Below are positions 1-64,000 of a stretch of DNA of 64,000 nucleotides, one piece after another. The stretch comes from an uncultured bacterium (GTDB lineage Bacteria; Edwardsbacteria; AC1; EtOH8). Numbering within the stretch: the stretch's first letter is position 1; each line of letters begins with the position of its first letter. The notes below the pieces were generated by a model, which was given only the letters and a program-made list of their open reading frames with translations, was not told the DNA's origin and did no database searches. The translations under genes were made by a program, and so were the position numbers. The stretch lies in NCBI GenBank assembly GCA_964518765.1, contig CAZFJC010000004.1:60518-124517 (forward strand), read 5' to 3'.

Positions 1-2
1 AG

Positions 3-308
3 CGCCTGGGATCCGAGCTCCTGGCGGCCGACGAGCTGGCCCATGCCAAGGCCCAGATTAAGGGCTCTATGATGCTAAGCCTGGAGAGCGTTTCCAGCCG
101 CATGTTCCGGGTGGCCCGCACTGCCATCGCCGGGATGCCCTTCATGCCCCTGGGAGAGGTTCTGTCCAGGATCGATCGTGTATCGGCCGGCGACGTCCGC
201 CGCCTGGCCGCCAGGACCTTCCGCCCCGAACGCCTGGCTATCTCGGCCATCGGCCCCCTGCCCCGCAGCGGGATAGACCTGGACGGACTGAGGGATCTGC
301 TGGCCTGA
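3..308 (+). CDS. M16 (pitrilysin) family peptidase, C-terminal part, truncated by window edge
   Basis: Frame open from base 3: RLGSELLAADELAHAKAQIKGSMMLSLESVSSRMFRVAR, the typical M16 C-terminal AK.Q.KG.L.L.LES..SRM pattern. Confidence 0.8.
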   Translation, partial: RLGSELLAADELAHAKAQIKGSMMLSLESVSSRMFRVARTAIAGMPFMPLGEVLSRIDRVSAGDVRRLAARTFRPERLAISAIGPLPRSGIDLDGLRDLLA

Positions 309-321
309 CACTGGAAGTCTC

Positions 322-421
322 TGTCACCCTGAGAAGGACCCGCGTGCTCGGCAGGCTGAAGGGTGGCCGTCCCTCACCATGCTTCAATCTGTGAGGCAAG
401 GCAGCCGGACTCAGCATGACA
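322..421. repeat. REP-like palindromic element, copy A of the TGTCACCCTGA family
   Basis: TGTCACCCTGAG (322-333) is near-complementary to CTCAGCATGACA (410-421); inner TGAAGGGTGG/CCATGCTTCA arm; same core recurs at 43272, 52335, 52490, 61368. Confidence 0.75.
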
Positions 422-445
422 AAAGAAAAATATAGGAGTTTCGCC

Positions 446-1654
446 ATGTCCAAGACATCGCTGCAGATCTCCCGGCGCACCGCGGCCATGCAGGCCTCGC
501 CCATCCGCCGCCTGGTCCCCCTGGCCGACCAGGCCAAGGCCAGGGGCCTCAAGGTTTACCATCTGAACATCGGACAGCCGGACATCCCCACCCCGGCCGA
601 GGTCATGGAGGCGGTCAAGAATTTCAGGGAGGAGGTGCTGGCCTACGGACCGTCGCTGGGCCTGCCGGAGCTGCGCCAGGAGATCAGGAAGTATTTCGAG
701 CAGCGGGACGCTCCGCTCTCGGCCGACGACATCATGGTGACCACGGCCGGGTCCGAGGCCATCGTCTTCTCCCTGCTGGCGGTGGGCGATCCGGGCGACG
801 AGGTGCTGGTGCCCGAGCCGTTCTACACCAACTACAACGGTTTCGCCTCCATGGCCGACATGAGGCTGGTGCCGGTGCCCACCGACGTCGAGGCCGGCTT
901 CGCCCTGCCCTCCCGCTCCGAATTCGCCAAGCGGATCACCAAGAGGACCCGGGCTATCCTCTTCTGCTCGCCCAACAACCCCACCGGCGCCGTCTTCTCC
1001 CGCCAGGACCTGGAGATGCTGGCCGAGCTGGCCAAGGAGCGCAACCTGTGGCTGTTGTCCGACGAGGTCTACCGCGAGTTCGTCTACGACGGCGGCCGGC
1101 ACACCGGCATCCTCAACATCCCGGGGATCGAGGATCGGGCCGTCATGATGGACTCCATCTCCAAGCGGTTCTCGGCCTGCGGGGCCCGCATCGGCTGCGT
1201 GGTCTGCCGCAACAAGGAGGTGATGCAGGCCATGCTCAAGCTGGGCCAAGCGCGATTGTGCCCCCCGACCATCGAACAGGTGGGGGCCATCGCCGCTTAT
1301 CGATCCATTGACAAATATATAAAAAAGATGATCGCCGAGTACCAGCGCCGCCGCGACGTGGTCTGCGAAGAGTTGGCCAAGATAGAGGGGGCCGTCTTCC
1401 GCAAGCCGGCTGGAGCCTTCTACATCATGCCCCAGCTGCCCATCGACGACGCCAACAAGTTTGCCGAGTTCATGCTGTCCGAGTTCTCGGTGGACGGCGC
1501 CACCACCATGGTGGCCCCGGGCGACGGCTTCTACGCCGATCCCGCCAAGGGCAAACGCGAGGTGCGCATCGCCTACGTGCTCAAGGAAGCCGACCTGCGC
1601 AAGGCCATGCAGATACTGGCCAAGGGGGTGGAGGCGTACCAGAGGAAGAGATAA
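446..1654 (+). CDS. Class I/II PLP-dependent aminotransferase (aspartate aminotransferase-like)
   Basis: HLNIGQPD, CSPNNPTG, SDEVYREF, SISKRFSACGARIG motifs; SD AGGAG at 434-438 supports ATG 446. Confidence 0.95.
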   Translation: MSKTSLQISRRTAAMQASPIRRLVPLADQAKARGLKVYHLNIGQPDIPTPAEVMEAVKNFREEVLAYGPSLGLPELRQEIRKYFEQRDAPLSADDIMVTTAGSEAIVFSLLAVGDPGDEVLVPEPFYTNYNGFASMADMRLVPVPTDVEAGFALPSRSEFAKRITKRTRAILFCSPNNPTGAVFSRQDLEMLAELAKERNLWLLSDEVYREFVYDGGRHTGILNIPGIEDRAVMMDSISKRFSACGARIGCVVCRNKEVMQAMLKLGQARLCPPTIEQVGAIAAYRSIDKYIKKMIAEYQRRRDVVCEELAKIEGAVFRKPAGAFYIMPQLPIDDANKFAEFMLSEFSVDGATTMVAPGDGFYADPAKGKREVRIAYVLKEADLRKAMQILAKGVEAYQRKR

Positions 1655-1672
1655 AAAATCCCTTCCCTTTGT

Positions 1673-1703
1673 ACAGAACCCTTTCCTTGGGAAAGGGTTC
1701 TGT
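1673..1703. terminator. Perfect 14-bp hairpin after the aminotransferase
   Basis: ACAGAACCCTTTCC-TTG-GGAAAGGGTTCTGT; no clean U-tract. Confidence 0.55.
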
Positions 1704-1713
1704 CCGTTGAACC

Positions 1714-1740
1714 GGAAACATTTCGTATCGTCAATGCGTA
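1714..1740 (+). promoter_or_regulatory. Possible ECF (SigW-like) promoter
   Basis: GGAAAC-N17-CGTA ending 36 nt before the ABC ATPase ATG; one mismatch to the TGAAAC sites at 17651 and 18482. Confidence 0.3.
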
Positions 1741-1776
1741 GTCCGTATATCTCCCAATTTCACTTTTCATAACGCC

Positions 1777-2676
1777 ATGCAGCTCACCATCCAAAACCTC
1801 TCCAAGACCTACCCCACCGGCGTCAAGGCCCTGGACGGCGTGTCGCTTACCATCACCAGCGGCATGTTCGGCCTTTTAGGCCCCAACGGCGCCGGCAAGT
1901 CCACCCTGATGCGCACCCTGGCCACCCTGCAGGACGCAGACCAGGGCTCGGCCGACCTGGACGGCCTGGACGTGCTGAAGGAGAAGAACGAGGTCCGCAA
2001 GATATTGGGCTACCTGCCCCAGGAGTTCGGGCTGGACCCCAAGGCGGTCTGCCGGGACCTGCTGGACCACTTCGCCGGCCTTAAGGGCCTGCCGCCGGGT
2101 CCGTCCCGGAAGGCCGAGGTCGACGGGCTTATGCGGCAGACCAACCTCTGGGAGCACCGAGGCAAGCGCCTGGGCGGCTTCTCCGGAGGCATGAAGCAGC
2201 GCTTCGGCATCGCCCAGGCCCTGCTGGGGGGCCCCAAGCTGCTGATCGTGGACGAGCCCACCGCCGGCCTGGACCCCGAGGAGCGCCAGCGCTTCCACAA
2301 CCTGCTGGCCGAGATCGGGCAGAACGTGGTGGTCATCCTCTCCACCCACATCGTGGACGACGTCTCGGACCTCTGCGACCAGATGGCCATCATCCACAAG
2401 GGGAAGGTCCTTCTCTTCGGAAAACCCCAGGACCAGGTGGCAAGCCTGCAGGGCAAGGTGTGGACCAGGGAGACCGATAAGTCCGCGCTCCCCGCCCTCA
2501 GGGAGAAGCACCTGGTCATCTCCACCCGGCTCTATGGAGGGAAGACCATTGCCCGGGTCTACGGCGAGACGGACCCCGGCGAGGGCTTCGCCCCGGCCCA
2601 GGCCGACCTGGAGGACGTCTACTTCGCCACCATCCGCCGGGCCGACGCCAGTTTCGAGAACGGAAACGGAAAGTGA
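1777..2676 (+). CDS. ABC transporter ATP-binding protein
   Basis: Walker A GPNGAGKS, signature FSGGMKQ, Walker B LIVDEP, H-loop STH. Confidence 0.95.
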   Translation: MQLTIQNLSKTYPTGVKALDGVSLTITSGMFGLLGPNGAGKSTLMRTLATLQDADQGSADLDGLDVLKEKNEVRKILGYLPQEFGLDPKAVCRDLLDHFAGLKGLPPGPSRKAEVDGLMRQTNLWEHRGKRLGGFSGGMKQRFGIAQALLGGPKLLIVDEPTAGLDPEERQRFHNLLAEIGQNVVVILSTHIVDDVSDLCDQMAIIHKGKVLLFGKPQDQVASLQGKVWTRETDKSALPALREKHLVISTRLYGGKTIARVYGETDPGEGFAPAQADLEDVYFATIRRADASFENGNGK

Positions 2677-2680
2677 AACA

Positions 2681-2776
2681 AACCACAAAGACACTAAGGG
2701 CACGAAGGGTTTTCCCCTTTGACGTAGGCTTCCGAGTATTGAAGAATGTCCTTAGTGCCTTCGTGTCTTCGTGGTT
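2681..2776. repeat. Imperfect ~27-bp inverted repeat built of ACACNAAG-like units
   Basis: AACCACAAAGACACTAAGGGCACGAAGG (2681-2708) versus CCTTAGTGCCTTCGTGTCTTCGTGGTT (2750-2776). Confidence 0.7.
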
Positions 2777-2787
2777 AAGGTAAAGGC

Positions 2788-5700
2788 ATGTTCAAAGAGA
2801 TACTCCTTTTCGAGCTGACCTACCGTCTCAAGAAGCTCTCCACCTGGATCTACTTCGGCGGCGTCTTCGCCATGGCCTTCCTGGCCATCCTCGGGGCCGG
2901 CGGGGTGCTGGGCAGCGGCAACGTCGTCCTCGGCGACGCCTCGGGCAAGGTTTACCTCAACTCGCCGCTGACCATCTACCTGCTCTGCGGCTTCATGGCC
3001 TACTTCGGGATGCTGGTGGTCTCGGCGGTCATGGCCGGCGGCATCGTCCGCGACTTCGAGCACGGCTCCCACCCCTTCTTCTTCACCAAGCCGGTGACCA
3101 AGCTGGCCTACCTGGGAGGCCGGTTCCTGGGCTCCTTCGCCGTGCTGGTGATGATCTTTTCGGCCTCCGCCCTGGGGGCCATGGCGGCCACCTCGCTGCC
3201 GGTGTTCGACAAGGCCCTCATCGGCCCGTTCAATCTGATCTACTATGTCTGGCCCTATCTGGTCAGCGTCGTCCCCAACCTCTTCCTGATGGCCGCCGTC
3301 TTCTTCGGTCTGACCATCCTTTTTCGCAAGCTGATGCCGGTCTACGTGGCCGCGGTAGTGCTCTTTTTGGGGTACCTGATGGCCTCCAACATGATCGCCG
3401 TCATCGAGAACCGCACCCTGGCGGCGCTGATCGACCCCCTGGGCATGACCGCCGGGGTAGTGACCGCCTTCAGGTACTGGACCATCGCCGAGAAGAACAC
3501 CCGACTCATGCCCCTGGAGGGCCTGTTCCTGCTCAACCGGGCCGTCTGGCTGCCGCTGGCCGCGGCCTTCCTGGCCCTCTCCTTCCGGATCTTCCGCTTC
3601 TCCCAGTTCGCCCCCGGCCTCAAACCCCTGCGGAAAGCAGGTGGCCCTGAGCCCGAATCCCCCGGTCCCGCGGCCCCGCCGGCCGCCATCCCCATCGAAA
3701 AGAGCTTCGGGGCAAACGACCGGCTGCGCCTGCTGGGCGGCGGGGCCTGGCGGGAGTTTTTGGCCGTGTCCGGCAACGTCTACTTCGGGGTGATACTGAT
3801 CTTCGGCGTGCTGTTCGTGCTGGTGAACGCCAAGAACCTGGGCCGGATGTACGACACCGACGTCTGGCCGGTGACGGCCATGGTCACCGAGAACTTCAGC
3901 GGCATGTTCGTCATCTTCGTGATGATCATCCTCACCTTCTTCTCGGGCGAGGCCGTCTGGCGCGAGCGCGACCGCCGCTCCAGCCAGATCCTGGACGCCA
4001 TGCCCGTGCCCGGCTGGCTGCCGCTGGCCTCAAAGCTTCTGGGCCTGGCCCTGGTAATGGCCCTGCTGATGGGGGTGCTGATGCTGGCCGGCATGGCCTA
4101 CCAGGCCTTCTCCGGCTACTTTCGCTTTCAGCCCGGGCTCTACCTGGCCGACCTCTTCGCACTCCGCCTGCCCGATTTCCTCCTGCTGGTGGCGCTGACG
4201 GTATTCGTCCACGTCATGGTGGACAACAAGTACCTGGGCCACTTCGCCATGATCGGCTACTACCTGTTCACCGCCTTCATGTCCCAGTTCGGGCTGGAAC
4301 ACGGCATCTACCGGTTCTCCTCGGACCCGGGCTATCGCTACTCCGACATGAACGGCTACGGCGGCTACCTGCCCGGCTTCCTTTCCTTCAAGCTCTACTG
4401 GGCGGCCCTGGCCGGCGTCCTGGCCGTCGTCGCCTACCTGTTCATGGTCAGGGGCACTATGTCCTCTTTCCGGGAGAGGCTGGGCCTGGCCCGGCGGCGG
4501 TTGACCAGGCTGGCCGCCGTCTCCCTGGCCGTCTTCGCCGCCTGCTTCGTCGCCCTCGGGGCCTGGATCTACTACAACACCAACGTCCTCAACATCTACC
4601 GCTCCCGTTCCGATCAGGAAAGGCTGCAGGCCGAGTACGAGAGGTTATATAAAAAATATGAGGCCATGCCCCAGCCCCGGATCGTGGCCGCCGAGGTGTC
4701 GGTGGATTTCTACCCCGAACGCCAGGCGGTGTCCCTGGCCGGAAGTTTCGTTCTCAAGAACAAGGCCGCCGTTCCAATCGACACCGTGTTGCTTTCCATA
4801 CCCAAGGAGGAGCTGGTCATCAGGAAGCTGGCCTTTGACCGGCCCTTCAGGCAAACGCTGTCCGACCGCCCACGGGGCTTCGCCGTCTACGCCCTGGAGA
4901 AGCCTCTGGCCCCGGGCGATTCCATATGCCTGGATTTCGAGGTCTCCTGCGCCATCCGCGGCTTCCGCAGCTCGGGCCTGAACACCGACCTGGCCAGGAA
5001 CGGAGCCTTCGTCAACAACAAGGATTACCTGCCGTCCATCGGCTACCAGGAGCAGGCGGAGATATCGAGCGACCGGGAGCGCAAAAGGCAGGGCCTGGCG
5101 CCCAAGGCGCGGATGGCCCCGGTCGGCGACTCGCTGGCCAGCATGAACACCTACATCGGCAACGACGCCGACTGGATACGCTTCTCCTGCACCGTGGGCA
5201 CCGACAGCGGCTATACAGCCCTGGCGCCTGGTTATCTGGAAAAGGAATGGTCGGAGGGCGGGCGACGCTACTTTCGCTACTCCATGGACAGCCCCATCTT
5301 CAACTTTTACTCCTTCCTCTCGGGAAAATGGAAGGTGGCCCGGGACTCCTGGAAAGGCGTGGCCATTGAGGTCCACCACCATCCGGACCACGTTTACAAC
5401 GTAGGTCGGATGATCGAGGCCGTCAAGCGTTCGTTGGACTACTACACCGCCAACTTCGGCCCCTACCAGCACCGGCAGGTGCGGATCATCGAGTTCCCCC
5501 GCTACCAGGTCTTCGCCCAGAGCTTCCCCAACACCATACCCTATTCCGAGGCCATCGGCTTCATCGCCCGGGTGGACGAGGGGAAAAGGGACGAGGTGGA
5601 CTACGTCACCTGGGTGACCGCCCACGAGGTGGCCCACCAGTGGTGGGCCCACCAGGTGATAGGCGGCAACGTCCAGGGGGCCACCCTCCTGTCCGAGGTC

Positions 5701-6450
5701 CTGGCCCAGTATTCGTCGCTGCAGGTGCTGCGGGCGACCCACGGCGAGGCCGCCCTGCGCAAGTACCGCCGCTACGAGCTGGACGAGTACCTGGAGGGCC
5801 GGGCCAACGAGCGCAAGAAGGAGGTGCCGCTGGCGCTGGTCGAGAACCAGGGCTACCTGCACTACAACAAGGGCGCCATCGTGATGGACGCCCTGCGCGA
5901 GTATGCCGGCGAGGCCCGGCTCAATGCGGTGCTGGCGGCGTTCGTGCGCGACTACAAGTTCCAGCGGCCGCCTTTCGTCAATTCGCCGGTGTTCATGCGG
6001 TACCTCCGAGCCGCCATCCCGGACTCACTGCAGTACCTGGTGCGCGACTGGTTCGAGGACATCGTGCTCTACGATAACCGGGCGCTGTCGGCCACGCGGG
6101 AGCAGCTTCCCGACGGCCGCTGGCGCGTCACGGCCGTCATCGCGCTGCGCAAGCTGCGGGCCGACAGCCTGGGCGGCGAGACGGTCCTGCCGCTGTGGGA
6201 CTACGTCCCGGTGGCGGCGCTGGGACGGGGCGACAGCGTGCTGGCCCGGCGGATGGTGCTGGCCGACCGCGACACGCTCACCGTGGAGCTGGAAAGCGTC
6301 GGCGAGCCGCTCAAGGCGGGCATCGACCCCGAGTACTACCTGATCGACAAGCGGCCGGAGGACAACCTGGCCAAGTGCGGCGGCGGCAAGGGCCCGGCCG
6401 AGAAGGAGGGCCGCTCCGGCGGCGTCCACATTGGCGTCACCATCGACTGA
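2788..6450 (+). CDS. ABC-2-type permease fused to a C-terminal M1-like zinc aminopeptidase
   Basis: Two multi-TM halves followed by a soluble domain with HEVAH, distal Glu (LLSEVLAQY) and YNKG. Confidence 0.9.
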   Translation: MFKEILLFELTYRLKKLSTWIYFGGVFAMAFLAILGAGGVLGSGNVVLGDASGKVYLNSPLTIYLLCGFMAYFGMLVVSAVMAGGIVRDFEHGSHPFFFTKPVTKLAYLGGRFLGSFAVLVMIFSASALGAMAATSLPVFDKALIGPFNLIYYVWPYLVSVVPNLFLMAAVFFGLTILFRKLMPVYVAAVVLFLGYLMASNMIAVIENRTLAALIDPLGMTAGVVTAFRYWTIAEKNTRLMPLEGLFLLNRAVWLPLAAAFLALSFRIFRFSQFAPGLKPLRKAGGPEPESPGPAAPPAAIPIEKSFGANDRLRLLGGGAWREFLAVSGNVYFGVILIFGVLFVLVNAKNLGRMYDTDVWPVTAMVTENFSGMFVIFVMIILTFFSGEAVWRERDRRSSQILDAMPVPGWLPLASKLLGLALVMALLMGVLMLAGMAYQAFSGYFRFQPGLYLADLFALRLPDFLLLVALTVFVHVMVDNKYLGHFAMIGYYLFTAFMSQFGLEHGIYRFSSDPGYRYSDMNGYGGYLPGFLSFKLYWAALAGVLAVVAYLFMVRGTMSSFRERLGLARRRLTRLAAVSLAVFAACFVALGAWIYYNTNVLNIYRSRSDQERLQAEYERLYKKYEAMPQPRIVAAEVSVDFYPERQAVSLAGSFVLKNKAAVPIDTVLLSIPKEELVIRKLAFDRPFRQTLSDRPRGFAVYALEKPLAPGDSICLDFEVSCAIRGFRSSGLNTDLARNGAFVNNKDYLPSIGYQEQAEISSDRERKRQGLAPKARMAPVGDSLASMNTYIGNDADWIRFSCTVGTDSGYTALAPGYLEKEWSEGGRRYFRYSMDSPIFNFYSFLSGKWKVARDSWKGVAIEVHHHPDHVYNVGRMIEAVKRSLDYYTANFGPYQHRQVRIIEFPRYQVFAQSFPNTIPYSEAIGFIARVDEGKRDEVDYVTWVTAHEVAHQWWAHQVIGGNVQGATLLSEVLAQYSSLQVLRATHGEAALRKYRRYELDEYLEGRANERKKEVPLALVENQGYLHYNKGAIVMDALREYAGEARLNAVLAAFVRDYKFQRPPFVNSPVFMRYLRAAIPDSLQYLVRDWFEDIVLYDNRALSATREQLPDGRWRVTAVIALRKLRADSLGGETVLPLWDYVPVAALGRGDSVLARRMVLADRDTLTVELESVGEPLKAGIDPEYYLIDKRPEDNLAKCGGGKGPAEKEGRSGGVHIGVTID

Positions 6451-6482
6451 GGGGCGCCGCCCCGGATTCAGGCGGCTGCTCC

Positions 6483-6632
6483 GTCGGTGGGAAACGCTCT
6501 GAGGAAAGCTGCCGACGCTTGTCCCCCTGATGCGACCTCTCCGGCGGTGGCGGCTGGACACCGGAGGATAACGAAAGCCTGCCGAGGGACGGCGGAATTA
6601 CGGGATCGCGGCGGGACTTCAGTGGTTCCGAC
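6483..6632 (+). ncRNA. Candidate 6S RNA
   Basis: Rod-like pairings: GTCGG/CCGAC, CTGAGG 6499-6504/CTTCAG 6617-6622, GTCCC 6521-6525/GGGAT 6602-6606, apical TCTCCGG/CCGGAGG; ends resemble E. coli 6S as recalled from memory; followed by a terminator. Confidence 0.55.
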
Positions 6633-6634
6633 CG

Positions 6635-6661
6635 AAAAAGGGCCGACAACGGCCCTTTTTT
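6635..6661. terminator. Rho-independent terminator, symmetric A/T tracts
   Basis: AAAAAGGGCCG-ACAA-CGGCCCTTTTTT. Confidence 0.85.
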
Positions 6662-6675
6662 ATCGAAAAAAAGGG

Positions 6676-6704
6676 TTGTCATGGCAGTTGGTTAGGGTTA
6701 TAAT
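6676..6704 (+). promoter_or_regulatory. sigma70 promoter for the dut operon
   Basis: TTGTCA-N17-TATAAT. Confidence 0.75.
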
Positions 6705-6813
6705 ATTGGATGTCAGTCAATCCATCCCGGTTTCCGGACCGGCCTTCGCTCTATACCTATATATTTATAGTTAATACTTATCCATGCCGTCATACGATGT
6801 TCGCCCCAGGCGG

Positions 6814-7299
6814 ATGAAGGTGAATTTCCGTAAACTCGCCCCGGCTGCCAGGATACCCGCCTACGCCACCGCCCACGCCGCCGGACTGGACCTGTGCGCC
6901 GCCATCGGCAAGCCCCTTCGCCTTTTGCCCGGGCGGTTCCGGCTGGTGCCCACCGGTCTGGCCCTGGAGATACCCCCGGGCTACGAGGGGCAGGTACGCC
7001 CCCGCAGCGGCCTGGCCCTTAGATATGGGATTTCTATTGTCAACTCCCCCGGCACCATCGATGCCGACTATCGGGGCGAGGTCGGGGTGATTCTGATAAA
7101 CCTGGGATCCAAATCATTCACGGTGAAGCCGGGTGACCGCATAGCTCAACTGGTGATCGCGCCGGTTGTCAGGGCATCGTTTGTCGAAAGAAAGACTCTG
7201 AGAATGACCAGACGCGGCTCGGGCGGATTCGGCCACACCGGGGTGGGGCGCTCCCTCACCCGAACCCTCTCCCCCAACCCTCACCCGAAAAGGAGGTGA
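6814..7299 (+). CDS. dut: dUTPase
   Basis: [42 protein letters not shown] motifs; alternative start 6784. Confidence 0.95.
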
Positions 7300-7303
7300 G
7301 GGC

Positions 7304-8638
7304 ATGCCCCACCGCTCCGGACACTTTGCCGCCGCCCTGAGCGAACGACCCTTCGCCCTGTTCATCGCCGGCCAGTTCGTCTCCCAGTTCGGCGACTACC
7401 TGGCCCAGATAGCCCTCATCGGGGTGGTCGGCGTCTACACCACCCGGGCCCCTCTGGCCTACTCCCAGCTGACGGTGGCCATCGCCCTGCCGGCGCTCCT
7501 CTTCGGGCCCATCATCGGCACCCTGGTGGACCGCCGCCCCAAACGTTCGGTGCTGATGGTCGCCGACGGTCTGCGGGCGGTGATCATCGGCCTCATCCCG
7601 CTGGCCATGAAGACCACCGGCTCGGTGCTCATCCTCTTCCCCATGGTCTTCGCCTCCTTCATGCTGGGCCTGTTCGCCAGCTCGGCCCGCTACTCGCTGA
7701 TCCCTTCCCTAGTGCCGCCCCGGAAGATCTTCGCCGCCAACGCAGTGATGAACTTCATCAATAAACTGGCCGGCGTCCTGGGTTTCGCCGGCGGAGGCTT
7801 CCTGGTGGTGGGCGGTTTCTGGCGCCATCTGCGGCTGGAGCCATGGGAGGCGGGCTTCTATCTGGACAGCCTCACCTTCATGGCCTCGGTGGCCACCGTG
7901 GCCCTGCTGGGGATCAGGGAGCAGTACCAGCCGCGGGAAAGGGAATCCTCCTTCCGCGACCTGTGGGCGCGCCGCATCCGCAATTTTCAGGAGGACCAGC
8001 GCGAGCTGTTGGCCCTGGTCCGGACCAACCGCCCGGTGCGCTTCACCGTGGCCACCCTGCTGCTGGTGGCCGTCTTCGGGGGCACCCTCTACCCCTTGAT
8101 CGTGGTCATCGTCCAGAAGGGCCCACAGATAGTGATCGGCGGGGAGTTGGGGCTGCCCCGGATAGGGGCCACCCACCGGGTGGGTTTTCTGGGGGGCGTT
8201 TTGGCCATAGGCATGATGCTGGGATCGCTTTCGGCCGGCTTCCTCTTCCACCGTCTATCGCGACGGGCCATGGCGGTGGCCGGCCTGGCCGTCACCGGCC
8301 TCCTCATGAGCCTGTTCGCCCTATCCCGGCAATACTGGGAGTTCCTGCCGGTGGCCCTGATGGCGGGTTTCTTCCTCTCGCCGGTGATGATTGCCCAGGA
8401 TACCCTGCTGCACGAATCGGCGCCGGAGTCCATCTGGGGCCGGGTTTTCTCCGGCCGCGACCTCATCCTGAACGGTGGTTTTATGCTCTCCTCCCTAATC
8501 TTCGGCGCCCTGGCCCAGCTGGTCCTTCCCGCCCTGGGCACGGTCAACCATGAACGAGTAGCTCTTTTCTGGATCGGCATGTTGCTGATGGCCGCTGCCC
8601 CCCTGTCACTGGCCATCGGCCGCGGGAGGCAGACATGA
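7304..8638 (+). CDS. MFS transporter
   Basis: About 12 hydrophobic segments, GQFVSQFGD and motif A-like GTLVDRRPKR. Confidence 0.9.
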   Translation: MPHRSGHFAAALSERPFALFIAGQFVSQFGDYLAQIALIGVVGVYTTRAPLAYSQLTVAIALPALLFGPIIGTLVDRRPKRSVLMVADGLRAVIIGLIPLAMKTTGSVLILFPMVFASFMLGLFASSARYSLIPSLVPPRKIFAANAVMNFINKLAGVLGFAGGGFLVVGGFWRHLRLEPWEAGFYLDSLTFMASVATVALLGIREQYQPRERESSFRDLWARRIRNFQEDQRELLALVRTNRPVRFTVATLLLVAVFGGTLYPLIVVIVQKGPQIVIGGELGLPRIGATHRVGFLGGVLAIGMMLGSLSAGFLFHRLSRRAMAVAGLAVTGLLMSLFALSRQYWEFLPVALMAGFFLSPVMIAQDTLLHESAPESIWGRVFSGRDLILNGGFMLSSLIFGALAQLVLPALGTVNHERVALFWIGMLLMAAAPLSLAIGRGRQT

Positions 8639-9534
8639 CCGCCGCCGCCCTCCGCGACAGGCTTGACCCCGGGTTCCTCTCCCATATCCGCCGGCTCGAC
8701 CTAAAGGCCAAGCTGGTAGTAGAGGGATTCCTGGCCGGCCTTCACCGCAGCCCCCTACACGGCTTCTCGGTGGAGTTCGCCGAGTACCGCTCCTACCAAC
8801 CAGGGGACGACGTCCGCCGCATAGACTGGAAGCTGCTGGGCCGGACCGACCGCCATTTCGTCAAGGAATACGAGGAGGAGACCAACCTCAGGGCCAACAT
8901 TTTACTTGACACCTCGGCATCCATGGGATATCATAGCCGAGGGACGCTGGACAAGCTGGAATACGGGCGTTGTCTGGCTGCCGCCCTTTCCTATCTGCTG
9001 CTGCATCAGCATGATTCGGTAGGCCTGGCCCTTTTCGGGGCCGGCATCGGCACCGTCATACCCCCCAGCTCCCGGCTCTCGCATTGGGGACACCTGTTGG
9101 AGGCCATGGGGCAGGCGGCGCCCGCCGGGCGCACCGACTTCGGCCGTATCCTTTCCGAGTTCTCCCGGCACCTCAGGCGACGCGGGCTGGTGATAGTCAT
9201 CTCCGATCTTTGGGACGACCCCGGCCGGGTGCTGGCCTCGCTTAAACACCTGAGGCACCTCAAGCATGAGCTGCTGGTCTTCCATCTGCTCGACCCGGAT
9301 GAACAGCGTTTGCCGGCCGCCGGGCGGGAGGTGCTGGTGGACATGGAGACCGGCCAGGAGCTGGAGACCGATGGCCTGACGGCCGGGCAATACCTCCAGG
9401 CGGCCCGGCGCTGGAGCGGTTGGTTGGGGCGCGAATGCCGCCTTAACTACATCGATTACCAGCAGGTAGTCACCGACGAACCCTTCGACCGGGTGTTGCT
9501 CCGCTATCTTTACAAGCGCGAGCGCCTGGGCTGA
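8635..9534 (+). CDS. DUF58 family protein with vWA-like motif
   Basis: GLHRS..HGFSVEFAEYRSYQPGDDVRRIDWK, VKEYEEE, LLDTSASM. Confidence 0.9.
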   Translation: MTAAALRDRLDPGFLSHIRRLDLKAKLVVEGFLAGLHRSPLHGFSVEFAEYRSYQPGDDVRRIDWKLLGRTDRHFVKEYEEETNLRANILLDTSASMGYHSRGTLDKLEYGRCLAAALSYLLLHQHDSVGLALFGAGIGTVIPPSSRLSHWGHLLEAMGQAAPAGRTDFGRILSEFSRHLRRRGLVIVISDLWDDPGRVLASLKHLRHLKHELLVFHLLDPDEQRLPAAGREVLVDMETGQELETDGLTAGQYLQAARRWSGWLGRECRLNYIDYQQVVTDEPFDRVLLRYLYKRERLG

Positions 9535-9572
9535 GGCTTGGTCCCTGGTTAAAGCGCAGGGAGGGTAAAGCC

Positions 9573-9974
9573 ATGAAAGAGTCGAAACTGGTGGTCAGAT
9601 ACCTGGACGGCAGGGTCCTCAAGGGCCATACCCTTGACTTCTCCTCCACCAAGGACAGCTTCCACCTCATCCCGCTCGAGGATCCGTCTTCCCCGGTCGA
9701 GGTAAGGCTGGCTCAGATCAAGGCCGTCTTCTTCGTCAAGGACTTCATGGGCCAGCGGGAGTACGACGAGCGTGGCGATTTCAACGGCAGCCATCCGGTG
9801 ATGGGCCGCAAGATCCAGGTGACCTTCAACGACGGCGAGGTTCTAGCCGGCACCTCCGAGGTCTATATGCCCAACCGCAAGGGCTTCATCCTCTTCCCGG
9901 CCGACCGCCGCTCCAACTCGGAGAAGGTGTTCGTGGTCAACTCCTCGGTGCGCGAGGTCAAGTTCATCGTCTGA
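9573..9974 (+). CDS. Conserved hypothetical protein with two tandem ~60-aa modules (DUF6982-like, from memory)
   Basis: SD GGAGG; halves VVRYLDGRVLKG and IQVTFNDGEVLAG are homologous by eye. Confidence 0.8.
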   Translation: MKESKLVVRYLDGRVLKGHTLDFSSTKDSFHLIPLEDPSSPVEVRLAQIKAVFFVKDFMGQREYDERGDFNGSHPVMGRKIQVTFNDGEVLAGTSEVYMPNRKGFILFPADRRSNSEKVFVVNSSVREVKFIV

Positions 9975-9996
9975 GCCAGTTACCATTCCCAAGGCA

Positions 9997-12633
9997 ATGG
10001 CCACCGCCATGAGCAGACAGGAGCCGCCGACGCCCAAGGCTCTTTGGCTGGATTTCATCTCCAGCGGGCTGGGCGGGGACCGTCCCCGCTCTTTCCTGCG
10101 GCGGGTGAAGTTCACCAACGCCCTCTCCCTGTTCGGCATCACCACCCTGATCGCCTTTGGCACCATCAGGCTATTGACCGGCAACCAGGGCGTCGGGCTG
10201 GTGGACATGATGCTGGCCCTGTTGCTGGCCTCCAACCTGGTGTTCCTCAGGTTCAGCGGCAACCTTTTGGTAGTCACCTCGGTGGGCCTGGTGGGCCTGC
10301 TGGGGCTGATACTCTTCCTGTTCATCACCGGCGGCGCCGGCGGCACCGGCATCCTCTGGACGTACTTCTTTCCGGTCTCGGCCTTTTTCCTGACCGGCGT
10401 CCGCGGCGGCTTGGCCTGGATGGCCATACTCTACGGATCGGTGCTAGCGCTCTATGGCCTAGCGGCCCTGGGCTTCGTCAACCTCTACTATTCGCTGTCC
10501 ACCGGCCTGCAGATGTTGGCCAGCCTGCTGCTGGAATCAATGATGGTCTTCTACTACGCCCGGGTGATGGAAAGGGAGGAGGACCTGATCGAAGACCACA
10601 ACCGCCGGCTGACCGAGGCCAACCAAATCCTGGGCAACGAGATCGCCCAGCGCAAGCGGGTAGAGGAGGAGCTGCTTCGCATCAGCCATGCCGTCCGCAG
10701 CACCAGCGATGCCATCATCATCACCGACATCGAGGGCCGTCACCTCTACCATAATCGGGCCTTCCTCCAGCTGTTCAAGTACACCATAACCGAAGTCAAC
10801 CAAGCCGGCGGCTCGTCTATCCTCTACCGCGACCCAGATCTGGCCGGAAGCGTTTTCCGGACCATCCGCGACGGCGGCTCCTGGAGCGGCGAGGTGGCCA
10901 TGCTTACCAAGGACCACCGTCTGGTGGTCGCCCTGCAACGTTCCGACGCCATCCGCGACCACGACGGGGCCATCGCCGGCCTCATCAGCCTGTTCACCGA
11001 CGTCACCGCCAAGCGCGACTCCGACCGGCTGCAATCAGCCCTGTACCAGATCTCCGAGCAAAGCAGCGCCGCCCAGGACCTGAGCGAGCTCTACCAGTCG
11101 ATCCACCAGATAGTCGGCGGCCTGATGTACGCCAAGAATATGTTCATCGCTTACTTCGACCCCCAGAGCCGGACTGTCTCCTTCCCCTATTACGTCGACG
11201 AGTTCGACTCCCCACCGGCCTCCCGGCCGCTGGGCGAGGGGTTGACCGATTATGTCATCCGCACCGGCAAGCCCCTGCTGGCCAGCCAGGACAACATCGA
11301 GCTCCTAGCCCAGGCCGGAGACCTCAGCCTCATCGGAACCCAGTGTCTGGACTGGCTGGGGGTGCCCTTGAAGAAGGGCGAGGAAACCATCGGCGTTTTG
11401 GCGGTGCAGAACTATACCGAGGCTATGCGCTATTCGGAGAAGGATAAGGAAATACTGACCTTCGTCTCCCAGCACGTGGCCAGCGCCCTGGAGAGGCGCC
11501 GCGCCCAAGATAAGATCCGCTCCGACGAGGAGCGTTTCCGGCGGGTGATCTCCTCCATAAGCGACCATATCTACATGACCGACTTCGATGCCCAGGGCCG
11601 GCCTGTCAACAACTATCTTTCGCCCAACATCGAGCAGCTCACCGGCTACCCCCACCAGAGGTTCCTGGACGACTGGAGCTTCTGGCCCGAGCACGTCATC
11701 CATCCCGATGACCGCCAGGCGGCCTCCTTCCAGGTCTCGGTCTTCCTCTCCGGCCAGGACAGCCAGGTGGAGTACCGTCTGGTCCGGGCCGACGGCCAGG
11801 TCATCTGGGTGCGCGACAGCGGACGGGTGACGCGCCATCCGGAGACCGGGGCCGTCACCGTCTACGGCGTGGTCAGCGACATCACCCAGAGCAAGTACTA
11901 CGAGGAGGTACGGGAGGGCTTGCTGCAGGACCTGAAGCGGGTGAACAACGAGCTGTCCGACTTCGCCTACATCGTCTCCCACGACCTCAAGGCGCCCCTT
12001 CGGGCCATCTCCTCGCTGGCCGGTTGGCTGGCCGAGGACTATGCCGACAAGCTGGATGAGTCGGGCCGCAGCCAGCTCCAGCTGTTGCTGAAGCGCACCA
12101 AGAGGATGCACAACCTAATCGATGGCATCCTCACCTACTCCCGCCTGGGGCGCCTCAAACCGACCCTGGTCCGTTTGGACAGCGGCGAGGCCGTCCGCCA
12201 GGTGGTCGAGTCCCTGTCGCCGCCGGAGGGCATCGAAGTCCGCCTTGAGGGAAACTTCCCCGAGATCGTCTACGACCGCACCCACATCGAGCAGCTGTTC
12301 CAGAACCTGATCTCCAATGCCGTCAAGTATATGGGCAAACCCCGGGGGGTGGTGACGGTGGCCTGCGTCGACCGGAGCGACCACTGGGAGTTCTCGGTCA
12401 ACGACACCGGCGAGGGCATACCCCAGGAGCACTTCGAGCGCATCTTCAAGATATTCCAGACGCTGAAGCCCCGCGACGAGGTGGAGTCCACCGGCATCGG
12501 TCTGACCATCGTTAAGAAGGTGGTGGAACAATACGGCGGCCGCATCTGGGTGGAATCTAGACCGGGCCAGGGCAGCACCTTCTACTTCACCGTCCCCAAA
12601 TCGCTTCAACCGGACGTCCTAGATGGGCCGTGA
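9997..12633 (+). CDS. Membrane sensor histidine kinase (TM bundle-PAS-GAF-PAS-HisKA-HATPase)
   Basis: FAYIVSHDLKAPL H-box, QNLISNAVKY, DTGEGI, TGIGL; PAS motifs; alternative start 10009. Confidence 0.93.
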   Translation: MATAMSRQEPPTPKALWLDFISSGLGGDRPRSFLRRVKFTNALSLFGITTLIAFGTIRLLTGNQGVGLVDMMLALLLASNLVFLRFSGNLLVVTSVGLVGLLGLILFLFITGGAGGTGILWTYFFPVSAFFLTGVRGGLAWMAILYGSVLALYGLAALGFVNLYYSLSTGLQMLASLLLESMMVFYYARVMEREEDLIEDHNRRLTEANQILGNEIAQRKRVEEELLRISHAVRSTSDAIIITDIEGRHLYHNRAFLQLFKYTITEVNQAGGSSILYRDPDLAGSVFRTIRDGGSWSGEVAMLTKDHRLVVALQRSDAIRDHDGAIAGLISLFTDVTAKRDSDRLQSALYQISEQSSAAQDLSELYQSIHQIVGGLMYAKNMFIAYFDPQSRTVSFPYYVDEFDSPPASRPLGEGLTDYVIRTGKPLLASQDNIELLAQAGDLSLIGTQCLDWLGVPLKKGEETIGVLAVQNYTEAMRYSEKDKEILTFVSQHVASALERRRAQDKIRSDEERFRRVISSISDHIYMTDFDAQGRPVNNYLSPNIEQLTGYPHQRFLDDWSFWPEHVIHPDDRQAASFQVSVFLSGQDSQVEYRLVRADGQVIWVRDSGRVTRHPETGAVTVYGVVSDITQSKYYEEVREGLLQDLKRVNNELSDFAYIVSHDLKAPLRAISSLAGWLAEDYADKLDESGRSQLQLLLKRTKRMHNLIDGILTYSRLGRLKPTLVRLDSGEAVRQVVESLSPPEGIEVRLEGNFPEIVYDRTHIEQLFQNLISNAVKYMGKPRGVVTVACVDRSDHWEFSVNDTGEGIPQEHFERIFKIFQTLKPRDEVESTGIGLTIVKKVVEQYGGRIWVESRPGQGSTFYFTVPKSLQPDVLDGP

Positions 12634-12688
12634 GATAGCTAAGCCTTTGAGGGCATAGAGTGTTTCGTCATATTACAAGGAGACGCCC

Positions 12689-13120
12689 ATGAGGAATAAT
12701 GTACCGATACTTCTGGTCGACGACGACCAGGTCGACATCATGACCGTCCAGCGGGCCTTCAAGCGAAACAACATTCTGGACCCACTTTTCGTGGTGGGCA
12801 ACGGCCGGGAGGCCCTCGATTTCCTCAACCATCAGGGCCCCTATGCCGATCCCGAAAAATACCCCCGCCCCGGCATCATCCTTTTGGACCTCAACATGCC
12901 GGTGATGAACGGTATCGAGTTCCTTAAGGTGGTCAAGGTCGACGAATCGCTGAAGAAGATCCCGGTCATCGTCCTCACCACCTCCAAGGAGGAGAACGAC
13001 CGGGTGGAGAGCTTCAACCTCAGCGTAGCCGGCTACATCATTAAGCCGGTGGAGTTCGAAAAGTTCGTCGAGGCTATCCGGGTTCTTAATCTATACTGGA
13101 CGTTGAGCGAGCTTCCTTGA
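12689..13120 (+). CDS. Single-domain response regulator (Rcp1-like)
   Basis: LLVDDD, LLDLNMPVMNG, VLTTS, YIIKP. Confidence 0.93.
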   Translation: MRNNVPILLVDDDQVDIMTVQRAFKRNNILDPLFVVGNGREALDFLNHQGPYADPEKYPRPGIILLDLNMPVMNGIEFLKVVKVDESLKKIPVIVLTTSKEENDRVESFNLSVAGYIIKPVEFEKFVEAIRVLNLYWTLSELP

Positions 13121-13160
13121 AGACACGGCCCTCGCCCCAACCGTTAACTTCCGACGCCCC

Positions 13161-14552
13161 ATGCCAGAAGAGGAGATAAAAGTACTGCTGGTCGACGACG
13201 ACGAAATCGACCGCCTAGCCATCCAGCGTTTCGTCCAGCGCGAGGGCCTTCCCTACCGTCTGGACATCGTCACCTCCAAGACGGCCGCGATCGAGAGGCT
13301 GCGAAACAACGTCTACGACATCGCTATCCTCGACTACCTGCTGCCGGACGGAACTGGCATGGAGGTGCTGGCCCAGGTGGGCGAGACCCCGGCCATCTTC
13401 GTCACCGGCTCCGGCGATGAGAGGACCGCGGTCAAGGCCCTGCGTCACGGAGCCTACGACTATCTGATAAAGGATCCGGAGCGCAATTACCTGATCGTCC
13501 TGCCGGCCACCATCAGCACCGTGCTGGAGCGCAAGCACGCCGAACGGGCCCTGATCGAAAGCGAGCTCAAGCACCGGGTCCTGCTCAACAGCATCCAGAC
13601 CCCGACCCTGGCCCTCAAGGAGGACATGGCTATCGTCTACTGCAATGACGCTTACGCTGCCTTGGTGGGCAAAGCGTCTGAAGATCTGGAGGGCCGTAAC
13701 CTACTGGAGCTATTCCCCAAGCTCCGCTCCTCCCACACCTACCAGGCCTACCTCAAGACGCTGGAGACCGGACATACCCAGGAGGTCGAGGGGGCGTTGG
13801 GCGAGCGCTTCTACCACTCCCGCATCTTCCGCACCCCCTGGGGCATCCTGGCCATCGCCGAGGACGTCACCGAGCGCCGGCTGGCCCAGGAGGCCCTCAT
13901 CCGCTACAACGAGGAGCTGGAGCAGCGGGTGGCCGAGCGCACCGCCGACCTGGAGAAGGCCATGTTGGACCTGGAGCGCAGCTATGCCGACACCATCAAG
14001 GCTATCACCGCGGCCATGGACGCCAAGGATTCTTATACCCGCGGTCATTCTGAAGAGGTGAAACGGATCGCCCTGGCTATCGGCCACAAGTTTGGACTGG
14101 ACGACAGGGGTCTGCGCCGCCTGGAGTACGCCGCCCTGCTGCACGACATAGGGAAGATAGGCATCTCGGACCAGCTGCTGACCAAGGGAGCCGGCCTTAC
14201 CGATCTGGAGTACGCCGCCATCAAATTGCACCCCGAGATCGGCGGCCGTCTGGTCTCCCAGGTTGATATGCTTAGAGAGGTCGGCGCCATCATCCAGGCC
14301 CATCACGAGTTCTATGACGGCACCGGCTACCCCCTGGGGCTCAAGGGCGAGCAGATCCCGTTGGAGGCACGCATCATCAGCGTGGCCGACGCCTACGAGG
14401 CCATGACCTCGGACCGGCCCTACCGCAAGGCCTTCGAGCACGGGGAGGCCGCCCGCCGCCTGCTGGAGGCCGAGGGCACCCAGTTCGACCCTAAGGTCAT
14501 CAAGGCCTTCTTGGAAACTTTCGGAGACGCCAACAATAAAGATAAATGCTAA
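13161..14552 (+). CDS. REC-PAS-HD-GYP cyclic dinucleotide phosphodiesterase
   Basis: N-terminal receiver, PAS, then YTRGHS, LLHDIGK, HHEFYDGTGYP, VADAYEAMTSDRPY. Confidence 0.92.
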   Translation: MPEEEIKVLLVDDDEIDRLAIQRFVQREGLPYRLDIVTSKTAAIERLRNNVYDIAILDYLLPDGTGMEVLAQVGETPAIFVTGSGDERTAVKALRHGAYDYLIKDPERNYLIVLPATISTVLERKHAERALIESELKHRVLLNSIQTPTLALKEDMAIVYCNDAYAALVGKASEDLEGRNLLELFPKLRSSHTYQAYLKTLETGHTQEVEGALGERFYHSRIFRTPWGILAIAEDVTERRLAQEALIRYNEELEQRVAERTADLEKAMLDLERSYADTIKAITAAMDAKDSYTRGHSEEVKRIALAIGHKFGLDDRGLRRLEYAALLHDIGKIGISDQLLTKGAGLTDLEYAAIKLHPEIGGRLVSQVDMLREVGAIIQAHHEFYDGTGYPLGLKGEQIPLEARIISVADAYEAMTSDRPYRKAFEHGEAARRLLEAEGTQFDPKVIKAFLETFGDANNKDKC

Positions 14553-14566
14553 CTGGAGGTCGACCT

Positions 14567-15307
14567 ATGTCCAGACGGTTCCTAACCCTTCCCCTGTGCC
14601 TCGTCCTTGTTTCCACCCTCCTGCCGGCCGTACCCGGGCTTGATCTCAGCGTCGGCCCCTATCTGGGCGTCTTCAAGCCTTCCCTGGAGACTTTCAACGA
14701 CCAGGTCCTCCTCTACGTGCCTCGACCCGCGCTGGGATCGGCTATGGAATACGGCCTCCAGGCCAAGGCCGGCCTGCCGCTGATCGGAGTGGGAGTCGGA
14801 CTTAACCTGGGCCGGTGGGCCAACGGCGATGAGTGGTCTGAATCAGCTTTGGGTGGAACGGCCACCGACGCCATGGAGTACAAGATCTCTTTGATACCCC
14901 TCGAGGCCTTTGCCGATTATTCCTTGCCCATAGTTCCCATGGTCCTCAAGGGCCGCGCCGGCGGCGCCATCGGGATGATCTGGGCCTCGTTCAAGGAGGA
15001 CTGGCGGCGCACCGACAACGCCAGCGGAGCCGAACTGGACCATTACAACGCCACCGCCAGGGGCAGCACCCCCTACCTTGGCCTGAACGCCGGCCTGGAC
15101 CTGGTTTCTATCCCTAAGTTCACCATAGGCTGCGACCTCGGCTACCGCATGGGCAAGATCGAACAACTTAAGGTGAAGGAGTCAAACGATCCGGTCGAGA
15201 TAGGCACCATTCTGGAGTATAATAACCACACCACCGGTCAGGAAATCCCCCTGCCCCTGGAGCTGAACGGCCTGTATGGCCGGTTGGTGGCCAGATACCA
15301 TTTTTAA
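14567..15307 (+). CDS. Outer-membrane beta-barrel protein
   Basis: SD GGAGG, signal peptide, alternating beta strands, C-terminal ARYHF. Confidence 0.75.
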   Translation: MSRRFLTLPLCLVLVSTLLPAVPGLDLSVGPYLGVFKPSLETFNDQVLLYVPRPALGSAMEYGLQAKAGLPLIGVGVGLNLGRWANGDEWSESALGGTATDAMEYKISLIPLEAFADYSLPIVPMVLKGRAGGAIGMIWASFKEDWRRTDNASGAELDHYNATARGSTPYLGLNAGLDLVSIPKFTIGCDLGYRMGKIEQLKVKESNDPVEIGTILEYNNHTTGQEIPLPLELNGLYGRLVARYHF

Positions 15308-15323
15308 TCATCTGGGTGGCGAT

Positions 15324-15467
15324 ATGGTAAAACGGACCACTCATCGTAGCAGCACCGGCACCAAACTTTACGCCGTCCGAGACAGTAAAGGCCGGTTCAA
15401 GGATATCCAAACCTATAAAAGGGCGCACAGCCAGGACATCAAACGTAAAAGCAAGAAGGAGAAATAA
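15324..15467 (+). CDS. Small basic hypothetical protein (47 aa)
   Basis: MVKRTTHRSSTGTKLYAVRDSKGRFKDIQTYKRAHSQDIKRKSKKEK, followed by a terminator; resembles a conserved small-protein family recalled from memory. Confidence 0.7.
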   Translation: MVKRTTHRSSTGTKLYAVRDSKGRFKDIQTYKRAHSQDIKRKSKKEK

Positions 15468-15480
15468 ATCGGCAAATAGA

Positions 15481-15510
15481 GAAAGCCCGAAGCACCTGCT
15501 TCGGGCTTTC
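15481..15510. terminator. Hairpin between convergent genes
   Basis: GAAAGCCCGAAGC-ACCT-GCTTCGGGCTTTC. Confidence 0.75.
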
Positions 15511-15523
15511 ACATCTCTCAATA

Positions 15524-16300
15524 TTACAAACTTTTTATCACTTTGAGCATTCTGCTATGCAGCCTTCCGTTGCTGGCCAGACACTCGGGCTTGTAAATTG
15601 AGAACTTACCGCCGGCGAAATCCGTCACCCGCCCCCCGGCCTCCTCCACCATCAGGCTGGCGGCCGCCATATCCCAGGGCTTGAGCTTCATCTCCCAGAA
15701 TCCGTCGAACCGGCCGCAGGCCACGTAGGCCAGGTCCATGGCCGCCGAGCCCGGCCGCCGCACCGCCTGGGCCCGTTTTATGAATCGCCGGAAGTAATCG
15801 AGGTTATCCCGGCGGCTGGTGTGGACATCGTAGGGGAACCCGGTTGCCAGCAGGCATCTCTCCAGCTTATCCTGTCTAGAGACATGGATCCTTCTCCCGT
15901 TGAGGAAAGCCCCGCCTCCCCTCCGGGCAATAAAGAACTCGCCTAACACAGGGCTGTAGACAACCCCGGCCTCGATCCTCCCCCGTTCCTCGAAGGCGAT
16001 GGAGACGCACCAGAAGGGGAACCCGTGGGAGAAGTTGGTGGTCCCGTCCAGGGGGTCGATTATCCAGCGTCTGTCAGACCGCCGCCTCTGATCCGAGGTT
16101 TCCTCGGTCAGGATATCGTCTACAGGAAAATATTTACGAATGGCTTTGATGATCCGTTTTTCAGCGCCGGTGTCTGCCTCGGTCACTGGATCGATGGGTC
16201 CTTTGAAACCCATCCGAAAGCTTTTCCTCGACATTTCAAGCAGGTAGCGGCCCACCGATTCGGCCGTACGCTCCAGTACCTGAAATTCCCTCTTATGCAT
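15524..16300 (-). CDS. suhB: Inositol monophosphatase family protein
   Basis: DPVTEAD, WIIDPLDGTTNF, RRPGSAAMDLAYVACG, WDMAAA. Confidence 0.93.
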   Translation of the reverse strand: MHKREFQVLERTAESVGRYLLEMSRKSFRMGFKGPIDPVTEADTGAEKRIIKAIRKYFPVDDILTEETSDQRRRSDRRWIIDPLDGTTNFSHGFPFWCVSIAFEERGRIEAGVVYSPVLGEFFIARRGGGAFLNGRRIHVSRQDKLERCLLATGFPYDVHTSRRDNLDYFRRFIKRAQAVRRPGSAAMDLAYVACGRFDGFWEMKLKPWDMAAASLMVEEAGGRVTDFAGGKFSIYKPECLASNGRLHSRMLKVIKSL

Positions 16301-16307
16301 AGCCACT

Positions 16308-16336
16308 AGTATAATCCATCAGCGCATAGGATTCAA
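16308..16336 (-). promoter_or_regulatory. sigma70 promoter, probably leaderless suhB
   Basis: TTGAAT-N17-TATACT, then 7 nt to ATG, no SD. Confidence 0.65.
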
Positions 16337-16346
16337 GCCTCGGCTA

Positions 16347-16375
16347 TTGACTTCGGGCCGCCCATGCTCTATCCT
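16347..16375 (+). promoter_or_regulatory. Divergent sigma70 promoter for the TSUP gene
   Basis: TTGACT-N17-TATCCT. Confidence 0.55.
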
Positions 16376-16417
16376 TACTTGAAATGACTTGTCCATAAAA
16401 CGAAAGGTTCTGCTGCC

Positions 16418-17188
16418 GTGATTTCCTGGCATACCTACGCCATCATCCTTCCGGCCGTCTTCTTCGCCGGGGTGGTCGATTCCATGGCCGGGGGCGGCGG
16501 CCTGATCTCCCTGCCCGCCTACCTGGCCGCCGGCCTGCCGCCACACTTTGTGCTGGGCAACAACAAGTTCTCCTCCTGCTTCGGCACCTTGTTCGCTACC
16601 GCGCGTTTCCATCAGGAGAGGATGATCGACCTGCCGGTGGCCTTGACCTCGGCCGTCGGCGCCCTGGTCGGCTCCTTTCTGGGGGCCAGGGCAGTGATGC
16701 TGGTCGATCCCGGCTTTCTCCGCTACGTGCTGATTGTCTTGGTTCCGGCCATCACCGTCTTCAGTTTTCTCAAGGGGGATATGGGTAGCCGCAACCTCTC
16801 CGGCTCGGTGCCGACCGCCCGAAAGAACCTGCTGGCCGCCCCAGCGGCCCTGGCCATAGGTTTCTACGACGGCTTCTTCGGGCCGGGCACCGGCACCTTT
16901 CTCATCATGTTCTACGCCCTGGCGCTCAAGTACGACCTGGTGACGGCCAACGCCAACACCAAGGTGGTCAACCTGGCCTCGAACCTGGCCGCCTTGGCCG
17001 CCTTCGTGGCCGGGGACAAGATTTTCTACACCATCGGCCTGCCGGCCGCAGCCTGCGGCATCGCCGGCAACCTCCTGGGCTCTCGGCTGGTCATCAGGGA
17101 GGGAAACCGGGCCATCCGCCCGGTCTTTCTGGGAGTGCTGGTCCTGCTTTTCGCCAAGATAGCCTATGACCTTGCCATCGGACGTTAG
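16418..17188 (+). CDS. TSUP (TauE/SafE) family membrane transporter
   Basis: AGVVDSMAGGGGLISLP, GFYDGFFGPGTGTFL, NLASNL. Confidence 0.92.
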   Translation: MISWHTYAIILPAVFFAGVVDSMAGGGGLISLPAYLAAGLPPHFVLGNNKFSSCFGTLFATARFHQERMIDLPVALTSAVGALVGSFLGARAVMLVDPGFLRYVLIVLVPAITVFSFLKGDMGSRNLSGSVPTARKNLLAAPAALAIGFYDGFFGPGTGTFLIMFYALALKYDLVTANANTKVVNLASNLAALAAFVAGDKIFYTIGLPAAACGIAGNLLGSRLVIREGNRAIRPVFLGVLVLLFAKIAYDLAIGR

Positions 17189-17594
17189 ACCACTCAGGCT
17201 GGAGCCCGAGGATTTTTGGAGGCTGGTGGACCGGGCGGTGGCCGACCTGCCCGAGATGTTCCGCCAAAAGCTGGAGAACATCTCCATAGCCGTGGAGGAT
17301 TATCCGTCGGACGAGGTCTTGGGCTCGCTTCGCCCCCGACCGTCCCGTGACTCCCTTTTGGGGGTTTACATCGGAGTCCCCTACACCGCCCGGCCCGGGT
17401 TCCCCGTCTCCGGCATGATGCCCGACCGCATCGAATTGTACCAGCGCAACATCGAGGGCATCTGCCGCACCCGGGATGAGGTGGTGGAGCAGGTGCGACA
17501 GACCATCATCCACGAGATCGGCCACTACTTCGGGCTGGACGAGAAAACCCTGCGAAGGCTCGAGTCCGGCCGCCGCCGGAGCAAAGGTCCCTGA
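17166..17594 (+). CDS. Zincin_1-like small metallopeptidase family protein
   Basis: LLGVYIGVP, PDRIELYQRNI, IIHEIGHYFGLDE. Confidence 0.88.
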   Translation: MTLPSDVRPLRLEPEDFWRLVDRAVADLPEMFRQKLENISIAVEDYPSDEVLGSLRPRPSRDSLLGVYIGVPYTARPGFPVSGMMPDRIELYQRNIEGICRTRDEVVEQVRQTIIHEIGHYFGLDEKTLRRLESGRRRSKGP

Positions 17595-17650
17595 GCCCAG
17601 CGTCTCCGCCTTCCTTCCCGGCAAAAGATCTTCGATTTAGTTAATAATAT

Positions 17651-17679
17651 TGAAACCCCGGCGGCCCCGGCAGCGTATT
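17651..17679 (+). promoter_or_regulatory. ECF (SigW-like) promoter upstream of the small ORF
   Basis: TGAAAC-N17-CGTATT. Confidence 0.55.
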
Positions 17680-17732
17680 CTCCTTTGAGGACGGACAGCG
17701 AAGAAAAACACAAAAACATAAAGGAGAAAGCC

Positions 17733-17825
17733 GTGAAGAAGCTGTTGGAGAACCAAAGGGTTGATTGGGGAGGATTGATCCCCCTGGCGACCCTGGTCGG
17801 ACTCTTCCTGATCTCGATAATCTGA
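17733..17825 (+). CDS. Small single-pass membrane peptide (30 aa), not in the ORF track
   Basis: SD AAGGAG, GTG start, MKKLLENQRVDWGGLIPLATLVGLFLISII*, own terminator. Confidence 0.6.
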   Translation: MKKLLENQRVDWGGLIPLATLVGLFLISII

Positions 17826-17844
17826 AATCGCCTGTCTGGCCCTA

Positions 17845-17875
17845 GGGGCCGGGGAACATCCCCGGCTCCCTTTTT
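17845..17875 (+). terminator. Rho-independent terminator
   Basis: GGGGCCGGGGA-ACA-TCCCCGGCTCC-C-TTTTT. Confidence 0.75.
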
Positions 17876-17879
17876 GTAT

Positions 17880-17909
17880 TTGACAGGCTTTCAATCATGG
17901 TGCTATACT
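17880..17909 (+). promoter_or_regulatory. sigma70 extended -10 promoter, probably leaderless ECF sigma mRNA
   Basis: TTGACA-N18-TATACT with TG at -15/-14; 5 nt to ATG; no SD. Confidence 0.7.
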
Positions 17910-17914
17910 AGTTT

Positions 17915-18481
17915 ATGGCCTTCGAGCAGGAAGATTCCATACTGGTCGGACGCTGTCTCTCCGGCGACAATTCCGCCTTCGACAGGCTTATCAGCCGGTA
18001 CAAAAGACAGGTTTTTACCGTCATCTACCGCATGGTGCGCAATCCGGCCGATGCCGATGACCTGGCCCAGGACACCTTCATCAAGGCCTACCGGGCCCTC
18101 TCATCCTATGATCCCAAATACCCGTTCATCACCTGGCTTTTCAAGATCGCCCACAATACGGCCATCGACCACCTGCGCGCCAACAGGGCCCAAATCCTAT
18201 CCATGGACGACGAGGATAGCCCGGTGGAGGATGAATGCGCCGACGAGAAGCTGATGGATTCGATCGACGGCCTGTCGGATAAGTCAATGATCGAGAAGGC
18301 CTTATCTGCCTTGCCGGCCACCTATAGGGAGATTTTAACCCTCAGGCACCAACAGGAATTCTCTTATGCCGAGATCTCGCAGATCTTGGGGTTACCCGAG
18401 GGAACGGTGAAGATTCGTCTTTTTCGGGCTCGCAACATGATGAAGGACAAATTGTTGGCCTTGGGATATCTGGGAGCTTGA
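17915..18481 (+). CDS. ECF RNA polymerase sigma factor (SigW/RpoE-like)
   Basis: DADDLAQDTFIKAY, WLFKIAHNTAIDHLR, FSYAEISQILGLPEGTVKIRLFRAR. Confidence 0.95.
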   Translation: MAFEQEDSILVGRCLSGDNSAFDRLISRYKRQVFTVIYRMVRNPADADDLAQDTFIKAYRALSSYDPKYPFITWLFKIAHNTAIDHLRANRAQILSMDDEDSPVEDECADEKLMDSIDGLSDKSMIEKALSALPATYREILTLRHQQEFSYAEISQILGLPEGTVKIRLFRARNMMKDKLLALGYLGA

Positions 18482-18509
18482 TGAAACTTTTGCCTATTCA
18501 CCACGTATT
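18482..18509 (+). promoter_or_regulatory. ECF (SigW-consensus) promoter between sigma and anti-sigma
   Basis: TGAAAC-N16-CGTATT starting one base after the sigma stop codon. Confidence 0.65.
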
Positions 18510-18528
18510 ACTAAGTGAAGGAACAAAG

Positions 18529-19107
18529 ATGACCTGCGAACAGATAAAAGACTCCCTGCAGGGTTTGATGGACGGCACCCTGAGCCAGGGGGAAAAGGTT
18601 TTCGTCAAGCGGCACCTGAAATCCTGCCCCTCCTGCCTGAACGAGTTCCGCCTTCTGCGCCAGATCTCCTCCAGCCTTTCCCGGCTGCCTGTATACGAGC
18701 CCGGGCCTGATTTCAACCGGAGCGTTTTCCATCGTTTGGGGCTCGAATACCGGCCCTACCGCCAGCCCGTCTGGATCAGGCTGGCCATGGCTGCTGGCAC
18801 CAGTCTGGCCCTGTTCTGGCTGGCCGCTTTGGCCGTGGCCCTGCCGACGCTGCTTGTCGGCTCCAAGGCCTACAAGCTGGCCCAATGGGTGCACCACCCG
18901 GAACGGATTCTCTCAGCGCTTCAGGCCGCAGTTGTGGAAACAGGTTTGTCGCTTTACCAGACCTTTGCTTTCGCCGCCAAGGCCTCCGGCTGGCTCCTAA
19001 AGTTGTCGGCCCTGCCCGCCCAGCTGGCCGTGGCCAGCCTGCTGGCCTTCGGTCTGATCCTTTTAGCCTTCAAGGGGCTTAAGCCCGGAATAATTCTGTC
19101 GAAATAA
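18529..19107 (+). CDS. Zinc-finger (zf-HC2/ZAS) membrane anti-sigma factor
   Basis: MTCEQI...HLKSCPSC, two hydrophobic segments. Confidence 0.88.
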   Translation: MTCEQIKDSLQGLMDGTLSQGEKVFVKRHLKSCPSCLNEFRLLRQISSSLSRLPVYEPGPDFNRSVFHRLGLEYRPYRQPVWIRLAMAAGTSLALFWLAALAVALPTLLVGSKAYKLAQWVHHPERILSALQAAVVETGLSLYQTFAFAAKASGWLLKLSALPAQLAVASLLAFGLILLAFKGLKPGIILSK

Positions 19108-19129
19108 ACCATTCTATAAGGAGAAAAGT

Positions 19130-20278
19130 ATGCGCACCGACAGTGGGAAAAGCAAAGTGGCGGCCGCGGCCATCGCCCTTCTAGCCGCCGTCTTCACGGC
19201 CGGCCCGGCCTGTGCCCAGCCGGAGAAGATCGACGTCAAGGTGGGCGGGAAGTCTCTGGCGGTGGAATCCAAGGACGTCCACGTCGGCGATGTCTACGTG
19301 GCCTCCAGCGACACCTTCAGCGGCGATCTGGTGGCCAAAAGCGGCACGGTGACGGTCGACGGGGTGGTGGACGGAGATTGCGTCAACTTCGGCGGGTCCA
19401 TGGTGATAAACGGCCAGGTGCTGGGCGTAGCCGCCGTGTTCGGCGGCCCGGTCCAGGTGAACGGCAGCATCGAGGAGGACCTGGCGGCCTTCGGCGGGCC
19501 GGTCACCGTTTCCGGAAAGGTGGGCGGCGAGCTGGCCTCGTTCGGCGGCCCGGTCAAGCTTCTGGCCACAGCCGTGGTGGACGGTGACATTTCGGTCATG
19601 GGCGCCCAGGTGGAGCGTTCGGACAGCGCCCAGGTAAAGGGCGAGATAACAAACATCAGCCTGGGGATGATGAACCGCTTCCTGCCGGGCGCGGTCAGCG
19701 TCGTCCAGACGAAGACTCCACTCCTGAGGCTCACCCGGTTCTTCATCGCCCTGGCCTGGGTGGCGGCCTCGGCTCTGCTGGTGTTGTTGACCGCCCTCTT
19801 CTTCCCCCGCAGCGTCGAACGCATCGCCCGGGCGGTGGAGCTGGACATCTGGAAGTCGGTGGGCGTGGGCCTACTGGCCCAGGTGGCGGTCATCCCCGGC
19901 ATCATCTTGATGGCCATCTCCATCCTGGGCATCCCGCTCATACCCCTGGCCATTCTGGCCTTTATCGCGGCCGCCATCCTGGGCTTCGCCGGATTCTGCC
20001 TGTTGGCCGCCCAGAGGCTTTTCGCCGCCTGGCGCCGGCCGGCCGCAGGTATCGTGCCCCTGGTCATGATAGGATTTCTGGCCCTGAACGCGCTTCTTCT
20101 GGCCGGACACCTGATCAACATCCCCGGCGCGCCGTTCAACATTCTGGGCTGGATACTGGTTATCGCTAACTTTTCGTTGCTGTGGTTCGCCTCCACCGTC
20201 GGGCTGGGCGCGGTCTGGTCCACCCGGTTCGGCTCCCGCGACGAAACGGCGCCGACGGCCCCGGTGGCCAAGGCCTAG
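19130..20278 (+). CDS. Exported bactofilin-like beta-helix domain plus multi-TM anchor
   Basis: Signal peptide, repeated FGG.V...G.V.GD units, then about 5 TM helices. Confidence 0.8.
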   Translation: MRTDSGKSKVAAAAIALLAAVFTAGPACAQPEKIDVKVGGKSLAVESKDVHVGDVYVASSDTFSGDLVAKSGTVTVDGVVDGDCVNFGGSMVINGQVLGVAAVFGGPVQVNGSIEEDLAAFGGPVTVSGKVGGELASFGGPVKLLATAVVDGDISVMGAQVERSDSAQVKGEITNISLGMMNRFLPGAVSVVQTKTPLLRLTRFFIALAWVAASALLVLLTALFFPRSVERIARAVELDIWKSVGVGLLAQVAVIPGIILMAISILGIPLIPLAILAFIAAAILGFAGFCLLAAQRLFAAWRRPAAGIVPLVMIGFLALNALLLAGHLINIPGAPFNILGWILVIANFSLLWFASTVGLGAVWSTRFGSRDETAPTAPVAKA

Positions 20279-20302
20279 CCTTTTTGACTTAACGGCATGA
20301 AG

Positions 20303-20331
20303 AAAGCTCTCCGCCGAAGGCGGGGAGCTTT
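20303..20331. terminator. 13-bp hairpin, weak terminator or mRNA stabiliser
   Basis: AAAGCTCTCCGCC-GAA-GGCGGGGAGCTTT. Confidence 0.55.
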
Positions 20332-20357
20332 GCCCAGCTGCAAAGAAGGAGCCTGTC

Positions 20358-21701
20358 ATGCAGAGGAGAATATCAACGATAATTACGGCTTTGGCCCTGG
20401 CGGTCCTTTTGCCGGTCCGTCTCATCGCCGATGATACGGCTTTCAACCGCTCGGTGCCGGTGACCGCCAACACCACCATCAGGCTGGACTGCCGCGTGGC
20501 CAAGTTGAGCCTAACCGACGGGCAGGGCCAGGACTTGGTTATCTCGTCCAGCGGATCGCCGGAGCCGGTGATTTCCATCTCCGAATCGCTGGTTACCGTA
20601 ACCGTCCCGGAGCCCGAGCTCAAACGGCGCGGCCCGGAGCTGAAGATCTCCCTGCCGCGTCTGGCCAGCATCCGAGTCGACATCGATGTCGGTAACCTGG
20701 ACATAGTCGGCCTGGCCGGCCGGCTGGAGGCCAAGGTCGGGGTCGGAGATGTATCCCTGTCGGGCGTCTCCGGCCAGGTATTGGTCCGGACCGGCACCGG
20801 CAACATCAGGGCCAGCTGGGCGGCCGGCCAGGAGTTACCCGACCAAAGCAGGCTTACGGCCGGCATTGGCGACATCCGGGCGGCGCTTCCTTCTGATGCC
20901 GATTTGAGGATTGCGGCTGAGACCGGCCTGGGCAGCATCCGCGGCCTTGGGCAACAAGGGAACGGCGATGGCCCCCGCACATTGTTCCTTTCAACCGGCA
21001 TCGGAGACATTCGGGTCAGTCGGGATGGAAACGGCGATGAGACATTGCCCGGAGACCGCTGGCGTGAGCGCCGTCATCAGCCTGCCCGAGGGATCTACGG
21101 AGGCGGTGGCGGCTTTTTCGTGTCCTGGCCGGACCGCTCCTACCGTGATATCAACGCCGCCACCTCGGGCCACGGCTACCCGGCTGTGAAGAAAGAGAGC
21201 TATGCCTGGGGAGGCGAGGGCTATGCCCAGTTCAACAGGTTCCGCATAGGCGGCATGGGCTGGGGGAACCAAATCGAATCACGTTCTTCCTTATCTGACA
21301 CCATAAGGTACACTACATGTAACTATAGTTTCGGAGGCCTTACCCTAGAATACGTGGTGCTCAGGTCTTCTCGGGCCGATCTCTCCCTGGGCGCCATGCT
21401 GGGCGGCGGGGGCTCGGAGATCAAGCTGGCCAAGGCTAGGAAATCCGATATCACCTGGGACGAGGCGGCCGCTTTAGAGGATTATCGCGAGGTGGCGCTC
21501 AAAGCCTCCGGTTTGGCGGGCATGCCCTTGGCCAGGTTCAAGTTAAGGCTCCTGAGCTGGCTGTCCCTGCAGGGCCAGGCCGGCTATCTCTATTACCGGG
21601 CTGATGATTGGAGATATCGGGATGACGAGGATCTGTTCAATCCCCCGCGATTAGACGCATCCGGCTGGACCTTCGCCGTCGGGCCGCATATCGGATTTTA
21701 A
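20358..21701 (+). CDS. DUF4097-like beta-strand-repeat domain fused to a C-terminal outer-membrane barrel
   Basis: Signal peptide; repeated D.G.GD/N.. units; aromatic-rich barrel-like C-half ending PHIGF. Confidence 0.7.
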   Translation: MQRRISTIITALALAVLLPVRLIADDTAFNRSVPVTANTTIRLDCRVAKLSLTDGQGQDLVISSSGSPEPVISISESLVTVTVPEPELKRRGPELKISLPRLASIRVDIDVGNLDIVGLAGRLEAKVGVGDVSLSGVSGQVLVRTGTGNIRASWAAGQELPDQSRLTAGIGDIRAALPSDADLRIAAETGLGSIRGLGQQGNGDGPRTLFLSTGIGDIRVSRDGNGDETLPGDRWRERRHQPARGIYGGGGGFFVSWPDRSYRDINAATSGHGYPAVKKESYAWGGEGYAQFNRFRIGGMGWGNQIESRSSLSDTIRYTTCNYSFGGLTLEYVVLRSSRADLSLGAMLGGGGSEIKLAKARKSDITWDEAAALEDYREVALKASGLAGMPLARFKLRLLSWLSLQGQAGYLYYRADDWRYRDDEDLFNPPRLDASGWTFAVGPHIGF

Positions 21702-21719
21702 AAACGTGGAAAATGGCGC

Positions 21720-21767
21720 TTGACAAAAGCGCTGTTTTCTTGTATAATAACTTTGTTTTGTAAAGTT
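21720..21767 (+). promoter_or_regulatory. Consensus sigma70 promoter with overlapping palindromic operator
   Basis: TTGACA-N17-TATAAT followed by AACTTT-N7-AAAGTT (21749-21767). Confidence 0.75.
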
Positions 21768-21794
21768 CTCTGTTATCTTAAGGAGACGTTGAAC

Positions 21795-22424
21795 ATGGAT
21801 CCCAAGACCGCACAGGAGAATCTGGCCTTCATTCGCAATATCATCGCCGACAGCCGCCGGATGGCTGTAGACATCGGTCTGGATTACATCGTCTGGGGCC
21901 TTTTGGTCTCCGCCGGCATGTTCGCCACTGTCGCGCTGGAGATGCTGAAGATGCAGGGCCATGTCTACCTCTGGCTCTGGATCGCCGTCATGGGCTGCGG
22001 CTGGGCGTTTTCGCTGGCGCGGCAACTGAAGAAAAAATCAACCCAAGCCGTCCACACCCTGTCCGGCTCCATCCTCAAATCCCTCTGGCTATCGTGCGGG
22101 ATCGTCATCATGCTTTTCATCTTCGTGGGCGGCCCGCTTCTGCGGCAGAGCCTTACCCCGGCCATCGCCGCGGTGCTGGGCATCGGCTACCTGGTTTCCG
22201 GGAGGCTGCTCGATTTCACCTATTTTAAGATATCTGCCATCGCGTTCTGGGTCGGTTCGGCCGCCATGTTTTATCTGAAGAGCCAGTCGGGACAAGCTCT
22301 TTTTACCGGCATCCACGCCGACATTCTTCTCTTCGCCGTGATGCTGGTGCTGTTCCAGACCCTGCCGGGCATCATCCTCTACCGCCGCTGGCGCCGGGGG
22401 CAGGGGGAAACGTCCCGTGCCTGA
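21795..22424 (+). CDS. Hypothetical multi-pass membrane protein
   Basis: SD AAGGAG before ATG 21795; A.ENL.FIR.II opening; about 6 TM segments. Confidence 0.85.
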   Translation: MDPKTAQENLAFIRNIIADSRRMAVDIGLDYIVWGLLVSAGMFATVALEMLKMQGHVYLWLWIAVMGCGWAFSLARQLKKKSTQAVHTLSGSILKSLWLSCGIVIMLFIFVGGPLLRQSLTPAIAAVLGIGYLVSGRLLDFTYFKISAIAFWVGSAAMFYLKSQSGQALFTGIHADILLFAVMLVLFQTLPGIILYRRWRRGQGETSRA

Positions 22425-22713
22425 TTTCGATTACACCCAACTGGACGACATCATCCACTCCCGCATCCGGCTGGCGGTGATGGCTGTCCTGGTGGGGGTG
22501 GAGGCAGCCGAGTTCACCTTCCTGCGCGACAAGGTGGGAGCCACCGACGGCAACCTCTCGGTACACCTCAAGAAGCTGGAGGACGCCGGATACGTCACGG
22601 TAGACAAGCGCTTCGTTGACCGCAAGCCGGTGTCCTCCTACAGACTTACCGCCAAGGGAAGGAAGGCTTTTGAATTGTATGTTGAAAGACTGGAAAGAAT
22701 AATCCATATATAA
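22417..22713 (+). CDS. Winged-helix transcriptional regulator (MarR/ArsR-like)
   Basis: IIHSRIRLAVM, ATDGNLSVHLKKLEDAGYV, YRLTAKGRKAF. Confidence 0.9.
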   Translation: MPDFDYTQLDDIIHSRIRLAVMAVLVGVEAAEFTFLRDKVGATDGNLSVHLKKLEDAGYVTVDKRFVDRKPVSSYRLTAKGRKAFELYVERLERIIHI

Positions 22714-22723
22714 AGGAGAAAAA

Positions 22724-23818
22724 ATGCGACTAATTTTTGTTTTTCTTCAGCTCCTTGTATTATTTTGGCCGTTTTTTTCCCATGCCGATGCCTGCTCCAC
22801 CTTCCTGTTAGAGCGCGGCGACACCCTGCTGGTCGGCCATAACCTGGACGAGTACTCTCCAATGCCTGGCCTTATCATCGCCAATCCCCGCGGTGTGGCC
22901 AAGCACGGCATCGGCTGGGGCGGCTTTTTCAATCCCCTGAGCAAGGCCAAACCGGAGCTGAAATGGGTCAGCCGATACGGGTCGCTCACCTATAACGCCT
23001 TCGGCAAGGAGTTCCCCGACGGGGGTATGAACGAGGCCGGGCTTTATATAGGAGAGATGACCTATTGGTTCACCGAGTACCCTAATGGTAAGGGCCTAGT
23101 CCGCCTCTACCACCATCACTGGATCCAATACCTGTTGGACAACTTCGCCACGGCGGACGAGGTGCTGGCTAACCTATCTGAGGTGGTGCCCGAAGGCCAC
23201 TGTCGCTGGCAGTTTTTCATCGCCGACTCCTCAGGCGCCGCGGCCACCATCACTTTCGTCAAGGGTAGGGCCGTCATCAACACCGGGGACTCGCTGCCGG
23301 TCAAGGCGCTGTGCAACCGGCGCTATGCCCGGGAGATAGACACTCTACGGCTCTACCAAGGGTTCGGCGGCTTCCGCACCATGGACTTCTCCGATACCTC
23401 CGACGACCGGCGCTTCGTCCGGGCGGCGGCGATGCTCAGGAACCAGGACCGGAAGGTGGGCGCTGGCGACTACGCGTTCGCGATCCTGCGGCGGCTCGAC
23501 TGGGGCAACAACAGATGGTCGCTGGTGTTCGACCTTAGAGGCCGTCGGCTGCGGTTCAACAGCGACCGGTCGCGCCGCGTCAAGTCAGTGGACTTCTCCG
23601 CGTTCGACTTTTCGCCGGCGGGACCAGCCATGGTTCTGGACATCAACCGAGATCTCGAGGGAGACGTGGCCGAATGGTTCAAGCCTTTCAGTAAATCGGT
23701 ACAGAAAGAATATATCTGCAGGATGTGGGACGGCCTCGACCTAGGTTTTTTCGGCAATTTATTGTTCAAACCGGTGATGAAAAAAAGGACGGTGGATTGC
23801 GTCGCGCATTTTGATTAA
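22724..23818 (+). CDS. Exported Ntn hydrolase (choloylglycine hydrolase/penicillin V acylase family)
   Basis: Signal peptide ending ADA then CSTF (nucleophile Cys), GHNLD, DGGMNEAGL. Confidence 0.88.
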   Translation: MRLIFVFLQLLVLFWPFFSHADACSTFLLERGDTLLVGHNLDEYSPMPGLIIANPRGVAKHGIGWGGFFNPLSKAKPELKWVSRYGSLTYNAFGKEFPDGGMNEAGLYIGEMTYWFTEYPNGKGLVRLYHHHWIQYLLDNFATADEVLANLSEVVPEGHCRWQFFIADSSGAAATITFVKGRAVINTGDSLPVKALCNRRYAREIDTLRLYQGFGGFRTMDFSDTSDDRRFVRAAAMLRNQDRKVGAGDYAFAILRRLDWGNNRWSLVFDLRGRRLRFNSDRSRRVKSVDFSAFDFSPAGPAMVLDINRDLEGDVAEWFKPFSKSVQKEYICRMWDGLDLGFFGNLLFKPVMKKRTVDCVAHFD

Positions 23819-23850
23819 CTATTATTATTCAATAAAGAAAAGGAGCCCCC

Positions 23851-24237
23851 ATCAAAATCAAATCGCCTGTCACTTTTGGCCTCGGCCTTTTACTGACGCT
23901 GTTCGGCGAAGTCAACTGCCTTCATGGCAACAATCTTATAGCAATAGTTCCGTTGGCTGTTGGCCTCTGCCTGCTCTACTTGGTTTGGAGGGGCGGACGA
24001 CGGGCCACGGTCCTCCTGGGCCACGTCATTGTCGTCAGCGGCTGCTACCTGATCACCTACGGCCTCTACCTCCTGCCCTACGCCAAGCCGGACTTGGCCC
24101 ACATCCTGGGAATGCCCCTGTTCTGGGGGCTGTTCTGCCTTTTCGGCGGCATCTGCGCCATCTACCATGGCTTCTGCAACTGCGTGATCTGCCGTGTCAG
24201 CAGGCAGCAGCCAAAGCCGTCCGCAACGGCACCATAA
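23851..24237 (+). CDS. Hypothetical membrane protein (128 aa) with ATC at the expected start
   Basis: AAGGAG-ccccc-ATC; open hydrophobic frame IKIKSPVTFGLGLLLTLFG...HGFCNC; in-frame stop at 23833 upstream. Confidence 0.6.
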   Translation: MKIKSPVTFGLGLLLTLFGEVNCLHGNNLIAIVPLAVGLCLLYLVWRGGRRATVLLGHVIVVSGCYLITYGLYLLPYAKPDLAHILGMPLFWGLFCLFGGICAIYHGFCNCVICRVSRQQPKPSATAP

Positions 24238-24247
24238 ATAGGTTTGA

Positions 24248-25013
24248 AATGTCCGCACCGATTTCGTTCGCCAGGTGGACTTCTACGTCGGGGCCTTACC
24301 GGCCTGCTATGGAAACAAGGCCTTGTCGGTGCTCGACATTAGGTATCGCGAGGGGCTCTCCGACCGGCTTCATGTCCAGGCCGACCTGGACAAAGTCGGG
24401 GCCGCCTTCGGCCTGGAGGGGGCACTGTCCCGGGGAAATTTCATGATATCCGGCCAGTGCCGTTTTCTGGGCTTGTTGGCCGAAGCTTCGGCATGACCGC
24501 CGTCTTCCGTTGATACGATTTCCAGGGCAAGGCCAAGTCCAGGCAGTACGCCGGCGGGATAACGCTCCATGCCCTGACGCACGACGGATAAGCCTCGTTG
24601 ATCCTCTCCCGCACCAGGAACACCTGGAACCAGCATATGGCTGACACCTTGGTCTGAGAACTATGGATAAATCGCTTCGCGCAGGCTATAAAACGGCGAG
24701 CTCTCGGGCGGCAACTTCCTCAAACGTCAGGGGAGCACCCCTGGGATTTCGACTACCGCCAGGTGCTGGCGCTGCTTGCCGGCTACCGCCTGGACCTCAG
24801 AAATAGGGAATGGTTTCGATCCATGCGAGGCAGACTTTGGTATAGGGTGGCCAGCCGGCTGCCCCTTCTTCCGGCCGACGAGACCTAGCTTGCCCTCAAG
24901 TGGCGCTACCTTGACGGCCGGCCCTACGCGCCGCCGACCTACCATCCGGAATGGAGGGGTGCCCCCTCGACCCCGGCCAGCAAATCAACTCGGCCAGGAT
25001 GCTGGAGTTATAG
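24248..25013 (+). pseudogene. Decayed TonB-dependent receptor remnant
   Basis: TDFVRQVDFYVGALPACYGNKALSVLDIRYREG, YDFQGKA, PWDFDYRQVL..AGYR, LKWRYLDGRPY, QINSAR; frameshifts and stops at 24511, 24589, 24655, 24886. Confidence 0.7.
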
Positions 25014-25067
25014 TTCCCGCAAGACCAGTTAAAGGCGGCGCCAGCGGCGTCGCTTTTTCCCTTCTTC

Positions 25068-25096
25068 TTGCACTCACCGCCTTGCTGGTGTATAAT
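25068..25096 (+). promoter_or_regulatory. sigma70 promoter, probably leaderless M16 peptidase mRNA
   Basis: TTGCAC-N17-TATAAT, 6 nt to ATG 25103, no SD. Confidence 0.7.
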
Positions 25097-25102
25097 AATC
25101 CT

Positions 25103-26434
25103 ATGCGATACATCATTCCATTTCTGGGCCTCCTTATCCTAGGCGGTCCCCCCAGCTGGGCATCGTCACGCAAAATCCTTCCGGTTCACGAGGACTCCCT
25201 GGCCAACGGCCTCAAGGTCCTGATCTGCGAGAAGCGGGACGTCCCGGTGGTCAGCATACAGGTCTGGTACCGGGTGGGCTCGCGCAACGAAAGTCCCGGC
25301 CTCACCGGCATCTCCCATTTCCTGGAGCATATGATGTTCAAGGGCCGGGGTGCCCCCGGGCAGTTCAACGACGAAATCCAAAAGAAAGGGGGGCGGGCCA
25401 ACGCCTTCACCAGCGACGATTACACCTGCTACCACGAGGAGATTGCCCGGGAACATTGGGAGTATGTCCTAAGCCTGGAGGCCCAGAGGATGGTCGGCCT
25501 GCAGATAGACTCGCTGGAGTTCGAGACCGAGCGTCAGGTGGTGTTGGAGGAGAGGCGTTTGAGAGAGAACAGCCCCACCAGCATGCTGTTCGAGGAGTTG
25601 GATGCCGCCGCCTACCAGCACCACCCCTATGGCTGGCCGATACTAGGCTACACCCAGGACATTGAGGCTATCACCCTGGAAGACCTCAAAAAACACTACC
25701 GTACCTTTTATCGTCCCGACAACGCCGTCTGCGTCATCGTGGGCGATATCGACCATTGTCAGGCCCTAGCTGCGGTAGCCAAGCACTTCGGCTCCATCGC
25801 CAAACCGGACTCGCCCCTTCCCCTGATGGCCAGGATCGAACCTTCCCAGAGAGGTGAGCGCCGGGTCAAGCTTAACATGCCGTCGCATAACAGTTTTTTG
25901 GCCATAGCCTTCCACACGGTGGAGATCGGCCATGGCGACAGTTATACCCTCGATGTCCTGTCCACGGCGCTGAGCGATGGCGAGAGCTCTCGCCTCCATC
26001 GGAGGCTGGTCAGGGAGCTGGGTCTGGCCGCCTATGCCGGGGGCTACAACCGGACCCGCATCGATCCCACCATCTTCACCTTCTATGCCGCCCCCGCGGT
26101 AGGTCGCAGCCTCGAAGATCTGGAGGCCGCCATCCTTGGGGAGCTGGCGGAAATAAAAGTCAACGGCCTTGCCGCTTGGGAATTGGACAAGGCCAAGAAC
26201 CAGATCGAATCCAGCCTGATATTCTCCAGGCAGAGGGCCTACAGTCTGGGGATTCAGCTCGGTTCGGCCGAGACCATGCTGTCCTGGAGATATTGGGAAA
26301 ACTATCTCGAACGGATATCATCGGTGTCCAATGAGGACATCATCCGGGTAGCATCTAGATATTTCACCCCCGTGAACCAAACAGAAGCTGTTCTGATTCC
26401 CGAACAGCCCTCCTCCGTTGGAGCCAAGCCATGA
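25103..26434 (+). CDS. M16 zinc peptidase, catalytic subunit, exported
   Basis: Signal peptide, VGSRNE..G.TGISHFLEHMMF, ANAFTS.DYT.Y, ERQVVLEE. Confidence 0.93.
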   Translation: MRYIIPFLGLLILGGPPSWASSRKILPVHEDSLANGLKVLICEKRDVPVVSIQVWYRVGSRNESPGLTGISHFLEHMMFKGRGAPGQFNDEIQKKGGRANAFTSDDYTCYHEEIAREHWEYVLSLEAQRMVGLQIDSLEFETERQVVLEERRLRENSPTSMLFEELDAAAYQHHPYGWPILGYTQDIEAITLEDLKKHYRTFYRPDNAVCVIVGDIDHCQALAAVAKHFGSIAKPDSPLPLMARIEPSQRGERRVKLNMPSHNSFLAIAFHTVEIGHGDSYTLDVLSTALSDGESSRLHRRLVRELGLAAYAGGYNRTRIDPTIFTFYAAPAVGRSLEDLEAAILGELAEIKVNGLAAWELDKAKNQIESSLIFSRQRAYSLGIQLGSAETMLSWRYWENYLERISSVSNEDIIRVASRYFTPVNQTEAVLIPEQPSSVGAKP

Positions 26435-27792
26435 AGATACTCTGCCTACTGTCGTCCGCCCTGTTATGGCTAGCTCCGGCCTGGGGCCAATCGATGCAAA
26501 ACTGGCAACCTCCCGCCCCCAAACGGACCATCCTGGGCAATAAATTGACGGTCATCACCCTCGATCGCCCCTCCTCCCAGATGGTGACACTTTCGGCCAT
26601 GGTCCGTGGGGGAAGCGCTGCCGATCCCGACAGCCTTCCCGGCCTGGCAAGCTTCGCCGTCTCTATGCTGACCGAGGGCACCCTGCGGAGAAACGCCGAA
26701 CAGATCGCTTCGGAGATAGACTTTCGAGGCGCCCGGCTGGAGGCCGACTGCGACCATGACGCCAGCTATCTCACCCTAACCTGTCTGTCCCGCGACCTGG
26801 AAAGCCTACTGCCGCTTTTTTTTGAGGTATTGACCAAACCGTCATTTCGAAAAGAGGAGACCGAGATAGTTCGTCGTCAGACTTTATCATCCCTGCAACT
26901 ACACCAGGACCGCCCCCGCCAGATATCGGAGCAGCTCTTCGATTCCCTGCTCTACGGGAGCCACCCCTATGGGCACCCGGTGTTGGGCCGGACCCAGGGG
27001 ATCCAAATTATAATGCCCGAACACCTGCGGCGATTCCATCAGACATATTTTCGTCCCCATAACACCTGCCTGGCCATCGCCGGCTCTTTCTCCCACCGCC
27101 GCCTTCTCTCCTCGATCCGACATCTGACGGCCGATTGGCAGCCGGGGCCGTCACCCAAGATAGATCCTCCCCCGCCGCCCCCGGCCGCCAGACCCAAAGC
27201 GTTGCTGCTTCACCGCCCCCTGAGTCAGGCCTACATTACCCTGGGCTTCTGGGGGCCGTCACGGAACGACCCCGACTTTCAGGCCGTCCGATTGATGAAT
27301 TACATCCTGGGTGGTGGCGGCTTCAGCTCCCGAATCACCAAATCGGTCAGGGTGGAACACGGCCTGGCCTATGACGTCGACTCTTACTTCGAACCCCGGG
27401 TCGGACCCGGACCCTACCGTTTCACCGTACAGACCAAAACTGCTTCGGCCGACACTGCCATCAAGCTTATGCTGCACCAAATGCGTCGCCTGGCGGCAGA
27501 GCCCGTCTCCGAATCCGAATTGAAAGAGGCCAAGGATTATATTCTGGGCAGCTATCCCTTTCGTTTCGAGACCAACGAACAGATCGTCAGGCAATATCTG
27601 GCCGCGGAGCTATACGGCCAGGGATACGATTACTTTGCCCAAGATCTCAAAAAAACCGCCGCCGCCACTGCCCGAGAACTTCTGGCCTCGGCCCAACGTC
27701 TGCTTCGCCCCCGAGATTTCTACCTGGCGGTGGTCGGAGACACCACCCAGCTACGACTCGACATCGACGGTCTTATCTTGGAGAGGCGATGA
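26431..27792 (+). CDS. M16 peptidase non-catalytic partner subunit, exported
   Basis: M16 fold motifs (GLASFAVSMLTEGT, ILGGGGFSSR, VRVEHGLAY) but no HxxEH; ATGA overlap. Confidence 0.9.
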   Translation: MKILCLLSSALLWLAPAWGQSMQNWQPPAPKRTILGNKLTVITLDRPSSQMVTLSAMVRGGSAADPDSLPGLASFAVSMLTEGTLRRNAEQIASEIDFRGARLEADCDHDASYLTLTCLSRDLESLLPLFFEVLTKPSFRKEETEIVRRQTLSSLQLHQDRPRQISEQLFDSLLYGSHPYGHPVLGRTQGIQIIMPEHLRRFHQTYFRPHNTCLAIAGSFSHRRLLSSIRHLTADWQPGPSPKIDPPPPPPAARPKALLLHRPLSQAYITLGFWGPSRNDPDFQAVRLMNYILGGGGFSSRITKSVRVEHGLAYDVDSYFEPRVGPGPYRFTVQTKTASADTAIKLMLHQMRRLAAEPVSESELKEAKDYILGSYPFRFETNEQIVRQYLAAELYGQGYDYFAQDLKKTAAATARELLASAQRLLRPRDFYLAVVGDTTQLRLDIDGLILERR

Positions 27793-27833
27793 AAGACAGG
27801 GGCCTCCCATGGTGATGGGAGGCCCCTATCTTT
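27792..27833. terminator. Bidirectional terminator between convergent genes
   Basis: AGGGGCCTCCCAT-GGTG-ATGGGAGGCCCCT flanked by AAAGA/TCTTT. Confidence 0.8.
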
Positions 27834-27846
27834 GTTTGTCGCTGGC

Positions 27847-28224
27847 TCAGCCAGCTTTTCCCTCCTCGGAAGGTGCGGAAAGGTCGTCCAGGCTCAACTC
27901 GTGGAAGCGCGATCCGCCCAGCTGCTGGGTCCTTAGGGCATCGCCTGGCGGCGCCATCGAGGACAGCTCGTCCAGGCTCAACTCCTTGCTTCCGGCCGCG
28001 ATGCGGAAGGCGGCGTCCTGGATCGGTTCGACCTCCTTGGCCGCCGGCTCGGCCGCTCCTCCCCCGCCCTCGATCACCATCGATACCTTGCCGTAATGCT
28101 CGATGCCCAGCCCCTCGGCCGGGCCCTGGCTGCCGGACGTTTGCAGCGGCAGCAGGCTGTCGATCCTGGAGGATGGCCTCTTCTCCCTCAGGGCCGCTTC
28201 GATCCTCCTCGTCGCCTCGTCCAT
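27847..28224 (-). CDS. Hypothetical acidic protein
   Basis: SD AGGAGG, starts 4 nt after the TPR gene stop; internal ELSLDELS/ELSLDDLS repeat. Confidence 0.55.
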   Translation of the reverse strand: MDEATRRIEAALREKRPSSRIDSLLPLQTSGSQGPAEGLGIEHYGKVSMVIEGGGGAAEPAAKEVEPIQDAAFRIAAGSKELSLDELSSMAPPGDALRTQQLGGSRFHELSLDDLSAPSEEGKAG

Positions 28225-28228
28225 TATC

Positions 28229-29806
28229 TCATACCCTCCTGGCCCGGTAGGTGGCCAGCTTGCGCCTCGCCTCCTCGTGGGTGGGCTGCAGAACCAGCAC
28301 CTTCTCCCAGGACTTAATGGCGGCCTCGAATTTCTCGGTCTCCTCGTAGGCCAGGCCCAGGTTGAAGTAGGCCAAGGAGTAGTCCTCCCTCTTTGCGATG
28401 GCTTGGTTGAAAAGCTCCACCGCTTGCTGGAAATCCTTGCGAACCTTGTAAAGGCATCCCAGGTTGTTGTAGGCCTCCGGCGAGTCGGGCGAGAGCTCTA
28501 TGGCCTTCCTGAAGGCGGCCACCGCCTCGTCCTTCCGTCCCAGATCTGACAGGGTCAGCCCTAGGTTGTTGTAGACTTCGGCAAAGTCGGGTTTGATCTC
28601 CAGGGCCATCAGGAACTCCTTCTCGGCCGCCGCCAGCTCCCGACGGTGGAAGAACATGACCCCCCGCTCGTTGTGTTCCTCGGCCTCGCGCCGCCTCCGC
28701 TCGTTGCTTGAGGCCCTCTGTTCATTGCGCTGCGCCTCCAACAGGTTCTGGATGGACTGCTGGAGCTCCACCATCTTGCCACCTACCGACTCCAGTTCCG
28801 CCTGACGTTTTGCTTCGGCCTCGGCATAGCTCTTGAGTGCGGCCTCCAGCCTCTCCAGCAAGCCGGAGAGGGCGTTGTCCGAGGAGCGGCCGACGACAGC
28901 CGTTTCGATCGACTCCTTCAGGCCCTGGGTGATGGCGCCGGCCATGGCCTCCTGTTTTGAGCCCAAGGACTCCAAAAGCCGGGCCTGCTTGTCTCCCTCG
29001 GCCGCCCTCTTCTGGTGGTCCTCCAGCATCAGCTCCAGAATGTCGCCGAACTTTGACTGTGAGTTGTTGAGCGACTCCTTTATCTCACCTGCGGCCTTAA
29101 CTAGTTCGGCAAATGCTTCGGCGCCCTTGTCCTCGCCCCTGGTTGAAACCTTATCCTTAAGGCCGTCCAGCGCGTCCCGTATCTCGGTCAGCCTTTCCTG
29201 CACCGACTGCCAAGACTTCGATTGGGAATCGCCTTCGGCCGCCCTCCTCTGGTGGTCCTCCAGCATCAGCTCCAGAATATCACCGAACTTCGTCTGGTTC
29301 AAATTAAGCGCCTCCTTGATCTCGGCCAGGGGCTGGGCCAAGGACTGGGTCTCTGCCGGGGCCTTCATCTGGTCCACCAGGGAGGCGAGTTTTGAGCTCA
29401 GTTCGTCCAGCTTGAAGCCCAGCTGGGCCATGGCCTGGCTGTCCCCCCCGGACGACGTGCCAGAGATCCCCTTGATCGCCTCGTTTAGATGCTGCAACAA
29501 GTCGTTGTGGGTGTCGGCTTTCTTCAGCACGTGCAGCAGAGAGGCCACCATGCTCTCTCGGGTCTCTTTGATCTCGGCGCCCAGGTCCTCGCTCCCGGAC
29601 CGGGGTATGGGCTCGATCGGAAGCTTGGTATCTATCATCGGCAGGGAGCAGCGGCCAGCCTGAACGTCGTAGATCTCGCATTCCTGCCTGAGGCATTCCC
29701 TCAGCTCCTGTCCCGGGGTCTCCCTCTCGTCGATGATCGTCCCGGTGGCGTCGCGGGTGATCTCCCGAGTTAGCCTCTGAACTGCGATGAAGGGGCATTT
29801 GCCCAT
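28229..29806 (-). CDS. Cys-motif / coiled-coil repeat / TPR protein
   Basis: SD GGAGG; N-terminal CPF...C-x4-C-x9-C; duplicated KFGDILELMLEDHQ; several AEVYNNLG-type TPRs. Confidence 0.85.
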   Translation of the reverse strand: MGKCPFIAVQRLTREITRDATGTIIDERETPGQELRECLRQECEIYDVQAGRCSLPMIDTKLPIEPIPRSGSEDLGAEIKETRESMVASLLHVLKKADTHNDLLQHLNEAIKGISGTSSGGDSQAMAQLGFKLDELSSKLASLVDQMKAPAETQSLAQPLAEIKEALNLNQTKFGDILELMLEDHQRRAAEGDSQSKSWQSVQERLTEIRDALDGLKDKVSTRGEDKGAEAFAELVKAAGEIKESLNNSQSKFGDILELMLEDHQKRAAEGDKQARLLESLGSKQEAMAGAITQGLKESIETAVVGRSSDNALSGLLERLEAALKSYAEAEAKRQAELESVGGKMVELQQSIQNLLEAQRNEQRASSNERRRREAEEHNERGVMFFHRRELAAAEKEFLMALEIKPDFAEVYNNLGLTLSDLGRKDEAVAAFRKAIELSPDSPEAYNNLGCLYKVRKDFQQAVELFNQAIAKREDYSLAYFNLGLAYEETEKFEAAIKSWEKVLVLQPTHEEARRKLATYRARRV

Positions 29807-29833
29807 GGTCGCCTCCTCTGGGTTTACCCTAAT

Positions 29834-29862
29834 AAGATAGCACAATCGGATGGATTCGTCAA
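29834..29862 (-). promoter_or_regulatory. sigma70 promoter of the TPR gene
   Basis: TTGACG-N17-TATCTT with extended TG. Confidence 0.6.
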
Positions 29863-29884
29863 CAGCAAAAATTGGACGAGGACC

Positions 29885-30823
29885 TCAGCCCAGGGCCAGC
29901 ATCCTTTCCAGCGCTAGGCGAGCCAGGTCCGCCGTCCCTGACGGGATCGTCACCTCCCCGGCCTCGTGTTCCAGCGCCCAGGCCACCTTGGGGAGTGTGG
30001 TCAGCTTCATATTGGCGCACACCGACGCCTCGGCCAACGGATGTATCCCCTTATCGGGATAGGCCTGGGCAAGCTGTTCTACCAAGCCCATCTCGGTCCC
30101 TATTATCCACTCACCGACCTCGTGATGTTCCCTGACCGCCTTCACCATGCCCGAGGTCGAGGCCACCTCGTCGCCCAGATCCACTACCTCGGGCCGGCAC
30201 TCGGGATGGACGATCAGCCTGGCCCCGGGGTGACGCTCCCTGGCCTTGTGGACGTCCTGCGCCGTGAATCGGTCGTGGACATAGCAATGCCCCGGCCATA
30301 GGATCATCTCCCGACCTGACATCCTGGCCGTATAGGAACCCAGGTTCTGGTCGGGAACGAAGAGGATCCTGTCGCTTTGGGGCAGCGACTTCACCACTCT
30401 GACAGCATTCGAAGAGGTGCAGCAGATGTCGCTCTCCGCCTTGACCGCAGCCGAGGTATTGACGTAGGCCACCACCCTGGGATTACCGTACCCCTCCCTG
30501 GCGGCTCGCAGAGCCTGGGGGGTGGCCATGTCGGCCATGGGGCAGCCGGCGCCGGCGTCGGGCATGATTACCTTGCTCTCCGGGTTTAGGATCTTGGCCG
30601 TCTCGGCCATGAAGCGGACGCCACAGAACACTATCAACCTGGCCCTGGCGTTGGCCGCGGCCTGGGCCAAAGCCAGCGAGTCCCCGATGTGGTCGGCCAG
30701 CCTTTGGACCTCCAGGCGCTGGTAGTTGTGCACCAGAAACAGCGCCCCCCGCTCATTCTTCATGGCGGCGATGGAGTGATAGAGCTGGTCGGTCGACAGC
30801 CGGCGATATTCATCCAGAGTCAT
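29885..30823 (-). CDS. nadA: Quinolinate synthase
   Basis: HNYQ, GDSLAL, FCGVRFMAETAK, three Cys in CPMA, CYVH, CANMK. Confidence 0.95.
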   Translation of the reverse strand: MTLDEYRRLSTDQLYHSIAAMKNERGALFLVHNYQRLEVQRLADHIGDSLALAQAAANARARLIVFCGVRFMAETAKILNPESKVIMPDAGAGCPMADMATPQALRAAREGYGNPRVVAYVNTSAAVKAESDICCTSSNAVRVVKSLPQSDRILFVPDQNLGSYTARMSGREMILWPGHCYVHDRFTAQDVHKARERHPGARLIVHPECRPEVVDLGDEVASTSGMVKAVREHHEVGEWIIGTEMGLVEQLAQAYPDKGIHPLAEASVCANMKLTTLPKVAWALEHEAGEVTIPSGTADLARLALERMLALG

Positions 30824-31890
30824 GTGGCGAAGACCTTATTGTTTATCATCTCCTCCAGTTGCCTGCCAGCCCCTGATGGCATAAGCTCCATTTCGATGCC
30901 AAGAACCAGCAGCCTTGCCCCAAGACGCCATCCTTCTGGCAGGCGGACTGCATCCTTCTCGGTGGTCACCACAGCTTCGAAGCTGTTGCCGGCCGCCTCT
31001 ATCCTTTCCAGATCGGCCTTTCCATACCAGTGATGGTCCGGAAACCTCAGGTGTCCGGCGACGGCCAGATCCGCCTGGCGGGCGATGGCCTCGAAGGATT
31101 CGGGCCGGGCTATCCCCGAAAAAAGCAGTACCTTTCCTCTAATTGCCGTTGGTGCCGATTCCCTTGTCCCCGACCGCCAATCATCTATGCTTGCCAGCGG
31201 GAGCGGACGGTGATGGGCTTGGTATACTGGAACCGCTGGACTTAGAGAATTTCTAAACCGATCGTCGATATTAACTCCATCAGACCTGGTCAGCACCAAA
31301 ACATCGGCCCGTTTGAGCGATCTCGGCCCCTCTCTCAGCCTTCCGGCCGGTAGTAGCTGGCTGTTGTCCAGCGGTTTCTCGGCGTCGAGAAGCACGATGT
31401 CCAGATCTCGGTGCAGGCGGCGGTGCTGGAATCCATCGTCCAGGATGACAACCTCGGCCCCCAAAGATTCCGCCATATCCGCCGCCGCCCGCCGGTCGGC
31501 GCAGACGACAACCATGACCCTGCCGCCCTCAGCGTTCAAAAGGCTCCGGGCGATGAGATACGGCTCATCACCGGCACTGCCGACGTCACACCTGATCTCC
31601 TTCCCGTCGCTCACCAGCAGCGGTTCCTTGGAGGGCCTCTCTCGGCGGTACCCCCTAGATACCACCGCCACCCGGCGGCCCGCCCGCGACAGCATTCTGG
31701 CCAGCATCACGGTAAATGGCGTCTTGCCGGTGCCGCCGGTGGTGATGTTTCCGATCGAGATCACCGGCACCCCGGCCCGCTGCGCCGCCAGAATCTTGCG
31801 GTCGTAAAGAAAGTTCCTGGCCGACACCGCCGCCAAATAGGGTAGGCTTAAGGGCCACAGAAGCGGTGATACAAAGCTTTCAGCCGCCAT
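30820..31890 (-). CDS. lpxK: Tetraacyldisaccharide 4'-kinase
   Basis: ISIGNITTGGTGKTP, SRGY, GDEP, LDDGFQH, PAGRLRE. Confidence 0.95.
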   Translation of the reverse strand: MAAESFVSPLLWPLSLPYLAAVSARNFLYDRKILAAQRAGVPVISIGNITTGGTGKTPFTVMLARMLSRAGRRVAVVSRGYRRERPSKEPLLVSDGKEIRCDVGSAGDEPYLIARSLLNAEGGRVMVVVCADRRAAADMAESLGAEVVILDDGFQHRRLHRDLDIVLLDAEKPLDNSQLLPAGRLREGPRSLKRADVLVLTRSDGVNIDDRFRNSLSPAVPVYQAHHRPLPLASIDDWRSGTRESAPTAIRGKVLLFSGIARPESFEAIARQADLAVAGHLRFPDHHWYGKADLERIEAAGNSFEAVVTTEKDAVRLPEGWRLGARLLVLGIEMELMPSGAGRQLEEMINNKVFAT

Positions 31891-32902
31891 GCCCTACATT
31901 CGCCAGGCGCCCCAGCCTGTCGAGCAATTCATTGACCTGGTCGCTCGTCTCCGCCTTCATCATCTCCTGCCGAAGCCTAGCCGCCCCCGGCATCCCCTTG
32001 ATGTACCAGCCCAAATGCTTGCGCATCTCTAAAATCCCACGGACCTCACCCTTGACCTCGATCATCAATTTCAGGTGCTCGCCTATCACCGCCCTCCTTC
32101 GGATCCATTCTGCCACCCCGCCCGGCGGCCCGCCTTCTCTAAAATCCAGGGCCTGGTTGATCTCCGAAAAGATCCATGGTGCCCCCAGGGCGGCCCGGCC
32201 GACCATGACCAGATGACAGCCTGTCTCCTCCATCATCCTCGTGGCATCCAAGCCGGACCTGACGTCTCCGTTACCTATGACCGGGATGGACACCTTTTCC
32301 CTGACCCTGGCGATCATCGTCCAATCTGCCTGTCCAGAGAACATCTGCCCCCGCGTTCTCCCATGCACGGCGATGGCCGCTACCCCGCTGTCCTCAAGTA
32401 TCCTGGCAATCTCCACCGCGTTCTCGGCGCCTATCTCCCAGCCGCTGCGTATCTTGGCCAGCACCGGCCGGTCCGAGGCCCCGACCGCGGCCCGAGCGAC
32501 GGCCTCGACCTTCCCCGGCTCGCGGAGCAGAGCCGAGCCGCCTCCGCTGCGGACCACCTTGGGGGCCGGGCACCCGAAATTAAGGTCGAAGAAATCGGGG
32601 CCGTCCCGGCCAAAGGCCCTGACCGCCTCGGCAAAGGCCTCGGGCCTGGAGCCGAAAAGCTGTAGGGCTACCGGCCTTTCCTCGGAACGGAATTCCGCCA
32701 TCCGCCAGGTCTTCCCATGGCCTCGGGCCAGGCCCTCGGCCGAGAGCATCTCGGTATATACCATGCTGGCCCCCTGTCTCCGGCACAGCAGGCGGAAGGG
32801 AGAATCGGTGATACCGGCCATAGGGGCCAGCACCGCCCGGCCGTTCAGTCGACCGGGGTCGAAGCGCACCCCGGTGCGAACCGCCGGCTGTTCGGAAGCC
32901 AT
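31880..32902 (-). CDS. dusB: tRNA dihydrouridine synthase (DusB-like)
   Basis: LAPMAGITD, DLNFGCP, VHGRTR, IGNGDV, RKHLGWY. Confidence 0.9.
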   Translation of the reverse strand: MASEQPAVRTGVRFDPGRLNGRAVLAPMAGITDSPFRLLCRRQGASMVYTEMLSAEGLARGHGKTWRMAEFRSEERPVALQLFGSRPEAFAEAVRAFGRDGPDFFDLNFGCPAPKVVRSGGGSALLREPGKVEAVARAAVGASDRPVLAKIRSGWEIGAENAVEIARILEDSGVAAIAVHGRTRGQMFSGQADWTMIARVREKVSIPVIGNGDVRSGLDATRMMEETGCHLVMVGRAALGAPWIFSEINQALDFREGGPPGGVAEWIRRRAVIGEHLKLMIEVKGEVRGILEMRKHLGWYIKGMPGAARLRQEMMKAETSDQVNELLDRLGRLANVGHGG

Positions 32903-32910
32903 GAGCGAGT

Positions 32911-34323
32911 TCAATAGGCTCCACGCCCCATGAGCATGGTGGGTATGGTCTTCAGGATGATGTCTATGTCCAGCAGGAACGACCAGTTCTCCAGATAGTA
33001 GATGTCCAGGAGGGCCATCTCGTCGAAGCTCAGCTCGCTCCTTCCGGAGATCTGCCAGAGACCGGTCAAGCCCTGTGGCCCGCGGTAGCGGTTGTGGTGC
33101 CAGGGCCGGTATTGCTTGACCTCTTCGGGCAGGGCCGGCCGCGGGCCCACCAGGCTCATCTCCCCCCGCCAGACGTTCACTAGTTGGGGAAGCTCGTCTA
33201 TGCTGAAGCGGCGCAGCCACCAGCCGACGTTGGTCACCCGCGGGTCCTTCTTCATTTTGAAGATGGGCCCCTCCACCTCGTTCAGGTCGGCCAGCGAATC
33301 CCTTTCCTCCCCGGACTCGGCCCGCATGGTGCGGAACTTCAGCATGGTAAAGGTTCTGCCACCCTGCCCCACCCGCTGCTGTCGGAAGAAGACCCCACCC
33401 CGGCTTTCGGCAGCCACCAGCACGGCCACCAGGGCGAACAGGGGCGAGAGCAGGGCCAGGGCCAGCCCGGAGACGGCCATGTCGGTCAGCCTCTTGGCGG
33501 CGCGCCCCAATGCCCCCGGCCCATCCTGGCCCTGGCTGACCAGCGAGACGCCGGCTACGTCCGAGATGTGGGCGGCCCGCAACAGGATGTCTACCTGATG
33601 GGAGACCAGGCGCAGGCTGATGCCACGGCGCTGGCAGAGCTCGATGATGTATTGGTGCCGCTCTATCTCTTGGATAAGGCCGGGTATAAACACCTGGTCG
33701 ATCCTGCCGCCCTCGACCTGGCCTTGGAAATCCGAGGCCAGGCCCACCGCCCTCACCCCCCGGTAACGGAAGCCCAGCTCCCCCGGCGTTTCGGCCAGAC
33801 AGCCGACGATCTGGTATCCGATGGCCCGGTTAAGTATCAGGTGGTCGATGATCAGTTTGGCCTCGGGCCCGGTCCCATAGATGACGGTGCGCTGCAGCCC
33901 CCAGCCGCGACGCATCAGGGGCTGGTTGAGCAGTCGCAGCAGCCACCGCCCCGCCAGCAGCACCGCCGGGGCCAGCAGGAAATAGCTGAAGATGATGCTA
34001 CGCGAATAAAGGAAGCCCTCGGTGGTGAAGACTAGCATCACCGAGGCCAGCAGGCCGTAGCCGGACACCCGGCAGAGGGAGAGGAATTGGTCGGAGAGGC
34101 GCTGCTTGAACGACTTGATGGCGCTGCGCTGCAGGGACAGGATGGCCAATAGTATCAGAGGCACCATCCAACGTTGCTGCCAGGTGGAATGGAGCGGCAT
34201 GGACCGGCCGATGATCCTGAAGATGAACCACCAGACGATCTGGGTGTTGATGAATGCCAGGGCGACGTCTAGGCCGAAGGTTATCAGGGCAAAGATCCTG
34301 GCCCATTTGTCCCTAAGGTTCAT
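32911..34323 (-). CDS. Polyprenyl glycosylphosphotransferase (WcaJ/WbaP-type)
   Basis: KRLTD, F.QQRVG, KFRTM, DPRVT, SIDELPQL.NV.RGEMSLVGPRP. Confidence 0.93.
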   Translation of the reverse strand: MNLRDKWARIFALITFGLDVALAFINTQIVWWFIFRIIGRSMPLHSTWQQRWMVPLILLAILSLQRSAIKSFKQRLSDQFLSLCRVSGYGLLASVMLVFTTEGFLYSRSIIFSYFLLAPAVLLAGRWLLRLLNQPLMRRGWGLQRTVIYGTGPEAKLIIDHLILNRAIGYQIVGCLAETPGELGFRYRGVRAVGLASDFQGQVEGGRIDQVFIPGLIQEIERHQYIIELCQRRGISLRLVSHQVDILLRAAHISDVAGVSLVSQGQDGPGALGRAAKRLTDMAVSGLALALLSPLFALVAVLVAAESRGGVFFRQQRVGQGGRTFTMLKFRTMRAESGEERDSLADLNEVEGPIFKMKKDPRVTNVGWWLRRFSIDELPQLVNVWRGEMSLVGPRPALPEEVKQYRPWHHNRYRGPQGLTGLWQISGRSELSFDEMALLDIYYLENWSFLLDIDIILKTIPTMLMGRGAY

Positions 34324-34426
34324 AAGTCCGATGGCGATTGCTCGAATAACGTTTCGGGAGCGTCCGGCGCCCTTGACGCTTCCCCTGAGGTTGATCGCGC
34401 CTGACGGCGGGGGCGCCTGACATGTA

Positions 34427-34454
34427 ACGAGGCCGTCCCAGGGGACGGCCTCGT
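34427..34454. terminator. Perfect hairpin downstream of gcvPA
   Basis: ACGAGGCCGTCC-CAGG-GGACGGCCTCGT; no U-tract. Confidence 0.5.
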
Positions 34455-34463
34455 CGCTGGATC

Positions 34464-35777
34464 TCAGCCTCCCGCCAGGCCAGCGGCCAGCCGGTCCATC
34501 TGCTCGCGGGTCCTTTTCTCGGTGACCGCCACCAGGAGGTGGCCCTTCATCTCCGGATAGTGTCGCTCCAGCCGGATCCCGCCCAGGATCCCGTCTCTCT
34601 CCAGGGCGGCCAACCTATCCTCCAGCCCGTTTACCTTGACGGCGAACTCCCGGAAGAACGGGGCCTTGAAGGCCGGATTTAATTTCTCCGCCAGGTAATG
34701 GGCCTTCTGCAGGCAGAGTTCGGCCACCCTCTTCAGGCCCGATTTTCCCAGCAGGCTCAAGTAGACGGTGGCCGCCAGGGCGCAGAGGGCCTGGTTGGAA
34801 CAGATGTTGGAGGTGGCCTTCTCCCGTCGGATGTGCTGCTCCCGGGCCTGCATGGTCAGCACCAGCCCCTCCCGCCCGTCGGCGGCAGTGGTTAGGCCGA
34901 CGATCCTGCCGGGCATCAGCCTGAGGAAGGCCTGGCGGGCGGCCATCAGCCCCAAGTAGGGGCCGCCAAAGTTGGGCGCCATGCCCAACGGCTGTCCCTC
35001 GCCGGTGGCGATGTCGGCCCCGTACTTCCCGGGCGGCTCCAGGATCCCTAGGGAGATGGGGTCGGTTGAGACGGCGAACAGAGCCCCGGCCTGGTGGGCC
35101 ATCCGGCCCATCTCCTCCACCGGCTCCAGGCAGCCGAGAAAATTGGGATGCTGGACCAGTAAGCCGGCGGCGCCGTCCAGCTTCGATTTCAGGTCGCCGA
35201 GATCGGTCACCCCGTCCGTCCTCCCCGCCTCCGCCACCTCGATACCTAAGCCACGACAATAGGTCCGCAGCACCTGCCGATAGGAGGGGTTGACCAAAGA
35301 GGAAACCACCAGCTTCCTTCTCTTGGTATGGCTGCAGGCCATCAGCCCGGCCTCGGCCAGGGCGGTGGCCCCGTCGTACATAGAGGCGTTGGCCAAGTCC
35401 ATGCCCGTCAGGCCGGCCACCAGAGACTGGAACTCGTAGATGGCCTGCAAAGTGCCCTGGCTGACCTCGGCCTGGTACGGGGTGTAGGCGGTGTAGAACT
35501 CGGAGCGCAGCAGGATGTGATCCACCGCGGCCGGGACATAGTGATCGTAGGCCCCGCCGCCCAGAAAGGACACCAGGCCTGAGGCCGGACGGTTGGCGGC
35601 GGCCAGCTTCGCCACCTGGTCCACCGTCTCCAGTTCCGAAAGGCCGGCCGGAAGTTTTATCTCCGCCTTGGAGCGTATCTCCTCGGGGATGTCAGCCACC
35701 AGCTCCTCGAAGCTTTTCACCCCGATCCTCTGGAGCATTGCCTCGACGTCAGCCTTGGTATTCGGCAGGTATGACAT
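34464..35777 (-). CDS. gcvPA: Glycine dehydrogenase (decarboxylating) subunit 1
   Basis: FLGGGAY, EFYTAYTPYQAEVSQG, ANASMYDG, REQHIRREKATSNICSNQAL; 437 aa. Confidence 0.95.
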   Translation of the reverse strand: MSYLPNTKADVEAMLQRIGVKSFEELVADIPEEIRSKAEIKLPAGLSELETVDQVAKLAAANRPASGLVSFLGGGAYDHYVPAAVDHILLRSEFYTAYTPYQAEVSQGTLQAIYEFQSLVAGLTGMDLANASMYDGATALAEAGLMACSHTKRRKLVVSSLVNPSYRQVLRTYCRGLGIEVAEAGRTDGVTDLGDLKSKLDGAAGLLVQHPNFLGCLEPVEEMGRMAHQAGALFAVSTDPISLGILEPPGKYGADIATGEGQPLGMAPNFGGPYLGLMAARQAFLRLMPGRIVGLTTAADGREGLVLTMQAREQHIRREKATSNICSNQALCALAATVYLSLLGKSGLKRVAELCLQKAHYLAEKLNPAFKAPFFREFAVKVNGLEDRLAALERDGILGGIRLERHYPEMKGHLLVAVTEKRTREQMDRLAAGLAGG

Positions 35778-35849
35778 AATTAACCTTGAACATCAAAACG
35801 TTTTGAACTTATCAACCTTAAAAACGATTTCGGGCTTCGTGCTCGGTAG

Positions 35850-36236
35850 TTAGTGCCCGTGTTTCTCCATGGCCTGGTAGCTGGCGGCGTCCATCAGGGT
35901 GTTGGCTTCGGACGGGTCGGACAGCTTGATCTTGACCATCCAGCCGCCGCCGTAGCAGTCCTTATTGACGGTGTCCGGGGCCTTCTCCAGATCCCCGTTG
36001 ACCGCCGTCACCTCGCCCGAGGCCGGGGCGTTCAGGTCGGAGACCGCCTTGACCGCCTCCACCGTGCCCAGCGGTTTGCCCTTCTCCACCTTGGCCCCCA
36101 CCTGGGGCAGCTCCACGAAGACGATATCCCCCAGCTCGCTCTGGGCAAAGTCGGTGATGCCCATGGTGCCGGTGTCGCCCTCGATGCGGATCCACTCATG
36201 GCTCTCGGTGTACCTCAGATCGCTCGGAATATTCAT
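35850..36236 (-). CDS. gcvH: Glycine cleavage H protein
   Basis: YTESHEW, GITDFAQSELGDIVFV, VEAVKAVS lipoyl Lys. Confidence 0.96.
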   Translation of the reverse strand: MNIPSDLRYTESHEWIRIEGDTGTMGITDFAQSELGDIVFVELPQVGAKVEKGKPLGTVEAVKAVSDLNAPASGEVTAVNGDLEKAPDTVNKDCYGGGWMVKIKLSDPSEANTLMDAASYQAMEKHGH

Positions 36237-36281
36237 GTTATCTCCGTAAGATTGTAATTTTGTAATTTGGTTTTTGAGATT

Positions 36282-37379
36282 TCACTTGTGGCTGCCCTGC
36301 TTCCAGAACGGCGTCTCCACCACCCTGGCCGGCACGCCCTTGCCCCGGATCTCGACCTCGAAAGCGTCTCCGACCTTCGAGAACTCGGTGGCCACGTAGG
36401 CCAGGCCTATGCCCTTGGAGAGCGACGGCGAGAACACCCCGCTGGTCACCTCGCCAATCTCCCTGCCATCTCTCTTGATCTTGTAATGCTGCCGGGGAAA
36501 GGCGTTGCCCTCGACCTCGAAGCCGATCAGCTTACGTCTGAGGCCCTCGGCCTTCTGCTTGAGCATGGCCTGCTTGCCGTTGAAGTCGTCCGGCTTCTTG
36601 AGCTTGGTGATCCATCCCAGGCCGGCCTCCAGCGGGCTAGTGGTCTGGTCGATGTCGTTGCCGTAGAGGCAATATTTCATCTCCAGCCGCAGGGAGTCGC
36701 GGGCGCCCAGGCCGATGGGCTGGAGGTCGAATTCCTTTCCCGCCCTGAACAGCGCCTCCCATATCTGGTCGGCGTATTTGACGTCGAAGTAAAGCTCGAA
36801 CCCGTCCTCCCCGGTGTAGCCGGTGCGAGAGACGAGCATCTCCACCCCGTCGACCTTCCCGGTCTTAAACCAATAGAACTTCATCTCCGACAGCTTCAGG
36901 TCGCATATCTTTTGGAGCAGCGGCTCGGCCTGCGGCCCCTGCAGGGCCAGCTGGGCCACCCGGTCCGAGGTATTCTCCAGCTTGACGTCGAAGCCCTCGG
37001 CCTGCTCCTGCAGCCAGGCGAAGTCCTTGTCTACGTTGGAGGCGTTGACCACCAGTAGAAAATGGTCGGGATAGCGGTAGACCAGCAGGTCGTCGACGAT
37101 GCCCCCGTCCTTATAGCACATGGCCGAGTACTGCACCTGATCCACCGCCAGGGCCGCCGGGTCGTTGACCGTGGCGTATGACACGAACTTCAGGGCCTCC
37201 GGGCCTCGGACCTCGATCTCGCCCATATGGGAGACGTCGAACAGCCCGGCCTTGGTCCGGACGTGCCGGTGTTCCTCGATGATCCCCCGGTACTGCACCG
37301 GCATCAGGAAGCCGGCGAAGGGAACGATCTTGCCTCCCGCCCTCTGGTGCAGGTGGTGGAATGGGGTTTTCTTTTCCAT
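36282..37379 (-). CDS. gcvT: Glycine cleavage aminomethyltransferase
   Basis: FAGFLMPVQY, LFDVSHMGE, SRTGYTGEDGFE, GLGARDSLRLE. Confidence 0.96.
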   Translation of the reverse strand: MEKKTPFHHLHQRAGGKIVPFAGFLMPVQYRGIIEEHRHVRTKAGLFDVSHMGEIEVRGPEALKFVSYATVNDPAALAVDQVQYSAMCYKDGGIVDDLLVYRYPDHFLLVVNASNVDKDFAWLQEQAEGFDVKLENTSDRVAQLALQGPQAEPLLQKICDLKLSEMKFYWFKTGKVDGVEMLVSRTGYTGEDGFELYFDVKYADQIWEALFRAGKEFDLQPIGLGARDSLRLEMKYCLYGNDIDQTTSPLEAGLGWITKLKKPDDFNGKQAMLKQKAEGLRRKLIGFEVEGNAFPRQHYKIKRDGREIGEVTSGVFSPSLSKGIGLAYVATEFSKVGDAFEVEIRGKGVPARVVETPFWKQGSHK

Positions 37380-37392
37380 CTCCCTCCTTTTT

Positions 37393-37755
37393 TTATTCCA
37401 AAAGCTCGCGTATCTTGGACGTCAGATCCGAGATCTTGAATGGTTTGGTGAAATAGTGATCCGCGCCATGGGCCATCCCCATGTCCACGTCCTCGGGCTT
37501 GGTCTTGGCCGAAATGACCACCACCTTGATATCCTTGGTTTGGGGGTCGGCTTTCAGTTCGCTTAAGACCTTGAACCCATCCACCCCCGGCATCATGATG
37601 TCCAGGACGATGAGGTCGGGCCTGGTATCCCTGGCCAGTTTTAAAGCGTGGTCTCCGTTGACCGCCTGAAACACCTCATAATCACCCTTGGCCAGCACCT
37701 CGGAGATTAGATAGAGGATGTTGCGGTCGTCGTCAGCTACCAGTATCTTCTTCAT
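37393..37755 (-). CDS. Single-domain response regulator
   Basis: ILVADDD, LDIMMPGVDG, VISAK, YFTKPF. Confidence 0.92.
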   Translation of the reverse strand: MKKILVADDDRNILYLISEVLAKGDYEVFQAVNGDHALKLARDTRPDLIVLDIMMPGVDGFKVLSELKADPQTKDIKVVVISAKTKPEDVDMGMAHGADHYFTKPFKISDLTSKIRELLE

Positions 37756-37769
37756 CAGGATATCGGATA

Positions 37770-37797
37770 ATTATACTAAAATATCGGGAAAAATCAA
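37770..37797 (-). promoter_or_regulatory. sigma70 promoter of the RR-gcvTHP operon
   Basis: TTGATT-N16-TATAAT, 14 nt before the RR ATG. Confidence 0.6.
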
Positions 37798-37852
37798 AGG
37801 GCCTCGACTATATCCGGCGGAGCTTGCGCCCCCCTGCCGCCTCCCCCGCAGC

Positions 37853-39352
37853 CTAAGGGGAGATGGTCACCAGTTCGGCCACTATCCTGTCCTGCAGGGC
37901 CCTGACGGCCGACGCCCCGCAGGTGTAGTTGTTGAACATCATGGCGAAGCAGTATCCGGTGCCCCCACGGCCGTAGGCGAATCCGGCCAGAGAGGAGATT
38001 CCGGTCATGGTGCCGGTTTTGGCCCTGGCTCGGTATTGCAGACCCTGTCCGTTCATCCTTTTTTCCAGGGTGCCGTCGGCCCCGGCGATGGGCAGAGAGG
38101 CCAGCAGCTCCGGCCTCAGGCCCTCGTCCCGGTGGACGTCCAGCAGCACCGCCACCAGCTGCTGCGGCGAGCACAGGTTGTAGCGCGACAATCCCGACCC
38201 GTCCACGATCCGGTGGCTGCCCGGCCCGAATCCCAGTCCGGCCATCATGGCCCCCATCGGGCCGGCGGAATCGGGCGGCTCTTCTCCGCCCTGACCGCCG
38301 CTGGCCATGGCCGCGCGATACAGCATCTCGGCTGTGAAGTTGTCGCTTTCCTTGTTCATATCCTGTAGTATGGCGTAGAGGGGCCTGGATCTGAGCGCGG
38401 CCAGGGAGGACGTCCCTGGGGGCGTCCGGCCGGCCTCCGACCTGCCGGCTATGGTAATGCCCCTGGCCTTGAGCGCCTCCCGGAAAAGGCTTCCGCAGTA
38501 TCGGACGGGATCGGCCACGCTGCGCACCAGGAACTGCGGGGACTCCTCCCGGGAGAGCACTCCGATGACCGCGACCGACTCCGTCTCCCCCTTCGGCTGG
38601 CGGGTAACCTTCAAGCTTCTCCTGACGCCGGGGAAGGCGGTCACCCCCTGGTTTTCGATCTTGAAGTAGGCGCTGGCTGGGCGCAGTCTCACCCGCAGGC
38701 TGTCGCCCGGCCTGGGCCCGGCCGAGATGCCGATCTCGAAGGTGTTGCGGTTGGCCGACAGGGCCGAGATCGGGGCGTTGTAGGCGTATGGCCCCTCGTC
38801 CCACATCCAGCCCGGCCCGTACCTGGCGGTGTCGAAGGCGCCGGCGTCCAGCACCAGCTTGCCGGCGACCCTCCGCAGCCCGGCCGCCGCCAGCCTGTAG
38901 GCCAGCTCTCCCAGCCCATCGGTTGTCAGCCCGGGATCTCCGGCGCCACGGAGATAGAGGTTGCCCCTGAGCACGCCGTCGCGGCCGATGCTGTCCCCCA
39001 GGGCCTCGGTGACGAAGCGGTGCTGGGGCCCCAGCCGGCGCAGGGCCAAAGCGGTGGCGAACAGCTTGTTGGCCGAGGCCGGCACCAGCAGCTGCTGGAA
39101 GTTGCGGGCGTAGACCGGCCGGCCGCTCCCGATCTCTACTATATAGATGCCGTACTGGGCCTGGGCCAACAGCGTGTCGGCAATAAGGGAATCCAGGCGC
39201 GCCGCCAGCATCTCCCTTCGCATGGCCGAGCTGTCGACCGGCGCCAAAGCCTCGGGCCTTGTCTTCTGCCGCCCCCCGGCGCAGCCGCCGGACATGGCCG
39301 CCAAGCCCGCCAGCAGGCAGAGCGCCACCGATCTCAAGGCCTTCTTCCCCAT
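37853..39352 (-). CDS. dacB: D-Ala-D-Ala carboxypeptidase/endopeptidase (PBP4, S13)
   Basis: PASANK (SxxK), ESDNF (SxN), KTGT; lipoprotein-like N-terminus. Confidence 0.93.
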   Translation of the reverse strand: MGKKALRSVALCLLAGLAAMSGGCAGGRQKTRPEALAPVDSSAMRREMLAARLDSLIADTLLAQAQYGIYIVEIGSGRPVYARNFQQLLVPASANKLFATALALRRLGPQHRFVTEALGDSIGRDGVLRGNLYLRGAGDPGLTTDGLGELAYRLAAAGLRRVAGKLVLDAGAFDTARYGPGWMWDEGPYAYNAPISALSANRNTFEIGISAGPRPGDSLRVRLRPASAYFKIENQGVTAFPGVRRSLKVTRQPKGETESVAVIGVLSREESPQFLVRSVADPVRYCGSLFREALKARGITIAGRSEAGRTPPGTSSLAALRSRPLYAILQDMNKESDNFTAEMLYRAAMASGGQGGEEPPDSAGPMGAMMAGLGFGPGSHRIVDGSGLSRYNLCSPQQLVAVLLDVHRDEGLRPELLASLPIAGADGTLEKRMNGQGLQYRARAKTGTMTGISSLAGFAYGRGGTGYCFAMMFNNYTCGASAVRALQDRIVAELVTISP

Positions 39353-39372
39353 CCCGGCGGAATCCTCATGGG

Positions 39373-40776
39373 CTATACTATGTACTTATCCAGGGCGCCT
39401 GATTCGAATTTCTCCACCTCCACCCGGCGGTTTTCGTAACCGGCCCGCCCCATCAGGCCGTAGGCATAGCGCTTGCCCTCCTCTACCCCTGGCTGGTCCA
39501 TGGGATTGACGTTGAACAACCCCCCGGCAAAAGCGGTGGCCGTCTCCAACAGGAAGATCATCTGACCCAGGACATAGGGGGAGATCTCTGGTAGAATGAA
39601 GGCGCAGTTGGGCCGCCCGTTCTTGGCCAGGGAAACGGCGGTGGCCCTGGCCTCGGCGTTCAGAAGCTCACCGAAGCTGTGCCCGCCCAGGTAGGACAGG
39701 TCCGCATGCTGGGAGTAGGCCCTGGGTATGGCCGCCTCGCGGCGGAATTTCTCGACCCGGACCAAGGTGATCGACTTGTCCCGCGGCCCCTCCATATAGA
39801 GCTGGAGCTGGGAATGCTGGTCGGTGGCCCCCAGGGCCTTCACCGGGGTGGGGCCGGTCTCCACCGTCTGACCCCGACTGTCGATCCGCTTGCCCAGGGA
39901 TTCGGCCCACAGCTGGCGGAACCAATCGGCCATCGGATAGAGGGCGTCGCTGTAGGGCATCATGACGTTGATGCGACAGCCCTTCTGGTAAAGCAGGTAT
40001 TGCAGCAGGCCATAGAGCCGGGCCGGGTTGCGCCAGGGATTCTCATCCAGGGTGCGCTTGCGCATATAGGCGGCCCCGGCCACCAGACCGGCCACGTCCA
40101 CCCCGACCATGGCCAGGGGGAACAGGCCGACCGGGGTCAGCACCGAGAAGCGGCCTCCCACGCCCGGCGGCACCTCTAGGCTGGCCAGCCCCTCGTCGCG
40201 CACTATCCGCCTTAGAATGCCCTCGGTCGGATCGGTGGTCACCACCACGTTCTTCCCCCAGCGCTTCTTGAGGGACCTCTGCAGCCAGGCTCGCACCCAA
40301 AGGAACTGGGCGCTGGTTTCGGCCGTGGTCCCCGACTTGCTGATGACGTTGACCAGGGTCCTGGCCGGCTTCAGCAGGGACAGCGTCCCCCTGAGCCTTT
40401 CTGGGTCCACGTTGTCCAGCACCCACAGCCTGGGCCGGCCCCGGCGGGCCTTGGGGTCGAGGTTGTATTCCCAGGAATTGATGGCTGCCTGGACGGCCGT
40501 AGTGCCCAGGGCCGAGCCGCCGATGCCCAGCACCACCAGGTCATCGAACTTTCCCTTCATCACCCTGGCCAGGGCCAGCGATCGCTTAAGGCCTTCGGGA
40601 TTGGCCGGCAGGTCGAAGAAATCCATCTTGCCCTTGGCCCTCCTGGCATAGAACCACTCCACCGCCTGGGTCACCAGTTTCCCTGCCCCTTCTATCTCTG
40701 CGTAGGACAGCCCCCGTGGGCCTATCCTATCGGCCATCAGATTGTTGAAGTCCAACTTGACCGTCGCCTGTTTCAT
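39373..40776 (-). CDS. pgi: Glucose-6-phosphate isomerase
   Basis: GIGGSALG, ISKSGTTAET, VGGRFSV, QLWAESLGK, DQHSQLQ, DQPGVEEGK. Confidence 0.95.
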   Translation of the reverse strand: MKQATVKLDFNNLMADRIGPRGLSYAEIEGAGKLVTQAVEWFYARRAKGKMDFFDLPANPEGLKRSLALARVMKGKFDDLVVLGIGGSALGTTAVQAAINSWEYNLDPKARRGRPRLWVLDNVDPERLRGTLSLLKPARTLVNVISKSGTTAETSAQFLWVRAWLQRSLKKRWGKNVVVTTDPTEGILRRIVRDEGLASLEVPPGVGGRFSVLTPVGLFPLAMVGVDVAGLVAGAAYMRKRTLDENPWRNPARLYGLLQYLLYQKGCRINVMMPYSDALYPMADWFRQLWAESLGKRIDSRGQTVETGPTPVKALGATDQHSQLQLYMEGPRDKSITLVRVEKFRREAAIPRAYSQHADLSYLGGHSFGELLNAEARATAVSLAKNGRPNCAFILPEISPYVLGQMIFLLETATAFAGGLFNVNPMDQPGVEEGKRYAYGLMGRAGYENRRVEVEKFESGALDKYIV

Positions 40777-40849
40777 TTCACGCTCCTTACACAGCTTGTT
40801 GGTTGTTCTGTATCTGCACCATCCACTCCCGATCCCCGCCCCTCACCCC

Positions 40850-41944
40850 TCAGCGGCGGAGGCTGGCCGTGGCGGCCAGGATGTTCTGGTTCTGCCCTGA
40901 GCCGGAGAAGGGCCGGCTGCTGGCCGCCCCTATGTCCAGACACAGCCCCCTCCAGGAGAAGCCCAGGCCGGCGCTCAGGAAATACATATCCTGAAGCGAC
41001 TGGTCCAACCGCCGCTCCAGGTCGTCCAGGGGGCTGCATTTGGTGAAGGCCCCCAGCCTCAGGTCCATAAAGCCGGTCAGTCGGATCTCGGCCCCGGCGC
41101 CCAAGTCGAGCTTGCCCTCGTAGCTCTGGGTGGCCGCGTTCCAGCCGGCCAGGGAGGCCTCGGCCACGGCCCTAAACTCGGAATCGGGCCGGTAGGACAC
41201 AGCCGCTGTGGTCCTGCTGGGGACGGCGCCGGAGAGCTCCAGGTCATCGGCCGCGGACGGATCGGGGATGAAATCCGCCATCCCCTTGATCTCCGATTTG
41301 GTGGACGCGGCCAGCGATACCTTGACCTCGGGCGTCAGCGGTATGGTGATCCCGGCCGAAAAGGCGTAGCCTGATGCCACCCCCCCGGCCACCATCCCCG
41401 ATGGCCTGTTCGGCCCCCCCCAGTCGAACTTGGCTCTGTAATAGGACAGGCCCAGTCCCAGCGAGGCGTTGCCTGAGGTGGAGTAAGACCAGCCGGCCGC
41501 GGTTTGATCGAGGACCAGGTCAGCATGGTCCGAAACCATGGGGTCATAGACGTCGGGGAAAGATAGGTGGTCCTCCATGGCCCGGCGATAGCCGGCGGCC
41601 AGCCGGTGGGCCCCCAGCCTGACGGCGGCGGCCATGGCCGAGGGATAGGTTTTTGTTTGTCCGCTCTCGATGGAGACGTGGCTGCGTCCGGCCGACAGCA
41701 CCGCGGCCGAGGCCGCCGCCTCCCAGCGTCCCGCCTGGCTGGTGCGGTCGGGCAGGCAGAACAGGGACAGAACGCCTTCGGAGGCTACCGCCGCCCCTCC
41801 CATTCCAAGGGTCCGCGCCGCCCAGGGAAGGTAGCGGTCGTACTGCAGCGGCAGCCTCAGCTGGTATTGGGCCGCCGGCAAACCAGCTGCGGCCAGGACG
41901 ACCAACGTCCCGGCGATCAACGACCATCTGCGCCAATATCTCAA
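40850..41944 (-). CDS. Putative outer-membrane protein (OmpP1/FadL or PorV-like)
   Basis: Signal peptide, ARTLGMGGA motif, amphipathic beta strands; TTG start uncertain. Confidence 0.65.
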   Translation of the reverse strand: MRYWRRWSLIAGTLVVLAAAGLPAAQYQLRLPLQYDRYLPWAARTLGMGGAAVASEGVLSLFCLPDRTSQAGRWEAAASAAVLSAGRSHVSIESGQTKTYPSAMAAAVRLGAHRLAAGYRRAMEDHLSFPDVYDPMVSDHADLVLDQTAAGWSYSTSGNASLGLGLSYYRAKFDWGGPNRPSGMVAGGVASGYAFSAGITIPLTPEVKVSLAASTKSEIKGMADFIPDPSAADDLELSGAVPSRTTAAVSYRPDSEFRAVAEASLAGWNAATQSYEGKLDLGAGAEIRLTGFMDLRLGAFTKCSPLDDLERRLDQSLQDMYFLSAGLGFSWRGLCLDIGAASSRPFSGSGQNQNILAATASLRR

Positions 41945-41999
41945 AGCGAGCCTTCCGAAATCAGTGCCTTTATTGGTGTACGTTCGTGGATATCGGCCG

Positions 42000-43091
42000 T
42001 CAATCCCCGAACGACGTCCCCACCGAGCGGGCCGCCCGCACCAGCTCGGAATCGGGCTCCACCCGGCGCAGCTTCCCGGCCACCTCGGAGATGGGGACCG
42101 AGACTATCTCGGTGCCGCGGAGGGCCACCATTCTGTCCAGCTCGCCGCGCACCAACAATTCGACGGCCGCCACCCCGTACCTGGTGCCCAGGATGCGGTC
42201 ATAGGCGGTGGGGCTGCCTCCGCGCTGCAGATGGCCCAGCACCGTCACCCGGCATTCGATCCCGGTGCGTCCCTCGATGTCGTCGGCCAGCTTCTGTCCG
42301 ATGCCACCCAGCCGCAGCTGGTCGGTCGACTCCTTGACGACCTTCTTGACCACCATCTCCCCGCCTTTGGGCTTGGCCCCCTCCGAGGCCACCACCAGCG
42401 AGAAGCGCCTGCCCTTCAGGCTCCGCTCCTCCACCGCCCGACAGACCGCCTCCAGGTCGTAGGGCATCTCCGGCAGCAGGACGACGTCGCCGCCGCCGGC
42501 CATCCCGGAACACAGGGCGATCCAGCCGGCGTAGCGGCCCATGGTCTCCATGATCATCACCCGATGATGCGAGGCGGCGGTGGTGTGCAGCTTGTCCAAG
42601 GCCTCGGTGGCCGTGGTCAGGGCCGAGTCGAAGCCGAAGGTGACGTCGGTGGCCGCCAGATCGTTGTCGATGGTCTTGGGTATGCCCACCACCCTCACCC
42701 CCCGCTGGATGGCCTGGTGGGCCATGGCCATGGTGCCGTCGCCGCCGACGCACACCAGGGCATCCAGCCTGGCGTGGGCGATATTGTCCAGCACCCGGTC
42801 AGAAACGTCGACGAACTCGGTCTGGCCGTCCGGCCCCTTGCGGGGGAAGCGGAAGGGGTTGTCGCGATTGGAGCTGCCCAAGATGGTGCCACCCTGGCCC
42901 AGAATGCTGGAGACCGAATCCCAGTCCAGCTCCTTCATCCGTCCGTAGATCAGCCCGGCGAAACCGTCCTCGACGCCCACCACCTGCAGCCCTTGGCCCA
43001 AGGCGGTCTTGGTGACCGCCCGGATGACCGCGTTCAGCCCGGGGCAGTCCCCCCCGGCCGTCAGCAGCCCGAAACGCTTTATGTTAGACAT
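42000..43091 (-). CDS. pfkA: 6-phosphofructokinase (GGDG/PKTIDND signature)
   Basis: TAGGDCPGLN, GGTILGS, GGDG, PKTIDND, EMGR-like TMGRYAGW, LGHLQRGG. Confidence 0.93.
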   Translation of the reverse strand: MSNIKRFGLLTAGGDCPGLNAVIRAVTKTALGQGLQVVGVEDGFAGLIYGRMKELDWDSVSSILGQGGTILGSSNRDNPFRFPRKGPDGQTEFVDVSDRVLDNIAHARLDALVCVGGDGTMAMAHQAIQRGVRVVGIPKTIDNDLAATDVTFGFDSALTTATEALDKLHTTAASHHRVMIMETMGRYAGWIALCSGMAGGGDVVLLPEMPYDLEAVCRAVEERSLKGRRFSLVVASEGAKPKGGEMVVKKVVKESTDQLRLGGIGQKLADDIEGRTGIECRVTVLGHLQRGGSPTAYDRILGTRYGVAAVELLVRGELDRMVALRGTEIVSVPISEVAGKLRRVEPDSELVRAARSVGTSFGD

Positions 43092-43211
43092 TATATACTA
43101 TAATTATTTTATAATACTATTTAATTATCCTAGCGAGAGCAAACCCTGCCAGGCAGGTTACGCGCCGCCCCGAGGTTGCGCCCTGCCCGGCGGCCGAAGG
43201 AGACGGCGCTT

Positions 43212-43283
43212 GTCGTCACCCATTCGACTTGCCAAGCGCGATGCCGGCCCTTCGACACGCTCAGGGCAAGCCTCAGGGTGACA
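43212..43283 (-). repeat. REP-like element, copy C
   Basis: Minus strand TGTCACCCTGAGGCTTGCCCTGAGCGTGTCGAAGGG...TCGAATGGGTGACGAC. Confidence 0.7.
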
Positions 43284-43302
43284 GCTAACCGACTCCGTCC
43301 TC

Positions 43303-44448
43303 TCAGTACCTCTGCTCCCGGGCGATGGTGGCAATCAGCTCGGCCGTCCTCCTGGCCGCCTGCGGTTTGGCCAGGCCCAAGGCAGCTTTCCTGAGCGAGG
43401 CCAGCCTTCTGGGATCGGCCAGCACCTGCTCCAGCTTGTAGGGCACGTCCACTGGATGCATGGCCTTGATGCCCGCCCCCTGCTCCAGCAGCATATCGCT
43501 GTTCATGTCCTCCTGGCCCGGGATGGGGTTGATGACCATCACCGGCAGCCCGCAGGCCAGGGCCTCGGCCGTGGTCAGACCGCCGGGCTTGGTGATGGCC
43601 AGGTCCGAGGCCTTCATATATTCGTCCATCCGGTCGGTGAACCCCACCGGCCTAAGCCTGAACGGCAACTGGTGCGACTTGTTCCTCAGGTTGTTCAGAA
43701 GCTTGCGGTTGCGCCCGGCCACGGCGGTCAACTGGAAGGGGACGCGGAGTGACCCCAGGCCGTCCACGATGCGCTCGATGGGGCTGATGCCAAAGCCGCC
43801 GGCCAGGAGAAGGACGGCCGGTAGCCCATCGTCCAAGCCCAGCTTTCGCCTGAGCTCGGAGCGATCCTTCCTCTCGCCGAATACCGGCATTACCGGTATG
43901 CCGTAGTCGTGGATGCGCTCCTCGGGAATGCCCATGGCCGCCAGATGCCGGCGGTTGGCCTCGTCGGCCACTACATAGTGCTCCGACTCCGGCAGGATCC
44001 AGTAGGAGTGGAGTCCGTAGTCGGTGGTCACCGTCACCAGCGGGGCCGCCAGCTTCCGCCGCCGTTTGAGCTCGCAGATGAGCTGCGAGGGCAGGTAGTG
44101 GGTGGAGACGATGACGTCCCACGGCTGGTCTAGAAGAAACTTGCGGAACTTGCGGGAGTTGATGGAATCGATGAACCGCCGCACCGCGTCCGGCTTGTTC
44201 TGGCGCTTCATCTGGTCCGAGGCGGTGAAGATATAGCCGTAGAGCAGGGGCGTCCTCTTGGCCATGTAAAGATAGACGTCCCGGTAGATCATCTTGTACA
44301 GTGCGGTGGACAGCTGCAGCAGGTCGACGTGGGTGACCTCCATCTCCCTTTGGTGGGCCTGGACGCCGCCCAGGGCCTGCTCCACCGCCCTAGCCGCCAT
44401 CACATGGCCGCTGCCGGCCGAGGCCGAGATGATCAATATGCGCTTCAT
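43303..44448 (-). CDS. MGDG synthase/UgtP-like diacylglycerol glycosyltransferase (GT28)
   Basis: SAGSGHVMAA, TVTTDY..H..W, GIPV, ITKPGGLTTAEA, PIPGQE. Confidence 0.88.
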   Translation of the reverse strand: MKRILIISASAGSGHVMAARAVEQALGGVQAHQREMEVTHVDLLQLSTALYKMIYRDVYLYMAKRTPLLYGYIFTASDQMKRQNKPDAVRRFIDSINSRKFRKFLLDQPWDVIVSTHYLPSQLICELKRRRKLAAPLVTVTTDYGLHSYWILPESEHYVVADEANRRHLAAMGIPEERIHDYGIPVMPVFGERKDRSELRRKLGLDDGLPAVLLLAGGFGISPIERIVDGLGSLRVPFQLTAVAGRNRKLLNNLRNKSHQLPFRLRPVGFTDRMDEYMKASDLAITKPGGLTTAEALACGLPVMVINPIPGQEDMNSDMLLEQGAGIKAMHPVDVPYKLEQVLADPRRLASLRKAALGLAKPQAARRTAELIATIAREQRY

Positions 44449-44551
44449 ATACTCTTATCCCCTAGAGACGCAGAAATCCGCTTTGAACGCCATCCCCTTT
44501 CTTCGTTATCGTTCGGTGCGAGCTCCAGGAAAATCCAGTTCGTCGATCACC

Positions 44552-45658
44552 CTACCGCAGTTTTTCTATGGTTAGCACCACCCTCTCCTGGTCGTCCACG
44601 GTCAGCCGGTGATGGAAGGGTATGGCCAGGCTGCGGTCGGCCACCTCCTCGGCCACCGGAAAATCGCCCCGGCGGTAGCCCAGCCGCTTAAGCACCGGCT
44701 GCAGGTGTAGGGCCGGGAAGTAGTGGGCGCACTCGATGCCCCGCGCCCTGAGGCCCGTCAGCAGGCGGTCGCGGCCCGCCCCCCTCATCGCCGGCGGTAC
44801 CAGGATCACGAAGACGAACCAGCTGCGCTCGACGCCCGGAACTTCGGGCAGCAGGGTGAACTCCGGCAGGCGCTGGCGGAAAAGGCGGCGATAGGCCGTG
44901 GCCAGCTTCTTTCGGACCGCCAGCATCGACCCCAGCCTGGAAAGCTGGATCCGGCCCATGGCGGCGTTGAGCTCGGACATCCGGTAGTTATAGCCCATCC
45001 GATGGTGGGCCAGCCAGCCGCCCATGTAGCTGCGCCCCTGGTTGCGGTAGGAGCGGATGAGGTCGGCCAGCTTCCGGTCGTCGCAGACGGCCATCCCGCC
45101 CTCGCCGGTGGTGATCTGCTTGTTGGGGTAGAAGCCGAAGGCGGCCGCCTGTCCGAACGATCCGGCCGGCTTTCCCCGATAGCTGGCCCCCAAAGCCTCG
45201 CAGGCGTCCTCGATGAGCATTAGTCGGCGGCGGCGGCAGATCTCCTCCAGGGCCCGATAGTCGGCCGGGAGGCCGAAGACGTCCACCGGCAACACCGCCC
45301 TAGTCCTCTTGGTGAGCCGGCGCTCCACCTGGGCCGGGTCGATATTCAAAGTGACCGGATCAATGTCGGCCAGCACCGGCCTGGCCCCCTCGTAGAGGAT
45401 GCAGTTGACCGAGGCGATGAAGGAGTAGGGGGCGGTGACGACCTCATCGCCCGCGCCCAGCCCCAGGGCCTTGACGATCAGGTGCAGGGCCGAGGTGCCG
45501 GAGTTGAGGGCGATGGCGTGCCGGCGGCCCACCTTCCGGGCGAAGAGCCGCTCGAAGGCCTCGGCCTCCGGCCCCAGGCTGAGGGTGCCGGAGCGCAGTA
45601 CCCGAGTGACTGCCTGGATCTCGCGTTCGGTGATGTCAGGGTGCGCTAATTTTATCAT
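44552..45658 (-). CDS. DegT/DnrJ/EryC1/StrS sugar aminotransferase
   Basis: NSGTSALH, IEDACEALGA, FYPNKQITTGEGG, GYNYRMSE. Confidence 0.93.
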   Translation of the reverse strand: MIKLAHPDITEREIQAVTRVLRSGTLSLGPEAEAFERLFARKVGRRHAIALNSGTSALHLIVKALGLGAGDEVVTAPYSFIASVNCILYEGARPVLADIDPVTLNIDPAQVERRLTKRTRAVLPVDVFGLPADYRALEEICRRRRLMLIEDACEALGASYRGKPAGSFGQAAAFGFYPNKQITTGEGGMAVCDDRKLADLIRSYRNQGRSYMGGWLAHHRMGYNYRMSELNAAMGRIQLSRLGSMLAVRKKLATAYRRLFRQRLPEFTLLPEVPGVERSWFVFVILVPPAMRGAGRDRLLTGLRARGIECAHYFPALHLQPVLKRLGYRRGDFPVAEEVADRSLAIPFHHRLTVDDQERVVLTIEKLR

Positions 45659-45906
45659 GGAAGGTGAGACTATCTTGAGTTTGAGCCGTTATAAGCAGAA
45701 TTTGTCCGATTTCATCCCGATCGAGTTGAGCATCTCAATCCCTTACCCAACACAGTTGTTGAGTTGTTGCCATCAAGCATTTGCTTTATATTCCAAAAGA
45801 TCTATTTAGCTCGATATAGAGCCGCCTATCGGCTATATATTGAGTGGTAGGGAGACTGGGGGTTTTGACGGCTTGGCTCCTAAGGGTAAAAAGAACGACC
45901 GAAAAA

Positions 45907-46911
45907 TCACTGATACCGGATAGAGAACATCCCCAGATGCACCATCCAGCAGAACATTCCCATCCACGACGCCGCCAGCAGGCCCGTGGCCGTCTGCCAG
46001 GGCAGGTAGAGCATAGCCACCCCCATCCCGGCGAAGCCCGCCGCCACCAGGTACATTACCAGGTTGACTTTCCAGGCCGAGCGCAGCCTCTGGTACAGCA
46101 GGTCGTAGATGTGCCTTCGGTCGCCGCTGAAGATGTCGGCGCCGGCCAGCAAACGCCGCAGGATGGACAGCAGCGTGTCCAGCAGCGGGATGGACAGCAC
46201 CGCGGCCGCCGCCAGCCCCTGGCTGGGGCCGTAGGAGGCCGTCTTCAGGGCCATGCCGGCCAGGATGAACCCCAGCATCAGGCTGCCGCAGTCGCCCATG
46301 AAGATCCGGGCCGGCGGTCGGTTGCTCAGCCAGAAGCCCCAAGCGGCCCCGGCCACCATGGCCGCCTGGGCGGTCAACAGCAGATGGTTTTCGAGGTACG
46401 AGATGGCGCCGAAGCCCAGGCAGGCGATGAGGACCACGCCCGAGGCCAGGCCGTCCATGCCGTCCAGCAGGTTGACGGCGTTGGCCCCGAATATGAGGAC
46501 GAACATGCCAATGATGAAGTCCAGCCGCTCGTAGCCGGTCAGGGCCGCATGTGGCGCGATCAGCTGGCTTACCAGGGCCGCCGCCACCAGGCCCAGGGCT
46601 TTGGCGTAGGGCTTGATCTCCCGCAGGTCGTCCAGCAGGCCCACGATAAAGACCAGGGCCGAGCCGGTGGCCGCGGCCATCACCAGCCGGCTGGTAAGGA
46701 TGTCGGTGCTCTGGCTCCAGGCCGCCTGGACGCCGATGAACAGGCCTAAAGCCATGGCGATACCCCCGGTGCGCGGCGTGGCCGCTTTGTGTATGCCCAG
46801 CTCGTCCGGATGGTCCCAGGCGCCCATCCGGCGGCCCAACAGGGAGGCCAGAGGCGTGGCTACAAAGGTGACGGCACCGGCCAGGGCGAAGAGCAGAAGA
46901 AACGAGAGCAT
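45907..46911 (-). CDS. MraY/WecA-family (GT4_WecA) phosphoglycosyltransferase
   Basis: TPRTGG, GLLDD, NAVNLLDGMDGL, IFMGDCGS, DRRHI. Confidence 0.92.
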   Translation of the reverse strand: MLSFLLLFALAGAVTFVATPLASLLGRRMGAWDHPDELGIHKAATPRTGGIAMALGLFIGVQAAWSQSTDILTSRLVMAAATGSALVFIVGLLDDLREIKPYAKALGLVAAALVSQLIAPHAALTGYERLDFIIGMFVLIFGANAVNLLDGMDGLASGVVLIACLGFGAISYLENHLLLTAQAAMVAGAAWGFWLSNRPPARIFMGDCGSLMLGFILAGMALKTASYGPSQGLAAAAVLSIPLLDTLLSILRRLLAGADIFSGDRRHIYDLLYQRLRSAWKVNLVMYLVAAGFAGMGVAMLYLPWQTATGLLAASWMGMFCWMVHLGMFSIRYQ

Positions 46912-47990
46912 CAGTCCAGTTTGTATTCAATCTTCTTCGAGTACTCCCGGTAGACCAGCGGCAGGGTCGCCACCCCCCACAGCGAGCCCAGGCCGTAGGA
47001 GAAATGCAGGGTGGCGAACACCAGCGGCTGGAGCATTATGGCCAGCGGGTGGATCTTCTCGTTCCTGGTCAGCTTGAGTGTCTCAACTGAAAGTCCCATC
47101 GTCCTCAGGCTGAAGTAAGCGCTGGCCAGGATGTAGCTGGCGGCCTCAGCGATGAAAAGCCACAGGCCGGCGGCCCTGAGCCAGCCCTGGCCGACCAGGG
47201 CCGGCATGGCTGTCAGGCCCAGGCTGCCCACGAACACCAGGGGCACGAAGTGCCTCAGTTTGGGCGCGCTGCGGTTTAGAATTATGGTCTGCACCACCCC
47301 GATCCCGTCTTGCCACCTCTGGCGCCACAGAGAGCGCAGCCGGGTGCGGCAGATGTAGTATGACTTGATCTTCGGGCTCAGAAATATTTTCCCGCCGGAA
47401 CGGACCAGCCGGCTGTTGAACTCGATGTCCTCGGTCCGGGTCAGCCGCTCGTCCAGCAGGCCCACCCGTCTGAAGACCTCACGCCGGAAGCAGCCCGGCC
47501 ACACCGTCGGCACCCAGCCCTCGGCCTTCAGGTTGCGGAAGGCGCCTCCGCCCAGGGCGAAGGGGCTGAGGTGGGCCAGGGCGATGGCCTGGGAGCGCGG
47601 CGACCTTCCGCCGGCCAGGGGTATGGCCGGGCCTCCCACGTTGTCGGCTCCGGTCCTCTCCATCACCTCCAGGCAGATCCTGATGTAATCGGCGCCGTAC
47701 TCGGCGTGGGCGTCCATGCGGAATATGATCTCGCCGGTGGAGTTCCTGACCCCGACGTTGACCCCGGAGCTGACCGTCCTCTTGGGATTTTCCAGTATCT
47801 TTAACTTTGGGAATTTTAACTCTAAATTCCGCAATTTCTCGCCGGTTCCATCGGTGGACATCCCGTCCACGGCAATGACCTCGTAATCATGCCCGGCGAA
47901 GTCCTGGGCGTAGATGGTCTCGATGCAGCGCTCGATGTAGTCCGCCTCGTTGCGCACCGGAATGACGATGGAGATCATCGGCGGAGACAT
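46911..47990 (-). CDS. GT2 glycosyltransferase (ExoA-like)
   Basis: IVIPVRNE, DGMSTDGT, RMDAH, RTEDIEFNSR. Confidence 0.92.
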   Translation of the reverse strand: MSPPMISIVIPVRNEADYIERCIETIYAQDFAGHDYEVIAVDGMSTDGTGEKLRNLELKFPKLKILENPKRTVSSGVNVGVRNSTGEIIFRMDAHAEYGADYIRICLEVMERTGADNVGGPAIPLAGGRSPRSQAIALAHLSPFALGGGAFRNLKAEGWVPTVWPGCFRREVFRRVGLLDERLTRTEDIEFNSRLVRSGGKIFLSPKIKSYYICRTRLRSLWRQRWQDGIGVVQTIILNRSAPKLRHFVPLVFVGSLGLTAMPALVGQGWLRAAGLWLFIAEAASYILASAYFSLRTMGLSVETLKLTRNEKIHPLAIMLQPLVFATLHFSYGLGSLWGVATLPLVYREYSKKIEYKLD

Positions 47991-47993
47991 GAC

Positions 47994-49223
47994 CTAGTGA
48001 ACAGTGAGCAATCGGAAAACATCCCAGGGCCGAATAAGTTTTATCGCGCCGCCCCCGGCGACCTTTTCGCCGGTCAGGCTCAGACAGTAGCCTGCCCTAA
48101 TTCCGTAGTGGGACATGAAATAGTCCAGTGCGGTGGCCCTGAATCCGGCGGAATTCATCTTGACCTCCAGGGGGATGGCCTGCTTGCCAGCGGGCATGAC
48201 GAAGTCTATCTCCTTTTTATCTTGGGTGCGCCAGAAGAAAAGCTCGGCGCTGCTTGCCTTTACCAGGTCCGAGAACACCGCGGTTTCAAAGGCCGAACCG
48301 CCCAAAGTCAGCGGCAGCCGTCTATCCGTCAGAAGCTGCATCAGGCCTGAATCCAGAAAGTAGACCTTGGGGGTCTTGAACAGTTCGGAGCGCAGATTGC
48401 TGGTGTACGGCCTGACCAGTTTGATGATATAGGTGTTCTCCAGGATGAACAGGTACTGGTCCACTGTCTGCCTGGCCAGCCGGGCAGTATTGGCCAGCTC
48501 GGCGATGTTGAGCAGGCAGCCGCTCTGTCCGGCCAGCACCCTCAGCAGGCTGTTGAACTTGCTGATGTCGCGGATATTCCCCAGATCCCGGATGTCCTTT
48601 TTGACATAAGTGTCGATGATCTGCTGGAGGTATTTTTCCTTGACCTCCAGCTGGTCGGTCAGGACGATCTTCGGGAAGCCTCCGTACAGTGCGTACTCAC
48701 GGTACAGCGTCTCCAGTTCTCGTAAGATGGTGGCCGGATGGCTGAGGGCCCTGAGATCGTACTTGAGGCCCTTGAAGGTTAGGAACTCCTCGAAGTCCAG
48801 GGGATAGAGCGTGAACTCGATGGTACGACCGGCCAGCGAGTCCCTGAACTTACGCTTGATCTCGAAGCTCGACGAGCCGGTGACGATGAGTTTGACGCCG
48901 GGATGGTGATCGTGGAACAGCTTGAGGAATGAGGAGGGATTCGCCAGATGCTGGATCTCGTCCAGAAGAAGGTAGAACCGTTTTTGCCCGCTGTAGTTCC
49001 CCCTCTGCCTCAGATAATCGATGACCGACCTGGGGCCTTCATGGCACAGCTCCAGCAGTCGACCGTCCTCAAGGTCCATGAAATGCTGGTCCCCTGCCGG
49101 CAGGCCCTGGCCGATCATCTGAAGCAGGGTGGTCTTGCCGACCTGGCGGGCCCCGTGGATGACGACTATATCCCTGGAATCCAGGTAGTTGTCGATCTCC
49201 TTTTTCAGCTTTCGGGGATGCAT
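47994..49223 (-). CDS. AAA_14 / DUF4143 ATPase with C-terminal PD-(D/E)xK-like motif
   Basis: Walker A GARQVGKTT, LLDEIQ, TGSS, YGGFP, KVYFLDSG, EIDFV...LEVK. Confidence 0.9.
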   Translation of the reverse strand: MHPRKLKKEIDNYLDSRDIVVIHGARQVGKTTLLQMIGQGLPAGDQHFMDLEDGRLLELCHEGPRSVIDYLRQRGNYSGQKRFYLLLDEIQHLANPSSFLKLFHDHHPGVKLIVTGSSSFEIKRKFRDSLAGRTIEFTLYPLDFEEFLTFKGLKYDLRALSHPATILRELETLYREYALYGGFPKIVLTDQLEVKEKYLQQIIDTYVKKDIRDLGNIRDISKFNSLLRVLAGQSGCLLNIAELANTARLARQTVDQYLFILENTYIIKLVRPYTSNLRSELFKTPKVYFLDSGLMQLLTDRRLPLTLGGSAFETAVFSDLVKASSAELFFWRTQDKKEIDFVMPAGKQAIPLEVKMNSAGFRATALDYFMSHYGIRAGYCLSLTGEKVAGGGAIKLIRPWDVFRLLTVH

Positions 49224-49230
49224 TAAGCGT

Positions 49231-49276
49231 AGTTTATCATAAAATTAATATAAAGTAAAGTATTATTTACTTTATA
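49231..49276 (-). promoter_or_regulatory. Extended -10 promoter with overlapping 11-bp inverted repeat
   Basis: TTTACT-N17-TAAACT (TG at -15/-14), 7 nt to ATG; TATAAAGTAAA-N6-TTTACTTTATA at 49249-49276. Confidence 0.6.
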
Positions 49277-50516
49277 TTTTATCCCTATTTGTCCGCCACC
49301 CCCACGCCCTACCCGCTCCGAACGCTATCATCACCGCCATCAAAAACCCCGCTGGCATCATGTACCGCAATATCGACAGTACCGCTATGGCCGCGACCCA
49401 GTGGTAGAGGAGCAACGTCAGTAGAATAAGTATCAGCGGTCCGCCTGGTTTTCCATTCCGAAACCAAAACACCGCGCCTATTAGGGATAATATCAAATAG
49501 AAGGCCTGTATCACAAGTATCTTGCCCTCGTGCCACATCTCGTCGGTCCCGTACCAGCACCGGCCCGCCTTGATAAGCAGCAATTTGACGAATGCCCCGG
49601 GATGTTTCCCGGCAGAATAGGCTATCGATCTTAAGACCTCCCCGCTCTCCCTTCCCTGGCTCATCTTCTCAACTTCTGTCATATACTTCTCAACATCTCC
49701 CGGCAGGCGAATCCGATCACCCCCGGCTCCCGGTTTAAGCCCGAAGGTCCAGCCGTCGTAAAGCGAGCTGCCCGCCTTATCGGCCACGGGAACGAACTTG
49801 CCGGTCCTCCGCCAGAGGTAGGCCTCCCACGGCAATACGACAAATAACAAACCCGCAATGAACAATGAACAATAAAGCGCCAAACCCTTGGCCGGCACCC
49901 TCCCCTTGATCCAAGTGACCAAGAGAAAGATGAGCAGAGCCAGCGGCAGAAAGAGCGCCATCGGCTTGACCAGCATCGGCAGGGCCCCGGCCATGCCGGC
50001 GGCCAGCGCCGTGAATGGCCCCGGGCGCCCAGCCGCTCCGGCCTCGATCGCCGCCCAGGCCGCCGACAGCAGAGACAGAAGATAGAGCGGCTCCGGCCCA
50101 GGCTGCAGCGCCAGATAGAGGCCGAAGGGGTAGGTTATCCAGACCAGCGCGGCTATAAGGGCCGTCAGTCCGGCCGTATATCTTTGGACCAGGGCGTAAA
50201 AAAGCGCCGCCAGCATGGCCATGGCCAGCACGTTGAACGCCTTGGCCGCGGTTTCCTCGCCTATATGAAAGAACTTTTTCAGTTCGATCAGACCCGCCAG
50301 GTACAGCGGGTAGATAGGCGGCGACGGGGCCCGGCCCTCCAGCAGGTAGTCGCCCCGCTCCAGGATCCCCCGGGCTATCGGCAGGTAGCGGTGCCGGAAG
50401 TCCTCGGGCACGGAGCGTCTCTCGAAGGAGCCCAGGGCGAGCCAGGCGGCCGAGTAGATTATAATACTAGCTATAAATAGTAGTAGGGATGTCCGCCGTC
50501 GGGCCAGTAAGCGCAT
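49272..50516 (-). CDS. Polytopic membrane protein, GT-C (ArnT/PMT-2)-like glycosyltransferase
   Basis: Y..IARGIL..G, PPIYPLYL, PEPLY, about 10 TM segments, LRYMMP. Confidence 0.7.
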   Translation of the reverse strand: MRLLARRRTSLLLFIASIIIYSAAWLALGSFERRSVPEDFRHRYLPIARGILERGDYLLEGRAPSPPIYPLYLAGLIELKKFFHIGEETAAKAFNVLAMAMLAALFYALVQRYTAGLTALIAALVWITYPFGLYLALQPGPEPLYLLSLLSAAWAAIEAGAAGRPGPFTALAAGMAGALPMLVKPMALFLPLALLIFLLVTWIKGRVPAKGLALYCSLFIAGLLFVVLPWEAYLWRRTGKFVPVADKAGSSLYDGWTFGLKPGAGGDRIRLPGDVEKYMTEVEKMSQGRESGEVLRSIAYSAGKHPGAFVKLLLIKAGRCWYGTDEMWHEGKILVIQAFYLILSLIGAVFWFRNGKPGGPLILILLTLLLYHWVAAIAVLSILRYMMPAGFLMAVMIAFGAGRAWGWRTNRDKI

Positions 50517-50544
50517 AATAATGATGAGTTTATCGGTTTGTTTC

Positions 50545-50985
50545 CCCCTACCCCTTCCTCAGCCGTCGCTGAAGTCTTTATCTGCATTTCTAGTGGGCAA
50601 GGATCCTTAGTTTTACATCTGCTTTTCTTAATGTTACTTTCTTGTGGCCAAGAAAGTAACCAAAGAAGCCTCACCGCCGTTCGGCCGAGCTCAGGCCGAG
50701 GCCCAGCGCTGCGGAGAGTCAGGCGTCCGCGCCGGCACTCATTGAACCAGAACCAGCAGGCAGCATAACACCCAATGAGTGCTTCCTCGGCTCTGTAGCC
50801 CGGCCGCACCGCTGACGGCAGGGCCCATAGAGGCGCATCCCGCCTCCCATATAACTCTATGTGCGTCGGTCAGGCAGCGCTGCTGGGTTTCAGAATCCGG
50901 AACTTCAGCAAAGGCCTCTCTTTGCACCTCTCTCTACAAAGATAAAGTGGGAAGTAATCAAGAAAACCAGGGGTAAGGGGTTAGG
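50545..50985. other. Non-coding, multi-hairpin intergenic element (MITE-like or structured RNA)
   Basis: Perfect stems GTTACTTTCTTG/CAAGAAAGTAAC and GCACTCATTG/CAATGAGTGC; long-range CTTTATCT/AGATAAAG and GCTGAAGT/ACTTCAGC; imperfect terminal CCCCTACCCC/GGGGTAAGGGG. Confidence 0.55.
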
Positions 50986-50991
50986 TCGTCC

Positions 50992-52308
50992 TCACCAGCA
51001 TAGCCCCTGGTACTTCTTGGGCGCCACCAGATCCTTATATCCGCCATGAAGGTCCAGCACCATGTTCGTAGAGCTTTTAAGCAATTTTCTCAACTGCTTG
51101 TTGCCGGCATACTGGCCGTTGGTGATGACCAGCAGGTCGCAGCCCTTTATCAGGGATCCGATGGTGTCCGCCCTCACCCTGTGGTACTCGGGCACCACCC
51201 TCTCCAGGATCTCGAGATTGGTGCCGACCAACTTCCTCTTCTGTATGTTGCCATCGTAGACCCTTACCCTGTAATCCCGGTCTATCAGGCAGCGCAGCAG
51301 CTTGAGCAGCGGGCTCTCCCGCAGGTCGTCGGTGTGCTCCTTGAAGGTGATGCCCAGGATGCCGATTCGCCGTTTGCCGGCCCTGTCGATCCGCTTAAGA
51401 ATCTCGGCGAATTGGCTGTCGTTGCTCTCCAATACCGAGTCGAGCAGAGGTATCTGGACTCCCTGGCTCTTGGCAAAACTCACCAGTCCCCGCAAATCCT
51501 TGGGCAGACAGGAGCCTCCGAATGGCACGCCGGGCTTGAGGTATTTGGGGGAAATGTTGAGTATTTTATCCTGGCAGAAGATGTCCATCAGCCTCAGCCC
51601 GTCTATGCCGCAGGCCGAACATACCCGTCCCATCTCGTTGCCGAAAGCCACTTTAAGGGCGTGGTAGGCGTTGCAGCTGTATTTGATGATCTCTGCCAGC
51701 TCAGGATCGGTTCTGTGAAAAGGCGCTTTGACGAATCTGTAGAGCTGTCGTAGGTTGGCGGCGGTGCGCTCATCAGCCGCCCCGGCGATGATGAACGGCG
51801 GGTGGTAGAAATCGTCAAGGGCCTGGCCCTCGCGCAGGAACTCGGGGTTCATGCCGATGCCCAGCCCCCGGTCCAGCTTCTTGCCCGAGGCCCGCTCCAG
51901 CCTGGCCAGGGCCACCTTGGTGGTGCCGGGCGGCACCGTGCTTCTTATCACCACGCTATGAAAGGAACGTTTCTTTCGCAGAGCCAGGCCTATCTGCTCC
52001 ACCACCGCGTAGATGGACCGCAGGTCGGCCGAGCCGTCGGCGCTGGAGTAGGTGCCCACCGCCATCAGGCTGAGGTCGCTCTCCAGCACCGCCTCCTCGG
52101 CATCGGTGGTGGCCCTAAGGCTCCCCTTGCCAACCGTCCGACGGATGACGGTATCGAGCCCAGGCTCGAGGATGGGTGAGCTCCTGGCGTTAAGGGCGTC
52201 CACCTTCTCCCGGCTCTTGTCCACCCCGATGACCCGGTGTCCGGCGTCCGCCAGGCAGGCGCCGGAGACGGTGCCCACGTAGCCCAGACCGAATATGGAT
52301 ATCTTCAT
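50992..52308 (-). CDS. Nucleotide-sugar dehydrogenase (GDP-mannose 6-dehydrogenase/AlgD-like)
   Basis: GLGYVG, RSTVPPGT, NPEFLREG, FGGSCLPKD, GITFKEHTDDLRESP. Confidence 0.92.
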   Translation of the reverse strand: MKISIFGLGYVGTVSGACLADAGHRVIGVDKSREKVDALNARSSPILEPGLDTVIRRTVGKGSLRATTDAEEAVLESDLSLMAVGTYSSADGSADLRSIYAVVEQIGLALRKKRSFHSVVIRSTVPPGTTKVALARLERASGKKLDRGLGIGMNPEFLREGQALDDFYHPPFIIAGAADERTAANLRQLYRFVKAPFHRTDPELAEIIKYSCNAYHALKVAFGNEMGRVCSACGIDGLRLMDIFCQDKILNISPKYLKPGVPFGGSCLPKDLRGLVSFAKSQGVQIPLLDSVLESNDSQFAEILKRIDRAGKRRIGILGITFKEHTDDLRESPLLKLLRCLIDRDYRVRVYDGNIQKRKLVGTNLEILERVVPEYHRVRADTIGSLIKGCDLLVITNGQYAGNKQLRKLLKSSTNMVLDLHGGYKDLVAPKKYQGLCW

Positions 52309-52334
52309 AACTGTATTTGCTTACTTACAACAAC

Positions 52335-52587
52335 TGTCACCCTGAGATTACCCGCCTGCCTGACTGTCTGAAGGGTGACGTAAAAACCCTTCATAATCCC
52401 TCAACCTGCCATCCCCTGGAGTGCTCCTTCGGATGCCATTCACTTAGTCATTCTTAGGACAGGCCCTCGGGATGACAGCCTGGTTAACCTGTCACCCTGA
52501 TATTGCCCGCCTGCCTGACGAATTGAAGGGTGATTACTTGTTGTCATCCTTCAACCTGCAGGACACGATGCTAACCTCGGAATGACA
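52335..52587. repeat. Tandem pair of REP-like elements (copies B1 52335-52477, B2 52490-52587)
   Basis: Each opens TGTCACCCTGA, shares CCCGCCTGCCTGAC and TGAAGGGTGA, and closes CTCGG(G/A)ATGACA. Confidence 0.8.
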
Positions 52588-53742
52588 TTAGTACTTAGGA
52601 TCACGCAGCCTTCGGTACGCCTCCACCAGCCTCTTCCCCTCGGTCTCCCAGCTATAGTATTGCTTTACTGCCCTCCGCCCCCTGACTCCCATGGCCTCTC
52701 TTTCTTTCGGGTGTTCGATAAGGTATGTGATCCCTCTGGCGATATCTACCGGGTCCAGCGGGTCTACTACCACACCACATCGGTGCCTGTTCACCAACTC
52801 CGCCCAGGCCGGCAGGTTGCTAACGACCAAGGGCAGGCCCATGGCCATATACTCGAAGAGCTTGTTGGAGCGCTCCACCGCCGTGTCCAGGTTGGGGTCA
52901 GGATGGAAGCAGATGGTTGCCATGTCCGCTTTGATTGCCTCAGCTACCACATCCTCGTACCTGGGAAGGTAACCGAGGTATTTCATCCTGCGGTATCCCG
53001 GCTCGTCCTCTATCTGCCTTTGGTACTCCGCATCCTGGTAGATCCCGGTCGTCAGCAGGGTGGCATCGTACTTCGGATCCACCATCTCCAGGGCGCGTAG
53101 GACCTCGCTCAGCCCCCTGGTCCGTGTTATGCTCCCGGTATAGACGATCCGGCAGCCTTTCTTTCCCGTGCGTCTGGCATCTTTCCCTTTAAGGGCTTCG
53201 TCTATGATCCCGGTCGGGGCGTAGTTCCTGATGCTGATGGTGCGGTGTTGCTTGAATCGTTTCTCGATGTCCGGCGCGGCCGCCACCACCAGGTCGCAGA
53301 GCCTGGATAACCGCTTCTCGAATGTGTCCAGCGTCTTTGCCAGCCCTGGTTTTATCCATTTTGGTATCCAGTTCTTCTCGTCGGAAAGGATGGCGTCGTC
53401 ATAGTTCTCGTGGACGTCATAAATAAATTTAGTTTGAGGAAATATAGATTTTAATATCGGCAACAGGAACAGCAGCTCAGGCTCGTGGACATGGTAGTAA
53501 TCGGCCTTTAGTGAAATGGCCTGCCTCAGCATGCTCATGAAGTTGGCGATGCGAGACCATCGGCTTATTATTTTACCGAATCCAAGGACTGTTATATCAT
53601 CTATAATCTGTCTTTTCTGCGCCAGCGGGGCCAACTCGTAAACCTCCAAGCCTTCCTGGGCCAGAGAGCGCCCCTCCTTCTTAAAGATACGGGTGTCGGT
53701 AAAGGGATGGGAAGAGGTGATGATGCAAACTCTACTAGGCAT
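52588..53742 (-). CDS. GT4 glycosyltransferase
   Basis: HPFTDTRIF.KE, YDVHE, SNKLFEYMAMGLPLV. Confidence 0.92.
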   Translation of the reverse strand: MPSRVCIITSSHPFTDTRIFKKEGRSLAQEGLEVYELAPLAQKRQIIDDITVLGFGKIISRWSRIANFMSMLRQAISLKADYYHVHEPELLFLLPILKSIFPQTKFIYDVHENYDDAILSDEKNWIPKWIKPGLAKTLDTFEKRLSRLCDLVVAAAPDIEKRFKQHRTISIRNYAPTGIIDEALKGKDARRTGKKGCRIVYTGSITRTRGLSEVLRALEMVDPKYDATLLTTGIYQDAEYQRQIEDEPGYRRMKYLGYLPRYEDVVAEAIKADMATICFHPDPNLDTAVERSNKLFEYMAMGLPLVVSNLPAWAELVNRHRCGVVVDPLDPVDIARGITYLIEHPKEREAMGVRGRRAVKQYYSWETEGKRLVEAYRRLRDPKY

Positions 53743-54424
53743 CGGGCCTTTTTTCCAATGTCTTCACCACCTTGGCCGGATTGCCGGCCGCCACCGAATA
53801 GGGCGGCACGTCCCTGGCCACCACCGCCCCGGCGGCTATGATGGAGCCCCGGCCGATGCGCACCCCTTTGAGTATCATGGCCCGGGCGCAGATCCAGACG
53901 TCGTCCTCGATGACGATCGGCTTGCTATCGAACTTTGGCTCATATGGCTCAAGTTTCCCAGAGGACTTTACCCCAAATTGCGGCCAGAGCATGGCCTTGG
54001 AATGGTCCATCTCCCGGGCCCGCTCAATAGGGTCTATGGGGTGCCCCTCGAAGTCGGACATGGAGACCTCCCAGGAGATGAGAACATGGCTGCCGATCTC
54101 GATGCTCTCCCTGGCGTCTATGGTGGTGTGGCTGCCGAGGGAACAGCCGTTGCCTATCCTCACCCGGCCCCTTCCCCAGGCCGAGATGCGGCAGCGCTTG
54201 TAGGCGGTGAAGCCATCCCCCACCTCTATGCTCGCCCAGGGCTTCTCTGCCCGAAAGCAGGCCAGGCTGGCGATGTGAGGGTTGCCGCCTATCTTGAGCC
54301 AGCTTCTGGGTAAAACCTTCCAAATAAGATAGCTTAAGATGAAAAGGATGCTTTTACCGGCGTATTCTAACAACATGAATGGCCTGGTGGCAACAGTCCT
54401 GCCCACCTTTTGTGCAATGTTCAT
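53735..54424 (-). CDS. Hexapeptide-repeat O-acyltransferase
   Basis: Left-handed beta-helix repeats, IVIEDDVWICARAMILKGVRIGRGSIIAAGAVV; ATGA overlap with upstream GT2. Confidence 0.9.
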   Translation of the reverse strand: MNIAQKVGRTVATRPFMLLEYAGKSILFILSYLIWKVLPRSWLKIGGNPHIASLACFRAEKPWASIEVGDGFTAYKRCRISAWGRGRVRIGNGCSLGSHTTIDARESIEIGSHVLISWEVSMSDFEGHPIDPIERAREMDHSKAMLWPQFGVKSSGKLEPYEPKFDSKPIVIEDDVWICARAMILKGVRIGRGSIIAAGAVVARDVPPYSVAAGNPAKVVKTLEKRPDA

Positions 54425-55338
54425 GAGCGCTTTGGCCTTTCGAACTTGGGATATTCTTTGACCGCCCGCCACATCATAGGGCTTCGTTTGGTTTGACCGG
54501 TAAAGAGTGAAATCGGCAAAGACTTCAGCCAGGAACAGAAAATGACCAGCCACCAGGTAAGATCCAGCAATCGGGCGTAAAAACCTCTGTGATGCGTATA
54601 GAAGAACTTCACCTGGCTATGCTGAAGCTCCAAGAACATCTCCTCGGGCATCTGCTCCGTGCTCCGGCCTCCGTAGTGGACGACCTCGGCCCCGGGCACG
54701 AAATAGCAGTTCCAGCCTTTCTCCTTTAGCCGCAGGGCCAGGTCCTTCTCCTCGGAATACATATGGAAGTCGGGATTAAGAAGGTACGGCTCTTTCCCCA
54801 AAGCCTTGCGACTGATCACCATGAAGGCGCCGGAGACATAGTCCACCTTGAAGGGCTTGTCCTTATAGTAGCTGTGGACCCACTCGGTGCTGTGGGTCAG
54901 CTTATCCAAGCAGAGCGCGGTGAGAAGATTGTTCATCGGGCTGGGGAAACGTTTTATGGATTTCTGCAGGCTCCCGTCCGGATTGGCCAGCCGGCACCCG
55001 GCCAGTCCGCAGTCCGGAGTTCTCTCCATGAAATCCAGGACCGTCCTCACCGCTCCCGGCTTGACCACGGTATCCGGGTTTAAAAGCAGCAGATATTCCC
55101 CCTTGCTGTTCTGGTATGCCTGGTTGTTGGCTTTGGCGAATCCGACGTTCTTTCTATTAGCTATTACGTTAATACGCGAATACGTCTTACGTATAACGTC
55201 CACCGTCCCATCCCCTGAGTCGTTGTCCACCACGAATGTCTCACGATCCATATCGCCGCACGTATCCTCTAGGGAGCGCAAACACTCGACCAACAGGTCC
55301 CTGGTGTTATAACTGACTATTATTATTGAAAGCTTCAA
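54421..55338 (-). CDS. GT2 glycosyltransferase (rhamnosyltransferase-like)
   Basis: IIIVSYNT, DNDSGDGT, GFAKANN, LLNPDT, YSEEKDL. Confidence 0.92.
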   Translation of the reverse strand: MKLSIIIVSYNTRDLLVECLRSLEDTCGDMDRETFVVDNDSGDGTVDVIRKTYSRINVIANRKNVGFAKANNQAYQNSKGEYLLLLNPDTVVKPGAVRTVLDFMERTPDCGLAGCRLANPDGSLQKSIKRFPSPMNNLLTALCLDKLTHSTEWVHSYYKDKPFKVDYVSGAFMVISRKALGKEPYLLNPDFHMYSEEKDLALRLKEKGWNCYFVPGAEVVHYGGRSTEQMPEEMFLELQHSQVKFFYTHHRGFYARLLDLTWWLVIFCSWLKSLPISLFTGQTKRSPMMWRAVKEYPKFERPKRS

Positions 55339-56009
55339 GCCGTTTCAGCCTTTTGCTGTTTGTTGATTACCATGAAGAACCTGTTGGTATACTGGTCGTA
55401 TTCCCTTAATAGTGCTTTATCCTTGCTTTCGGTCATATCGCAAGCCATGTTGCCTATGACGTTCTTCAATAATCCCAATAGCCTTGATCCTGGCCTACTG
55501 GCCCCCCGGCGGTAATCCCCATGGTAGTACAAGACAGCATTGTATCTGGCCGCCATCGACAACAGCTCCTCTGGCGTTGGCAAGCCGAAGCCTATGTGCT
55601 CGGCCAGATATTTCCTCGATGCTTCATCCAGCTTTGATTTTTCGTAAATGTATTTCTCGTGCTCGATGTGTCCCTCGGTTCCCAGCGGGGCGCATATCAC
55701 CACCCTCCTACTTGCCACCCTTAGCATCTCATCGATGAACGGATGCCGCTTTGCTTTAGGGATATGCTCCCGTGTGTCTGCGCTCACCACCGCTTCGCAG
55801 CTTCCGTCCCTAAAGGGCAGTTCCATGCCCGTGGCCATGACCGTTCCCGAGAAGATGTTAACTGAAACGACACGCTTGTCTTTCAGGAACCCCGATAAAG
55901 CTCCTTCCCCGCCTACGTCTAAAACCCTGGATATGTGGCTATCGATCAAAAGATAGGATAGACACTTATGCCTGTCGAATGTATCCCGGCCCATCAGGTA
56001 TTTACGCAT
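55335..56009 (-). CDS. Class I SAM-dependent methyltransferase
   Basis: VLDVGG, LPFRDGS, EHIP, EMLRVA. Confidence 0.8.
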   Translation of the reverse strand: MRKYLMGRDTFDRHKCLSYLLIDSHISRVLDVGGEGALSGFLKDKRVVSVNIFSGTVMATGMELPFRDGSCEAVVSADTREHIPKAKRHPFIDEMLRVASRRVVICAPLGTEGHIEHEKYIYEKSKLDEASRKYLAEHIGFGLPTPEELLSMAARYNAVLYYHGDYRRGASRPGSRLLGLLKNVIGNMACDMTESKDKALLREYDQYTNRFFMVINKQQKAETA

Positions 56010-57423
56010 TGCCGGCTTTCAATTGGAAATCGCTCAGCCCCAAGGCCACAATCACCGCCAGGAAGAACATGGCCTCGCGCGTCTGGTACACCGGCGTGGA
56101 GGAACCGACGAATATGGAGTTGAATATGGCAATGATGCCCAGGGTCGGCAGCAGGGAGGTAATGTTGTCTTTATTTTCCTTTCTTCGCTTATTATATAGT
56201 CTTTGCAGTATTTTAACCAGCATAACCAGCCAGAGGCCGAAGCCGATCAGCCCTCCCTTGGCTAAAAAGTTAATCATGTCGTTGTGGGTGAAATTCGAAT
56301 CCCAGAATCCGGAGCCTCCCATGCCCGAAACATGGTAACGCCAGAAATGGTAGATATAGCCAAAACCCATTCCGTAAAGTGGCGAGGATAGAAATTTATC
56401 GCTTGCCTGTTTTAACTCCACATTCCGGTTCATGATGGCGATGTCCTTGTGCCTGGCGCCGTAGATCCTCTCGGTTTGAACTCTCCACCACGAGCCCGTC
56501 CTGCCGTAGGACTTGAGGCTCACTGTATGTTCGGATGGTGCAAAATAGAACCAGGCCACTCCTATTATCGATGCCGCCATCAGGGCCAGCGAGGCCTTGC
56601 GGAACCGGCTGTAGAACAGGGACATCAGGCTTATGGTGAAGACCACCGATATCCATATCGTCCTGGTTATGGTCAGCATGGCACAGCCCAAAGCCAAAAG
56701 GGCTATCGCCGGCCAGAGTATCCTGGGCTTCACCTTATGAATGTAAAATATCGACCCCAGGCACAAAATTACGCCTATGTGGAAGGTGGTAATGCCATAA
56801 CGATATATGTTCAGGGGATTGAAGGTTATCGGCAGATACCTGCTGGAAAGGTTTATCAGGTCACGGGCAAGACCTATCGATATGGGTATCAACAAAAGAA
56901 GAACCAGCCATCTGTTGTTCCTGTCGCCCAATTGCTCGGCCAGCATCGGTATCAACAGCAAGTTCAAAAGCGGGGCTATGTCCCTGGCCCAGTCCATCAC
57001 TGTGAATCCGTTTGCCGGGCCCAGGAACGGCGAGAAGCAAAGATAGACGAAGAACAGGAATAGCCATTTATACTCCGGCCTGTTCCAGGCATGATCCCTG
57101 GCATTTAGTTTCTGCCACAGCCAGATGGCAAAAAGGAAAACGGTAAGCAGCAGCATAGCCAACTTGAGCACGTTGATGCTGTCGCTCTGGGGGATTGACG
57201 GGTAAACCAGAAAGTAGAGCGTCGTGCCAAAGACCGGCCGCCATATGATGAAGACCGAGGCCAGGACCAGACCCAGTATGGGCAGCATCTGAGAGGCCGG
57301 GTACATGACCAACCGCAAGGCGAAGGCGCTGGCCAGCAGGATGTATAAGGTCGCTATAATAACCTCCCGCGTCCCTTTACTTAAACCCGGTATTCTTGAA
57401 ATTGAATGCCACACACCGTTCAT
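56002..57423 (-). CDS. O-antigen ligase/polymerase (Wzy_C) family membrane protein
   Basis: About 12 TM, T.TRT.W, SPLYGMGFG, THND...GLIG. Confidence 0.85.
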   Translation of the reverse strand: MNGVWHSISRIPGLSKGTREVIIATLYILLASAFALRLVMYPASQMLPILGLVLASVFIIWRPVFGTTLYFLVYPSIPQSDSINVLKLAMLLLTVFLFAIWLWQKLNARDHAWNRPEYKWLFLFFVYLCFSPFLGPANGFTVMDWARDIAPLLNLLLIPMLAEQLGDRNNRWLVLLLLIPISIGLARDLINLSSRYLPITFNPLNIYRYGITTFHIGVILCLGSIFYIHKVKPRILWPAIALLALGCAMLTITRTIWISVVFTISLMSLFYSRFRKASLALMAASIIGVAWFYFAPSEHTVSLKSYGRTGSWWRVQTERIYGARHKDIAIMNRNVELKQASDKFLSSPLYGMGFGYIYHFWRYHVSGMGGSGFWDSNFTHNDMINFLAKGGLIGFGLWLVMLVKILQRLYNKRRKENKDNITSLLPTLGIIAIFNSIFVGSSTPVYQTREAMFFLAVIVALGLSDFQLKAGNA

Positions 57424-57427
57424 GCGC

Positions 57428-58522
57428 TCATGACCTCTTGGCCGCTGTTTCTTTAAGTATCCGGTAGACTTCCTGCCCGGCCCTTTCCCAGGAGAATAAT
57501 TTTACCCTCTTTAACCCTTTCTCTACCATTTGCGCACGAAGGCTTTTATTCGACAGAACTTCTTCCATCGCATCTGCCATGGCGGTCACGTCGTAGGGAT
57601 CGAAATAACGGACGGCATCGCCTCCCACCTCGGGCAGGGAGGCGGCATTGGAGCAGACCACCGGACAGCCGCAGGCCATGGCCTCCAGCACCGGCAGTCC
57701 GAAACCCTCCACCAGGCTGGGGAAGACGAAGAGCTTGGCCGTCCGGTACAGCCCGATTATTCTTTCGTCGCCGGGGTTCTCGATGACCTCGACGCCCTCC
57801 GAGATTCCCTTGGCCTTTACCAGGGCTGGCATGTCGTAATAAAGCTGGCGGTACCCGCTGGACACGCTGCGGCCCGCCAGGACCAGCCGGCCGCGGTAGC
57901 CTAGGGTCCGGAGTCGGACGAACGCGTCGAGCAGCCGCTCCAGGTTCTTCCGCCGGTCAAAACCGCCTACGTAGAGAATGAAATTCTCCCGGCCGCCTCC
58001 TATGGGGGGGGTGAACTTCTCGGAAACGCCGTTATGGATGACGCGTATATCGCCTGAAGGTATCCGGCAGTGCCTGCTTATCTTCTCAGCCGAATAGTGG
58101 GACACCGTGGCCACCGCTTTGGCCACGTATTTGAGCCTCAGCATCTGGGCCTTCACCTGCATGGCGTCGAAAAGTCCCCGCCGATATTCGGCCAGCAGGG
58201 TTGCTTGGGCGATATCGTGCACCACCACCACGGTGGGCGTCCACGGCCATAGCCAGAAATCGTTGGCCGGGAAAAGCATGACGTCGATGCCGTCCTTTAG
58301 GGCGACCCGGGGCAAGGTCCAATTGAGCCAGGGTCGTAAAAACTGCTTGGGGAGGTGCCTTAAGACGTACCTGTCCCCAAGATTAATCTCCACCGCCGTC
58401 GGGCTGTAAAGCATGAACTCGCCGCCGCCGCTGGTCCTCCGCCAGGCCTCCAAAATTTCCGAGAGGTAGCGGCCCGGACCCCTGCCCTGTGCCAGGGCGC
58501 TGATGTCAATCCCTATCTTCAT
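57428..58522 (-). CDS. GT4 glycosyltransferase
   Basis: RKNL.RL, FPSLVEGFGLPVLEAMACG. Confidence 0.94.
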   Translation of the reverse strand: MKIGIDISALAQGRGPGRYLSEILEAWRRTSGGGEFMLYSPTAVEINLGDRYVLRHLPKQFLRPWLNWTLPRVALKDGIDVMLFPANDFWLWPWTPTVVVVHDIAQATLLAEYRRGLFDAMQVKAQMLRLKYVAKAVATVSHYSAEKISRHCRIPSGDIRVIHNGVSEKFTPPIGGGRENFILYVGGFDRRKNLERLLDAFVRLRTLGYRGRLVLAGRSVSSGYRQLYYDMPALVKAKGISEGVEVIENPGDERIIGLYRTAKLFVFPSLVEGFGLPVLEAMACGCPVVCSNAASLPEVGGDAVRYFDPYDVTAMADAMEEVLSNKSLRAQMVEKGLKRVKLFSWERAGQEVYRILKETAAKRS

Positions 58523-59465
58523 GCGGTTTATTTTCGGCGCCTTCCGAGGCGAGCCTCAAGCCGTATGCGTAGCTCATTCGGCACAGTAGGTCCAGTAGGC
58601 GCTCGGCCATCCTTGCCGGAACAATCCCCACGGAGGCGCGCAGCAGCGACCTGGCCAGCTTAAGAAGTTGTTTCTTGAGGAGGGGCCTGTAGATCGATCT
58701 CCCCGGACACAGTATACCGGCTACCGATATCTCCCTGGCCAACTCCGGATGCAGCCTGGCGAAAACAAAGGCGGATCTGCCCCAATCCACCCACTTGTCC
58801 AGATAGGCGTCAAGGGTCTCGCGGTTGGCATGCCGCCCCACCGCCTGCTTTTCGAACACCATTCTCGTCCCCCGCCGCTTGATCCGGTAGCCCAGTTCCG
58901 TATCCTCGCAACTATAGCCCTTGAAGGACTCGTCGAACATCCCCACCATAGGCAACAGGCCGCGCGGGACGGAGCAGTTGCCCGTAAGGAAGAAGTTGTA
59001 CCTCAGGTCGTCCTTCTCGACCTCCATAATTCTATGTAGTCTTTCCATGCGGCGGCGGTAATGACCGTTCACCGGGTCCCGGGGCACGCCTTCGTCAACC
59101 GGCACCGCCCCCACCACCACGCCGCCGCCGATCTCCCTTTGCTTGTCGTAATGCGCCTGCAACAGCTGAGGCTCGGCCCAGATGTCGTCGTCCAGCATCA
59201 GCACGTACTCGCCCCTAGCGGCCTTTATACCTCGGTTCCTGGCGGCCGCCCGGCCCAGGTTCTTGTCCAGACGTATCATATTCCATCTTTTTCTGCACCC
59301 CAGGCCGAATCCAAGTTCCGGAAGCGGTTCGGTCGACGCATCGTCGACCACGATGACCTCGTAACTGAAACCACACTCCTGACGTTCCAGGCAGTCCAGT
59401 GTCCTGGCGAGTATTTCTGGACGGTTATGCGTCGGTATGACGACGCTGAATATCGGACGTTTCAT
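58506..59465 (-). CDS. GT2 glycosyltransferase
   Basis: VVIPTHNR, VDDAST, GRAAARN.G, LDDD, EDTELGYR. Confidence 0.92.
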   Translation of the reverse strand: MKRPIFSVVIPTHNRPEILARTLDCLERQECGFSYEVIVVDDASTEPLPELGFGLGCRKRWNMIRLDKNLGRAAARNRGIKAARGEYVLMLDDDIWAEPQLLQAHYDKQREIGGGVVVGAVPVDEGVPRDPVNGHYRRRMERLHRIMEVEKDDLRYNFFLTGNCSVPRGLLPMVGMFDESFKGYSCEDTELGYRIKRRGTRMVFEKQAVGRHANRETLDAYLDKWVDWGRSAFVFARLHPELAREISVAGILCPGRSIYRPLLKKQLLKLARSLLRASVGIVPARMAERLLDLLCRMSYAYGLRLASEGAENKPHEDRD

Positions 59466-60357
59466 TTATTATGGCGAAGGCGTAGTTGGGCGCCATCAGG
59501 GACTGGACGCTAGTCAGACTTAAAAGCTTCACCACCAGGGCGTCAAGCCCCAGGGCCCTGAGCAGGCCGAAAGCCTTCCTGGCCGCCGCGTTCCTCACCG
59601 CTATCCGGCCGCCGATCTTGCCGGCTATCAGGCCCATGTCGGGCTGTACCATGCAATACTTCAGGCCCAATGCCCTCAGGTGGCCCATGAACTGGAACGG
59701 GGAGATGAAAACGTTGGTGCTGTATTCCTTTTCGCGCTTGAACAATTTTGTGACTATGAACGCGGCGACGCTTCGTGGCAATAACGCCACCAGCGGCAGC
59801 CGGTAGTGCTTGTCTCTTATTATCTGTCTTATGGCGTATCGATTGGGAAAGTTGACGTAAAGCATGCCTCCAGGCCTGAGAAGCGACAGCATGTCGTCCA
59901 GGCTGCCATACGGGTCGGAGATGTGCTCCAGCAGGTGGTTGCAGATAATGACGTTGGCCGTTCCCCGCTTGAAGGGCAATCGGCCGGCGCAGGCCCTTAC
60001 CAGCTCCCAGGCCAAGCCCTTCTCCTTCATAAACTCCCTCTGGAAAGCCAGCCTAAAGACCGACAGCTCCAGGCTTATCACCCGGGCGCCCTCCTCGGCG
60101 AATCTGTATGATTAGTAACCGTTGCCGGAACCTACGTCTATCAACACCTTGCCCTCAAGTCTGGTCAGCCTTTTGATCGTGTCCGGCAAAAGTGTTTTGC
60201 GCCTGCCCAGAATGCTTTCCAAATGGTATAGCGTCAGTTTCTCCCTCTGGCGCTTGTCGTATATGCCCTGCTCGATAAGCTCCAGCAGCCGCCTGTTCCT
60301 AATGCCTTCTTTTAGTGCGTCTAGGCTCAAGCCGCGAACCTCACATGCAGTCCACAT
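59425..60357 (-). pseudogene. Class I methyltransferase interrupted by an in-frame TAA
   Basis: LIDVGSGNGY*SYRFAEEGARVISLE...LPF...NHLLEHI...LRPGG; the two ORFs are in the same frame with stop at 60112-60114. Confidence 0.8.
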
Positions 60358-61357
60358 CGCCCATGGAGAAATTCCAGTATCCTGGTCTCAGGGCCAGCGA
60401 AGCATTCTCCATCGATGGGTTTGGGTAGACTATAAGCGGCTGGGGAGGGTACAATCCAAAAGGCCTGAAGCGGCTCTCCCATACCCTCCAGCCGTTGTTC
60501 ATAAGTGCCCTTGCGGCCAGCCTATTGCCCAGGATCCAGGCGTGGCTCATGTCCTGTCCCTGGGATCGCCATATTTTGTTAAGCGCCTTGGCCAGCGCCT
60601 TGTAGGCGTCGGTGTCCATCTCGCCGTACATCTCCAGCAGGTTCCCGCCTCGGATGACGGCGAATCCCTTGAGCCTGCCTTCATCTTCGACCGTCAGCAC
60701 CTGGTATTTGTAAAACGGGTGTCTTGAATACCTCCATTTGAGGTAGTTCGAGTCCTTTACGGTGGATATATGGTGATCGCTCTTGGTCCTCATCCAAAGC
60801 TGGTCGAATCGCTCGTCGAAACCCTTGACCATCCGCACCCGGTAGCTGTGGTAGGCCATGCGGAAACCGGCAGTATCCTTAATATTTGTTTTTACGCCAA
60901 GGATGGCCCTGAGGACTCGCCATTTACTTATATTAACATAGTATGGAAGCACAGCCACTTTACGATGACCAAGTTTATTGACGTATCCAGGATAGGACAT
61001 TTTCCCCGGCGCGCTATATCTAAACAGATAATTGCGTATATTCATTTCTTCGAGAAGCCTCTGGGTGAGTCTGGTAAACAGACCCTGCCCCCTATAGGCG
61101 CCGTCGACCATTGTGTCACCGCCCTGGCATGCAGTGACTTCCGAGCCCTCGATTACGAATTTATATGGGCATAGCGCAACAAATCCAACCAGCTTTTCGT
61201 CTTCCCAGGCGCCGAAGCCGAAGGCCTTTCCGGCCGGGCTCTCCAGGAACTTCCAGTTGACGTACGCCTGATCCACTGCCCTTCCGTAGACCGAGTGGTA
61301 AAGGCCGCAGAATTGGCTCCAGTTCTTGACGAAGTCGAATGGCCTTATGTCGATCAT
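60341..61357 (-). CDS. GNAT-family acyltransferase
   Basis: WKFLESPAG, DTMVDGAYRGQGLF, YLKWRY..HP. Confidence 0.85.
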   Translation of the reverse strand: MIDIRPFDFVKNWSQFCGLYHSVYGRAVDQAYVNWKFLESPAGKAFGFGAWEDEKLVGFVALCPYKFVIEGSEVTACQGGDTMVDGAYRGQGLFTRLTQRLLEEMNIRNYLFRYSAPGKMSYPGYVNKLGHRKVAVLPYYVNISKWRVLRAILGVKTNIKDTAGFRMAYHSYRVRMVKGFDERFDQLWMRTKSDHHISTVKDSNYLKWRYSRHPFYKYQVLTVEDEGRLKGFAVIRGGNLLEMYGEMDTDAYKALAKALNKIWRSQGQDMSHAWILGNRLAARALMNNGWRVWESRFRPFGLYPPQPLIVYPNPSMENASLALRPGYWNFSMGDVDCM

Positions 61358-61367
61358 GGCTTTTTTC

Positions 61368-61413
61368 TGTCACCCGGAGACTAGCTTATTCGCCTTACTG
61401 GTTGAAGGGTGAC
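61368..61413. repeat. REP-like element, truncated copy D
   Basis: TGTCACCCGGAG...TTGAAGGGTGAC. Confidence 0.7.
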
Positions 61414-61426
61414 GACTAAGCAAGTA

Positions 61427-62104
61427 TTATTTTCTCCTTATCTTCTCCACTACCGTCCCCGGCAGCTCCCATATGTTCTTCAGGTCGTAAAGGCCGGATA
61501 TCTTTGCCCTCAGCATCCATTCGCTGTCCAAGCCCGATATCTCTATCCTCCTGGTTCGATACGGGTCCCCCCACCCCGCCCAGATGGAGCCGCTGGTGGT
61601 GAAAGCCCGAACGTAGCCCGCCTCTTTGACAGCCTCGATCACCCGCTGGTTAAAATAGCCGTAGGGGTAGGCGAACGTGTCGACCTTGACCCCAAGCCTG
61701 TCCTCGAGCATTTTTCTGGAACCACTCACTTCATTATGTAAGGCTACATCATCTAGAAATCGCAAATCACGGTGAGTGAATCCATGACTGCCGATATTTA
61801 CGCCGTCTCTCTGGAGTTCCCTAGCCTGACTCCAATTAAGTATTCGCCTGCCGGCTAGCACGCCCTGGGTATCCCAGTCATTGATGCCTCCCATCCGCCC
61901 TGATACTAAGAATAACATTATCTTTGCCGACCAACGCCTATAGAAATCCCTTCCCTCTGTAATATTGTCCAGATAACCGTCGTCAAATGTTATTAGATCT
62001 TGCTTTCTGCAATTTTCAAAAAGTCTAAGACGCTGTGGTTCTAGCGTATACTTACTGGCTGGTTTGCCAAGTGCATGCAGCATGAATATTCGACGCATGA
62101 TCAT
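61427..62104 (-). CDS. Polysaccharide deacetylase (NodB-like)
   Basis: ITFDDGY, IGSHGFTH, FAYPYG; start may be 62098. Confidence 0.9.
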   Translation of the reverse strand: MIMRRIFMLHALGKPASKYTLEPQRLRLFENCRKQDLITFDDGYLDNITEGRDFYRRWSAKIMLFLVSGRMGGINDWDTQGVLAGRRILNWSQARELQRDGVNIGSHGFTHRDLRFLDDVALHNEVSGSRKMLEDRLGVKVDTFAYPYGYFNQRVIEAVKEAGYVRAFTTSGSIWAGWGDPYRTRRIEISGLDSEWMLRAKISGLYDLKNIWELPGTVVEKIRRK

Positions 62105-62389
62105 ATACTTGATATAAGCCTATTTGCCATTTTTTCAGTCCTTATCTTACGCCCTTTGATATATAAATGACAAACCGTGTCGTAGAAGTATCTGGATGGA
62201 TAGACGTCCTCCTCCGGTTTAGAAATTACGGAAATATATTTGATGTGTTATTTTCATATGTGTTTAGTTTCACCAGGTTGTTGACAGTAGTGGTATAATT
62301 AAAATACCCTAACTCAAACTGCCTGAAGAAGTGGTGAAACTGTACAGGTAATTGAATAGAATTTGTAATAAGTATTTTGTCCAATCGCT

Positions 62390-63316
62390 CTAATAGATAT
62401 TGTGCTCTATCTCCTCCACGTTCAGCCTGGACTTCACCTTGGCCAGCACCCGGTCCATGCCCTGCTCTACCGATATGGAAGGCTCGAAACCCAGCAGGTC
62501 CCTCATTCTCTTGAGTCCCGGGTATTTCTCCAGAGTCATCCGGCCGGGCAGGTCCACCAGCTCCACCAGCTTTCCGAAGTCGGCCCTGGTCTTCTGACAC
62601 ATGTAGCGGGCCAGGTACTCGGTCTCCACCACCCGAGGGTGGCCGATGTTCACCGCGGTGTATTCATTGAGCTCCATGGCCTTGATGATGGCCGAAACCG
62701 CGTCGTCCATGTGCATCCAGCTGCGCTTGGAGTTCTTGTGGACGGTGATCTTCTCCCCCCTCAGGATGCCCTCAGCGAACCGGATCATGGCCGAGCGGTG
62801 GTCGCCCATGGTCTCGTCCTCGTCGTAGAACATGAAGGGACGGATGGTGACGGCTTTGAGCCCGTGGTTTTTAACCTCGTACTCCACGATCTTCTCGGCC
62901 AGCCACTTGGTCAGGCCGTAGCGGTTGTTGGGGGCGATGTCCGGCCTCTCCTCGTGCATCTCGCCGGTGATGTTGCCGTAGATCTCCGAGGTGGAGAAGT
63001 TGATCATCTTGGCGCCGACGTTCTTGCACAGCTGGGCCACGTTGTTGGTGCCCGAAAGGTTGGTGTCGATGGTCAGGTGCGGCGCCTGCTCGCAGGTCAC
63101 CCGGCTGACCATGGCCGCCAGGTGGAAGACCACCTCCGGCTTGAACCTCAGGGCGTCGTCGTAGAGATCCCCCAGGGAGACGATGTCTGTCTGGGCGTAG
63201 TCCGGGGCGTAGTGCTGGATGATGTCCGAGCGCATCACCTGGTGGCCGGCCGCCCGCAGGCGCTTGACCAGCTTGGTGCCGATGTTGCCCTCGCTGCCTA
63301 TTACCAGGATCTTCAT
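62390..63316 (-). CDS. NAD-dependent sugar epimerase/dehydratase
   Basis: G.EGNIG, FHLAA, STSEIYG, YGLTK. Confidence 0.92.
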   Translation of the reverse strand: MKILVIGSEGNIGTKLVKRLRAAGHQVMRSDIIQHYAPDYAQTDIVSLGDLYDDALRFKPEVVFHLAAMVSRVTCEQAPHLTIDTNLSGTNNVAQLCKNVGAKMINFSTSEIYGNITGEMHEERPDIAPNNRYGLTKWLAEKIVEYEVKNHGLKAVTIRPFMFYDEDETMGDHRSAMIRFAEGILRGEKITVHKNSKRSWMHMDDAVSAIIKAMELNEYTAVNIGHPRVVETEYLARYMCQKTRADFGKLVELVDLPGRMTLEKYPGLKRMRDLLGFEPSISVEQGMDRVLAKVKSRLNVEEIEHNIY

Positions 63317-63328
63317 GTCATATCCTTT

Positions 63329-64000
63329 TCAAATATTTCGTCTGGTGTGGTACAGGTAACCCAGGGCCCCCGCCATGATGGGTGCCAGGACCGCCGCCTT
63401 GAGGGCTAGCGAGACCATCGGTCTTACAGCTCCGACGGAGGATATCAGCGCCGCCGCCAAGGCACAGGCACCCAGTATTGTCATTATCTTCAACCATGGC
63501 ACCTCGAGCCGTTCCAGCCGTTGGGACAACGTGAAGTTTAGGGCCATCAAAAAGGCATATCCGACCAGTGTGGCCCAGGCCGCGCCTGCGATCCCCATCC
63601 GCGGCAGCAGCAGCAGGTTGGCGGCGATGTTGGCCGCAGCGGCGGCTGCGTAAGTCAGACTAACCAACTGTAGCCTGCTCTTCAGGAAGAAAGTGGGCAG
63701 GAAGTAGTTGGACAGGGCGGCGCACATCTGTCCCGCCAGTAGTATCAGAACCAGGCTGCCGGCACGGTGGTACTGGGATGGCGTCAGAAGTCTTATCAGG
63801 TCCGGCGAGGCCGCAAGCATCATCAGCAGGGCCGCCCCGCAGCCTATCAGGAATACCGGAAGGAATTCGCCCATCTGCGACACAAAGTTCCGCCGGCTCC
63901 GGGCGTTCACGGCGAACATGTGCGGCCTCCAGGCCGCCAGTACCGGATTTATTAGAAACATGATAGCCATGCCGAAGGTGTAGCCTACCGCGTAGATGCC
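63329..64000 (-). CDS. Wzx-type oligosaccharide flippase, C-terminal part (runs off window)
   Basis: GIYAVGYTFG, AWRP, NIAANLLLLPRMGIAGAAWATL. Confidence 0.85.
   Translation of the reverse strand, partial: GIYAVGYTFGMAIMFLINPVLAAWRPHMFAVNARSRRNFVSQMGEFLPVFLIGCGAALLMMLAASPDLIRLLTPSQYHRAGSLVLILLAGQMCAALSNYFLPTFFLKSRLQLVSLTYAAAAAANIAANLLLLPRMGIAGAAWATLVGYAFLMALNFTLSQRLERLEVPWLKIMTILGACALAAALISSVGAVRPMVSLALKAAVLAPIMAGALGYLYHTRRNI

Follow-up and report, generated by a model that had tools for sequence, protein, structure and literature searches.

The 64-kb stretch of DNA analysed here, hereafter the window, belongs to an uncultured outer-membrane bacterium that is Edwardsbacteria/UBP2-like and occurs in digester and wastewater metagenomes. 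The locus of interest comprises, all on the + strand, a candidate ECF-type promoter (P1) with a small peptide gene and its terminator, a housekeeping-type promoter with a sigma factor gene, a second candidate ECF-type promoter (P2), and genes for a membrane anti-sigma factor, a bactofilin-like membrane protein and a putative outer-membrane protein, followed by another terminator. The sigma gene (17915..18481) encodes a protein of 188 aa that belongs to the ECF (group IV) sigma factors. Its only Pfam domains are Sigma70_r2 (E 7e-23) and Sigma70_r4_2 (E 5.5e-19), and it matches NCBIfam TIGR02937 with 127.5 bits, against a cut-off of 42.9 bits. The protein is related to RpoE, AlgU and SigW, and the closest solved structures by sequence are AlgU 6in7, SigW 5wuq and RpoE 1or7. 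The best NCBIfam match is SigW, with 138.8 bits, below the 209-bit cut-off. Assignment as a SigW orthologue was rejected on the scores for the equivalogs NF007223 / TIGR02948 (138.8 vs 209 bits, 125.7 vs 243.1 bits), and the score for NCBIfam RpoE, 133 bits, likewise lies below its 236-bit cut-off. This is the only ECF sigma gene in the 64-kb window.

For comparison we used a footprint set of 11 orthologous loci of Edwardsbacteria/Elusimicrobia type, in which the identity of the sigma protein to the window's ranges from 79% to 46%. Directly before the sigma gene lies a sigma-70-type promoter, TTGACA-N18-(TG)cTATACT (17880..17909), which agrees with the consensus at 11/12 positions and carries the TG extension. 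Five nt separate the end of its -10 hexamer from the ATG at 17915, and the sigma gene lacks the Shine-Dalgarno sequence that every neighbouring gene has. Housekeeping RNA polymerase would thus be expected to start at, or within one base of, the A of the sigma AUG, giving a leaderless mRNA. TTGACA...TATACT is found 5-6 nt before the sigma ATG in 8 of the 11 orthologous loci; two others (L081 and L279) have no obvious housekeeping promoter in this place. No ECF motif stands immediately before the sigma gene in the window. A first-pass annotation of this DNA had proposed both the sigma70 promoter and ECF motifs that skip the sigma gene, and both proposals agree with what is found.

The two motifs themselves were read directly from the sequence at 17651 and 18482, where that annotation had placed SigW-type promoters with spacers of 17 and 16 nt. 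P1, TGAAAC-N17-CGTATT (17651..17679), precedes the small peptide gene and consists of TGAAAC at 17651-17656, a 17-nt spacer and CGTATT at 17674-17679. P2, TGAAAC-N16-CGTATT (18482..18509), occupies the junction between sigma and anti-sigma genes, with TGAAAC at 18482-18487, a 16-nt spacer and CGTATT at 18504-18509. It starts at the first base past the sigma stop codon (TGA, 18479-18481), and the anti-sigma gene starts 47 nt downstream of the sigma gene. The combination of a TGAAAC -35 with a CGTA -10 is a sigma-W type motif (PMC5758882), which bears out the earlier identification and fits a sigma factor of SigW/RpoE/AlgU-like kind. The motif scan suggested by the first-pass annotation, run with TGAAACN{16,17}CGTA over both strands of the 64-kb window, returned exactly two matches, P1 and P2, both intergenic and on the coding strand. 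Shuffled versions of the window contained a mean of 0.07 matches, and one shuffle in 100 reached two. To that extent P1 and P2 could be chance matches, or could have a non-promoter function; we regard this as extremely improbable, given their strand, the 19-60 nt that separate them from start codons with Shine-Dalgarno sequences, and their conservation between genomes.

The positions of the motifs in orthologous loci, a check that had also been suggested, agree with a promoter function. P2 is found in all 11 loci, in one of them as GTAAC; the conservation is confined to its -35 and -10 hexamers, as the spacers have nothing in common. P1 is present together with the small ORF in 10 of the 11, again with divergent spacers. 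In one locus (L278), GTAAC replaces GAAAC in P1 and P2 alike, despite an unchanged DNA-recognition helix in region 4.2 of its sigma factor. In another (L081), an insertion of about 180 nt parts sigma from anti-sigma, and P2 remains by the anti-sigma gene and not by the sigma stop. A wider survey covered 151 loci with a related sigma gene, mainly from Acidobacteriota, Gemmatimonadota and Edwardsbacteria. The strict motif occurs at the junction between sigma and the next gene in 96 of these 151, and within 400 nt upstream of sigma in 13 of 146. There are only six further matches in 1.1 Mb (five on the + strand, one on the - strand). An ORF of at least 100 aa begins a median of 22 nt past the CGTA (90 surveyed loci). 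These comparisons between genomes support the view that P1 and P2 behave like real promoters. The sigma family as such appears able to autoregulate, as indicated by the ECF motif found directly upstream of sigma in 10 of 13 Gemmatimonadota loci and in one Elusimicrobia locus (L281).

Both TGAAAC-N16/17-CGTATT sites would be promoters read by the ECF sigma factor encoded at the locus; from linkage only, we infer this factor and not a paralogue. Motifs of AAC/CGT type are common to many ECF groups, recognition overlap is documented in B. subtilis (PMC5758882), and 64 kb is the visible part of the genome, so that another ECF sigma factor of the same genome might read P1 and P2. There are signs of a second ECF specificity in these genomes, since the -35 of a third ECF-like site, at 1714, is of another kind (GGAAC in relatives). 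We nevertheless consider such cross-regulation improbable. The junction motif travels with the sigma family through at least four phyla and is nearly absent elsewhere in the surveyed loci, the same GTAAC variant appears in both linked sites of L278, and the window holds no second ECF sigma gene.

The gene behind P1 (17733..17825) encodes a single-pass membrane peptide of 30 aa (VKKLLENQRVDWGGLIPLATLVGLFLISII), with a GTG start and the Shine-Dalgarno sequence AAGGAG. The peptide has no match in Pfam or NCBIfam. We take this ORF to be a real gene because its length is constant (12 copies across relatives, every one exactly 30 aa), its D-W-G-G-L-I-P core is conserved, and its pairwise differences, 59/28/98 at codon positions 1/2/3, follow a coding-type pattern. 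The element TTCTCCTTT (17678..17686), conserved only at P1, is the exact reverse complement of the Shine-Dalgarno sequence of the small ORF, AAAGGAGAA (17720-17728), and is therefore a possible anti-Shine-Dalgarno element; the pairing can form in all 7 aligned sequences, and covariation is absent. The peptide transcript is closed by an intrinsic terminator (17844..17880), a GC-rich hairpin at 17844-17871 (-27.9 kcal/mol, z -4.0) followed by a T-run, which abuts the sigma promoter. A membrane peptide of 30 aa followed by a terminator had been predicted beforehand, and this is the arrangement observed. A SigW-like autoregulatory promoter was rejected for this locus, since the only upstream ECF motif, at 17651, leads to a separate gene and terminator, and the promoter adjoining sigma is of sigma-70 type.

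How far the terminator insulates the sigma gene from P1 is the main point on which the circuit could be read otherwise. Transcripts from P1 might partly pass the terminator into the sigma gene, with the peptide gene and terminator forming an attenuating leader, and sigma would then be positively autoregulated by an indirect route. In 10 of 11 loci the peptide gene does precede sigma and shares its strand, and the T-runs are weak in L275 and L278. The sigma genes of L081 and L279, with no recognisable housekeeping promoter after the terminator, may depend on read-through from P1. Eight public metatranscriptome runs, which yield read-length contigs at a depth of 2-3, include two contigs, X14 (17410-17941) and X22 (17846-18006), that span the terminator and the start of the sigma gene, and because of these some read-through feedback is possible. 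The same contigs may also represent contaminating DNA, and the start of one of them lies ahead of P1, within the zincin gene upstream. Against a leader function, a hairpin follows the small ORF in 8 of 8 loci folded, with arm sequences that vary between loci, stabilities of -19 to -36 kcal/mol and a T-run next to it in most, and the near-consensus sigma-70 promoter is retained just downstream in most orthologous loci. Furthermore, the distance from terminator to sigma varies between about 45 nt and over 300 nt owing to insertions, which in L001, L082 and L278 amount to hundreds of bases and include inverted-repeat elements. Taken together, indirect autoregulation seems to us rather unlikely. 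Sigma may be constitutive and insulated, as claimed earlier; the separation from P1 is conserved, and two low-depth contigs run across it.

On the other side of the sigma gene, folding of the junction revealed no RNA hairpin or terminator between sigma and anti-sigma genes. The sigma transcript would therefore be expected to continue into the anti-sigma gene, giving basal co-expression of the two. The anti-sigma gene (18529..19107) encodes a membrane protein with an N-terminal zinc-binding-type domain that matches Pfam zf-HC2 (PF13490; E 2.5e-9, 37.5 bits, cut-off 22.2 bits) and whose translation contains the H-x3-C-x2-C motif as HLKSCPSC. Its NCBIfam anti-sigma matches are all under their cut-offs. 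[quoted passage not shown] In this protein an N-terminal helix, an anchor or a signal sequence, is combined with a bactofilin-like beta-helix and with about six helices that form a membrane bundle. Its score against Pfam Bactofilin (PF04519) is 23.3 bits, below the 27.9-bit cut-off, which one orthologue reaches exactly. The AF2 model (mean pLDDT 82) gave weak fold matches, to 2n3d (E 0.07) and 6rib (E 0.18, target-normalised TM-score 0.63), and none for the membrane bundle. Cytoskeletal bactofilins, unlike this protein, are not fused to a membrane bundle. A homologue is encoded past the sigma gene in 75 surveyed loci from different phyla. A 13-bp hairpin without a T-run (20303..20331, z -3.2) follows, which may terminate transcription in part or stabilise the RNA; that P2 transcripts pass this strong hairpin and continue through the DUF4097 gene is our assumption.

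The DUF4097 gene (20358..21701) encodes a putative outer-membrane protein with a signal peptide and a Toastrack (DUF4097) domain; at its C-terminus it has a small beta-barrel, similar to OmpA and Ail, whose last residue is Phe. The Pfam DUF4097 score is 19.8 bits, below the 22.9-bit cut-off, and the NCBIfam match is LiaG-like. In the AF2 model, which has a mean pLDDT of 62, the N-terminal domain reaches around 80-88 and is predicted to have the Toastrack fold. Foldseek matched the protein to the Toastrack structures 4qrk (E 1.8e-8), 3pet (E 1.5e-7) and 4opw, and to the barrels OmpA, Ail and NspA. The protein appears to be lineage-specific, as only 10 homologues were found, and we did not find the fusion of a Toastrack domain to an outer-membrane beta-barrel described in the literature. 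The operon ends in a terminator hairpin with a U-run (21704..21743, -19.2 kcal/mol, z -5.5), the loop of which contains the -35 of the next gene's sigma-70 promoter (21720-21748, 12/12 match). The genes downstream of P2 thus correspond to the zf-HC2 anti-sigma, bactofilin-like and DUF4097-barrel genes named in the first-pass annotation. That they encode envelope proteins of an outer-membrane host is supported, in keeping with the diderm host envisaged there. From the domain families only, we infer a possible role in envelope repair.

Based on these findings, we consider it reasonably likely that the locus is an ECF envelope-stress module in which sigma raises its own inhibitor, a small peptide and envelope proteins, and not itself; among the readings weighed, this circuit, as first proposed for the locus, is the best supported by the sequence comparisons. 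P1 would give a short terminated transcript encoding the 30-aa membrane peptide. P2 would serve the anti-sigma factor, the bactofilin-like protein and probably the Toastrack outer-membrane protein. Upon inactivation of the membrane anti-sigma factor, the freed sigma would induce its inhibitor together with the peptide and the envelope proteins, whereas its own gene would not respond, and negative feedback would therefore dominate the loop. A graded response with fast shut-off and no self-amplification would be expected.

The earlier suggestion that such wiring is unusual in kind was overstated, as this topology is already known from sigH-rshA and sigD-rsdA of C. glutamicum, which are wired alike. 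In both, vegetative promoters serve the sigma gene, which is co-transcribed with the anti-sigma gene, and a separate ECF-dependent promoter immediately before the anti-sigma gene drives the latter only, for which a rapid shut-off was proposed (PMC3489674). Of 38 Corynebacterium species, 37 retain the PrsdA promoter, and related genera have the promoter upstream of sigD instead (PMC6338062). More generally, autoregulation has been predicted for only about 55% of ECFs, and not for some 45% (PMC8103513). The basis of the likeness is a housekeeping-type promoter before sigma and an ECF-type promoter before anti-sigma, here at the level of sequence. It extends to a lineage-dependent promoter switch, which here separates Edwardsbacteria and Acidobacteriota loci from those of Gemmatimonadota and Elusimicrobia. 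The C. glutamicum circuits differ in ECF clade, phylum and motif (GGAA/GTT or GTAAC/CTCGAT vs TGAAAC/CGTA). In the window, moreover, P2 would drive envelope proteins too, P1 adds another ECF-type promoter ahead of sigma together with its peptide gene and terminator, and the predicted sigma mRNA is apparently leaderless.

The locus also resembles better-known envelope-stress systems. In B. subtilis, YvlB and YvlC carry DUF4097 and PspC domains, and proteins with these domains are encoded downstream of the window's sigma gene or its relatives. The yvlABCD operon belongs to the sigma-W core regulon (PMC3498285). SigW-RsiW (ECF01) shares with the locus the TGAAAC/CGTA promoter type (PMC5758882) and a zinc-finger-type membrane anti-sigma factor. 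In contrast to the wiring predicted for the window, sigW is under positive autoregulation through a promoter that precedes sigW-rsiW, and B. subtilis lacks the outer membrane of the present host. E. coli RpoE-RseA and P. aeruginosa AlgU-MucA, which include the closest structures (RpoE 1or7, AlgU 6in7), are likewise envelope-stress ECF systems of outer-membrane hosts with a membrane anti-sigma factor directly downstream. By contrast, rpoE has an autoregulated promoter (PMC8103513), RseA is not of zf-HC2 type, and homologues of RseB and RseC are absent from the window locus. A third likeness is to proteins associated with the Psp and Lia systems, through the Toastrack fold of the DUF4097 protein (4qrk, 4opw). 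PspA/LiaH and LiaRS are absent here, and the Toastrack domain shares its polypeptide with an outer-membrane beta-barrel. Operons in which Toastrack proteins are linked with a sigma factor are on record (PMC11237479), and in relatives of the present locus PspC and LiaI-LiaF-TM genes occupy the equivalent operon position.

The motif pair TGAAAC-N17/N16-CGTATT that the first-pass annotation had placed at 17651 and 18482 is indeed present. P1 consists of TGAAAC (17651-17656), a 17-nt spacer, and CGTATT (17674-17679), while P2, which starts one base past the sigma stop codon, consists of TGAAAC (18482-18487), a 16-nt spacer, and CGTATT (18504-18509), as read from the sequence. Both are intergenic and oriented to a downstream gene with a Shine-Dalgarno sequence, and they are the sole matches to TGAAACN{16,17}CGTA on both strands of the 64-kb window (dinucleotide shuffles yielded a mean of 0.07). 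Motifs of this type are those of sigma-W (PMC5758882). Genome-wide, the extended P1 pattern TGAAACN{16,17}CGTATTCTCCT returned 114 matches in unrelated taxa, against a chance expectation that we estimate at about 140, and its sole relevant match was the known Edwardsbacteria contig.

The two promoters are embedded in a compact series of genes. A zincin-like protein (17166-17594) precedes P1, which is followed by a gene for a 30-aa hydrophobic peptide (17733-17825) and by the ECF sigma factor, with Sigma70_r2 and r4_2 domains (17915-18481). Downstream of P2 are a zf-HC2 membrane anti-sigma factor with an HLKSCPSC motif (18529-19107), a bactofilin-like membrane protein (19130-20278), and a DUF4097 protein (20358-21701). 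The top NCBIfam match of the sigma factor was SigW, at 138.8 bits versus a cut-off of 209 bits, and its nearest solved structures were AlgU, SigW, and RpoE. It falls within the RpoE/SigW-like portion of the family and is the orthologue of no named factor.

The nearest relatives of the window were bins of Candidatus Edwardsbacteria and UBP2, and its DNA occurs in digester, wastewater, and sludge metagenomes. We compared 11 orthologous loci, eight of which were syntenic through homologues of the bactofilin-like protein and three of which came from sigma factor searches. The motif positions proposed from the window recur in these relatives: P2 was found in all 11, in some cases as CGAAAC, and P1 together with the small ORF in 10. 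The hexamers of P2 are conserved while its spacers are unrelated. In locus L081, about 180 nt have been inserted between the sigma stop codon and P2, which still lies 19 nt from the anti-sigma start codon. In locus L278, both P1 and P2 (about 2650-2700 and 3550-3600) display GTAAC rather than GAAAC at the -35. This shared variant is only suggestive, because the DNA-recognition helix of sigma region 4.2 is identical to that of the relatives and carries no matching change. MITE-like inverted-repeat insertions with a common 'ggattccc...gggaatgaca' type core were also observed (L001, 4640-4830; L082, 3830-3960; L081, 1120-1280); they lie on either side of the sigma gene, separating it from the peptide terminator or from P2. 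Elsewhere in the window, an intergenic GGAAAC-N17-CGTAGT site (1714-1745) precedes by 32 nt the gene for an ABC-transporter ATPase (1777-2676), after which comes a 1220-aa permease with a fused M1-peptidase-like domain (2788-6450). An ECF-type motif is kept at the same place in three UBP2/Edwardsbacteria relatives (L283-L285), but with GGAAC as its -35. This site may add another member to the regulon, or a second ECF may target it.

The sigma gene displayed different signals. In 8 of the 11 orthologous loci, a TTGACA-N17/18-TATACT promoter is conserved whose end lies 5-6 nt upstream of the sigma ATG, and the sigma gene is the sole gene of the locus that lacks a Shine-Dalgarno sequence. A hairpin terminator was found 3′ of the small ORF in all eight loci that were folded, with arm sequences that vary by locus. 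In the window, the T-run of this terminator passes directly into the TTGACA of the sigma promoter (17872-17885). No hairpin was detected at the junction of the sigma and anti-sigma genes (z +1.3), and therefore the housekeeping transcript should run on into the anti-sigma gene. Further downstream, a perfect 13-bp GC-rich hairpin with no U-run (20303-20331) lies between the bactofilin-like and DUF4097 genes and may set differing expression levels within the operon. Past the DUF4097 gene, a strong terminator and a promoter overlap (21704-21748), the terminator loop holding the TTGACA -35 of the next operon's perfect (12/12) sigma-70 promoter. Rfam models returned nothing at threshold over 17400-21900. 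Public metatranscriptomes (eight runs) provided few read-length contigs, at a depth of 2-3 and with no usable 5′ ends. These covered the sigma gene, the sigma/anti-sigma junction, and the downstream genes, and the P1/peptide region appeared in one run only. Two contigs span the peptide terminator (17410-17941 and 17846-18006); since they may derive from DNA carry-over, they neither confirm nor refute the insulation of the sigma gene.

The small ORF encodes 30 amino acids in every copy, with a DWGGLIP core and changes mostly at the third codon position. Directly past the -10 of P1, the element TTCTCCTTT (17678-17686) is the exact reverse complement of the peptide Shine-Dalgarno sequence AAAGGAGAA (17720-17728). 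It is invariant in seven aligned relatives, which share no similarity over the 35-40 nt that separate the two elements and show no covariation, and the P2 sites lack it. If ECF-dependent transcription starts about 9 nt past CGTA, this anti-Shine-Dalgarno element would be present only on read-through transcripts from upstream, and peptide translation could thus be limited to ECF-started mRNAs. Locus L280 carries the peptide gene twice in tandem upstream of the sigma gene (2800-3140), and a separate CGAAAC-N17-CGTAGTAT promoter precedes each copy.

The usual picture of an ECF sigma factor, on which computational mining also relies, is that of a self-activating switch. The best-supported reading of the conserved architecture of this locus, as far as sequence can tell, is a sigma gene driven by a housekeeping promoter combined with ECF-induced expression of the peptide and of the anti-sigma and envelope proteins. 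Basal expression from a leaderless mRNA, co-transcribed with the anti-sigma gene, would supply the sigma factor. Upon activation, P1 would induce the peptide and P2 would induce the anti-sigma factor together with the envelope proteins, resulting in negative feedback with no direct self-activation. While the architecture itself is directly observed, we infer from it the start sites, the sigma factor that reads the motifs, the efficiency of the terminator, and the functions of all the proteins. A target promoter placed before the inhibitor gene would be expected to provide a graded response and a quick shut-off, with neither amplification nor memory. The locus can also be regarded as a compact set of parts, namely two putative ECF promoters, one putative leaderless housekeeping promoter, and one predicted terminator.

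This topology is that of the sigH-rshA and sigD-rsdA circuits of Corynebacterium glutamicum. The sigH-rshA operon has four housekeeping promoters and a SigH-dependent promoter for rshA only (PMC3489674), and 37 of 38 Corynebacterium species retain the rsdA promoter, while other genera have a promoter upstream of sigD (PMC6338062). In addition, according to a review, autoregulation is predicted for only about 55% of ECFs (PMC8103513). The locus is a real and well-conserved addition to a known type of circuit, and since the topology is documented in Corynebacterium, the gain is in breadth and detail rather than in principle. The noteworthy details are the cross-phylum junction promoter, the promoter inside coding sequence, the predicted leaderless sigma mRNA, and the small, putatively ECF-driven peptide.

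The breadth became apparent in a survey of 160 loci, each centred on a relative of the sigma factor. The strict motif [TC]GAAAC-N16/17-CGTA was present at the junction past the sigma gene in 96 of the 151 loci with downstream sequence (86 with a 17-nt spacer and 10 with a 16-nt spacer) and, in 13 of 146, in the 400 nt preceding the sigma gene. Elsewhere in 1.1 Mb it matched only five times on the plus strand and once on the minus strand. With a relaxed pattern, the junction motif was found in 68 of 80 genome loci. By their record titles, loci lacking it belonged almost entirely to other phyla (Verrucomicrobia, Bacteroidota, Proteobacteria, Thermomicrobiales, and Auribacterota). In many Acidobacteriota and Gemmatimonadota (e.g., L034, and L040 at 5572-5600), the -35 lies within the C-terminal tail of the sigma factor, where A-E-T is coded by GCTGAAACC (GCT GAA ACC), and the CGTAG -10 includes the stop codon TAG; elsewhere, the stop codon TGA forms the first three bases of TGAAAC. 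The motif also occurs directly upstream of the sigma gene in 10 of 13 Gemmatimonadota loci and in the Elusimicrobia locus L281, and therefore self-activation would be lineage-dependent within the family. This is a case, read at the level of sequence and conserved over several poorly studied phyla, of a target promoter preceding an inhibitor gene. For regulon prediction in this clade, the place to look for target motifs is the sigma/anti-sigma junction rather than the region upstream of the operon.

A homologue of the bactofilin-like protein follows the sigma gene in 75 loci. In Acidobacteriota, the gene between the two lacks a zinc motif, and BLASTP of the window anti-sigma factor versus the second gene of the Acidobacteria loci was not significant. 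Profile-profile comparison (hhalign) matched this second gene to the Edwardsbacteria anti-sigma factor at 88.7% probability (E 2.6e-6), over the linker and membrane part only; its role as an anti-sigma factor is therefore presumed. Taken together, these observations raise the possibility, which we put forward tentatively and consider rather unlikely to hold as a whole, of a multi-phylum ECF clade (Acidobacteriota, Gemmatimonadota, Edwardsbacteria, and Elusimicrobia) defined by a built-in promoter at the sigma/anti-sigma junction, often inside the last codons and stop of the sigma gene, that would drive a conserved pair of membrane anti-sigma-like and beta-helix membrane proteins. Anti-sigma-only feedback would be ancestral in this clade and self-activation a lineage-specific add-on. 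The Edwardsbacteria branch would have gained the leaderless sigma mRNA and the ECF-induced 30-aa membrane peptide, with translation limited to ECF-started transcripts by the anti-Shine-Dalgarno just upstream of the ECF start, and pipelines that predict promoters on the assumption of autoregulation would have overlooked the clade's target motif.

The downstream proteins point to the cell envelope. The AF2 model of the DUF4097 protein (pLDDT 62) displayed a confident N-terminal Toastrack domain (4qrk, E 1.8e-8) and a less confident C-terminal half that matches the OmpA, Ail, and NspA barrels; its last residue is Phe. For the bactofilin-like protein, the model (pLDDT 82) comprises an N-terminal helix, a beta-helix weakly resembling bactofilins, and a helical membrane bundle for which the fold search found no solved relative. 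Literature searches returned nothing relevant on bactofilin-like proteins linked to ECF systems, neither bactofilin nor DUF4097 is named in the main text of the paper that re-classified the ECFs, and PADLOC defence models gave no match. The conserved beta-helix membrane protein and the 30-aa peptide are unstudied candidate components of envelope stress responses. Toastrack, PspC, and LiaF-like genes occur downstream of the sigma gene in the window or its relatives; the sigma-W regulon of B. subtilis includes yvlABCD (PMC3498285), and sigma factor-linked Toastrack operons are known from earlier work (PMC11237479). In two more distant Edwardsbacteria relatives (L279, 5791-6441; L280, 5894-6085), PspC-domain and LiaI/LiaF-like membrane proteins replace the DUF4097 putative outer-membrane protein, followed in L279 by two M16 peptidases. 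Adjoining the ECF locus, an operon at 21795-22713 encodes a 209-aa multi-pass membrane protein, which had no family match, and an HTH_34 winged-helix regulator, and its position beside the ECF locus is kept in five relatives (L275-L278 and L282).
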